Shown here in pieces: positions 1 to 32,000 of a stretch of DNA of 32,000 bases. Made by a program: the position numbers and the translations under genes. Positions within the stretch are counted from its first letter, which is position 1, and each line of letters begins with the position of its first letter. The DNA comes from Candidatus Saccharimonadota bacterium (GTDB lineage: Bacteria; Patescibacteriota; Saccharimonadia; Saccharimonadales; Saccharimonadaceae). A model generated the notes under the pieces. That model saw nothing but the letters and a program-made list of their open reading frames with translations. It did not search any database and was not told the origin of the DNA. The stretch spans positions 600,001 through 632,000 of the forward strand of contig JAIUPJ010000001.1 in NCBI GenBank assembly GCA_020160975.1, written 5' to 3'.

Positions 1-3000
1 TGACGGGAGCAACCAGCGTGGATGGATCGCAGGTCGTTGCATTGGTGCGTCCTCCAATGAGGTAGATATACCCATTTGCCGCCACCGCTTCAGCCTGGGT
101 GTGGCTTGCGGGCAGGCCTGAAGTGAATGTCCATGTGCCTGCCGTGCCATTGGTGGCATTGATTTGAGAATACTGTACGTCGCTCAGGTAGTTTGTACCG
201 TCAAACCCACCAAAGAGATAGAGGTTGTTGGCATAAGCGACCGCAGCGGTACCACTGCGGGCTGCAGTAAATGGTGTACTGGCTGTCGACCAGGCAGTCG
301 CAATATTGCCACCATTACTTAACTGAGGGCTGACATAGACGGTATTGCAGACGTTGCTCGCTGTACAGCCAGCACCTGTGCCGCTACCGCCAATCACGTA
401 GAGACGATCGTTCCACACGGCAGCACCGAAGTTGGTTCGAGCAGCGGGTAGACCGTTTGTCGCCGTTGCCCAGGAGGTGATATTGCCAGCTGTAGGTGTG
501 GCATAGTAGACTTCGGTGCGTCGATCTGTCGCAGTGCTGCTTTGACCGCCAATGTAGTAGAGTGACCCACCTGCAGCACGAAGCTTGCCCCACGTGCGAA
601 CGGCGGGAAGCGGAGCGGTCGTGTTGCTCCATGCTCCTACGGCACCGTTGCTATCGATAGTGGCGTATGAAACTGTGTCGACAGCCGTGGTGCAGTCTGT
701 CGCACTGACACATCCGCCGGCAACGTAGAGGGTGCCATTGAGGATGGTGGCACTGGCACCGATTCGGTTGGGGTTTGTGGTGTAGGTGTTGGCACTTGTT
801 GTATAGCCAGCGGGCGCTCCACTATCGTTGTTGTATACCTGAAAGGTTTGAATGATATTGGTCGGACCCCCTGTGTTGCAGGTAGGGCTTGCGCCAATGG
901 TACATCCGCCAATCACGTAGGCATATGAGTTTGAGACTGGTACGGTGAGACCCCAGCGTTGATTGATTTCTACGGCAGAAACATTCCAGCCATCTCCAGG
1001 CTCTCCTAGGCTGCCATCGGATACATTGATTTTGATAAACTCAATGTCAGCCAAGACGCCTGTTGCAGCCTCGTAGCCTCCCACCGCATAGAGATAGCCG
1101 TTGTAGCCAAAGGCGGCCGAACGTCGTCGTCCTACTGACATCTGATTGGGGGATTCAGTCCAAGTTGTCCCACTGACTGCAACGACATTGTTGTTGTTAT
1201 CGATTTTTGCATAGTGCACAGTTTTCTGGTCAACGAGATTTGGCGAGACACCGCCAATCAAGTACACGTAGTTGGCGTACACCGTACCACTCATGATGCC
1301 TAGGCCAGTCCCAGTGGCACCGGGAATGGTGCCGATTTGCAACTGGCCAGTGGTCGTGCAGCCAGCGATAGCTCCGCTCGCCTGGATATTGCACTTGTAG
1401 ACATTCTGGCTGTAGTTTGTGCACCCTGCAGCATCAGTCACTGAGCATCCGCCAAATACAAACAGGTTACCAGGGTTATTCGTCGCATCGGCTGGGTTTG
1501 GTCGCGCATAGGCGAACAGGTATGAGACGGAGTTCATGCCAAGGCCTGTCATGCTCTGAGTTGTCCACGGGCCGATACTACCATTTGAGTTGAGTGTGGT
1601 ACGAAGCAGAGTATTGGTGTTTCCGGCACCATCAAGTCCGCCAACGAGATAGAGCCGGCCACCAAACACGACTGGGCTTGAAGCGCCAATGCCGCCTGTA
1701 ATAGTGTTGGTGGTATCAACACACCAAATATTTCCTCGCAGCGTGTTTGGTGCTGTGCAGGTCGGCGCTGTCATGGTTCCTGTGGAAGAGATTGCTGTGT
1801 AGGCGACATTGCTTGACATGGCGGTACAAGCTTCACTGGTACACCCACCTATGATGTAGAGATAGCCATTGGTAATAATAGCGGCGTTGAGTATATTGCC
1901 GACAAAAGTAGTCCCAGGCATATTACAGCTTGTGGGCGTCCCGCCACTACAAGGTGCGGTGCCGGCTGGGACGGTTGTTCCTACAGTTGAAGCATCACCA
2001 TCACGATTGATATTTCCATAAAGAATACTACTGAGCGTGCCGCTACATGCGCCGGTAGTAGTATTCTGTGTGCTACAGCCCCCAACTGCGTAGATGACAT
2101 CGCGCCATGCAAATAGCCCATGACCGAAGCGTTGACTTGAGACGTCACCCACTGTGTTCCATACATCAAGACTACCGTCTGCATTGATACTGGCAGTCTG
2201 AGTATCTGACTGGACGGTTGTGCAGTATCCACTCGCATTTACTGTGCTGCAACCACCAGAGATATAAATGTATGCCCCCCACACCACTGAAAAATTACCG
2301 CCACCACTGAAGCGTCCCGTGGCAAAGCTATTGGTTTGTACCCAAGCGTTGAGCGTGCCATCTGAATTTATCTTATTGTAATAGACACTCGATAACGGTG
2401 CTCCGCCAATGGTGCTAGCGCCACCGAGAACATACAGACGGTCATTGTATACTTGGGCGCTATGGCCGTAAAGATTTGAGGGGAGTGTTGTCGATGAAGC
2501 CCAGGTGCTCAGCTGACCTGTTGGAGTGATATCTGCGATTTCGACGGTGTTCACTGGTGCCGATGCGGTACGTCCACCGATCAGGTACATGCGGTTGTTA
2601 TAAGCAACTGCGGTCAGGTCAGAACGAGCAGTACTTATGCCAGTGTCTTGATACCAGTATGCCCAAGTACTTTTATTGCTACTTGTCGGGTGCCAAAGTT
2701 GTGGCTCGCCGCTTGCACCGAGCTTCGCTATGTAAACCGTGCTCTGTGGAGCGCCTGAGCTGTTGTTGCCACCGATAACATAGAGAAATCCGTTGTAGGC
2801 GACAATTGAGTAATTAGTTCGAGCTTGAGGCAGGGCATAGTCCGAGTCGGTACACCAACCGCTACAAGTACCATTACCGGGGTTTGGGCTTTCAAGTGAG
2901 CCATCAGTTGTCGAGAGGTGCATCCAGTTGAGTGTCGCACTTGGTGAAGCACCACCAGCTCCATAGTTGATAATGATGCCACCATTGCCGCCGGCTCCAC

Positions 3001-4966
3001 CAGTGCCGCCAGTTAGTCCTGCTGCGCCACCTTGTCCCGCTCCAGCTCGATCGACATCAGCGTTATTGCCCGGATTGATACCTGCGCCGGCTGTAGATGT
3101 AAGCCCGCTACTAGCAAAACTTGACCCACCACCACCGCCGCCACCACCAGCGGATGTGCCGGAACCTGCTCCACCGCCACCACCGAAGTAGCCACTCGCT
3201 CCACCGCCACCACCAGCGCGATTTGTTGAGAGCACGCCGCCACCTGATCCACCACCAGTGAGCCCACCAAGGGTACCAGATCCATCAGTTGTTCCGGTCG
3301 TACCGTTCGCCCCAGGACCACCGGTCAGCGAAGACCCCGCAAGCCCAGCGTTGGTGCCAGTACCTCCAGCTCCACCGGCACTAGCGGTGCCACGTGCGCC
3401 ACCACCGTTTGCAAGAGATGGACTACCATTGACACCAGTTGTGCCACCACCAGCTCCACCTGCTCCACCAATGTGAGTAGCCGAGTTACGACCCCCCCCT
3501 CCACCACCTCCACCTGCAGCGATAGCAAGCGGGGTAGTGCCTCGATAAATACTGGAGTAGGCTCCACCCGAACCACCGCCACCAGCAGTGTTACGTGTGC
3601 CCCCTCCACCTCCTCCACCAACATAGACAGTGAGTGTCTCGTTTGGCGTGACGGCAATAGTGCCTGAGACGTAGCCAGCACCACCCCCCGCACCACCTGC
3701 AGCAGCAGAGCCGCCGCTACCTCCACCACCTCCACCACCCCATACTTTGACCGTGAGGCTCGTCACGCCATCAGGAACAGTAAACGTACTTGCACCTTGC
3801 GCACTATACACTTGTCCATTGAATGAGTTGCCACCGACGGAGTAGAGGTAGCCTCCGGCAACTGCGGTACCGCCAGTCCAGTTTGGTTGAGGTAGCTTCG
3901 TCGCTGAATTCCAGGTGTCAAAACGTGCACCAGTGGTACGACCTTTTTTGATTAATTTGTTTGCGACGTCAAAATTAATGTTGGTTTCGTTGTTTCCATT
4001 CATGAACTGCTGGGCGGTGACAATATAGATACTCGGGTCTATGCTTAGCGGATACGAAGCCCTCTCCAGGCCACTAGCGGTGACGGTGAGTTCATTTTTT
4101 TCGAGCGTGAACGATACCTCGACTGCCGATTGCTGTTTGCCTGTTTCGATCACTGTTGGCTTGGGGATGACAAACAGTAGCAGTGTTTTGGCGGCATTTT
4201 CACGGGCTTTTTTGAGTAGAGCAGCATCAGCATCAGTACCTGTGGAGATACTATTAATGAAAAGTTCGTTGCCATAGACGCCAATACTTCCGTCGACTTC
4301 TTTGCGGGCTTCAGTGCCGTCAGGGAGGCCGAGGCGGTAAGTGGCGGAGAAACTATCGCCAGGTTTTTCTTTCAAAATGATGTCTTCTTTGATGCCAGTT
4401 CCTCCGGCGGTGTAAACGAGCCAGCCACCGTGATTGCGGAATGGGTAAATGATACGATTGCTTTCTTGTTTGCCTTCTGCGAGTGCGAGCTTTGGCGTCA
4501 TCTTTAGATCTACTTTGTAATTCGGATCAGTGACGGTCACGCCTGCAGCTGCGTCATCAGGAATAGTTGCCGCAACTCGAGCATTAGACGACTGCTTGTT
4601 CCCAGAGATCGGCGCGTTGCCATACGAAAACGTATACAGCTTTTTGGCACTATCGTATCGAAGGTTTTTTTCGAATAGTTCTGAAGGAGCGGAGAGAAGT
4701 TTACTCGCCGCAGCGATTTGATAACTATGGGGGCCATAATACACATAGAGCAGCCAGCCGATATAACTTAAGATCAGCAGGGAGGCGAGGGCAACACAAA
4801 GGCGTATCAACTTCTTGCGAGTCGGCACGGGTATGACAAAATAGCGCTTGCCAGAGACGGTGGACTTCGTGAATGAGCTGAGTATCGCAAAAGACGGTCG
4901 CTTGGCGAGGCGTCCTGAAAAGCGTTGTACTCCCAATCGAGATCCGTGATGTTTTTTTATTCTCAT
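1..4966 (-). CDS. Giant membrane-anchored surface protein, partial (C-terminus lies beyond the window start). Has an N-terminal TM anchor, a glycine-rich domain and a long array of Kelch-type beta-propeller repeats.
   Basis: Not in the supplied ORF track because the ORF is open at the window edge. Hand translation of the minus strand from ATG (4966-4964) gives MRIKKHHGSRLGVQRFSGRLAK..., then a hydrophobic segment LCVALASLLILSYIGWLLYVYY. At about nt 3740-2960 there is a Gly-rich block (TVKVWGGGGGGGSGGSAAAGGAGGGAGYVSGTIAVTPNETLTVYVGGGGGGG...). About 16-17 h-Y-h-x-GG blades follow (FLYVIGG, RMYLIGG, RLYVLGG, VIYAVGG, YLYIIGG, RLYLVGG, YVYLIGG, YLYAVGG, RLYVIGG, YIYLIGG...) with spaced Trp, typical of Kelch repeats. 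None of the minus-strand ORFs the track lists in 1-4966 is in this frame (end coordinate = 1 mod 3), consistent with one uninterrupted ORF. Confidence 0.8.
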   Translation of the reverse strand, partial: MRIKKHHGSRLGVQRFSGRLAKRPSFAILSSFTKSTVSGKRYFVIPVPTRKKLIRLCVALASLLILSYIGWLLYVYYGPHSYQIAAASKLLSAPSELFEKNLRYDSAKKLYTFSYGNAPISGNKQSSNARVAATIPDDAAAGVTVTDPNYKVDLKMTPKLALAEGKQESNRIIYPFRNHGGWLVYTAGGTGIKEDIILKEKPGDSFSATYRLGLPDGTEARKEVDGSIGVYGNELFINSISTGTDADAALLKKARENAAKTLLLFVIPKPTVIETGKQQSAVEVSFTLEKNELTVTASGLERASYPLSIDPSIYIVTAQQFMNGNNETNINFDVANKLIKKGRTTGARFDTWNSATKLPQPNWTGGTAVAGGYLYSVGGNSFNGQVYSAQGASTFTVPDGVTSLTVKVWGGGGGGGSGGSAAAGGAGGGAGYVSGTIAVTPNETLTVYVGGGGGGGTRNTAGGGGSGGAYSSIYRGTTPLAIAAGGGGGGGGRNSATHIGGAGGAGGGTTGVNGSPSLANGGGARGTASAGGAGGTGTNAGLAGSSLTGGPGANGTTGTTDGSGTLGGLTGGGSGGGVLSTNRAGGGGGASGYFGGGGGAGSGTSAGGGGGGGGSSFASSGLTSTAGAGINPGNNADVDRAGAGQGGAAGLTGGTGGAGGNGGIIINYGAGGASPSATLNWMHLSTTDGSLESPNPGNGTCSGWCTDSDYALPQARTNYSIVAYNGFLYVIGGNNSSGAPQSTVYIAKLGASGEPQLWHPTSSNKSTWAYWYQDTGISTARSDLTAVAYNNRMYLIGGRTASAPVNTVEIADITPTGQLSTWASSTTLPSNLYGHSAQVYNDRLYVLGGASTIGGAPLSSVYYNKINSDGTLNAWVQTNSFATGRFSGGGNFSVVWGAYIYISGGCSTVNASGYCTTVQSDTQTASINADGSLDVWNTVGDVSSQRFGHGLFAWRDVIYAVGGCSTQNTTTGACSGTLSSILYGNINRDGDASTVGTTVPAGTAPCSGGTPTSCNMPGTTFVGNILNAAIITNGYLYIIGGCTSEACTAMSSNVAYTAISSTGTMTAPTCTAPNTLRGNIWCVDTTNTITGGIGASSPVVFGGRLYLVGGLDGAGNTNTLLRTTLNSNGSIGPWTTQSMTGLGMNSVSYLFAYARPNPADATNNPGNLFVFGGCSVTDAAGCTNYSQNVYKCNIQASGAIAGCTTTGQLQIGTIPGATGTGLGIMSGTVYANYVYLIGGVSPNLVDQKTVHYAKIDNNNNVVAVSGTTWTESPNQMSVGRRRSAAFGYNGYLYAVGGYEAATGVLADIEFIKINVSDGSLGEPGDGWNVSAVEINQRWGLTVPVSNSYAYVIGGCTIGASPTCNTGGPTNIIQTFQVYNNDSGAPAGYTTSANTYTTNPNRIGASATILNGTLYVAGGCVSATDCTTAVDTVSYATIDSNGAVGAWSNTTAPLPAVRTWGKLRAAGGSLYYIGGQSSTATDRRTEVYYATPTAGNITSWATATNGLPAARTNFGAAVWNDRLYVIGGSGTGAGCTASNVCNTVYVSPQLSNGGNIATAWSTASTPFTAARSGTAAVAYANNLYLFGGFDGTNYLSDVQYSQINATNGTAGTWTFTSGLPASHTQAEAVAANGYIYLIGGRTNATTCDPSTLVAPV
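2960..3740 (-). repeat. Low-complexity Gly-codon (GGN)n region inside the giant surface-protein gene. Includes a G8/C8 homopolymer at 3492-3499.
   Basis: The plus strand reads as runs of ccacc/gccacc. Plus-strand ORFs here translate to poly-Pro (PPPPPPPP), the mirror image of poly-Gly on the coding (minus) strand. 'acccccccct' at 3491-3500. Confidence 0.7.
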
Positions 4967-5025
4967 AATCCCATAGTCCACCCCTGGTGGTTCTCTGTTA
5001 GTATAGCATAACCGCTAAGGACAGA

Positions 5026-8000
5026 CTACTTGTTGCTGAAGGCAAAGTTGAGGTTGCCGACATAGGCGTTGGCATTTTTGCTGGTGACGACATCAATCTT
5101 GAAGACGATACTATTTCCAGGGGTAAACCCGCAGGTCGAAGGATCGGCGGCACCGCTTGCCGATTTCGTTTGCCAGCTCGTCACCGTGCCAGTGGAGACG
5201 ACTGAGCTAGTGCCACATGGCGTTAAGCCGCTACCGGCATTTCGGTATATCTGGTAGCTCACCGTTGCCGAACCGCCGTTTGAACCGTTATCGGTACGGC
5301 CCATGAGCGAAGTTTGGCCAGAATTAAAGCTCTTGAAGGTGCCAGGAAGCTGGTATGTCACGTAAATACTATACGTCTGGGCAGATGCCTGAGGGCTTGT
5401 CCATTTGTAGAAGTTGTAGGTCTCACCACCAGCGCAGATAGTGGGCTGGCCAGAGCTGCCGTCGTTGATCCCAAGTGTCGAGCTACATAGGTCGCTTGTC
5501 ATCGTGCCAACCCCCGTGCCGTGCAGCACAGCATTGGTAAACTCTGGCGAGATAGTGATGATATTGTCTGGGCTTGAACCACAGGCACCCCAACCGTCAG
5601 CTTCGTAGCACTGCAATTTACCGAGTGTCGTATCGTAGTACATGCTACCGAGCAGTGCATCGTTGTTGGCCGCCACAGGCGCAGAAGCTCCACGGTCAAG
5701 CGTGAAGAGAGTAGTCGGGCCACCATTCGTACCACCGCCAATCTGGACGTTTGGCGTCGTATTACTGCTGAGGGTCAAGCTAAAGGTGTCGACATAGAAT
5801 GTCCGTGCAACTCCCGTCGCTTGAGTAAAGTAAACATACGGGTTGGTGGCAGTCGTGGCGTCAGTCGTGATATAGCAGGTGACTTTTGTGAAATTACTAA
5901 TACTCGTTGAGATGACTTGAGTATTGTAGTCGGCGCAGTTCACAAAGCTTGTGCCTCCGTCTCTTGAGTAGCGAACGGTAAAATTATTAAATGCATTGCT
6001 GCTCGCCACGTAGACAGAAATCCGGTACAGAGTGCTTGGTAGTGGATTGATGCTTAGTTTGTTGCGTACACCTTGTCCAGCGGTGGCAGTCGTGACGACT
6101 TGTGCACTATCACTCGCTTCATTTCCTGCAACATTCGTCCAGGTGCTTGTTGCTCCACCGACTCCGGGCCAGTTAGTACTAAAGTTTATATTGTCACCGA
6201 CATCACCATCAGTTGCGAGATTGTAGTCGGCAGCGATGGTGACGGAAATATTATCAACATAGAAGGTACGAGCTGTACCAGTCGTTTGTCTGATGATAAT
6301 GGCATTTGAAGCGGTAATACCACTCGCTGGTGCGGTAAAGGTACAGTTTACCTTTGTCCAGATGCTTGTTGCGCTGGTGGCGGCAGCCGTACATGGCACA
6401 CTGGCTGCAACACCGTCAATTGAGTAGTACACACTCATGTCAGTGAAAATGCCACTAGCGAGACGGGTTGTAAATGACACGTTGTAGTGCATGTTGGGTG
6501 TGAGCGCACCGGTGAGAACATTTTTGACGCCATCATTTGCCGTGCCAGTGGTAGCGATTGCGACTGAGGCTTGTCCTGTGGCGATATAATTACCGGCGGT
6601 ATTGTAGCGACTAATGGTTGCGCTCCCCATCGGCATCCACGTATTGGCTGGGAAAGTAATCGGTGTACTGCCAGCAACCTCGGCACCACTATCAGAGGTA
6701 TACTCAGTGACGTTGCTATTAACCTGGAAGAGTCCGGCTGCGCTAGAGGTTTGGACGCTCAGCAATGTACCATTAACTGAGTTTACTGTGCTGTCACGGA
6801 TTGTTAATCCATTGGTGGCGCTGGTTTTGCTGACGACTAACTCAGCACCACCAGCACTCTGGAGGGTATTGTCATATGCTGCCTGCAGCGTGGTGCTACT
6901 CGATGCTCCTGCTGCCGTCCAGTCGTCGCCGTTCCATATCATCGTGGCAGTTGTGTTTTTGCGCATAGCGATTTGATTACCCTGGCCACCGCCGTTGACT
7001 GAGAGTGTGAAATCTTTTGAGGTGTTTGAGGCGGTGACATACACGACGCGACCCGCAGTGAGGATTGTTGGGTCGGGAAGAGTTGCGGTTCGCCCGTCGA
7101 CGCTGAAGCCGACGAGTATCGCTGCCGTGTTGTTGACTGAGCTCTGAGCAATCGTACAGCTCGCAAGGACGGGAGCACTGCTGGTAAAACAATTGGGATC
7201 AGCGGTTGTGGTCGAGAATGTTGGTGTCGACATCACCACCAAGCCTTGCGCACCCGTACCGCTGCCGCTACCACCACTGAGAGTGAGGTTGCCGCCATTT
7301 GTATTTGCGAGTGACGCATTGCCGCCCTGAATGGCTAGTGTTTGATTTGGCGCACCCTGTACCGATGAGGTTGTCGAGCCCGAGAAGGTAAGGGCAGAGT
7401 TGGTAAGAATGGTTGTGCCAGCAATTTTATAATCAGTCGAGGTATTGATACTACCAGTGACATCAAGTGCACTGCCGACGGTCGAGGAATTTCCGATTGC
7501 TACTCGTGAATTGGTGGTGTCGACCGCCATTACGACATCGGTGCCGCTACTTGTTTTGACAGAAAGCGCAGACGTGCTGTTGACAGCTGGCTGGACAGTC
7601 AATGAGCCGGTTGAACCAACGCTCAGTACCGGTGATGCAACGCCGCTCGCCTTGACCTGCAAAATATCCACACTTTGCCCAGCAGCACCTTGGAATACTG
7701 CAGCCGAGTTTGTGCTTGCGGCGCTTTGCAAGGCAATGTTTGCTGTCTGTAGTGTCGTCGTGTTTTGGATAAAGTCACCAGCGGTTTTGCCGCCCAGCAT
7801 GCCCGCATTCATAGCGTATGGTGTGCTTGCGAGGCGTTTCATCGGCAGCATTTCACCGTCGCCCGCACAAGAAGCAAAAGGCGTACAAGTTGCGTTCGTA
7901 TTGCCAATGTTGATACTGAGCCAAAGCGTGTCTTGATTCCAGTCCACGCTGCTCAGGGGAGTAATTGAGCCCAACTGCACTGACATGTAGCCGTTTTTCA

Positions 8001-8304
8001 CCATGACACCCTTGCCTCCAGAGTTAAGCCAGTTCTCGGTCCACTTTAAGGTGCTTGCTGGCGAGCCAGTGCTGTTATTAGCCGAGAGGCCATCGCCATC
8101 CTGATAGATCTTAAACTGAATGTTGTAGTAGCCATCTGCGACTGTGGCGCCTGAAGCGGTGAGGAGTCGACCTTGGAAGTTGATTTGTTGGTTGATGCCT
8201 GGCGATGCAGACACAGAGGAGTTTGTTATGAGAGTTACAACGCAAAGCACGCCCAGCAATAGGGCGCCTAAGATACTCCGGCGTAGGGCACGAAAAACAG
8301 TCAT
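5026..8304 (-). CDS. Large secreted surface protein (1092 aa) with two CBM4/9-like carbohydrate-binding-type modules and a Cys-containing C-terminal domain.
   Basis: Track ORF 5026..8391. I trimmed the start to ATG at 8304 (M30), which gives a classic signal peptide MTVFRALRRSILGALLLGVLCVVTLITNSSVSASP. Two ~150-aa modules end in the CBM-like signature ARTFYVDNISVTI and ARTFYVDTFSLTL. The protein is Ser/Thr/Asn/Gly-rich and beta-type throughout. Confidence 0.8.
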   Translation of the reverse strand: MTVFRALRRSILGALLLGVLCVVTLITNSSVSASPGINQQINFQGRLLTASGATVADGYYNIQFKIYQDGDGLSANNSTGSPASTLKWTENWLNSGGKGVMVKNGYMSVQLGSITPLSSVDWNQDTLWLSINIGNTNATCTPFASCAGDGEMLPMKRLASTPYAMNAGMLGGKTAGDFIQNTTTLQTANIALQSAASTNSAAVFQGAAGQSVDILQVKASGVASPVLSVGSTGSLTVQPAVNSTSALSVKTSSGTDVVMAVDTTNSRVAIGNSSTVGSALDVTGSINTSTDYKIAGTTILTNSALTFSGSTTSSVQGAPNQTLAIQGGNASLANTNGGNLTLSGGSGSGTGAQGLVVMSTPTFSTTTADPNCFTSSAPVLASCTIAQSSVNNTAAILVGFSVDGRTATLPDPTILTAGRVVYVTASNTSKDFTLSVNGGGQGNQIAMRKNTTATMIWNGDDWTAAGASSSTTLQAAYDNTLQSAGGAELVVSKTSATNGLTIRDSTVNSVNGTLLSVQTSSAAGLFQVNSNVTEYTSDSGAEVAGSTPITFPANTWMPMGSATISRYNTAGNYIATGQASVAIATTGTANDGVKNVLTGALTPNMHYNVSFTTRLASGIFTDMSVYYSIDGVAASVPCTAAATSATSIWTKVNCTFTAPASGITASNAIIIRQTTGTARTFYVDNISVTIAADYNLATDGDVGDNINFSTNWPGVGGATSTWTNVAGNEASDSAQVVTTATAGQGVRNKLSINPLPSTLYRISVYVASSNAFNNFTVRYSRDGGTSFVNCADYNTQVISTSISNFTKVTCYITTDATTATNPYVYFTQATGVARTFYVDTFSLTLSSNTTPNVQIGGGTNGGPTTLFTLDRGASAPVAANNDALLGSMYYDTTLGKLQCYEADGWGACGSSPDNIITISPEFTNAVLHGTGVGTMTSDLCSSTLGINDGSSGQPTICAGGETYNFYKWTSPQASAQTYSIYVTYQLPGTFKSFNSGQTSLMGRTDNGSNGGSATVSYQIYRNAGSGLTPCGTSSVVSTGTVTSWQTKSASGAADPSTCGFTPGNSIVFKIDVVTSKNANAYVGNLNFAFSNK

Positions 8305-8524
8305 GTCTTTTTGTTGTAGTTTTTGATTTATTTTTCTACCACTAAAATATAGCCCGGGCGTAGCGAGAATGAACCCTTGCTGATGTGGCATAAAAAGCCG
8401 TCAAGGTACGATAGGTGGTTTTAGATTGTTATGTTGTGCTGTAAAGCCGTTTTTGTCTCACACATAGGTTTTACCTTATTAGCATAAACAATTTATCAAG
8501 AAAATGCAAGTTTTTTCATCTATT

Positions 8525-9478
8525 CTAGGCAGCAAGTAGACCGTTTTTGATAAGTGTTCGTCGCTCACGCCATTCACCGGCCCAAAAGCTGATTGTCATG
8601 GCGAATATCGCTGCGTAGAGTGGCCAAAGTGCAATGAGAATATGGGTGGACTGATTGCTTGCAGTGGCAGCGACCACCTCTGGATCTGGCTGTCCGTTGA
8701 CAATGCTCGCCACAGTCAGGAATGCCACACGCCCATCTGCATCAGTAGCTTGGAGTGATAACTGGTAGGTACCGGCCTTTGCATAGGTGTGGGCTGCACG
8801 AAAGCTGGCGTTGTCTGGACGCGACACAACCTTGTTGGTGCTATCTCCCCATTGGATGTTGACGGCATAGGGTGCTCGACCTCCCATAATGTCAATCGGT
8901 ATGGACATTTCTTTATTGGGAAATGCTCCACGGAATACTGCATCGGTGTTGATAATGAGCTGAGAGCCACCGAAATTAAGTGAAGAAAGCCCGTTGGCAC
9001 TCGCGATACCAGGGTTGTAGGTGACATTCACCGTATTGCTATCGGGCCCCGCCTGATTCAGAGCGTCATAAACACGGGCTACAATTGCGTTTGCTCCGAT
9101 AAGTAGATCGACTTCGATCTTGAATATACCATCCGTATTACACGGAGTTGAGCCAGCAAAAATATCGTTTTTGAATATCTCAACTAAGGTGTTGGTCGGG
9201 CAAGTGCCTCCGATGACAACCGGTGTTTGAGTGAATGATTGTCCGGGGCTCGGTGTAGTGATTCTTGCCCCTTGAGTCGGCGGCTTGCCGGGCATGACAC
9301 CAGTTAGGCCGATAGATCCGGCGGCAGGTCCTGGGCGGTCCCATGCACCGACAGTCACCGTCGTTAGGCAAAATCCAACCGCCAACAATAGCACCGTCAA
9401 AGAAATATAGGCAGTGTGTTCGTGAGAGCGTATTTTTCCTGTGTTTGTATAATGGAGCAATGGCTTGCGACGAAGCAT
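8525..9478 (-). CDS. Bitopic membrane protein (TM at both ends) with bacterial Ig-like and PKD-like extracytoplasmic domains.
   Basis: Track ORF 8525..9484 starts at GTG. ATG at 9478 is preceded by TATACT (9490-9485) plus 6 nt, the recurrent leaderless geometry. N-terminal TM is YISLTVLLLAVGFCLTTVTV. The Ig-like segment is ITTPSPGQSFTQTPVVIGGTCPTNTLVEIFKND...VNVTY. The PKD-like segment is WGDSTNKVVSRPDNASFRAAHTYAKAGTYQLSLQATDADGRVAF. C-terminal TM is ILIALWPLYAAIFAMTISFWAG. Confidence 0.7.
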   Translation of the reverse strand: MLRRKPLLHYTNTGKIRSHEHTAYISLTVLLLAVGFCLTTVTVGAWDRPGPAAGSIGLTGVMPGKPPTQGARITTPSPGQSFTQTPVVIGGTCPTNTLVEIFKNDIFAGSTPCNTDGIFKIEVDLLIGANAIVARVYDALNQAGPDSNTVNVTYNPGIASANGLSSLNFGGSQLIINTDAVFRGAFPNKEMSIPIDIMGGRAPYAVNIQWGDSTNKVVSRPDNASFRAAHTYAKAGTYQLSLQATDADGRVAFLTVASIVNGQPDPEVVAATASNQSTHILIALWPLYAAIFAMTISFWAGEWRERRTLIKNGLLAA

Positions 9479-9540
9479 AAGCACAGTATACCATCAGCTA
9501 TTAGTTTTTACTAGAGTCTAGGCATAGCCAACGCTGACTG

Positions 9541-10524
9541 TTATCGTCGTCTCGAGCCACGAGAACGACCGACCACGCGATCGGTGTATCGACGTACGAG
9601 AAGGCGTGCAATAATGGCAATTGCAATAATTGCAACAACTACCGCTAAAATAAGGCGCCATGGAATCACCCAAAAACTTAGCTCGCTGGTGATCTGCTGG
9701 TTTGACTCCCCATAGTTTAGTGTCATCTTTGCACGGTAAAGACCAAAGAGCATACGATCACCGATATTGCTCTTGTCGAGCGGTTGATCGAGCTTTCGAG
9801 TAGTTCCTGGCAAAATGCTACGTCGTTCGAGATTGACGTTAACATTGGCGACGAGATTTCCAAACATGTCGGTGACAGCTATCTGACCAGTTGGTTGTTC
9901 AAAGACATTGCCCTTGTTGACGATTTTTTGATTGAATGTTACCGGCTGCTCCTCGAATAGCCAGCCTGGAATATCGGTGGGGGTTTTGCTGACATAAAAG
10001 GTATTAAACGCCAGCTCTTCTTTTGCCTGACCATTCACACGTAGAAATATGAGTGCTCCGAGACTTGCGCTCAGAGAGACTCCTGAGGATTCCATATCTG
10101 GTGCTGTTGCCGTAAATCGAATGACTCCGTAGTAACCGCCTGGCGAGGCATCTTTTGGAATCTTGATGGTGACGGGGAGAGATTCAATTTGACGAGGCTT
10201 CAATGATAGCTTATTGAGCGGCTGTATCCAGGTTTTAATTGAATATGGGGTGGGCTCTGCCTGATCGAGTAGAATTTTTGGTACGCCGTCTTCGCCGTTA
10301 GCCGTGAAGTCATCGACTGTTCCGGTCACGACTAGGGGGCTGCTAGAGATATCGCGCAGATTAATAGTGGCAGATACGGTATCGCCTGGATTTGCCTTGA
10401 GGTTGAGAACGGGCGGTGCGATTTCGAGTGCTTGGCCGGGAGCATCTACCGCATGAGCTGGTGTTGCGGCAAAAACAAACAGGGTAGATAAGGCGACAAG
10501 AGTGGTGGCAAATAACTTCTTCAT
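9541..10524 (-). CDS. Signal-peptide protein with two beta-rich halves, a C-terminal TM anchor and an Arg-rich tail. Resembles DUF916/DUF3324 (CscA-type) components of Firmicutes WxL/Csc surface loci.
   Basis: Signal peptide MKKLFATTLVALSTLFVFAATPAHA. Motif pattern by eye: LKANPGDTVSATINLRDISSSPLVV, IPKDASPGGYYGVIRFTA, VNKGNVFEQPTGQIAVTD, RSILPGTTRKL, FGLYRAKMTLNYG, SFWVIPW. C-terminal TM is RLILAVVVAIIAIAIIARLLV, followed by RRYTDRVVGRSRGSRRR. Starts 4 nt after the upstream gene's stop. The family assignment is from memory of the family pattern, not from a search. Confidence 0.55.
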   Translation of the reverse strand: MKKLFATTLVALSTLFVFAATPAHAVDAPGQALEIAPPVLNLKANPGDTVSATINLRDISSSPLVVTGTVDDFTANGEDGVPKILLDQAEPTPYSIKTWIQPLNKLSLKPRQIESLPVTIKIPKDASPGGYYGVIRFTATAPDMESSGVSLSASLGALIFLRVNGQAKEELAFNTFYVSKTPTDIPGWLFEEQPVTFNQKIVNKGNVFEQPTGQIAVTDMFGNLVANVNVNLERRSILPGTTRKLDQPLDKSNIGDRMLFGLYRAKMTLNYGESNQQITSELSFWVIPWRLILAVVVAIIAIAIIARLLVRRYTDRVVGRSRGSRRR

Positions 10525-10528
10525 AGAA

Positions 10529-11653
10529 TTAATAAGTGGGGGTACAGATGTAGGTTAAGGTAGCGACATAGGTGCCGGCCATCTGATTACCGGCCACGTC
10601 GACGATGTATGATGAAGTGAAGATTTGAGCATTGGTTGGTCCTGCGACGTTGAAGTTGCTCGCAGCAACAATGTCCCCAGAATTATACTTAAAAGTGTCG
10701 ACAGTATTATAGCCTGTTTGTGCTTGACCTCTGAGGTCAGTACCGTTTGGAGGAAGGTCAACTTCGGCGCCAATCGCTACCGGAGAGGTAGCGGTGGTGT
10801 TGGCTTTGAGGTTCATGCCAAATTCACTTTTACCTCTGGTGCGTGTGGCGGCTGTTGTCATAGCTGGGATGGTGTTTGAGCCAGAGGTGAGGGTAGCACC
10901 ATTGACTGTGATGGCGTATCCAGAGCCTGCGTTGGTGCTTGCTGCCATCTGTGAAGTTGCAGTGGCAGTATCGGTTGGAGAGAAAAGCTGGTTGAAGCTA
11001 ATTGCTCCTGAAGTGGCAGTAGCACAATCAGGCACACCTGCAGTTTTGCTCACAGTGCCTCCCGTGCAAAAGATCAATGTCTCAGGCATGACACCAGTTA
11101 GGACGATCTGGGTGGCGGTACTAGCGGCTACCGTACCGGTGTCTACGGCGCCCGTAGCGCCATCGGTACCGGTATATGAGGTGATGCGAACGAAGAACGT
11201 GTAATTAGTAGTGGAAGGGTTGGTGACGCTGTTGAGTTGGATTTTGACAACCGCATTGGCACCCGTTGCTGCAGCAGCACGAGTTGCGATGAAGCTGTTT
11301 GCCGTCGAGCTTAATTTGCTAAATCCCGTTACGGTACTGCCTGTTTCGTTACCAAAAGTTGCAGCTGTTGCGCTCATGCCAGTTGGGGCTACACAAGCAA
11401 CCTGCACAGCGACGGTACAATATTCAAATTTGATCGAGCCAACTGTGCCTGCAGTTGGGAGCGTAAAGGTAAAGGCATGATTGACGACGCCACCCGGCTT
11501 TGAGCCACCATCAGTTGCGCCAGCGACAAGCTGCAAGCTACGATCAGTAATTTGTGCAGCGTAGGCAGTCGGTGCTTCATAAGCAAAGATGACAGCGCTG
11601 AACACCATCAAGCCACTAAGCAGATAATAGGAGAGTCTCCTCACACTTCTCAT
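10529..11653 (-). CDS. Secreted two-domain beta-rich surface subunit, paralog A (374 aa). C-terminal tail is AGTYVATLTYICTPTY.
   Basis: Track ORF 10529..11659 starts at TTG. ATG at 11653 gives MRSVRRLSYYLLSGLMVFSAVIFAYEAPTAYA|AQ, a signal peptide. Clearly homologous along its length to 11783..12934 (e.g. DGGSKPGG(V/I)VNH.FTFTLP, GSIKFEYCT, CVAPTGM, ISFNQLFSPT, SQMAASTNA.SGY.IT(V/I)NGATL.SGSNTI.AMTTA). Confidence 0.8.
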   Translation of the reverse strand: MRSVRRLSYYLLSGLMVFSAVIFAYEAPTAYAAQITDRSLQLVAGATDGGSKPGGVVNHAFTFTLPTAGTVGSIKFEYCTVAVQVACVAPTGMSATAATFGNETGSTVTGFSKLSSTANSFIATRAAAATGANAVVKIQLNSVTNPSTTNYTFFVRITSYTGTDGATGAVDTGTVAASTATQIVLTGVMPETLIFCTGGTVSKTAGVPDCATATSGAISFNQLFSPTDTATATSQMAASTNAGSGYAITVNGATLTSGSNTIPAMTTAATRTRGKSEFGMNLKANTTATSPVAIGAEVDLPPNGTDLRGQAQTGYNTVDTFKYNSGDIVAASNFNVAGPTNAQIFTSSYIVDVAGNQMAGTYVATLTYICTPTY

Positions 11654-11660
11654 AATCAAA

Positions 11661-11690
11661 AGTGTACCATAAGCGAAAACCAGCGGTCAA
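11661..11690 (-). promoter_or_regulatory. Candidate sigma70-type promoter for paralog A: TTGACC-18 nt-TACACT, with the -10 ending 7 nt before the ATG (leaderless geometry).
   Basis: Minus-strand read is TTGACCgctggttttcgcttatggTACACTtttgattATG. Sequence pattern only. Confidence 0.35.
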
Positions 11691-11734
11691 ATAGTTGGGT
11701 CAATCGAGCATAATTATATGTGGATAACTAGCAA

Positions 11735-11760
11735 AGCCGTGTAATCACCAAAACACGGCT
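11735..11760 (-). terminator. Hairpin between the two paralog genes; possible intrinsic terminator.
   Basis: AGCCGTGT-aatcaccaaa-ACACGGCT, an 8-bp perfect stem, 23 nt downstream of the stop at 11783. On the minus strand it is followed by ttgctagtt, only moderately T-rich. Confidence 0.4.
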
Positions 11761-11782
11761 CATGCATGCTATCCGTGGTGGA

Positions 11783-12934
11783 CTAGTAGGTTGGGGTACA
11801 AATATAGGTAAGGGTAGTAGAGTAGTTACCAGCTGGCAAGCTACCAGGAACATTTGCGATATAGGTGGCGGTGTAAATTTGGGCGTCGGTTCCACCAAGT
11901 ACTGTGTTGCCGCTGTTTGCGACAGGGTCACCGGAATTGAATTTGAAGCTATCTACCGTGTCATACCCTGCAAGCGGCTGACCACGTAGGTTTGCGGCAT
12001 TGGATGTCGGCGCCAATTCGGTGCCGGTTGCAACGGTGTCGATGGTATTGGCTCTGAGATTGAGCCCGAACTGGCTATTACCGTGGAGACTGGGCCCAGC
12101 AGTAGTCATTGCAGCGATCGTGTTTGATCCTGAACTAAGGGTGGCGCCATTGATGGTGATGGAGTAGCCGGAGCTAGCGTTGGTACTTGCTGCCATCTGC
12201 GAGCTTGCGGTGGCTGTGGCAGTCGGAGAGAATAGCTGGTTAAAGCTAATGAGTCCAGAGGTGGCAGTACCGCAGTCTGGGACACTAGCAGTCAAGCCAA
12301 TCGCTGCACCAGTACAGAAGACCAGTGATTCGGGCATTGTACCGTCGAGGATGATTTGCTCGGCGGTCGAAGCAGCGACTGTTCCTCTATGGACCGGCAC
12401 ACCTGTCGTATCGGTGCTCGCATAAGCGGTAACACGTACGAAGAATGTTTTGTTGCTTGCAGGTACGACGCCATAGTTTGGGTTTGTAACGCCATTGACT
12501 GTGTAAGTGACAGTGGTATTTGCACCCAGTGTGTAAGCGCTGCCTCGTGAGAGGTAGTAGCTATTGAAGTTTGGGCCAGTCGCTGGGTGCATGGTCATAC
12601 CGGTGATGCCTGTCTCGCCACCTAGCGTGACTGTGCCGGCATTCATGCCAGTTGGAGCGACACAGGTGAAGGCGCCAACATCTGCAGCGGTCGTACAGTA
12701 TTCGAATTTAATCGAGCCAACAGAGCCGCCAGATGGTAGTGTAAAGGTAAATCTATGGTTAACAATACCGCCTGGTTTTGATCCACCGTCAACACCACCT
12801 GCAACAAGTGTCAGGCTACGATCGAGAATCTGCGCCGCATTTGTAGGGGTTGGTAAAACGACTTGTAAGACAAGTATAGTGGCGAGCGAGAGCAGGCCAA
12901 GAGCTTTTAATAGTGGTGGTGATATTTTTTTCAT
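11783..12934 (-). CDS. Secreted two-domain beta-rich surface subunit, paralog B (383 aa). C-terminal tail is AGNYSTTLTYICTPTY.
   Basis: Track ORF 11783..12985. I trimmed the start to ATG at 12934, giving the signal peptide MKKISPPLLKALGLLSLATILVLQVVLPTPTNA|AQ. Homologous to 10529..11653. Confidence 0.8.
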   Translation of the reverse strand: MKKISPPLLKALGLLSLATILVLQVVLPTPTNAAQILDRSLTLVAGGVDGGSKPGGIVNHRFTFTLPSGGSVGSIKFEYCTTAADVGAFTCVAPTGMNAGTVTLGGETGITGMTMHPATGPNFNSYYLSRGSAYTLGANTTVTYTVNGVTNPNYGVVPASNKTFFVRVTAYASTDTTGVPVHRGTVAASTAEQIILDGTMPESLVFCTGAAIGLTASVPDCGTATSGLISFNQLFSPTATATASSQMAASTNASSGYSITINGATLSSGSNTIAAMTTAGPSLHGNSQFGLNLRANTIDTVATGTELAPTSNAANLRGQPLAGYDTVDSFKFNSGDPVANSGNTVLGGTDAQIYTATYIANVPGSLPAGNYSTTLTYICTPTY

Positions 12935-12975
12935 GTTGTGGTGGTTTTTGTTTATGTTTAGTGATATCTGCCAGC

Positions 12976-13005
12976 ACTTTAGCATAAGTGTTTTTGAATT
13001 GTCAA
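12976..13005 (-). promoter_or_regulatory. Candidate promoter for paralog B: TTGACA-18 nt-(TGc)TAAAGT, an extended -10.
   Basis: Minus-strand read is TTGACAattcaaaaacacttaTGcTAAAGT, in the 95-nt gap between 13030 and 12934. Pattern only. Confidence 0.3.
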
Positions 13006-13029
13006 CAATAAGTTGTGAAAACTACGCCA

Positions 13030-13755
13030 TTAGTATGTGCCGGTGACCACGAGCGTCTGGTTGGTGGTATACTGCCCACCGTGAGTGAGAGGTGATACAT
13101 TAACGACATAACTAATCGTATAGTTGGTCACGCCACTATCTTTGTCTGATTGTGCAATGATATCGCCACTTTGGTAAAAATACTTGTTTGGTGTGTTGTA
13201 ATTTGCCGCTAACGCACCAAATCCAAACTGCCCATTATCAGGGTTTGTGCCAAGTGATATGGGCAGAGTATTTGCAACTAAATTAATACCAAACTGCTCA
13301 ACACCGGCTTGTGCGGGACCTAGCACCGACATCGGGGTGATGGTATGTGCGCCATTTTGCGGAGGAGTGCCAACAATTTGTACGACATATCCGTACGTTG
13401 TGTAGTTAAGAACGGTAAAGCTCGCAGTGGTAGTCGAGGTAGCAGTAGGGGTGAAGGCGCCAAAGTTAGTCCCGCTCGAGTTAACGACAAACGAAAGAGC
13501 AGGATCACCCGTTGTTTTGCTGCCGGCATTGATCTGGTAGTTTGTCGATGTCGAGTTGCCTACGCCTAAATCACCGGTCGCCTCGGTGATGCCATAATTT
13601 GCCGACCCTGAATTAATTAATCCGCTGGTACCAACACTGGTTTCGTCGAACTTGAAATTTGTCGACTGAAGTGTCTCGGCGAGTACAGGTGTAATAGACG
13701 CTGTTGCAACTATCAGCGCCACAAATATGCCTCGTACTCCAATTTGCCAGGCCAT
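13030..13755 (-). CDS. Secreted single-domain beta-rich surface subunit, paralog C (241 aa). C-terminal tail is GGQYTTNQTLVVTGTY.
   Basis: Track ORF 13030..13791. I trimmed the start to ATG at 13755, giving MAWQIGVRGIFVALIVATASITPVLA|ETLQ. Shares C-domain motifs with paralogs A/B: QFGINLVANT vs EFGMNLKANT / QFGLNLRANT; YFYQSGDIIAQS vs FKYNSGDIVAAS / FKFNSGDPVANS; and a terminal G-x-Y...T-x-Y. Confidence 0.75.
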   Translation of the reverse strand: MAWQIGVRGIFVALIVATASITPVLAETLQSTNFKFDETSVGTSGLINSGSANYGITEATGDLGVGNSTSTNYQINAGSKTTGDPALSFVVNSSGTNFGAFTPTATSTTTASFTVLNYTTYGYVVQIVGTPPQNGAHTITPMSVLGPAQAGVEQFGINLVANTLPISLGTNPDNGQFGFGALAANYNTPNKYFYQSGDIIAQSDKDSGVTNYTISYVVNVSPLTHGGQYTTNQTLVVTGTY

Positions 13756-13761
13756 AACTCT

Positions 13762-13814
13762 ATTGTAGGAGTAGGCATGAGCTTTTTGCAAGTTTCGCTT
13801 GCGGGCGGTATACT
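13762..13814. promoter_or_regulatory. Divergent promoter pair sharing one palindromic -35 hexamer, TTGCAA (13786-13791).
   Basis: Plus strand: TTGCAA-17 nt-TATACT (13809-13814), upstream of ATG 13844. Minus strand: TTGCAA-18 nt-TACAAT (13767-13762), then 6 nt, then ATG 13755. Confidence 0.4.
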
Positions 13815-13843
13815 AGCGTTAGCAGTATGGGTGAGACAAACAG

Positions 13844-14863
13844 ATGAGTAATGATCCAAATAATGAATCTCAGACACCAGCACCAGAAGTGTTGACTGTT
13901 GGCGGCGAATCGTCGACACCCGACACTTCGAATGGGCAACAAGCAGAGGTCGTCAAGACTGCTCCGGCCACGCCCAAGCGCCGTATTGCCTACAAGCCTA
14001 GTCACAAAGGTACGTTTATCGGGTTGGTGGTGGTAATTCTTATCCTAGCCATCAACGCCGGTATCATCGCTTTTGTCATGCGCAACCAAGTCACAGCGGA
14101 GGAAGAGAGGATCAAAAACGGGGTGACTATTAGTTCTGCCACGCTCGACAAATTAGGGGTGAGCCGCAATCCAGCTGGCAATGCCGAGACGGAGTTGATT
14201 GTAGGACCGAAGTCGACATTTAAGGACAATGTGCAAATGGCGGGATCATTGCAAGTTGGCGGCAGCCTGGTGCTCAATAGTAAATTTACTGCGAGTGATG
14301 CTGCCCTGGCCAAGCTCCAGGCAGGTGATACACAGGTGCAGTCGCTCAATGTCAATGGCGATGGCACCATAAGCACCCTTAATCTGCGTAAAGATCTGAA
14401 AGTGGCCGGGGTGACGCAACTCCAGGGGCCGTTGACAGTCAACCAACTAACGACCGTTAATAATAATATGAATGTCGCCGGTAATTTATCAATTGGCGGA
14501 AGTTTGAGTGTGCGCAACTTCCAGGTAGCAACGCTGACCGTGGCTGGACACTTGATCAGCACGGGCGCGCAACCAGGTGCAAGTGCCGGGGGCGGTACTG
14601 GTAGCAACGGCACGGCGGCGATTAGCGGCAATGATACCTCGGGAACAGTGTCGGTCAACATGGGAGTCGGTGCGGGCAATGGTTTGCTCGCGACCGTGAA
14701 TTTCAGCACGAAATATGCCGAAACGCCGCATGTCGTCGTGACACCAATCGGTCGAAGTGTACCGGGAATGTATATCAATCGCACGTCTGCCGGCTTCACA
14801 ATTAGTGTCGATGGAGCACTGGCGCCAGGTGGGTATGCATTTGACTATGTGGTGGTGCAGTAG
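13844..14863 (+). CDS. Type II membrane-anchored protein with a beta-helix-like repeat region and a C-terminal beta-sandwich reminiscent of an H-type lectin domain.
   Basis: Disordered N-terminus, then TM FIGLVVVILILAINAGIIAFVM. Repetitive segment: LQVGGSLVLNS / VQSLNVNGDGTISTLNL / LKVAGVTQLQGPLTVNQLT / MNVAGNLSIGGSLSVRNFQ. C-terminus: GTVSVNMG...ATVNFSTKYAETPHVVVTPIGRSVPGMYINRTSAGFTISVDG...FDYVVVQ. The lectin call is weak. Confidence 0.7.
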   Translation: MSNDPNNESQTPAPEVLTVGGESSTPDTSNGQQAEVVKTAPATPKRRIAYKPSHKGTFIGLVVVILILAINAGIIAFVMRNQVTAEEERIKNGVTISSATLDKLGVSRNPAGNAETELIVGPKSTFKDNVQMAGSLQVGGSLVLNSKFTASDAALAKLQAGDTQVQSLNVNGDGTISTLNLRKDLKVAGVTQLQGPLTVNQLTTVNNNMNVAGNLSIGGSLSVRNFQVATLTVAGHLISTGAQPGASAGGGTGSNGTAAISGNDTSGTVSVNMGVGAGNGLLATVNFSTKYAETPHVVVTPIGRSVPGMYINRTSAGFTISVDGALAPGGYAFDYVVVQ

Positions 14864-14983
14864 TAGCGGTAATGAGACAATTGCAGGCAGTTTTCTATAG
14901 CTTCACGCAGAGAAAGCTATATCTAGCAGCTGGCTTTCTCTGGTTCTGCATATAGACTCACTGACCGTTCGTTTATCATCGCG

Positions 14984-15026
14984 CGGTGGGACGGAGTAAA
15001 TCCGTCCAGACCGGCTGCTCTTTTTT
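14984..15026 (+). terminator. Rho-independent-terminator-like hairpin plus T6, 120 nt downstream of the 13844..14863 stop.
   Basis: CGGTgGGACGGA-gtaaa-TCCGTCCagACCG (4+7 bp with a small internal loop), then gctgctc, then TTTTTT (15021-15026). Confidence 0.45.
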
Positions 15027-15191
15027 GAATCTCAGTCGCACAGTAAAAACAACGTGCATGTTGCTTGGCTGGACTTTTTCCCTTCAGTTGCAACAAAATC
15101 GCTAGCAATAAATTCTGACGAATGCGTCTAGTTCTATTATGAATATCTACGTGAGAAGCCCCGCACACTCGTAAGCATGCGGGGCGGGCTC

Positions 15192-15545
15192 TCATGGCGG
15201 GGAGCTGGTGCAGTTTATGCTGCTCGGCTCTCCGGATAGAGCGATGGGGCACAGGAGGTAGGGCGTGTAGCCAGCGGCTGTGCGGTAGAGCAGCACGTCG
15301 TAGGTGGCTCCCGAGACCGACTTGAGCACCGCACTCCCCTCGAGTCCATTGCCGTACCCGCCTTCTGGTGCGATGACCGACACCACGTCGTACCCTTCAC
15401 TCATGAGTTGCTGCTTTACGTCGGCAGCGCGGGTGCTATCGCGATGGCTCATCACTGTCACGGCGACCGTGATGAACAGCAGGAAGACGATGGGCGAAAC
15501 CCAGATCCAGTGGGTGGCGTAGAAACGCCTGATCAAGGCAGTCAC
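15192..15545 (-). CDS. Small membrane-anchored hypothetical protein (117 aa).
   Basis: Track ORF 15192..15629. I prefer GTG at 15545 because AGGGAAGGAA (SD-like) lies 5-6 nt upstream. One TM, WIWVSPIVFLLFITVAVTVM, then a small soluble domain. Locally higher GC than the flanks. No family recognised. Confidence 0.4.
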   Translation of the reverse strand: MTALIRRFYATHWIWVSPIVFLLFITVAVTVMSHRDSTRAADVKQQLMSEGYDVVSVIAPEGGYGNGLEGSAVLKSVSGATYDVLLYRTAAGYTPYLLCPIALSGEPSSINCTSSPP

Positions 15546-15735
15546 GGAAGTTCCTTCCCTAGTAGTGTGCCGTATAGCTAGTAAACCACGCTGGTTTAGG
15601 TAGGGCAAGCGTGAGCACTTAGCGGGCATACAAAATAGTCACGATACACAATCGTACATTTTATCTTATCGATAAAACTAGAAATAATGAGACACATTCA
15701 TCAGAATTTATTTCTGTGAATTTGTTGTAACTTAG

Positions 15736-15764
15736 GAAAAAGAGCAGACCGAGAAGCCTGCTTC
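15736..15764 (-). terminator. Intrinsic terminator downstream of atpC.
   Basis: Minus-strand read is AGCAG-gcttctcggt-CTGCT followed by CTTTTTCC, about 40 nt after the atpC stop (15804). Confidence 0.45.
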
Positions 15765-15803
15765 GCGGCTCGATGAGAAAAGACAGTGTTTTGTCTCATA
15801 CGT

Positions 15804-16063
15804 TTACATGTTGACAAATAGCATGACCTCATCGGATTTGACGGTCAGCATACCGCTGTAGATCTCAAACGAGATGTCGTCGGTATCGGTGCTAATGGTC
15901 ACCGTACAGGGGATTAGCATGCTAAAAAAATCAGCGTGCCCCGGTAAGATATCAAATTCACCGACTTTGTTTTTGGCGGTAATGCTGAAAGCGGGGCCTT
16001 CATAGTAGACATGAAACGGCGCGCGGGCGATGACATTGAGGCTGGAGAGTGCTTCTTTTGCCA

Positions 16064-16064
<1 letters not shown>
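15804..16064 (-). CDS. atpC: F1 ATP synthase epsilon subunit, short form (86 aa; N-terminal beta-sandwich only).
   Basis: Last gene of the operon, with a TAATG overlap onto atpD. Pattern ...VGEFDILPGHADFFSMLIPCTVTI...SGMLTVKSDEVMLFV matches the epsilon N-domain (GxxGILPxHxP-like). No C-terminal helical hairpin. Confidence 0.75.
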
Positions 16065-18420
<2,356 letters not shown>

Positions 18421-18555
18421 CGTGTGCCCATCGATAATCTGGGCTATAGGGCCAGGAATTTCGAGAGAGCGCAGCGCGGATTAGTAGCGGCTCAGAGAAA
18501 GGTCGACAAGCGCTACCATTGCGTTGCCTTCTCGCTATCTCGTACTGCGCGGTAT

Positions 18556-20070
18556 TCATTTCTTTTTCTCCTTTTTGCTCTTCTTGTCAGCCTTGTTATT
18601 TTGCTCGGTCATCTGCTCTTCAGGGTTTGGGAGGGCTGGTTTTTCTTCGAGAACCTTCGCACCAAATTGGTCGAGCAGTTCCTTCTCGATCTGGTCGTAG
18701 TCTTCCTCGGTCTTAGCATCGGCGGCGCGAGTTTTGACGGCTTGCTTGAGGCCTGGCACATCAATGGCACGGTCGTCATCGGGTAACATAATTGTTTCAA
18801 GCATCAGCTGCTGTTCGACCAAGCTAAACAGCTGATCCGGTGGTTGTTGCAGGGCAGCGTAGAGGTGAGTACCAAGTGTAAGGTCTCGCTTGGTTTCTTT
18901 GCTGAGCTGACTACTAAAGTGCGAGAACTCCTCGGCCTGGTGATAATGGGCCAAAGACTTAAAAAGGGCTGTTGAGAGACGCTTTTGGCGCTTGGTCTGG
19001 GCCTGTCCGCCAACGCGCGAGACCGAGAGACCTGCGTTGACAGCCGGTCGTACGCCTTTGCGGAAATAACCTAGATCAAAAATTATCTGCCCGTCAGTGA
19101 TTGACATGATATTGGTAGACAGATAGGCCGTGATATCGTCATTTGGCGTCAATACGACCGGAAGACTAGTCATGGTCTTGCCCGTTGTCAACAGCTTGCC
19201 GGCGCGCTCGAGCAGACTAGAATGCGTGTAGAAAATATCGCCCGGATACGAGTCACGACCCGGGTCGACCTCTTGGAGGAGTGACAGCTGACGGTAGGCT
19301 TCAGCGTGACTACTAAGGTCGTCGTAAATGATGATAACGTCTTCGTTGTGGTTATACCAAAGCTCTTCGGCCATGCTGGCAGCGGCATACGGCGCGATGT
19401 AACTCTGCGTCAGTGAGTCGAAAATATTGGCCAGTACCACGATGGTATGTTCCATCGAGCCATTTCGCTCTAGCTCAGAGAGCAGCTTCTCGATGTCAAC
19501 TTTGCGCTTGCCAATGAGCACATAGACGACGATGCGCTGCGTTCCTTGCTGGTTGGCGCTAAGCTGAGCGAGAAAGGTTGATTTACCTGATTTGCTATCG
19601 CCGAGAATCGCGATACGTTGCCCGAGGACAATCGGAAAAAAGCTGTCCACGGCCGTGACACCGCTCGCTAGCTGTTCGTCGAGCATCTTGCGATCCATAA
19701 TTCCAGGCGCAGGCGTGAAGATGCCAGATAGTTTGGTGGCCGTGATGGGGCCTTTGCCGTCAAGCGGCAGTCCCATTGGCGTCACGACGCGGCCGACGAG
19801 TTCAGGGCCAACTGGAATAGCGAGCATGTCATACTCCACGACGGCAAGCGACCCTAGCAAAATATTTTCACTGTCGATATTGTAAAGAATCACCCGATCT
19901 CCGTAAGCTTCACGCACCATACCGCGCTGGCCGTCCTCAAATAGCACCTGTGATCCGAGACGCACCCCTTCGAGGCCTTTAACCTCAACGATGAAGCGGT
20001 TGATCGCTACTACTTCGCCGGTTAAATTGCCGGCTTCAACCAGTGTTTGGAATCGGCTATTGTCAAACAC
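18556..20070 (-). CDS. atpA: F1 ATP synthase alpha subunit.
   Basis: P-loop GDSKSGKST. Typical alpha motifs: DDLSSHAEAYRQLSLL, PGRDSYPGDIFYTHSSLLERA, ITDGQI, RPAVNAGLSVSRVG. GTG start overlaps the atpH stop by 8 nt. Lys-rich C-terminal tail, NNKADKKSKKEKKK. Confidence 0.95.
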   Translation of the reverse strand: MFDNSRFQTLVEAGNLTGEVVAINRFIVEVKGLEGVRLGSQVLFEDGQRGMVREAYGDRVILYNIDSENILLGSLAVVEYDMLAIPVGPELVGRVVTPMGLPLDGKGPITATKLSGIFTPAPGIMDRKMLDEQLASGVTAVDSFFPIVLGQRIAILGDSKSGKSTFLAQLSANQQGTQRIVVYVLIGKRKVDIEKLLSELERNGSMEHTIVVLANIFDSLTQSYIAPYAAASMAEELWYNHNEDVIIIYDDLSSHAEAYRQLSLLQEVDPGRDSYPGDIFYTHSSLLERAGKLLTTGKTMTSLPVVLTPNDDITAYLSTNIMSITDGQIIFDLGYFRKGVRPAVNAGLSVSRVGGQAQTKRQKRLSTALFKSLAHYHQAEEFSHFSSQLSKETKRDLTLGTHLYAALQQPPDQLFSLVEQQLMLETIMLPDDDRAIDVPGLKQAVKTRAADAKTEEDYDQIEKELLDQFGAKVLEEKPALPNPEEQMTEQNNKADKKSKKEKKK

Positions 20071-20548
20071 GATCCAAGACCTCGATGATGCCGTGACGGC
20101 GATTCATGAGCTGGGTGCGAAATGACCAGTCGTAAACGCGGCTTCCAGCTCGAACAATCATGCCGCCGAGAATATGTGCGTTGAAACGGAACGCCACCAG
20201 AACTGATGGAGATAACTCACGTCGGCACCAGTCCGTGAGTAGATGCTTGACTTCTGAAGGAGCCGGTGCCGCAAGCGTAATCGTGATAACGGGGGCGTGT
20301 TTGGCGGCATACTCTAACGAACCAAGCAGCTCGTCGAGCCGCGACGAAGTCATAGGCGATTGCTTGGCGTAGTTGCGGATCAAACCACTGGCGACCGGTG
20401 AAAGCTCGGGCTGTTCGGCAGTGAGACGGCTACCGACTCGTTGTGCGTTGACGTACTGGCCGAACCATTTGGCATAGGCCCGAACTTCCAGCGTCAGCGC
20501 AGCGAGGTCGCTGGGCGAGTAGATATCCGCAGGCAGTAAAGAGGTCAT
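20063..20548 (-). CDS. atpH: ATP synthase delta (OSCP) subunit.
   Basis: Sits between b and alpha, with ATGA coupling to atpF. 161 aa. The C-terminal ...ILGGMIVRAGSRVYDWSFRTQL... matches the delta GG-x-v-x-G-x-x-x-D-x-S pattern. Confidence 0.75.
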   Translation of the reverse strand: MTSLLPADIYSPSDLAALTLEVRAYAKWFGQYVNAQRVGSRLTAEQPELSPVASGLIRNYAKQSPMTSSRLDELLGSLEYAAKHAPVITITLAAPAPSEVKHLLTDWCRRELSPSVLVAFRFNAHILGGMIVRAGSRVYDWSFRTQLMNRRHGIIEVLDRV

Positions 20549-21438
20549 GGCGCTAACTCCTGTTTCAATTCTTCCTTGTGAGCCTCTAGCTGCTGCAAGA
20601 GGTAGGGGGTTTGTGCACCAAGATCAACTTGTTGGCCAAGGGTGTCACTCAGGAAACTAACGACGGCGTCGCTGAGCTTGGTGTCGATCGCTGCCTGGTA
20701 GCTTTCGCGTCGTTTTGCCATTTCTGCCTCAAGTTTTTGCTCCAACTCGGACTGTTTCGTCACGAAGAGTTGCTGACGACCTACCAGATCTTGCTCAAGT
20801 TCGGCCTGGTGGGAGGCGAGTGTCGTTTCCCGCTGCTTGAGTTCGCTCATCAGGACTGATTCTTTTTCTGCTAGATCGGCTTCTAGTGCAGCTTGCTTTT
20901 GTGCATATGATGCTCTGATTTGCTGAAACTCCTGGTCGAGTTCGTGAGTTCGCTCGGTTAGTTGGGATTCGAGCTGCTGCTGATGCTCTGTGAGAATTTC
21001 GTCCATTGCTTTGAGGCGTTCGGCAAGTTTTGTCTCAAGTTCGGCGGTATGTGCATCGATACCAGCGCCGGTTTCTCCAAATTTTTGAGTGGCAGAATCT
21101 TGCAGTTGAGACAGCGTTGCTTTGTAGCGCTCGACTTCTTTTCTGACCAGGTCACCCGTGAGCGCCTCAAGCTCTTGGTTGAGATGGGCGGTAGTTGTGT
21201 CGAGATCCTTGCTAAAGACAGCGGCGGATTGCTGGAGCACTTTTTCGTAGTTATCTTGAGCTTGTACCAGGATTTTCTCCTGAATTTTATCCGGCAGATT
21301 ACTAGTAGTTGATTGTGCGTCGCCAGACTTTAAGTGCCGACGCCAGTGCAGATAGGCAGCCGTCACCACGACGCCCAGCAGGAACATGTTGAAGAAAAGG
21401 ACGACCGTTAGCACTGTATTCCCACCAAGTATATCCAT
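20545..21438 (-). CDS. atpF: ATP synthase b-subunit-like peripheral-stalk protein, unusually long (297 aa).
   Basis: Single N-terminal TM, VLTVVLFFNMFLLGVVVTAAYL, then about 260 aa of Glu/Gln/Leu-rich predicted coiled coil. Sits immediately upstream of atpH with a 4-nt overlap. Identity rests mainly on position and architecture. Confidence 0.6.
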   Translation of the reverse strand: MDILGGNTVLTVVLFFNMFLLGVVVTAAYLHWRRHLKSGDAQSTTSNLPDKIQEKILVQAQDNYEKVLQQSAAVFSKDLDTTTAHLNQELEALTGDLVRKEVERYKATLSQLQDSATQKFGETGAGIDAHTAELETKLAERLKAMDEILTEHQQQLESQLTERTHELDQEFQQIRASYAQKQAALEADLAEKESVLMSELKQRETTLASHQAELEQDLVGRQQLFVTKQSELEQKLEAEMAKRRESYQAAIDTKLSDAVVSFLSDTLGQQVDLGAQTPYLLQQLEAHKEELKQELAP

Positions 21439-22277
21439 TACAGCCTCGTCAAAATTAGATAAATGGCAATCACGGACACACCCAGAATAGCGAGCACCAG
21501 TGAGGAGAGTTGGATGACATTTCGATAGACAGCTGATTGCGCCATCGGGTTACGGCCGACGCTAATAATGCTGCTGCGGATGATCGAATAGACGATGACA
21601 GACACGACCACGATTGTGATGATGAAGAGCGCCGAGCTCAAAACGATCGGCAAGGTGCTAACCTTTTTTCCCGCGACAGTGTTGGCGAGATTTTGCAGGC
21701 TGGCGGGAATAACTGTTTTTTCTGGCTGACGGTAATGATACGAGACACTGACGAGCACTGGCACTTGTCCTAGGGTTACTTCTTGATTTTCACAGAGCGC
21801 ACCTTCGATTGTTTGCTTTTGGGTGATTTCCATAGTGCCTTGGGCGGTACCGACGACTTTCGCATTTGCCGTTGCCTTCATGCCAACGCCTTTGAGCGGT
21901 GAGGCGGTAATCTGGTCACCTGGTTCAATCTTGCCATTACAATCACTTACTAGCGTAGGTGTTACGCCGTTGGTTGCTACCTGTACTCCCTTGGTGCCGT
22001 TATTGAGTGTCAGCAATGAACTGCCATCGTTGATGGCAACGCCGATGATGCTGTCGGTGGTTTCGGTTGATGCAGCAAGAACCGAGTCTGTCGAATTTTT
22101 TTCGAGTGCAACAACTGAGCCAATGGGAATGTCACTTGAGGTCGAGTAGCCCTGAGAGAGTGAGGTAACTGCACGGGTAGTCGAGGCGATCCCTGTTGCA
22201 GCCAACGACACCACAGCAAAAATGGCCACTGCCCACGCCAAGACGCGTCTACGAATTTCGTTTCCCCTGAGTCTCAT
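21438..22277 (-). CDS. Exported protein (279 aa) with a C-terminal two-helix membrane hairpin. First gene of the ATP synthase operon, in the slot where atpE usually lies.
   Basis: N-terminal signal/anchor VLAWAVAIFAVVSLAATGIAS, then an extracytoplasmic domain of about 170 aa. The C-terminal 74 aa are VSTLPIVLSSALFIITIVVVSVIVYSIIRSSIISVGRNPMAQSAVYRNVIQLSSLVLAILGVSVIAIYLILTRL. The stop overlaps the atpF ATG (TAATG). Confidence 0.7.
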   Translation of the reverse strand: MRLRGNEIRRRVLAWAVAIFAVVSLAATGIASTTRAVTSLSQGYSTSSDIPIGSVVALEKNSTDSVLAASTETTDSIIGVAINDGSSLLTLNNGTKGVQVATNGVTPTLVSDCNGKIEPGDQITASPLKGVGMKATANAKVVGTAQGTMEITQKQTIEGALCENQEVTLGQVPVLVSVSYHYRQPEKTVIPASLQNLANTVAGKKVSTLPIVLSSALFIITIVVVSVIVYSIIRSSIISVGRNPMAQSAVYRNVIQLSSLVLAILGVSVIAIYLILTRL

Positions 22278-22345
22278 CTGTTATTCTAGTATAACGAAAA
22301 AGCACGAGCTTTTCTACTGTTTTCGGGGAGTGTAAGAGGATCGAG

Positions 22346-22354
22346 TGGTACAAT
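22346..22354 (+). promoter_or_regulatory. Extended -10 element TGgTACAAT, 8 nt upstream of the mini-prepilin ATG.
   Basis: gagTGgTACAATatcatcagATG. No SD in between. Pattern only. Confidence 0.35.
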
Positions 22355-22362
22355 ATCATCAG

Positions 22363-22464
22363 ATGAAACAACATGGGTTTACACTCCTTGAACTCGTCGT
22401 GGTCGTGGTGGCAATCATCATTCTTCTCGCGATCGTGTTTTTGGTGCAGCTACAAGGTGTATGA
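22363..22464 (+). CDS. Mini-prepilin: a 33-aa ORF made up only of a type IV prepilin (class III) leader, cleavage/methylation motif and hydrophobic helix.
   Basis: Not in the track (under 60 aa). ATG at 22363 gives MKQHG|FTLLELVVVVVAIIILLAIVFLVQLQGV*. G-FTLLE is the canonical prepilin peptidase site with Glu at +5. The TGA stop (22462-22464) overlaps the ATG (22461-22463) of the next gene. Confidence 0.55.
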   Translation: MKQHGFTLLELVVVVVAIIILLAIVFLVQLQGV

Positions 22465-23078
22465 TTACAGAGAGTCTCCTCAAGAGGTTTCCCCTCATTA
22501 CCGACCAGGTAGATTCACGTGAGCTTGGCGTGGTATTGCGCGAATTGGAGCGGCTGCTCCTGCGCGGAGAGGAGGGCGCGGTGGTCGAATTTGGCTGCTA
22601 TGCTGGCACTACCTCGCTATTTATTCGTCGCCTGATTGATCGCTATCAGCTTGGTAATGACTTTCATGTCTATGATTCTTTTCAGGGATTGCCAGACAAA
22701 ACACCTGCTGATGAGAGCCCGGCGGGGGACCAGTTCCAAGTAGGCCAACTATCGGTCAGCAAAAAAGATTTTATACGGGAGTTCACGAGAGCTCATCTTG
22801 ACTTGCCATATATTCACAAAGCTTGGTTTAGTCAAATTGGATCTCATGATGTACCAAATTTGATCATATTTGCCTTCCTCGATGGAGATTATTTTGAGTC
22901 AATATTAGATTCATTACGATTGATTACGCCTAAGCTTGCATCACATGCGGTTATTGTGGTGGATGACTACGTAAATGAGGCGCTACCAGGAGCGGCAAAG
23001 GCAGTTGATGAGTGGCTGATGCATCATCCAGGCGCACGTTTGCGAGTAGAAGCGAGCCTTGCCATAATAACGCTATGA
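22461..23078 (+). CDS. TylF/MycF-family (macrocin-type) SAM-dependent O-methyltransferase.
   Basis: GAVVEFGCYAGTTSLF (SAM-binding G-x-G region), YDSFQGLP, FAFLDGDYFESILDSL, IVVDDY...GAAKAVDEW. This motif series is characteristic of the TylF family. Confidence 0.7.
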   Translation: MITESLLKRFPLITDQVDSRELGVVLRELERLLLRGEEGAVVEFGCYAGTTSLFIRRLIDRYQLGNDFHVYDSFQGLPDKTPADESPAGDQFQVGQLSVSKKDFIREFTRAHLDLPYIHKAWFSQIGSHDVPNLIIFAFLDGDYFESILDSLRLITPKLASHAVIVVDDYVNEALPGAAKAVDEWLMHHPGARLRVEASLAIITL

Positions 23079-23479
23079 CACGCGGTAATAAAAACACGAT
23101 GAGACTGCGCCATTTCTTGCGCAACAAAGAAATCATCATGAATAGTCTTGTGGTGGCAAATATCGCACTGCTTTCGTACGAACATTTCTACGAACCGCCT
23201 CTTGCACAGCTTCTGTTGATTGACATCTTTGATGTTATGACAGCAGTACTTTTCATCGCAGAGTTCGTATTTGAATGGTATTGGGCGCGTGATCGAGGGC
23301 AGTATGTGAAGCAGCATTGGTTCTATCTCTTGGCAGCGGTGCCCATTCCATCTGCTTCATTTGAGCTGCTGCGGGGTATTCGCGCACTCCGCTTGCTGAA
23401 GCTGCTGAAAGTGTTTGCGCATATGCGGTATGAGCGAAATACTCGGCTATTTGAGGAGTCGCGCCAGTCATGGGTATAG
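23075..23479 (+). CDS. Voltage-sensor-domain-only membrane protein (134 aa; S1-S4 of the ion-transport family, no pore domain).
   Basis: Track ORF 23012..23479. ATG at 23075 overlaps the upstream TGA (ATGA). S1 is IIMNSLVVANIALLSY. S2 is LLLIDIFDVMTAVLFIAEFVFEWYWA. S3 is WFYLLAAVPIP. S4 is LLRGIRALRLLKLLKVFAHMR, with a basic residue at every third position. The ORF ends about 20 aa after S4. Confidence 0.65.
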   Translation: MTRGNKNTMRLRHFLRNKEIIMNSLVVANIALLSYEHFYEPPLAQLLLIDIFDVMTAVLFIAEFVFEWYWARDRGQYVKQHWFYLLAAVPIPSASFELLRGIRALRLLKLLKVFAHMRYERNTRLFEESRQSWV

Positions 23480-24295
23480 CTAGCGGGGGAGCAGTCTACC
23501 TGCCAGTTGCTTGAGAGAAACTTCTGACAGCCCAATCATCACTAGCACAGCACACACGGTATCGATCAAGGCAAAGAGCGGATTGAGGTAGTAGAGAAGT
23601 GGCAGCACTGTAATAACGGCGATGAAAGTGGCGAGCCGCAAGGTTCTCGCGGCGGTCTCTGTCTTTTGTCGAGCGACCTGAATCAAGCCGTACATGAGTG
23701 CGAAATAGTAGACTGCAATACATCCTAATTGCAGAGCAACCCAGCCGTTGTGAGCATGCAGGTTATAGGCCAAGAAGGGAAGACCAACAAGCTGAAGTAT
23801 CACCCAGATCATAACAAGCCGCTGCTCGATACGTCGTGTTGGCCACACCGCAGGCAAGGCAAAGAGCTGGTGCTGGCTTCGTGCGACAAGCACCCGACTC
23901 ATCAGCCAGATACCCAGAAGGCTGAGGTACATGAGGAGGAAACTACCGGTATAGAAGTAGTTGTTGTCAGTTGTCACAAACTTCCCGATCTCATCAATAA
24001 AAAAGCCAAATCCTACGCCGCCGAGCAGTGCCAGCACTTCACGGTTCGCCTGTCGTTGCAGCAGGCTGACCAAGAGAGCGGCGGTTAATGCAAGCCCGCC
24101 CCACAGCATATGTGCAATGTGAAACGCATCACCACCCAGGCGTGGGTAGCCAGTGATGGCGAGCGTCGTGCGGATGACGACGATAGTCGCGACACTTGCA
24201 ATAACAAAGCCATCGACAATATCTAGTGGTGATGGCTGATTGTTTGAGGAATGTTTCACTGTTCGAATTATGATAATAAAATTCAGAAAAGGCAA
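23480..24295 (-). CDS. Polytopic integral membrane protein, family not recognised.
   Basis: At least 7 hydrophobic segments. Motifs HIAHMLWGG and GFGFFIDEIGKF. The track start at 24295 is TTG. GTG at 24259 (VKHSSNN...), preceded by CATAAT plus 7 nt, is an alternative start. Confidence 0.65.
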   Translation of the reverse strand: MPFLNFIIIIRTVKHSSNNQPSPLDIVDGFVIASVATIVVIRTTLAITGYPRLGGDAFHIAHMLWGGLALTAALLVSLLQRQANREVLALLGGVGFGFFIDEIGKFVTTDNNYFYTGSFLLMYLSLLGIWLMSRVLVARSQHQLFALPAVWPTRRIEQRLVMIWVILQLVGLPFLAYNLHAHNGWVALQLGCIAVYYFALMYGLIQVARQKTETAARTLRLATFIAVITVLPLLYYLNPLFALIDTVCAVLVMIGLSEVSLKQLAGRLLPR

Positions 24296-24344
24296 GGGCA
24301 GCGGTAGTGGGGAGGGAGACGGTATGCAAAAATAGATTATTGAT

Positions 24345-24429
24345 TCTAGATTCTAGAATAGAACACACTATTAGAACTTAAAACTTAGAACGCCCTTGAC
24401 ATCATGTGGTACCTTGTATAACATAGAAC
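24345..24429. promoter_or_regulatory. Repeat-rich control region upstream of padR-like gene: the palindrome ATTCTAGAAT, four TAGAAC copies, and a TTGACA -35 with a downstream -10-like TATAAC/TAACAT.
   Basis: tgATTCTAGATTCTAGAATAGAACacactatTAGAACttaaaactTAGAACgcccTTGACAtcatgtggtaccttgTATAACaTAGAACtatag. TAGAAC occurs at 24359, 24372, 24386 and 24424. TTGACA is at 24396-24401. Confidence 0.4.
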
Positions 24430-24467
24430 TATAGTAAACATAACATCGAAAGACTCATCAACTGCCT

Positions 24468-24800
24468 ATGAAGCCAGCCGATCACTACGCGGAAGCGCTC
24501 GCTACCCAACTTCGTAAAGGCTTTCTCGCCTACTGCGTACTTCGTGTGTGTTCGCATGCGCCAAAATACACTAGCGACATCATCAAACATTTGCAGGCGG
24601 CCGAACTGGTGGTCGTCGAAGGTACGATTTATCCGCTACTCAGTCGATTGCAAAAAGACGGGTTGCTGACGCACGAATGGCAGGAGAGCGAGCAGGGGCC
24701 GCCGCGTAAATACTATCGCATCACTGACTACGGACACGAGGTCATGGTTGCGATGGAATCAGATATCGATGCACTGAATACGACACTACGAAAGCTCTAA
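24468..24800 (+). CDS. PadR-family transcriptional regulator.
   Basis: 110 aa. ...YCVLRVC...YTSDIIKHL...VVEGTIYPLLSRLQKDGLLTHEWQESEQGPPRKYYRITDYG is the canonical PadR wHTH signature. Confidence 0.9.
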   Translation: MKPADHYAEALATQLRKGFLAYCVLRVCSHAPKYTSDIIKHLQAAELVVVEGTIYPLLSRLQKDGLLTHEWQESEQGPPRKYYRITDYGHEVMVAMESDIDALNTTLRKL

Positions 24801-24811
24801 AAGGAGAGAAC

Positions 24812-26401
24812 ATGAAAGAGATTACAAGAATTTCCCTGGCAGCACTTCCCTACAATATCGAAGTTGACGCCAAGAAGCAGTTAGAAAAATATTTGTCGGC
24901 AATCAACCATTCGCTCGATGCTGATGTCGATACAATGAAAGAAATTGAATCGCGCGTAGCTGAGCTATTGGCCGATCGTGGTGTGTCGGGCGAAAAAGTC
25001 ATTAGCACTGATGACGTGGCGGCGATCACGACAATACTCGGTGAGCCAAAAGATTTTGTCGACGATGCTAGCCCTAATCTAGCTATATCGAACAAGAAGC
25101 GAATGATGCGCGACCCGGCAACTGAAATGATTGGTGGTGTCGCTTCAGGCATGGCGGCATATTTCGGTGTGGATAGTGTATGGGTGAGGTTGGCGTGGAT
25201 CCTATTAACGATTGTCACCAGCGGATTTATGATCCTTGTATACCTAGTGCTATGGGCGGTGATGCCTGCGGCCCGTAGCGCTGCGGATCGTTTGCGAATG
25301 AAAGGCGAAGAGGTGACGCCGAGCGCTCTCAAGGCAGAAAGTGAAGTCATGTCTAAGAAAGAGATATCAGGAACATCCACTCGACTAGTTGCTCGCATCA
25401 TCGCGGGAATACTTGCGGCTGGTATTGGCATCGCGGCGGCAGTTGCGATTGTGCTTGTGGGGTGGCATGCGTGGGTGGAGCGAGCAAGGGAAATGACTGA
25501 GTGGCTTTGGCTCTATGGTGGGCTCATTGTGTTTGCGGGCGTGCTATTTGTGCTATTTTGTTGGTTGAGTTCCTATATGCTGATTGCGGGAAAAGCGACC
25601 AAACGCTTATTCATTGGTCTTGGCGCTATTGCAGTGTTCGGGCTCACCACTTTTATTATCGGCACAGTACTCTTGGGGCTAGGGCTGGATGCTGAGAATA
25701 CTCGCATACAGGAAAAATATAGCAAGAATCTTGTGCACCGGTCGCTCGACGCTTCTCCCGTTAAGCGCGCCAAGCGCCTGGAGTTGAGATCGGAACTGCC
25801 GATCACCATCAACTACAACGTCGATCCAACCCAAACTGAAGTAACAGTCTGGTACAACAAAGCGATTACCAAGAATGATCCGCAGGTGACAGTACAGACA
25901 AGTGTAGACGGGGTGCTTACGGTCAATGTGGCGATGGCAAACAATCACTGCCTGCCCGATGTTTCATCATGTCGTGTGCAAACGACGGTGACGATTGTTG
26001 GCCCTGAACTTGAATCAGTGTCCGCCCAAGGAAGCAATCTTGTTCGCTACATCGTTGACACGCAAGACAAGCTGACGGTGCTCACCAGAGCAGATGGGCG
26101 AGTAGAACTGCAGGCAATTGGAGTAATCAACCAACTCACAGCAACACTCCAGAACGAAAGCCGTCTCGATACCACCCAAGCTGGTGTCAAGAATATCAAT
26201 CTAACGATCGAAGACGCGCTCAGCAATGTCGACATCGCGACAGTCGACACACTCTCTGTCACAGTACCGACAGCGTGTGCGGCAAATCACGGGGGTGGTA
26301 CGATTGCGGTTAAGCGGGCAGGCACTATTATTATCAACGGCAAAGCTTATGACGCTGCCGTTGATTACCCCTGCACCACTATCCAGGCCGATAATTTTTA
26401 A
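24812..26401 (+). CDS. PspC-domain membrane protein with a large C-terminal extracytoplasmic beta-rich domain.
   Basis: SD AAGGAGAG lies 5 nt upstream. The PspC domain is GGVASGMAAYFGVDSVWVRLAWILLTIVTSGFMILVYLVLWAVMP. Further TMs follow, then about 230 aa of repetitive beta-type sequence resembling DUF4097/DUF2807-like putative adhesin domains (weak). Confidence 0.8.
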   Translation: MKEITRISLAALPYNIEVDAKKQLEKYLSAINHSLDADVDTMKEIESRVAELLADRGVSGEKVISTDDVAAITTILGEPKDFVDDASPNLAISNKKRMMRDPATEMIGGVASGMAAYFGVDSVWVRLAWILLTIVTSGFMILVYLVLWAVMPAARSAADRLRMKGEEVTPSALKAESEVMSKKEISGTSTRLVARIIAGILAAGIGIAAAVAIVLVGWHAWVERAREMTEWLWLYGGLIVFAGVLFVLFCWLSSYMLIAGKATKRLFIGLGAIAVFGLTTFIIGTVLLGLGLDAENTRIQEKYSKNLVHRSLDASPVKRAKRLELRSELPITINYNVDPTQTEVTVWYNKAITKNDPQVTVQTSVDGVLTVNVAMANNHCLPDVSSCRVQTTVTIVGPELESVSAQGSNLVRYIVDTQDKLTVLTRADGRVELQAIGVINQLTATLQNESRLDTTQAGVKNINLTIEDALSNVDIATVDTLSVTVPTACAANHGGGTIAVKRAGTIIINGKAYDAAVDYPCTTIQADNF

Positions 26402-26453
26402 GCTGTCTCTAAGTTACAACTGCCAAGATAAGGCAGTAAACAGGAGATAACAT

Positions 26454-26720
26454 ATGAACATGAACAGCAATCTCACACTTAGTACCGACGAAGCACTGGT
26501 ATTGCAACATATTAGTGAAAGTGGCGAGGACGACATTATCGGACTAGCCCAGAGTCTGCGGATGAGTCGTCAACGGGTAGCCGCGCTGCTCACTCACTTA
26601 AAAAATAAAGGGCTAGTCCGCATCAAAACCACCTATGGTGATTGGTGGGTACAGACGAGCCGTAAAGGCTCGGCATTGGTACAAAACATGTGGCCTGAAC
26701 TTCAGGTGCGCTATAACTAG
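26454..26720 (+). CDS. Small winged-helix DNA-binding protein (88 aa).
   Basis: SD CAGGAGA upstream. LVLQHISESGEDDIIGLAQSLRMSRQRVAALLTHLKNKGLVRI resembles a MarR-like wHTH. Confidence 0.6.
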   Translation: MNMNSNLTLSTDEALVLQHISESGEDDIIGLAQSLRMSRQRVAALLTHLKNKGLVRIKTTYGDWWVQTSRKGSALVQNMWPELQVRYN

Positions 26721-26735
26721 AGCTATACTAGAGCT

Positions 26736-27413
26736 ATGAAGATACTAGTTGTCGACGACGAGCATCGGATCGCACGCTCCATCAAACAAGGCCTCGAACA
26801 GGATGGTTATGCGGTTGATATTGAGCACGATGGGGAGGCGGGATATCTGGCGGCGAAAGCAGACGAGTACGATGCAATTGTACTCGACGTCATGATGCCT
26901 GAAATGACGGGCATTGAAGTAGTACGCAAGTTGCGAGCCGAAGGAAACCATACGCCAGTATTACTGCTAACCGCAAAAGATCAATCGCGTGATGTAGTGG
27001 AGGGGCTCGATGCCGGCGCTGACGATTATTTACCAAAGCCGTTTTCGTTTGATGAACTGACAGCGCGAATTCGAGCGCTGATGCGCCGCCCGCAGACCGC
27101 ACTGGATACGATACTTGCGGTGCGAGATGTCACACTCGATACCGTAAGTCGTAGGGTAATCCGTCAGGGCGCTGAAGTGCAGCTTTCAGCTAAAGAGTTC
27201 GCGATTTTTGAGTATCTACTCCGCAACAAAAATCGTATCGTCAGCAAGAATAACCTCATGACCCATGTATGGGACTTTGATGCTGATATTTTGCCAAATA
27301 ATGTTGAGGTGTTTATAAATTATCTCCGCGGCAAGATCGACAGGCCATTCACGGGCGATCCACTTATCCAAACGGTGCGAGGGTTTGGATACGTGATTAA
27401 GGATGAGGCATGA
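26736..27413 (+). CDS. OmpR/PhoB-family response regulator.
   Basis: Receiver: MKILVVDDE...DAIVLDVMMPEMTGIEV...LLLTAKD...GADDYLPKPFSFDELTARIRALMRR. Winged-helix output: LSAKEFAIFEYLLRN...VEVFINYLRGKID...IQTVRGFGYVI. Confidence 0.95.
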   Translation: MKILVVDDEHRIARSIKQGLEQDGYAVDIEHDGEAGYLAAKADEYDAIVLDVMMPEMTGIEVVRKLRAEGNHTPVLLLTAKDQSRDVVEGLDAGADDYLPKPFSFDELTARIRALMRRPQTALDTILAVRDVTLDTVSRRVIRQGAEVQLSAKEFAIFEYLLRNKNRIVSKNNLMTHVWDFDADILPNNVEVFINYLRGKIDRPFTGDPLIQTVRGFGYVIKDEA

Positions 27414-28384
27414 ACTATCTCAAGCACGACGTCCTGCGCTTGGCGGCGACCTATCTCGCAATTATTATGATCATGAGTATCGGATTCTCTTTTCTGTTGT
27501 TTGGCGTTTCGCGAGATGAGTTAGGGCGACGCCCAAGAGAATTTGCTCCCGACTCCCCTTTTAGCGGCAATAGCATGCAGCAGTATTTCGACCAACGTGA
27601 GCAGGAGAGTCGACAAACATTATTGATTGACCTAGTGCTTGCCAATGTCGGTATGTTGCTATTTGGCGGAGTGATTAGTTACTTGCTAGCTGAGCGAACC
27701 CTGCGGCCGATCGAACAAAACATGGCAGCACAATCCCAGTTTGTCAGTGACGCTAGTCATGAACTACGCACACCGTTGACCGCACTGCGGACAGCCAACG
27801 AAGTCGCACTCCGGAGCAAGACGCTAAAGCTCAAAGAGGCAAAAGAAGTAATTCGAGAAAATGTCGATGACATTTCACGGCTCCAAGGACTGGCTGATTC
27901 GATGCTTGGGCTATTGCGGAAGGAGCAGCCAATTCAGCGTACATCAGTCGATCTCGCTACCGTGGTGGCGGACGCCATGAATAACGTCGCGCCGCAGGCG
28001 CTGAGAAAACACATCGAAATTATTGACGAAGTGCCCCGTATCACGGTGCGTGGTGAGCGGCAGCTGCTGGGCAGCTTAGTGACGATTCTGCTTGATAATT
28101 CAGTTAAGTACAGCCATACCCCATCGGTGATTCGCGTTGCCGCTCAGGCGTCGGGGCAGAAAGTGCAGTTGCGAGTTAGTGACGAGGGTGTAGGGATGAG
28201 TAGGGAGACCATCGCAAATGTGTTCACGCGTTTTTATCGTGCTGATAGTGCTCGCTCGACCGAAGGCTATGGCCTGGGTCTGGCGATTGCTGAGAAGATT
28301 GTCCACCAACATGGAGGGACGATTCGTGTAGAGAGTCAGCTCGGAAAAGGTACAACTGTGACTGTTGTGCTGCCAAAGACATAA
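27410..28384 (+). CDS. Sensor histidine kinase (HisKA + HATPase_c), two N-terminal TMs.
   Basis: ATGA overlap with the response regulator. H-box FVSDASHELRTPLTAL. N/G boxes LLDNSVKYS, SDEGVGM, GYGLGLAIAEKIVHQHGGTIRVESQLGKGTTV. Confidence 0.95.
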   Translation: MNYLKHDVLRLAATYLAIIMIMSIGFSFLLFGVSRDELGRRPREFAPDSPFSGNSMQQYFDQREQESRQTLLIDLVLANVGMLLFGGVISYLLAERTLRPIEQNMAAQSQFVSDASHELRTPLTALRTANEVALRSKTLKLKEAKEVIRENVDDISRLQGLADSMLGLLRKEQPIQRTSVDLATVVADAMNNVAPQALRKHIEIIDEVPRITVRGERQLLGSLVTILLDNSVKYSHTPSVIRVAAQASGQKVQLRVSDEGVGMSRETIANVFTRFYRADSARSTEGYGLGLAIAEKIVHQHGGTIRVESQLGKGTTVTVVLPKT

Positions 28385-28412
28385 CCCACTTTCAGTGAAA
28401 ATAATTACATGC

Positions 28413-28427
28413 ATCTTTTCAAAAGAT
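28413..28427. promoter_or_regulatory. 15-bp perfect palindrome ATCTTTTcAAAAGAT upstream of the GlsB-like gene; candidate operator.
   Basis: 7-bp arms with a 1-nt centre, so it cannot form a stable hairpin. Followed by a -10-like TATGAT (28431-28436). Confidence 0.3.
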
Positions 28428-28472
28428 CAGTATGATGAGGACATTCCATTAATAATAAAAAGGAGAACAAGA

Positions 28473-28736
28473 ATGGACTTAATGAGTATCGTTATCTGGA
28501 TCATCGTCGGTGCACTTGCCGGCTGGGTCGCATCAATGATCATGAAGACAGATGCACAAATGGGTGCTCTGGCAAATATCGTTGTTGGTATCATCGGCGC
28601 ATTCGTCGGTGGCTGGGTTGTCAGCCTGTTTGGTACGGCACCAGCAGCTGGTCAGCTTAACATTCCAAGCATCTTGACTGCCATCCTTGGCTCAGTTATC
28701 CTGCTCTTCCTCGTCAAGCTTGTCCGCCGCGCGTAA
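28473..28736 (+). CDS. GlsB/YeaQ/YmgE-family (transglycosylase-associated) small membrane stress protein.
   Basis: Track ORF 28365..28736. ATG at 28473 has SD AAAGGAG 8 nt upstream. MDLMSIVIWIIVGALAGWVASMIM...IVVGIIGAFVGGWVVSLFG...AILGSVILLFLVKLV is the typical family pattern. Confidence 0.85.
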   Translation: MDLMSIVIWIIVGALAGWVASMIMKTDAQMGALANIVVGIIGAFVGGWVVSLFGTAPAAGQLNIPSILTAILGSVILLFLVKLVRRA

Positions 28737-28760
28737 TCGCCCGGGCAAGACCTTGCGCCA

Positions 28761-28788
28761 AAAGACTGCTCTCACCGAGCAGTTTTTT
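28761..28788 (+). terminator. Intrinsic terminator after the GlsB-like gene.
   Basis: aaagACTGCTC-tcacc-GAGCAGTttttt. 7-bp stem flanked by an A-run and a T-run. Confidence 0.7.
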
Positions 28789-28856
28789 GCGTGAGGTGCA
28801 ATAATAGTGAAAATAGTCACAGCAGAGATGCCTCACCGCGGCGTAGTATCAAGTAT

Positions 28857-29258
28857 ATGACAAAACCGCATGCATCAATTCTTATCGTCGAAGACGACAT
28901 CGCCCTCAACGACGCCTATACTACTATCCTGCGCACTGCCGGGCACAATGTTGAATCAGTCTTCAATGGCCAGGAGGCACTCGACCATCTTGCGAGTAGA
29001 GCAGCTGAACCCGATATTATTCTTCTCGATCTGCGCATGCCGGTACTTGATGGTATTGGGTTTCTGCGTGAATTCCAACCAGTTACTCATCCAAAATGTA
29101 CGGTCGTCGTCTTTAGTAATTACGATGCCCACAAAGATATCGATGAGGCATATAGTCTTGGTGTTGATCGCTATGTTCTCAAGGCACGTGCTGCGCCACA
29201 AGATTTGATTCATTTGGTGGATGGTGTACTTTCCGACAGTCTAGCTGTTGAGGTGTAG
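28857..29258 (+). CDS. Single-domain (CheY-like) response regulator receiver protein.
   Basis: Track ORF starts at GTG 28791, inside the terminator. ATG at 28857 gives MTKPHASILIVEDDIALNDAY...IILLDLRMPVLDGIGFLREF...VVVFSNYDA...YVLKA. No output domain. Confidence 0.85.
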   Translation: MTKPHASILIVEDDIALNDAYTTILRTAGHNVESVFNGQEALDHLASRAAEPDIILLDLRMPVLDGIGFLREFQPVTHPKCTVVVFSNYDAHKDIDEAYSLGVDRYVLKARAAPQDLIHLVDGVLSDSLAVEV

Positions 29259-29909
29259 GTCGCGAAAGCTCTCCTCGCCCATGTATGCTTCAAGATTGCG
29301 AAGATTGACAAAATACGTTGACGAAGTGTAATCGACGATATTCTTGTCTTTGAGAACGCGTAGATTTTTTGCAGTTGACTCACGGGTTTGACCGATTAGA
29401 TTTGCAAGCATGCCCTGGGTGAGTTTAAGGTCAATCTCGAACATGCCGTTGCTACGCTCAAGTCCATAGCGGAATGTTAGATAGTAGAGTGTGTAGCATA
29501 TTTTTTCTGTGGCTCGTGACTGGCAGAGCCCGGTGATGCGTAGCAGTAGACCTGCCTGGCTCTGTGCAATCAATCCCAGGTACTCTTCCATATAGGTCGG
29601 GTTGGCACGCATGGCATCCCACAAGTCTTCCTTCTTGATACGCAGAGCGCGAACATCATTAATGGCCTGATAGTTAAATAGCGATGTTGAAGCCTGGTTA
29701 TTTGTCCAAGCAATTGGTATGACTGACCCACGTCCAAATAGATTCACGATTGTTTCGTCGCCCTCAGGGTTGATCGTATAGCCTTTGACAACGCCATCGA
29801 GGATGATGATAGCGTAGCGCGGCACTTCACCTTGGAAGAAGAGGCTACTGCCGCGACGAAAAAGTGTTGCAGTGCCAACTGTGCGCAGGTGCGACAGAAG
29901 TTGCTTCAT
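29241..29909 (-). CDS. Crp/Fnr-family transcriptional regulator.
   Basis: cNMP-binding-like N-domain: LFFQGEVPRYAIIILDGVVKGY...GDETIVNLFGRGSVI. C-terminal HTH: TQGMLANLIGQTRESTAKNLRVLKDKNIV. The 3' end overlaps the convergent receiver gene by 18 nt. Confidence 0.85.
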   Translation of the reverse strand: MKQLLSHLRTVGTATLFRRGSSLFFQGEVPRYAIIILDGVVKGYTINPEGDETIVNLFGRGSVIPIAWTNNQASTSLFNYQAINDVRALRIKKEDLWDAMRANPTYMEEYLGLIAQSQAGLLLRITGLCQSRATEKICYTLYYLTFRYGLERSNGMFEIDLKLTQGMLANLIGQTRESTAKNLRVLKDKNIVDYTSSTYFVNLRNLEAYMGEESFRDLHLNS

Positions 29910-29915
29910 ATCTTT

Positions 29916-29946
29916 AGTATACTCTTGTGTGTGAAAATTCTTGCAA
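29916..29946 (-). promoter_or_regulatory. Candidate leaderless promoter of the Crp/Fnr gene: TTGCAA-19 nt-TATACT-6 nt-ATG.
   Basis: Minus-strand read is TTGCAAgaattttcacacacaagagTATACTaaagatATG. The spacer is long (19 nt), so the -35 assignment is weak. Confidence 0.3.
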
Positions 29947-30020
29947 AATATCAGCGGAATATTATGAAATAATCAAAATTACCTCTGTTAAATATAAAGA
30001 GCCACTGACGAGGCGGTACG

Positions 30021-30035
30021 GTGATTTTTATCACA
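30021..30035. promoter_or_regulatory. CRP/FNR-type inverted repeat GTGAT-N4-ATCAC (equivalently gGTGA-N6-TCACA).
   Basis: cgGTGATTTTTATCACag. Lies 111 nt from the divergent Crp/Fnr gene start and about 40 nt upstream of ATG 30074. Confidence 0.45.
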
Positions 30036-30073
30036 GCATGGCTGTTGCTGAAGCGGTAGGATACATATATAAC

Positions 30074-30466
30074 ATGAAAAGGAGACAAGCTGTGGTAAGA
30101 AACATACTATATACATCCCTCCTTGTTGCCGTTGTTGGCATGCTCGTTATGAGCGGGAGTGGACAGTTCACGGGAATGCAAATGCTCGCAGGACAAGGCA
30201 TTTCGCACAGTATTCTTTTGGTAATCGCTTTGGTGGCAATTACCACCATGTGGTTAGTGCGACCTCCTCGCCCCCTCGCTATGCGGGCACTGCTCGGCAC
30301 AGGTGCACTTATTTTGACAGGTGCGGCTATCACGATGACTCTGCACTTTCAGATGGGTATGATCGACTGCTTGATATGTCTTGCAGTGGCGATTGTGGCG
30401 GCGATTGAAGCCCTTGAAATGCCTGCCCCCCAGGTTAAGCGGCTCGGTTTTTACCAACCTTTGTAG
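30074..30466 (+). CDS. Small hypothetical membrane protein (about 130 aa, 4 predicted TMs).
   Basis: Track ORF 29927..30466 starts at GTG. ATG at 30074 (MKRRQAVVRNILYTSLLVAVVGMLVM...) is preceded by TACATA plus 6 nt. ATG at 30038 is an alternative. No family recognised. Confidence 0.5.
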   Translation: MKRRQAVVRNILYTSLLVAVVGMLVMSGSGQFTGMQMLAGQGISHSILLVIALVAITTMWLVRPPRPLAMRALLGTGALILTGAAITMTLHFQMGMIDCLICLAVAIVAAIEALEMPAPQVKRLGFYQPL

Positions 30467-31509
30467 TCGGTACTAACGGCCCTCGCGCGTCGTCGCTCGA
30501 TAATGCTCGTTACCGTTGCGGTTGCAACAAATATCAAGCCGATTGACCCGGTGAACCATTCAGGAGGCTCGATATGGTAAAGTTTGACCAGCATGACGAG
30601 ACCGAGGGCCAGGATTGCCCAATGTGCACCGTGTTCAAGGTACTGATAGCGACCAAGCGTTTGGTTGCGGACTAGATAGACCGTGAGCGAGCGCACCCAA
30701 AGCGCACCAACACCTAGGCCAGCCATGATCAAGATAATATCATTGGTGATGGCAAATGCGCCGATTACGCCATCGAGCGAAAACGAGGCATCGAGAACAT
30801 TGAGATAGACAAATGAAGCAAATGCCGCCATGCCAACAAGACGCTTCGACTGTGAAACCTGCTTGGCAGCAAAATAACGACTCGCGAGATCGAGACTAAT
30901 ATGCAAGATGATGCCTGTGATGGACGCCACAAGTACGATAGTTTCATAGGTGCGATCAACCGTCATGTACATCAACATTGCAATGGCAAGCATCACCAGA
31001 ATCTTAAAACTCTCATACTGGCCAAACTTACTCAGCCATCGCTCTATATTGCCGAGCCAGTGGACGTCTTTTTGACGATCAAGGAAATAGCTGACGCCAA
31101 TCATCAACAGAAAAGTACCGCCAAAGGCATTGATCATGGGTGCGGCGTCGTGAAGGGTGTGACCGTAGGCTGCAGCATCGTTAAGAGCCATGTCAACCAC
31201 AGCGGCAAAAGATTTGCCAGATGATATCATAACGATGACAACGGGCAAGACAAATCGCACAGCGAACACCGCAATCAGAATTCCTACTGTCAAGAATAGT
31301 TGCTGCCAAAGCGGCGACATTTTGCCGAGAACCTTGCTATTGATCACCGCATTGTCGAAGCTGAATGTAACTTCAAGCACTACCAAAATGGCAAACAACC
31401 ACAATGCGCCGGGGCCAAGATGATAGCCGACAAGTGCTGCGACAACGAGACTGAGGAGGCCCGAGATCCAAAAGATACGGAGTGGGTGAGCAGAGTGGAG
31501 CTTTGTCAT
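30451..31509 (-). CDS. DUF475 / TerC-superfamily integral membrane protein.
   Basis: Track ORF extends to 31725. ATG at 31509 gives MTKLHSAHPLRIFWISGLL.... The two signature repeats are VVLEVTFSFDNAVINSKVLG and LNVLDASFSLDGVIGAFAITNDI. Confidence 0.7.
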   Translation of the reverse strand: MTKLHSAHPLRIFWISGLLSLVVAALVGYHLGPGALWLFAILVVLEVTFSFDNAVINSKVLGKMSPLWQQLFLTVGILIAVFAVRFVLPVVIVMISSGKSFAAVVDMALNDAAAYGHTLHDAAPMINAFGGTFLLMIGVSYFLDRQKDVHWLGNIERWLSKFGQYESFKILVMLAIAMLMYMTVDRTYETIVLVASITGIILHISLDLASRYFAAKQVSQSKRLVGMAAFASFVYLNVLDASFSLDGVIGAFAITNDIILIMAGLGVGALWVRSLTVYLVRNQTLGRYQYLEHGAHWAILALGLVMLVKLYHIEPPEWFTGSIGLIFVATATVTSIIERRRARAVSTDYKGW

Positions 31510-31568
31510 ACTTTCTATAGTAACAGAGACTAGCGTGTTGCTGGGGAATGACATAGTATAGTGAAAGT

Positions 31569-32000
31569 ATGCTGACATATTATCGCACCACAGCAAAGCG
31601 AGCTGACATGGCCGAAGTAACTGCGCTCCACGCGGGGAGCTGGGTTCGGTCTGAGCGACCATCGGAAGAGGAGCTAGCTGTATTGGTGAGCCGCGGTATC
31701 GATGCCGATCTTTTGGCCGATGCACTTGACCCTCATGAAGTGCCGCGCATCGAGCACGATGATGGCTGGACGTATTTCATCACGCGCGTTCCCGATGTCG
31801 GTGATGATTTCAATGATTACACCACGCCAATCATGTTTGCGCTCGGCAAAGAGTATACGGTGACGGTGAGCCGCGATCTGCTTGGTCGCCTGTGGCAGCC
31901 ATTTATAGACCACCCGCCAGTGGGCACAACACAACAGACCCAGCTATTCCTAGCTATGATGGAGCGTATATTGCAGTCGTATCAAACGCGTGTGGCGGCG
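31569..32000 (+). CDS. corA: CorA-family divalent-cation transporter, N-terminal part (partial; continues past the window end).
   Basis: Not in the track (open at the edge). ATG at 31569 gives MLTYYRTTAKRADMAEVTALHAGSWVRSERPSEEELAVLVSRGIDADLLADALDPHEVPRIEHDDGWTYFITRVPD.... This matches the typical CorA cytoplasmic N-domain pattern (W-h-x-h-x-x-P-s-x-e-E-h-x-x-L; D-x-h-x-x-x-x-x-P-(K/R)-h-E). The GMN motif would lie outside the window. Confidence 0.55.
   Translation, partial: MLTYYRTTAKRADMAEVTALHAGSWVRSERPSEEELAVLVSRGIDADLLADALDPHEVPRIEHDDGWTYFITRVPDVGDDFNDYTTPIMFALGKEYTVTVSRDLLGRLWQPFIDHPPVGTTQQTQLFLAMMERILQSYQTRVAA

What the first reader, a model, noticed from the sequence alone, without database searches (positions are those of the whole stretch)
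9541..13755. Candidate undescribed surface-fibre/complex module: three paralogous subunits with a conserved C-terminal G-x-Y...T-h-T-h...TY tail, plus a DUF916/DUF3324-like anchored partner
The three secreted proteins share a C-terminal domain. Shared motifs are E/QFG(M/L/I)NL.ANT; F/Y-(K/F)-(Y/F)-(N/Q)-SGD-(I/P)-(V/I)-A; and the extreme C-termini AGTYVATLTYICTPTY, AGNYSTTLTYICTPTY and GGQYTTNQTLVVTGTY, all ending in Tyr. The next gene has the architecture and motif pattern I associate with CscA (DUF916 + DUF3324 + C-terminal TM + basic tail). In Firmicutes, CscA is encoded next to WxL-domain proteins (CscB/CscC) that form non-covalent cell-surface complexes. Here the WxL Trp is absent (TYI in its place). 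The tail also resembles the 'G-x-Y-x-D-T-h-T-V-T-h-x-Y' terminus of SCPU/Csu-type (archaic chaperone-usher) pilins. However, no usher or PapD-type chaperone is present. This could be a divergent, unannotated relative of either system, possibly a fibre assembled by strand exchange in a monoderm. The family links are from memory of motif patterns and need testing.
Basis: partly seen in the sequence, partly recalled or inferred. Interest (0 to 1): 0.8.

Follow-up and report, generated by a model that had tools for sequence, protein, structure and literature searches.

The report
Pam pilus operon of a Saccharibacterium
These genes encode a thin surface fibre (the Pam pilus) that ultrasmall parasitic CPR bacteria build by slotting a strand of one subunit into the next. 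It was described by cryo-EM in a 2026 preprint, so the locus is real but no longer new, although its helper protein turns out to be related to a Gram-positive surface-protein family the preprint does not mention.

Summary
Three minus-strand genes encode secreted paralogs that share a C-terminal domain and an aromatic-ended tail that is invariant in 120 homologs. They are followed by a membrane-anchored protein with two beta-sandwich domains. The module is not undescribed. NCBIfam release 20 names the 253-aa protein PamT (273 bits, cutoff 240), all three C-domains "Pam pilin C", and the next gene downstream PamR (342 bits, cutoff 300). A 2026 bioRxiv preprint solved homologous PamA/PamB filaments from Ca. 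Mycosynbacter amalyticus: usher-less donor-strand exchange with membrane-anchored chaperones. Synteny (ATP synthase, PamT, 2-4 pilins, chaperone, PamR, giant protein) holds in about 80 Saccharibacteria species. The linker motif is in pilins and PamR and absent from PamT. The 327-aa family matches real WxLIP (DUF916/DUF3324) proteins at hhalign 96.6% (E 7e-10), against 0.4% for PapD-type chaperones, and solved WxLIP is its top Foldseek hit. Pilin-to-WxL similarity is limited to the tail and not established. Verdict: already known system, with one new evolutionary lead.

The parts
13030..13791 (-). PamT, single-domain tip pilin. Probable true start is the ATG at 13755 (241 aa). Signal peptide, then an acceptor C-domain only, with no linker/donor motif and no cysteine.
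   Evidence: NF058579 CPR_pilus_PamT equivalog, 273.1 bits (cutoff 240), and NF058581, 147.7 bits. 32% identity to the pilin C-domain. Donor motif in 0 of 70 homologs.
11783..12985 (-). Two-domain Pam pilin, first copy (400-aa ORF; probable start at Met18, nt 12934). It sits where PamA sits in M. amalyticus, judged from accession order.
   Evidence: NF058581 Pam pilin C, 143.8 bits (cutoff 55). 57% identity to the 376-aa paralog.
10529..11659 (-). Two-domain Pam pilin, second copy (376 aa). Signal peptide, beta-sandwich N-domain (~40-180), linker (~182-200), acceptor C-domain (~205-376). It sits where PamE sits in M. amalyticus.
   Evidence: NF058581, 135.2 bits. AF2 model pLDDT 79: N-domain above 90, linker 185-193 below 50. 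2570 homologs.
12308..12355 (-). Linker/donor-strand motif of the 400-aa pilin (QIILDGTMPESLVFCT).
   Evidence: Motif h-x-h-[TDSN]-G-x-M-P is in 143 of 152 pilin homologs and 0 of 4678 unrelated ORFs. G189, M191, P192, E193, F197, C198 and G200 are invariant.
11060..11107 (-). Linker/donor-strand motif of the 376-aa pilin (QIVLTGVMPETLIFCT).
   Evidence: Disordered in the monomer model, as expected of a strand that needs a partner subunit.
10532..10579 (-). Conserved C-terminal tail AGTYVATLTYICTPTY, the last strand of the acceptor domain. The equivalent tails lie at 11786-11833 and 13033-13080.
   Evidence: Invariant pattern in 120 homologs. Present in PamT as well. It is the only segment that aligns to the WxL C-terminal motif.
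9541..10524 (-). Membrane-anchored pilin chaperone (PamC/PamD type; it sits where PamD sits). Two Ig-like domains, a C-terminal TM helix and a basic tail. Homolog of WxLIP/CscA (DUF916-DUF3324).
   Evidence: AF2 pLDDT 81. Foldseek: WxLIP 9i25_C E 2e-10, CU chaperones E 1e-8 to 3e-7. hhalign to WxLIP 96.6% against 0.4% to PapD-type chaperones.
8525..9484 (-). PamR, RbmA-like protein with a C-terminal TM helix; proposed terminator and membrane anchor.
   Evidence: NF058578 CPR_pilus_PamR equivalog, 342.5 bits (cutoff 300). Adjacent to the chaperone in all loci with enough flank.
9275..9313 (-). Donor-like motif near the PamR N-terminus (SIGLTGVMPGKPP), matching the pilin linker.
   Evidence: G-x-M-P is present in 37 of 74 PamR homologs.
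5026..8391 (-). 1121-aa secreted or anchored giant protein with a CBM_4_9 domain. This is the 'tail fibre-like protein' of the conserved pam neighbourhood.
   Evidence: PF02018, 27.8 bits. A homolog follows PamR in nearly every locus. Preprint section 9.
13844..14863 (+). Divergently transcribed 339-aa membrane protein, conserved next to PamT. Role unknown.
   Evidence: A homolog sits at the same position and orientation in essentially all 80 loci. No curated family hit.

Best explanation
This is a pam operon: the chaperone-assisted, usher-less donor-strand-exchange pilus of CPR bacteria, here in an uncultured Saccharimonadia species.

Proposed mechanism:
1. All components are exported by Sec.
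2. The 327-aa protein stays anchored in the cytoplasmic membrane by its C-terminal helix. It caps the open groove of each newly exported pilin C-domain with one of its own strands.
3. PamT has only the acceptor domain, so it starts the fibre at the distal tip.
4. Each two-domain pilin then inserts its inter-domain linker strand (..I-x-L-T-G-x-M-P-E-S-L-h-F-C..) into the groove of the previous subunit, displacing the chaperone.
5. PamR carries a linker-like strand near its N-terminus and a C-terminal TM helix. It plugs the last pilin and ties the fibre to the membrane.
6. The conserved C-terminal G-x-Y...T-L-T-Y-I-C-T-x-T-[FY] tail is inferred to be the final strand of the acceptor domain, bordering the groove. 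It is not the donated strand.

The fibre probably makes first contact with the host bacterium.

Shown elsewhere by experiment: filament structure and donor-strand exchange for PamA and PamB.
Shown here: orthology, motif distribution, synteny and fold.
Inferred: the chaperone cycle, the order of assembly and the role in host contact.
For: - Curated models: PamT and PamR equivalogs score above their cutoffs, and the Pam pilin C domain is found in all three paralogs.
- The preprint reports cryo-EM of PamA/PamB filaments with the linker as donor strand, PamT as tip, TM-anchored PamC/D chaperones, PamR as anchor, and ATP synthase and a tail-fibre-like gene as neighbours.
- The same gene order is found in 80 Saccharibacteria species. 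67 of 80 loci carry PamT, pilin, chaperone and PamR together; the rest are cut by contig ends. 63 of 70 loci have two pilin genes.
- The window has atpD at 16064-17515 next to the module.
- Donor motif distribution: pilins 143/152, PamR about 50%, PamT 0/70, chaperone 0/80, other ORFs 0/4678.
- The pilin model shows a confident N-domain, a disordered linker and a C-domain.
- The chaperone model shows two beta-sandwiches plus a TM helix and hits CU chaperones and WxLIP.
- No usher or PapD-type sequence is present.
Against: - Nothing was measured for this organism. Filament formation is extrapolated from M. amalyticus.
- I could not obtain the M. amalyticus sequences, so assigning the two pilins to PamA/PamE and the chaperone to PamD rests only on gene order inferred from accession numbers.
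- The 327-aa protein hits no Pam-specific NCBIfam model.
- This operon has one chaperone and two pilins, whereas M. amalyticus has two chaperones and three pilins.
- Only half of the PamR homologs keep the strict G-x-M-P motif.
- The chaperone role, the order of assembly and the PamR anchoring rest on AlphaFold complexes in the preprint, not on experiment.
Confidence: 0.9

Rival explanations
1. It is a WxL/Csc-type non-covalent cell-surface complex, as in Firmicutes, rather than a fibre. The TM-anchored DUF916/DUF3324-like protein would simply hold one small and two large WxL-like proteins on the cell surface, with no polymerisation.
For: - The 327-aa family is a profile-level homolog of WxLIP, and solved WxLIP is its best structural match.
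- The cluster layout is the same: one domain-only protein, large proteins with that domain at the C-terminus, and a TM-anchored two-Ig partner.
- The pilin tail aligns with the C-terminal WxL motif, with Y in place of W.
- WxLIP is predicted to complete the WxL sandwich with one of its strands (PMC10599100).
Against: - Homologous pilins form micrometre-long filaments in M. amalyticus.
- The pilins and PamR share a dedicated donor motif that PamT lacks, which is what a polar polymer would show and a 1:1 complex would not.
- PF13731 hits 0 of 120 homologs.
- Full-domain hhalign between the pilin C-domain and WxL is not significant (Prob 4-21%).
Confidence: 0.06
2. It is a true, divergent member of the classical or archaic (Csu/SCPU) chaperone-usher pili, whose usher lies elsewhere in the genome or has been lost.
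For: - The fold of the 327-aa protein matches CfaA, CsuC, YadV, DraB and EcpB at Foldseek E 1e-8 to 3e-7.
- The pilin model weakly matches SafDAA and CfaE.
- The C-terminal G-x-Y...aromatic tail recalls the last strand of CU pilins (general knowledge).
Against: - No usher is present in the window or in 80 syntenic loci.
- The chaperone profile against 11 PapD-type chaperones gives Prob 0.4%, P 0.17.
- PapD_N hits 1 of 50 homologs at E 0.03.
- SCPU, DUF4402 and fimbrial Pfam models hit 0 of 120 homologs.
- The donor strand is an internal linker, not an N-terminal extension, and the chaperone is membrane-anchored.
- The preprint describes these bacteria as lacking an outer membrane.
Confidence: 0.03
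3. It is a sortase-dependent, covalently linked Gram-positive-type pilus or MSCRAMM-like adhesin set.
For: The full-length pilin model's best PDB matches are tandem-Ig adhesins such as FnBPA, Cna, ClfB and antigen I/II.
Against: - Those matches are weak (TM about 0.2) and generic for tandem beta-sandwiches.
- The proteins end in ...TPTY with no LPXTG sorting signal or C-terminal TM segment.
- No sortase is present in the conserved cluster.
- The solved homologs are held together by strand exchange.
Confidence: 0.01

Closest known systems
Pam pilus of Candidatus Mycosynbacter amalyticus (PamA/B/E pilins, PamT, PamC/D, PamR); bioRxiv 10.64898/2026.03.03.709456; NCBIfam NF058578, NF058579, NF058581
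   Same: PamT and PamR score above the equivalog cutoffs and the Pam pilin C domain is in all three paralogs. The pilins have two domains joined by a conserved linker. The chaperone is TM-anchored with two Ig-like domains. There is no usher. ATP synthase and a giant tail-fibre-like gene are neighbours. The lineage is Saccharimonadia.
   Different: This operon has two pilin genes and one chaperone, which is the commonest layout (63 of 70 loci). M. amalyticus has three pilins and two chaperones. The first pilin lacks the roughly 100-residue insertion that makes PamA 55 kDa. The mature pilins here carry five invariant cysteines, whereas the preprint reports two or three disulfide pairs. No experimental data exist for this organism.
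WxL / Csc cell-surface clusters of Firmicutes (CscA = WxLIP with DUF916 + DUF3324 + TM; CscB/CscC = small and large WxL proteins; PDB 9i1y, 9i25)
   Same: The partner protein is homologous at profile level across both domains (hhalign 96.6%, E 7e-10, 217 columns) and has the same TM helix and basic tail. The cluster layout matches: a domain-only small protein plus large proteins with that domain at the C-terminus. The partner is predicted to complete the subunit's sandwich with a strand. The subunit tails follow a similar pattern, G-x-Y-x-x-T-L-T-[WY]-x-[LI], and some real WxL proteins also have Y in place of W.
   Different: PF13731 does not detect the Pam C-domain (0 of 120), and both Trp residues are Tyr. 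PF06030 stays below threshold (17 bits against 27.3) and PF11797 is not detected. WxL proteins are regarded as peptidoglycan-bound complexes, not fibres. Csc clusters often add an LPXTG protein, whereas Pam has the TM-anchored PamR.
Chaperone-usher pili of Gram-negative bacteria (Pap/Fim; archaic Csu; CFA/I)
   Same: Incomplete Ig-like subunits are completed by a strand from the next subunit. A two-domain Ig-like chaperone caps subunits before assembly. The tip subunit has no donor strand. A terminator subunit ends growth. The tail of the last strand is conserved and aromatic.
   Different: There is no usher and no outer membrane. The chaperone is membrane-anchored and has no detectable sequence relation to PapD (Prob 0.4%). 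The donor strand is an internal linker between two domains, not an N-terminal extension. The fibre is an extended, uncoiled helix according to the preprint.

Membership tests
Pam pilus system (CPR) | Pilin C-terminal acceptor domain (NF058581 CPR_Pam_pilin_C) | tested here: met
   147.7, 143.8 and 135.2 bits against a cutoff of 55 for the three paralogs.
Pam pilus system (CPR) | Single-domain tip pilin PamT without a donor linker | tested here: met
   NF058579 equivalog, 273.1 bits against a cutoff of 240. The alignment shows a gap where the pilins have the linker. Donor motif in 0 of 70 PamT homologs.
Pam pilus system (CPR) | Two-domain pilins with a conserved inter-domain linker that serves as donor strand | tested here: inconclusive
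   The architecture and an invariant linker are seen. Actual insertion of the linker into the neighbouring subunit could not be modelled here (no multimer tool, and PDB 25PZ/25QA are not in the PDB copy).
Pam pilus system (CPR) | Membrane-anchored PapD/FimC-like chaperone (PamC/PamD) | tested here: met
   The model has two beta-sandwiches and a C-terminal TM helix. Foldseek hits CU chaperones at E 1e-8 to 3e-7. The gene lies between the pilin and PamR in all loci. No curated Pam chaperone model hit was returned.
Pam pilus system (CPR) | RbmA-like, TM-anchored PamR | tested here: met
   NF058578 equivalog, 342.5 bits against a cutoff of 300. A linker-like motif lies near its N-terminus.
Pam pilus system (CPR) | Conserved neighbourhood (ATP synthase, tail-fibre-like gene) and CPR lineage | tested here: met
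   All 80 related loci are Saccharibacteria and share the gene order. In the window atpD lies at 16064-17515 and the 1121-aa gene at 5026-8391.
Pam pilus system (CPR) | Proteins actually polymerise into extracellular filaments | not testable with these tools
   Shown only for M. amalyticus PamA/PamB by cryo-EM.
WxL / Csc cluster | WxL domain (PF13731) with dual Trp-x-Leu motifs in the subunits | tested here: not met
   No PF13731 hit in the three window proteins or in 120 diverse homologs. Both motif positions read G-Y-x-I and T-Y-I-C. hhalign aligns the tail only (Prob 4-21%).
WxL / Csc cluster | WxLIP partner: DUF916 (PF06030) + DUF3324 (PF11797) + C-terminal TM | tested here: inconclusive
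   PF06030 scores 17 bits, below the 27.3 cutoff, but 45 of 50 homologs hit it (best E 2.9e-5). PF11797 is not hit. Profile-profile comparison to 11 real WxLIPs gives Prob 96.6%, E 6.7e-10, spanning both domains. Top Foldseek hit is 9i25_C. The TM helix and basic tail are present. This makes it a homolog, but not a member by the curated thresholds.
Chaperone-usher pili (classical and archaic/SCPU) | Outer-membrane usher | tested here: not met
   No usher family hit in the seven cluster proteins. None of the conserved neighbours in 80 loci is usher-like.
Chaperone-usher pili (classical and archaic/SCPU) | PapD-family periplasmic chaperone (PF00345/PF02753) | tested here: not met
   PapD_N hits 1 of 50 homologs at E 0.03. 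hhalign against 11 CU chaperones gives Prob 0.4%. There is fold-level resemblance only.
Chaperone-usher pili (classical and archaic/SCPU) | Fimbrial, SCPU or DUF4402 subunit domain | tested here: not met
   No such Pfam hit in 120 homologs or in the window proteins.

The most novel reading that the evidence does not exclude
The CPR Pam pilus and the Firmicute WxL/Csc surface clusters may be two branches of one ancient system for bacteria without an outer membrane. In this system a membrane-anchored WxLIP-type chaperone caps incomplete beta-sandwich subunits by strand complementation. If so, PamC/D would descend from WxLIP/CscA rather than from PapD, and the Pam pilin C-domain would be a Tyr-for-Trp variant of the WxL domain. 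WxL clusters might then also assemble by strand exchange into short polar fibres: the small WxL protein as tip, large WxL proteins as body, and the small LPXTG protein as anchor, mirroring PamT, the pilins and PamR. The chaperone half of this is well supported here. The subunit half and the claim of WxL polymerisation are not.
Probability: 0.4. Interest if true: 0.7.

Novelty: already known. Interest (0 to 1): 0.35.

Why it matters
The locus shows that the first-stage reader can recover a real and unusual machine from raw sequence: an usher-less strand-exchange pilus in bacteria without an outer membrane. That machine was published in 2026, so it adds little on its own. It confirms that the two-pilin, one-chaperone layout is the common form across Saccharimonadia.

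The useful by-product is the sequence-level link between the Pam chaperone and the WxLIP/CscA proteins of Firmicutes, which the preprint does not mention. The preprint leaves the evolutionary origin of Pam open, and this link offers a concrete answer. It also yields a testable prediction for the poorly understood WxL clusters of enterococci, listeriae and lactobacilli: their WxLIP may act as an assembly chaperone, and their WxL proteins may be joined by strand exchange.

Tried and rejected
- **PDB sequence searches.** Searches with the pilin, the chaperone and the chaperone profile found nothing relevant. The Pam models 25PZ/25QA are not in the copy.
- **Foldseek of the full-length pilin model.** It gave only generic tandem-Ig adhesins at TM about 0.2. 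This says nothing about the C-domain on its own.
- **Supplement of the WxLIP paper.** Its sequences are held only as images. I recovered real WxL clusters by tblastn with a motif-based query instead.
- **Third homolog search.** I used a small WxL protein as query and got only 8 hits. The WxL profile had to be built from 18-23 plasmid-borne sequences.
- **Single-sequence hhalign.** Comparing the chaperone profile to FimC or to one WxLIP was non-significant for both. Only the matched 11-sequence profiles discriminate.
- **PamR against the chaperone profile.** No similarity, so PamR is not a degenerate chaperone paralog at sequence level.
- **Promoter and terminator scan.** Terminator-like sites were at background level, and the modest excess of promoter-like sites gave no usable signal.
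- **Cluster look-up.** It returned no M. amalyticus accession, so it could not tie the chaperone to WP_260763284/277.
- **Literature on WxL and donor strands.** The searches found no paper describing the 9i25 complex.
- **SCPU/Csu resemblance.** Rejected as a family assignment after 0 of 120 Pfam hits.

Full report
**What is there.** Six co-directional minus-strand genes occupy 5026-13791.

| Coordinates | Length | Product |
|---|---|---|
| 13030-13791 | 253-aa ORF (241 aa from the ATG at 13755) | secreted protein |
| 11783-12985 | 400 aa | secreted protein |
| 10529-11659 | 376 aa | secreted protein |
| 9541-10524 | 327 aa | signal peptide plus C-terminal TM helix |
| 8525-9484 | 319 aa | signal peptide plus C-terminal TM helix |
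| 5026-8391 | 1121 aa | giant protein |

A 339-aa membrane protein is transcribed divergently at 13844-14863. The ATP synthase genes follow from about 15800.

**Check of the observation.**
- The two large proteins are 57% identical end to end (E 1e-131).
- The small protein matches only their C-terminal ~170 residues, at 32% identity (E 2e-16).
- The tail is strongly conserved. Among 120 homologs the last 16 residues read [AS]-G-T-Y-x-x-T-L-T-Y-[IV]-C-T-x-T-[FY], with eight invariant positions.
- PamT-type homologs have their own version, G-G-x-Y-x-x-x-Q-T-h-h-h-T-G-T-Y.

**Identity.** Pfam finds nothing in the three paralogs and only a sub-threshold DUF916 hit in the 327-aa protein. NCBIfam release 20 settles it:
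- The small protein is the equivalog CPR_pilus_PamT (273 bits, cutoff 240).
- All three paralogs carry CPR_Pam_pilin_C (135-148 bits, cutoff 55).
- The 319-aa protein is the equivalog CPR_pilus_PamR (342 bits, cutoff 300).

These names come from a 2026 bioRxiv preprint (10.64898/2026.03.03.709456). That work determined 2.8 and 3.6 Å cryo-EM structures of the thin filaments of Ca. Mycosynbacter amalyticus. Its main results are:
- Two-domain pilins PamA and PamB polymerise by inserting the strand that links their N- and C-domains into the open Ig-like C-domain of the neighbouring subunit.
- PamT is a single-domain tip pilin without the linker.
- PamC and PamD are PapD/FimC-like chaperones with a C-terminal TM helix.
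- PamR is an RbmA-like, TM-anchored terminator.
- There is no usher.
- ATP synthase and a tail-fibre-like gene are conserved neighbours.

Everything in the window fits this description.

**Conservation.** The chaperone-like protein has 1220 homologs and the pilin has 2570. A scan of one genome per GTDB species returned 80 loci, all from Saccharibacteria. In these loci the order is atpA, atpD, divergent 339-aa gene, PamT, pilins, chaperone, PamR, giant protein, and it is essentially invariant. 67 of 80 loci hold PamT, pilin, chaperone and PamR; the rest are cut by contig ends. 63 of 70 loci have exactly two pilin genes.

**Mechanism, from the sequence.** The motif h-x-h-[TDSN]-G-x-M-P sits in the pilin inter-domain linker (QIVLTGVMPETLIFC and QIILDGTMPESLVFC). 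Its distribution is as follows.

| Protein class | Homologs with the motif |
|---|---|
| Pilins | 143 of 152 |
| PamR (here SIGLTGVMPGKPP) | about half |
| PamT | 0 of 70 |
| Chaperones | 0 of 80 |
| Other ORFs in the same loci | 0 of 4678 |

The linker residues are invariant across pilins. The linker is the low-confidence stretch between two well-predicted domains in the monomer model.

The C-terminal tail has a different distribution. It is present in PamT and the pilins and absent from PamR. This yields a polar logic:
- PamT is acceptor only, so it sits at the tip.
- The pilins are donor plus acceptor, so they form the shaft.
- PamR is donor plus membrane anchor, so it sits at the base.

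The strand assignment is inferred. I could not run multimer models, and the deposited filament models are not in the PDB copy.

**The 327-aa partner.**
- *Model.* The AlphaFold model (pLDDT 81) has two beta-sandwich domains and a TM helix at 289-322.
- *Structure search.* Its top Foldseek hit in the PDB is 9i25_C, WxLIP from Enterococcus faecium bound to a long WxL protein (E 2e-10). RbmA and chaperone-usher chaperones CfaA, CsuC, YadV, DraB and EcpB follow. TM-scores are low throughout because the domain orientation differs.
- *Pfam.* PF06030 (DUF916, the WxLIP peptidoglycan-binding domain) is the family most often hit: 45 of 50 homologs, all below threshold, best E 2.9e-5. PapD_N is hit once. 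Other Ig-like families hit the same P-G-G-Y-Y strand nearly as often, so this alone is weak evidence.
- *Profile comparison.* I retrieved 11 real WxL clusters from Firmicute plasmids and 11 real chaperone-usher chaperones, then compared profiles of equal depth.

| Comparison | hhalign result |
|---|---|
| Pam chaperone family vs WxLIP | Prob 96.6%, E 6.7e-10, 217 collinear columns over both domains |
| Pam chaperone family vs PapD-type chaperones | Prob 0.4%, P 0.17 |

The preprint never mentions WxL or DUF916, and no paper in the searchable library links WxL with CPR bacteria. WxLIP is predicted to complete the WxL sandwich with one of its own strands (PMC10599100), which is chaperone-like donor-strand complementation.

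**Are the pilin C-domains WxL domains?** There is some evidence for a relationship:
- The motifs line up by eye: G-Y-x-I against G-W-x-L, and G-x-Y-x-x-T-L-T-Y-I against x-x-Y-x-x-T-L-T-W-x-L. Some genuine WxL proteins also have Tyr in place of Trp.
- A WxL HMM built here scores 19 of 141 diverse Pam C-domains at E below 0.01. Reversed, shuffled and N-domain controls give 0 or 1.
- The hhalign score of 23 exceeds all 200 column-permuted nulls (mean 10.8, sd 1.8).

The evidence against is at least as strong:
- The confident hhalign alignment is only the last ~20-40 columns (Prob 4-21%).
- Pfam's WxL, SCPU and DUF4402 models hit none of 120 homologs.
- The only structural search I could run was uninformative.

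I rate this as suggestive, not established.

**Comparison with known systems.** The module works like a chaperone-usher pilus without the usher, and it is a member of the Pam system. It is not a member of the chaperone-usher families: there is no usher, no PapD sequence signal and no fimbrial or SCPU domain. Its chaperone is homologous to WxLIP, but its subunits do not meet the definition of the WxL domain.

**Verdict.** The residual novelty is the link between the Pam chaperone and WxLIP, and the possibility that Pam pili and WxL/Csc clusters share a common origin.

Noticed in passing
window 10529-12985 (both pilins); homologs in L001-L080: Mature Pam pilins carry five invariant cysteines, an odd number: two in the N-domain, one at the end of the linker (F-C-T-G), one at the start of the C-domain (P-D-C) and one in the C-terminal tail (Y-I-C). 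129 of 145 homologs have exactly five. PamT in this window has none, and 29 of 70 PamT homologs have none. At least one conserved cysteine must therefore be unpaired or form an intersubunit bond.
   Followed up: partly
window 13844-14863 (+): A divergently transcribed 339-aa protein has an N-terminal TM segment and a repetitive beta-rich region (LNVNGDG..., VAGNLSIGGSLSV...). A homolog sits next to PamT at the same position and orientation in essentially all 80 Saccharibacteria loci. It hits no curated family, and the preprint sections I read do not name it as a pam component.
   Followed up: partly
window 16064-17515 (-): The ATP synthase beta subunit ends in a Pro/Ala/Glu-rich extension (...[24 protein letters not shown]) that is not part of the usual beta subunit. 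The whole atp operon abuts the pam module, as the preprint notes for other CPR genomes.
   Followed up: no
L081-L091 (Firmicute plasmid WxL clusters): Small WxL proteins and the small LPXTG-anchored proteins in the same clusters each show a short strand-like segment just after the signal peptide (roughly [ST]-x-x-h-x-h-x-[PG]; for example SNATIKFLPG, SKASIKFKAG and GVITFTPN in small WxL proteins, and SDVTVRLLPN and TTRISFVSKN in LPXTG proteins). This resembles an N-terminal donor strand and parallels the motif shared by the PamR and pilin linkers. It was seen by eye in about 15 sequences and not quantified.
   Followed up: partly
L087, L088, L089 (Bacillus cereus plasmid, B. anthracis pXO1, Listeria plasmid): On these plasmids the WxL/WxLIP cluster lies next to conjugation-type genes (a CpaF/VirB11 ATPase and an AAA ATPase). 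This suggests a role for these surface proteins in plasmid transfer or mating contact.
   Followed up: no
window 5026-8391 (-): The 1121-aa protein after PamR has an N-terminal TM or signal segment, long Ser/Thr/Ala/Gly-rich beta regions and one CBM_4_9 carbohydrate-binding domain (27.8 bits). Homologs vary from about 900 to more than 2900 aa between species while keeping their position after PamR. That pattern would fit a fast-evolving host-recognition protein.
   Followed up: partly

What the first reader, a model, noticed from the sequence alone, without database searches (positions are those of the whole stretch)
23075..23479. Stand-alone voltage-sensor domain with no pore domain
The 134-aa product has S1-S4 of the voltage-gated ion-channel superfamily. 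This includes the S2 acidic/aromatic F-I-A-E-F motif and an S4 with R/K at every third position (RGIRALRLLKLLK). It terminates about 20 residues after S4. The convergent neighbouring gene's stop is immediately adjacent (23480), leaving no room for an S5-P-S6 remnant. VSD-only proteins (Hv1-type proton channels, sensor modules of phosphatases) are rare and barely characterised in bacteria. It lacks the S1 Asp that gives Hv1 its selectivity, and the usual S3 Asp is not evident, so its function is open.
Basis: partly seen in the sequence, partly recalled or inferred. Interest (0 to 1): 0.6.

Follow-up and report, generated by a model that had tools for sequence, protein, structure and literature searches.

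The report
Pore-less voltage-sensor protein of Saccharibacteria
This tiny symbiotic bacterium keeps an intact gene for just the voltage-sensing module of a nerve-type ion channel, with no channel pore anywhere in its genome; the gene belongs to an old, conserved family that I found described nowhere, although a 2023 review says bacterial voltage sensors always come with a pore.

Summary
Confirmed. 23075-23479(+) encodes an intact 134-aa S1-S4 voltage-sensor domain (Pfam Ion_trans positions 6-112 of 241; closest solved relative KvAP). The genome is a 99.9%-complete, single-contig Saccharimonadia genome with no K+-channel pore gene and no Trk, Kup or Kdp. This is not a recent truncation: all 83 near-length homologues (47-96% identity) are short, most end in a conserved YExNTxLF tail, dN/dS is about 0.1, and most copies have their own promoter-like -10 box. 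They belong to an all-short clade of about 59 sequences spanning eight Saccharimonadia families. The clade lacks the S3 inner acid (0/57, against 51/68 in full channels) and has a His after S4 (54/57, against 0/68). Neighbours vary, so the overlap with TylF is incidental, and no link to pore genes was found. It is not Hv1: Asn/Ser at the Asp112 position and no S4 Trp. Function is untested. A voltage- or pH-gated leak through the sensor itself is slightly favoured (0.35) over a non-conducting sensor acting on a partner (0.30). This scan's first readers flagged the same family in other genomes, and follow-ups described related pore-less sensors.

The parts
23075..23479 (+). VSD-only gene, 134 aa (N-terminal basic helix, S1-S4, conserved tail)
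23040..23068 (+). Promoter-like site (TTGCGA-17-CATAAT with upstream TG) ending 6 nt before the ATG, inside the end of tylF; suggests its own, probably leaderless, transcript (inferred)
   Evidence: a -10-like box lies within 30 nt of the start in 25 of 34 family genes against 46 of 423 coding-window controls
23126..23188 (+). S1 (K18-F38): K18 and E19 invariant in the core family, N29 at the Hv1-Asp112 position, E36 outer acid
23201..23284 (+). S2 (residues 43-70): D53 outer acid, F60 charge-transfer Phe, E63 inner acid, E67 (invariant in the core family, where related channels often have Arg)
23294..23350 (+). S3 (residues 74-92): W82, Tyr84 in place of the inner Asp/Glu, P90
23372..23412 (+). 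S4: R100, R103, R106, K109, K112
23420..23452 (+). Post-S4 tail H116-F126: clade-specific His and the YExNTxLF motif, under purifying selection
   Evidence: (pooled pN 0.16, pS 0.83)
22461..23078 (+). tylF-like O-methyltransferase gene overlapping the start by ATGA; incidental neighbour, not a conserved partner
23480..24295 (-). Convergent 271-aa membrane-protein gene that fills the space where a pore would be encoded; no family match

Best explanation
Shown: an intact, long-standing, pore-less S1-S4 protein related to KvAP-like six-helix K+ channels of Patescibacteria, kept under selection in Saccharimonadia and not dependent on a K+ pore. Inferred: it derives from such a channel by loss of S5-S6. 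Inferred: the five-charge S4 still moves past F60/E63 with membrane voltage. Inferred and weakest: freed from the pore, the four-helix bundle conducts a small voltage- and pH-dependent H+/cation current through its own gating pore, as the isolated Shaker VSD does. His116 at the inner end of S4, with the relocated inner acids E19, E63 and E67, would set gating or pH dependence. It would act as a relief valve for the proton-motive force or as a cation entry route in a cell without K+ uptake systems. Odds: about 0.95 for the real pore-less family, 0.35 for this mechanism.
For: Short, conserved homologues with a shared tail; dN/dS 0.09-0.26, median 0.11, in five unsaturated pairs. No pore in the genome by Pfam or by a custom pore HMM at maximum sensitivity, best E 3.6. 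No conserved neighbour or fused effector, so a self-contained function is the simplest reading. Polar and titratable residues are conserved or gained in the bundle: His116 in 54/57 against 0/68. In the wider clade the third S4 charge is often Gly, Glu or Ser (R in only 38%), the kind of change that opens omega currents (PMC13095418). Shaker truncated after S4 forms a cation channel that prefers protons (PMC5092046). The genome has a heme-copper oxidase and F-type ATP synthase genes but no TrkH, Kup or KdpA.
Against: No functional data. Asn/Ser at the Hv1 filter position and no S4 Trp; Hv1 D112N and D112S lose proton selectivity (PMC4969798). In the window's core subfamily S4 has no gap (R103 and R106 invariant), so there is no built-in omega pore. 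TMEM266 is a VSD-only protein that does not appear to conduct. The invariant cytoplasmic tail looks like a binding site. The link to the terminal oxidase is weak: 12/20 against 127/381, p 0.03 uncorrected, kin not independent. Loss of the S3 acid also occurs in 17/68 full channels, including P0106, so it is not specific to pore loss.
Confidence: 0.35

Rival explanations
1. Non-conducting voltage or pH sensor that works in trans: S4 movement pulls on the conserved cytoplasmic tail, which controls a separately encoded partner (a transporter such as the genome's cation/H+ antiporter, or a soluble protein). This would be a split version of the VSP or SLC9C1 principle, or TMEM266-like.
For: The tail is as conserved as the sensor core: Y119, N122, T123 and L125 invariant in 51 sequences. 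S4 is unbroken in the core family. A CPA antiporter and MscL/MscS exist in the genome. A VSD can co-assemble with an unrelated membrane protein (PMC13755035).
Against: No conserved neighbour among about 50 loci. The tail motif beyond the His is specific to the core subfamily. No partner was identified.
Confidence: 0.3
2. A repurposed four-helix membrane protein that no longer senses voltage (scaffold, lipid handling or folding aid).
For: The S3 inner countercharge is absent in 0/57 and the S4 charge count falls to 2-4 in 32 of 57 clade members. Model confidence for S4 is only pLDDT 60-69.
Against: F60, E63, D/E53, R103 and five S4 charges are kept in the core family, which is hard to explain without a sensing or conducting role.
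Confidence: 0.2
3. Detached half of a split Kv channel that assembles in trans with a pore-only (KcsA-like) K+ channel.
For: Pore-only K+ channel genes of about 100-130 aa are common in Saccharimonadia. All four f29 genomes with a short VSD also have one. Split channels and VSD plus Kir2.1 assemblies work experimentally.
Against: This genome has no pore. 8 of 10 core-family genomes have none, three of them single-contig. No enrichment: 7/20 against 120/381, p 0.81. It may still hold for the f29 sister group.
Confidence: 0.08
4. A true Hv1-type proton-selective channel.
For: Same S1-S4-only architecture; the Hv1 chimera 3wkv ties for the top structural match, Z 9.5, which is not diagnostic for a helical bundle.
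Against: Asp at the filter position in only 2/57, S4 Trp in 0/57; closest sequence relative is KvAP, not Nav/Cav or Hv1; no room for a coiled-coil tail.
Confidence: 0.05
5. Recent truncation or pseudogene of a full channel.
For: Full six-helix relatives exist in the same class, and the gene is patchy (4 of 13 genomes of its genus).
Against: Synonymous sites are saturated while the protein and its end point are conserved; stop codons and downstream genes differ; no pore remnant.
Confidence: 0.02

Closest known systems
KvAP voltage-sensor domain and prokaryotic six-helix Kv channels (Pfam Ion_trans PF00520, N-terminal half)
   Same: Best solved relative by profile (1ors, E 8.7e-11) and by Foldseek (prob 0.96-0.98, TM about 0.55, E not significant); S1 Ser/Asn, S2 acid-Phe-acid spacing, S4 charge repeat.
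   Different: No S4-S5 linker, pore or filter; S3 inner acid replaced by Tyr or Leu; His and a conserved tail after S4.
Hv1 voltage-gated proton channel
   Same: Free-standing S1-S4 protein with no pore domain.
   Different: Prokaryotic and Kv-related; Asn/Ser instead of Asp112, no Trp207, five S4 charges rather than three, no coiled-coil C-terminus; 134 aa in total.
TMEM266
   Same: VSD without a pore and without a known current (PMC13095418).
   Different: Vertebrate, Nav-related, with a coiled coil and large extra domains; no sequence link was tested here.
Voltage-sensing phosphatases (Ci-VSP) and SLC9C1
   Same: Voltage sensor used without a channel pore.
   Different: Their sensors are fused to an effector; this one has nothing fused and no conserved neighbour.
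Shaker isolated VSD (engineered; PMC5092046)
   Same: A Kv sensor cut after S4, which conducts protons and cations.
   Different: Artificial construct; this family is natural and has remodelled inner charges.

Membership tests
Voltage-sensor domain (S1-S4) fold family | Sequence homology to Ion_trans S1-S4 | tested here: met
   PF00520 E 1.3e-9; profile to KvAP E 8.7e-11
Voltage-sensor domain (S1-S4) fold family | S4 with Arg/Lys every third residue | tested here: met
   R100, R103, R106, K109, K112; 0 of 100,000 shuffles
Voltage-sensor domain (S1-S4) fold family | S2 charge-transfer Phe with outer and inner acids | tested here: met
   D53, F60, E63 conserved
Voltage-sensor domain (S1-S4) fold family | S3 inner Asp/Glu countercharge | tested here: not met
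   Tyr84; acidic in 0/57 of the clade against 51/68 full channels
Voltage-sensor domain (S1-S4) fold family | Four-helix VSD fold | tested here: inconclusive
   AlphaFold2 pLDDT 72-75; the top Foldseek hits are VSDs but with E above 0.1; Z 8-9.5 is shared with unrelated helical bundles
Voltage-sensor domain (S1-S4) fold family | Voltage-driven S4 movement (gating charge) | not testable with these tools
   needs electrophysiology
Six-helix voltage-gated cation channel (Kv, BacNav) | S5-P-S6 pore with selectivity filter in the same chain | tested here: not met
   Chain ends 22 residues after K112; no pore in the gene or the genome
Hv1 | S1-S4 only, no pore domain | tested here: met
Hv1 | S1 selectivity Asp (Asp112) | tested here: not met
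   Asn29; Ser 48, Asn 3, Asp 2 of 57
Hv1 | Conserved Trp in S4 (Trp207) | tested here: not met
   0/57
Hv1 | Proton-selective, pH-gradient-gated current | not testable with these tools
   needs patch clamp or flux assay
VSP / SLC9C1-type sensor-effector fusions | Effector domain fused to the VSD | tested here: not met
   No close longer homologue; the only long hit was weak, E 1.9e-5, which is weak evidence by that tool's own note; all 42 core ORFs end within 9 residues of the model end

The most novel reading that the evidence does not exclude
A bacterial, Kv-related, pore-less voltage-sensor protein that is itself a voltage- or pH-gated ion channel, reached independently of Hv1 and using a different chemistry (a His at the inner end of S4 and relocated inner acids in place of the S1 Asp). 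It would be the first VSD-only channel known from prokaryotes and, at about 125 residues, among the smallest natural voltage-gated conductors.
Probability: 0.3. Interest if true: 0.85.

Novelty: new variant of a known kind. Interest (0 to 1): 0.62.

Why it matters
Chaves et al. 2023 (PMC10377628) state that all prokaryotic S1-S4 domains are accompanied by a pore and that VSD-only channels arose in eukaryotes. This family is a counter-example at the level of gene architecture: a free sensor kept by selection in genomes under 1 Mb that discard most non-essential genes. It offers a natural, minimal, easily expressed sensor with an unusual charge layout for asking whether free VSDs conduct, whether the S3 countercharge is needed, and how modular channels come apart. 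It would also be a compact candidate scaffold for voltage indicators, and it hints that Saccharimonadia respond to membrane potential.

Tried and rejected
Homodimer prediction gave no answer (score 0.00, own fold uncertain) and is not used as evidence either way. The ESM Atlas structure search returned only TM of 0.35 or less and was uninformative. Foldseek gave no E below 0.001. PADLOC had no match; NCBIfam only a sub-threshold hit. A conserved operon with TylF is rejected: TylF is upstream in only four distinct other loci, and two relatives at the same syntenic site lack it. A link to the adjacent ATP synthase operon is local synteny only (four other loci). A split channel with an adjacent pore is rejected: the motif hits in neighbours were other proteins such as dUTPase and a kinase, and none of six distant short proteins had a pore gene beside it. 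One origin for all short forms is neither shown nor rejected (p-AU 0.70; only 109 columns). Literature searches for a prokaryotic VSD-only family found no description; the library lacks most subscription papers. The unpublished genome G245 enters only the background tallies.

Full report
Observation. The ORF at 23075-23479(+) gives 134 residues. It starts in an ATGA overlap with a TylF-family methyltransferase gene, and its TAG abuts the stop of a convergent 271-aa gene. Pfam Ion_trans covers residues 20-117, model positions 6-112 of 241, that is S1-S4 only. The S4 charge pattern was not reproduced in 100,000 shuffles. A family profile finds KvAP as the closest solved sequence (E 8.7e-11), ahead of bacterial Nav channels. 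AlphaFold2 models (pLDDT 72-75) show helices compatible with S1-S4. Their best Foldseek hits are VSDs, but the scores are not significant on their own.

Host. The genome is one 971,550-base contig, 99.9% complete. Its close relatives are labelled Saccharibacteria/Saccharimonadales. This gene is its only Ion_trans match. There is no pore domain by Pfam PF07885 or by a custom HMM built from 46 related pores and run at maximum sensitivity over all six frames (best E 3.6). TrkH, Kup and KdpA were not found. A CPA antiporter, MscL, two MscS, a heme-copper oxidase and F-type ATP synthase genes are present.

Not a truncation. All 83 homologues in the near-length search are 87-154 aa at 47-96% identity; that search was limited to 73-235 aa. 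The search for longer proteins gave one weak hit. The length-unbiased search ranks eight short proteins above the first pore-bearing one, which is 31% identical. All 42 core ORFs read from genomic DNA end within nine residues of the model end, with different stop codons and different downstream genes. Synonymous sites are saturated in most pairs, and the five unsaturated pairs give a median dN/dS of 0.11. The tail after S4 has pooled pN 0.16 against pS 0.83. A -10-like box lies just upstream in 25 of 34 genes against 11% of coding windows, and the window has one at 23040-23068. I did not compare this with other genes of these genomes, so it shows an own promoter-like site, not special regulation.

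Range and origin. Of 401 genomes of the class, 24 carry a short form: 10 core, 10 more distant clade members, and 4 of a sister group in family f29. A phylum-wide sample of 401 found only long open frames outside the class. A Paceibacterota-labelled short protein (P0124) and Atlas clusters of 112-130 aa assigned to other phyla show that other short forms exist; I did not verify those clusters. One record labelled Acidobacteriota and one labelled Nomurabacteria hold core members; they may be transfers or misbinned contigs. The tree puts the protein in an all-short clade of 59 rows (SH-aLRT 92) among Patescibacteria-type six-helix K+ channels. One origin for all short forms is not rejected and not shown. 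Loss of the pore from a six-helix ancestor is my inference; the tree is midpoint-rooted only.

Anatomy. Kept: E36, D/E53, F60, E63 and the S4 charges. Changed: the S3 inner acid is absent in 0/57 clade members against 51/68 full channels, and a His follows S4 in 54/57 against 0/68. The core subfamily adds invariant E19 and E67 and the tail YExNTxLF. The wider clade often has an acid just before the His and an uncharged or acidic residue at position 106. Some full channels, such as P0106, also lack the S3 acid, so the His is the sharper marker of the pore-less clade. The Hv1 filter position is Asn here and Ser in most members, and no member has the S4 Trp. In Hv1, D112N and D112S give Cl- permeation rather than proton selectivity.

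Partners. Neighbours include comEC, folD, a HAD hydrolase, a PIN-domain gene and TylF, none of them conserved across the family. Pore-domain genes occur in 127 of 401 class genomes, mostly as short pore-only genes. They are not enriched in carriers (7/20, p 0.81) and are absent from 8 of 10 core genomes. The terminal oxidase is present in 12 of 20 carriers against one third of the background, which is weak and not independent of kinship.

Mechanism. Shown: an intact, selected, self-standing VSD without a pore partner. Inferred: S4 still senses voltage. My best reading (0.35) is a small gated H+/cation leak through the bundle, by analogy with the isolated Shaker VSD and with omega currents, with His116 giving pH dependence. 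A non-conducting sensor acting through its tail on an unknown partner is nearly as likely (0.30). A non-sensing role (0.20), a trans-split K+ channel (0.08), true Hv1 (0.05) and pseudogene (0.02) follow.

Novelty. A 2023 review states that every prokaryotic S1-S4 comes with a pore (PMC10377628), and my searches found no paper on such a bacterial family. Databases label members only as ion transporter or voltage-gated potassium channel. Within this scan the same family was flagged by first readers in other genomes, and other pore-less sensors were described by follow-up agents; these are unchecked notes and are not used as support. Verdict: a real, apparently undescribed prokaryotic variant of the VSD-only kind, with function untested; interest 0.62.

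Noticed in passing
G001-G400 class sample; L067-L073, L084, L085: Very short pore-only K+ channel genes (103-127 aa in the five read in full, two helices with a TVGYG-type filter) are widespread in Saccharimonadia; 127 of 401 genomes have a pore-domain hit and most lie in open frames under 150 aa. They are about as small as viral Kcv channels.
   Followed up: partly
L026, L028, L030, L094 with L068, L069, L071, L073 (family f29): All four f29 genomes with a short VSD also carry an unlinked pore-only K+ channel: the best candidates for a naturally split, trans-assembled Kv channel. These VSDs lie outside the His clade.
   Followed up: partly
window 22363-22464 (+): 33-aa prepilin-like peptide with a G-F-T-L-L-E start that overlaps the tylF start by ATGA; similar DNA lies directly upstream of the VSD gene in L059, which lacks tylF.
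   Followed up: no
L111:1223-4417: A sister-group VSD-only gene (P0124, labelled Paceibacterota) lies 18 nt behind a P-type cation ATPase gene.
   Followed up: no
window 16064-22277 (-): F-type ATP synthase operon (beta, alpha, delta recognised) headed by two genes without a family match above cut-off: 279 aa (21438-22277) and a 297-aa membrane-anchored coiled-coil protein (20545-21438) that may be a long b subunit.
   Followed up: no
window 23480-24295 (-): 271-aa multi-helix membrane protein with no Pfam match, conserved beside the VSD gene in four close relatives.
   Followed up: no
P0092 (468 aa), P0152, P0209: P0092 has a pore motif and a VSD starting only at residue 262, an unusual domain order. 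P0152 and P0209 are VSD-only clade members with Asp at the Hv1 filter position, the best candidates for proton selectivity.
   Followed up: no
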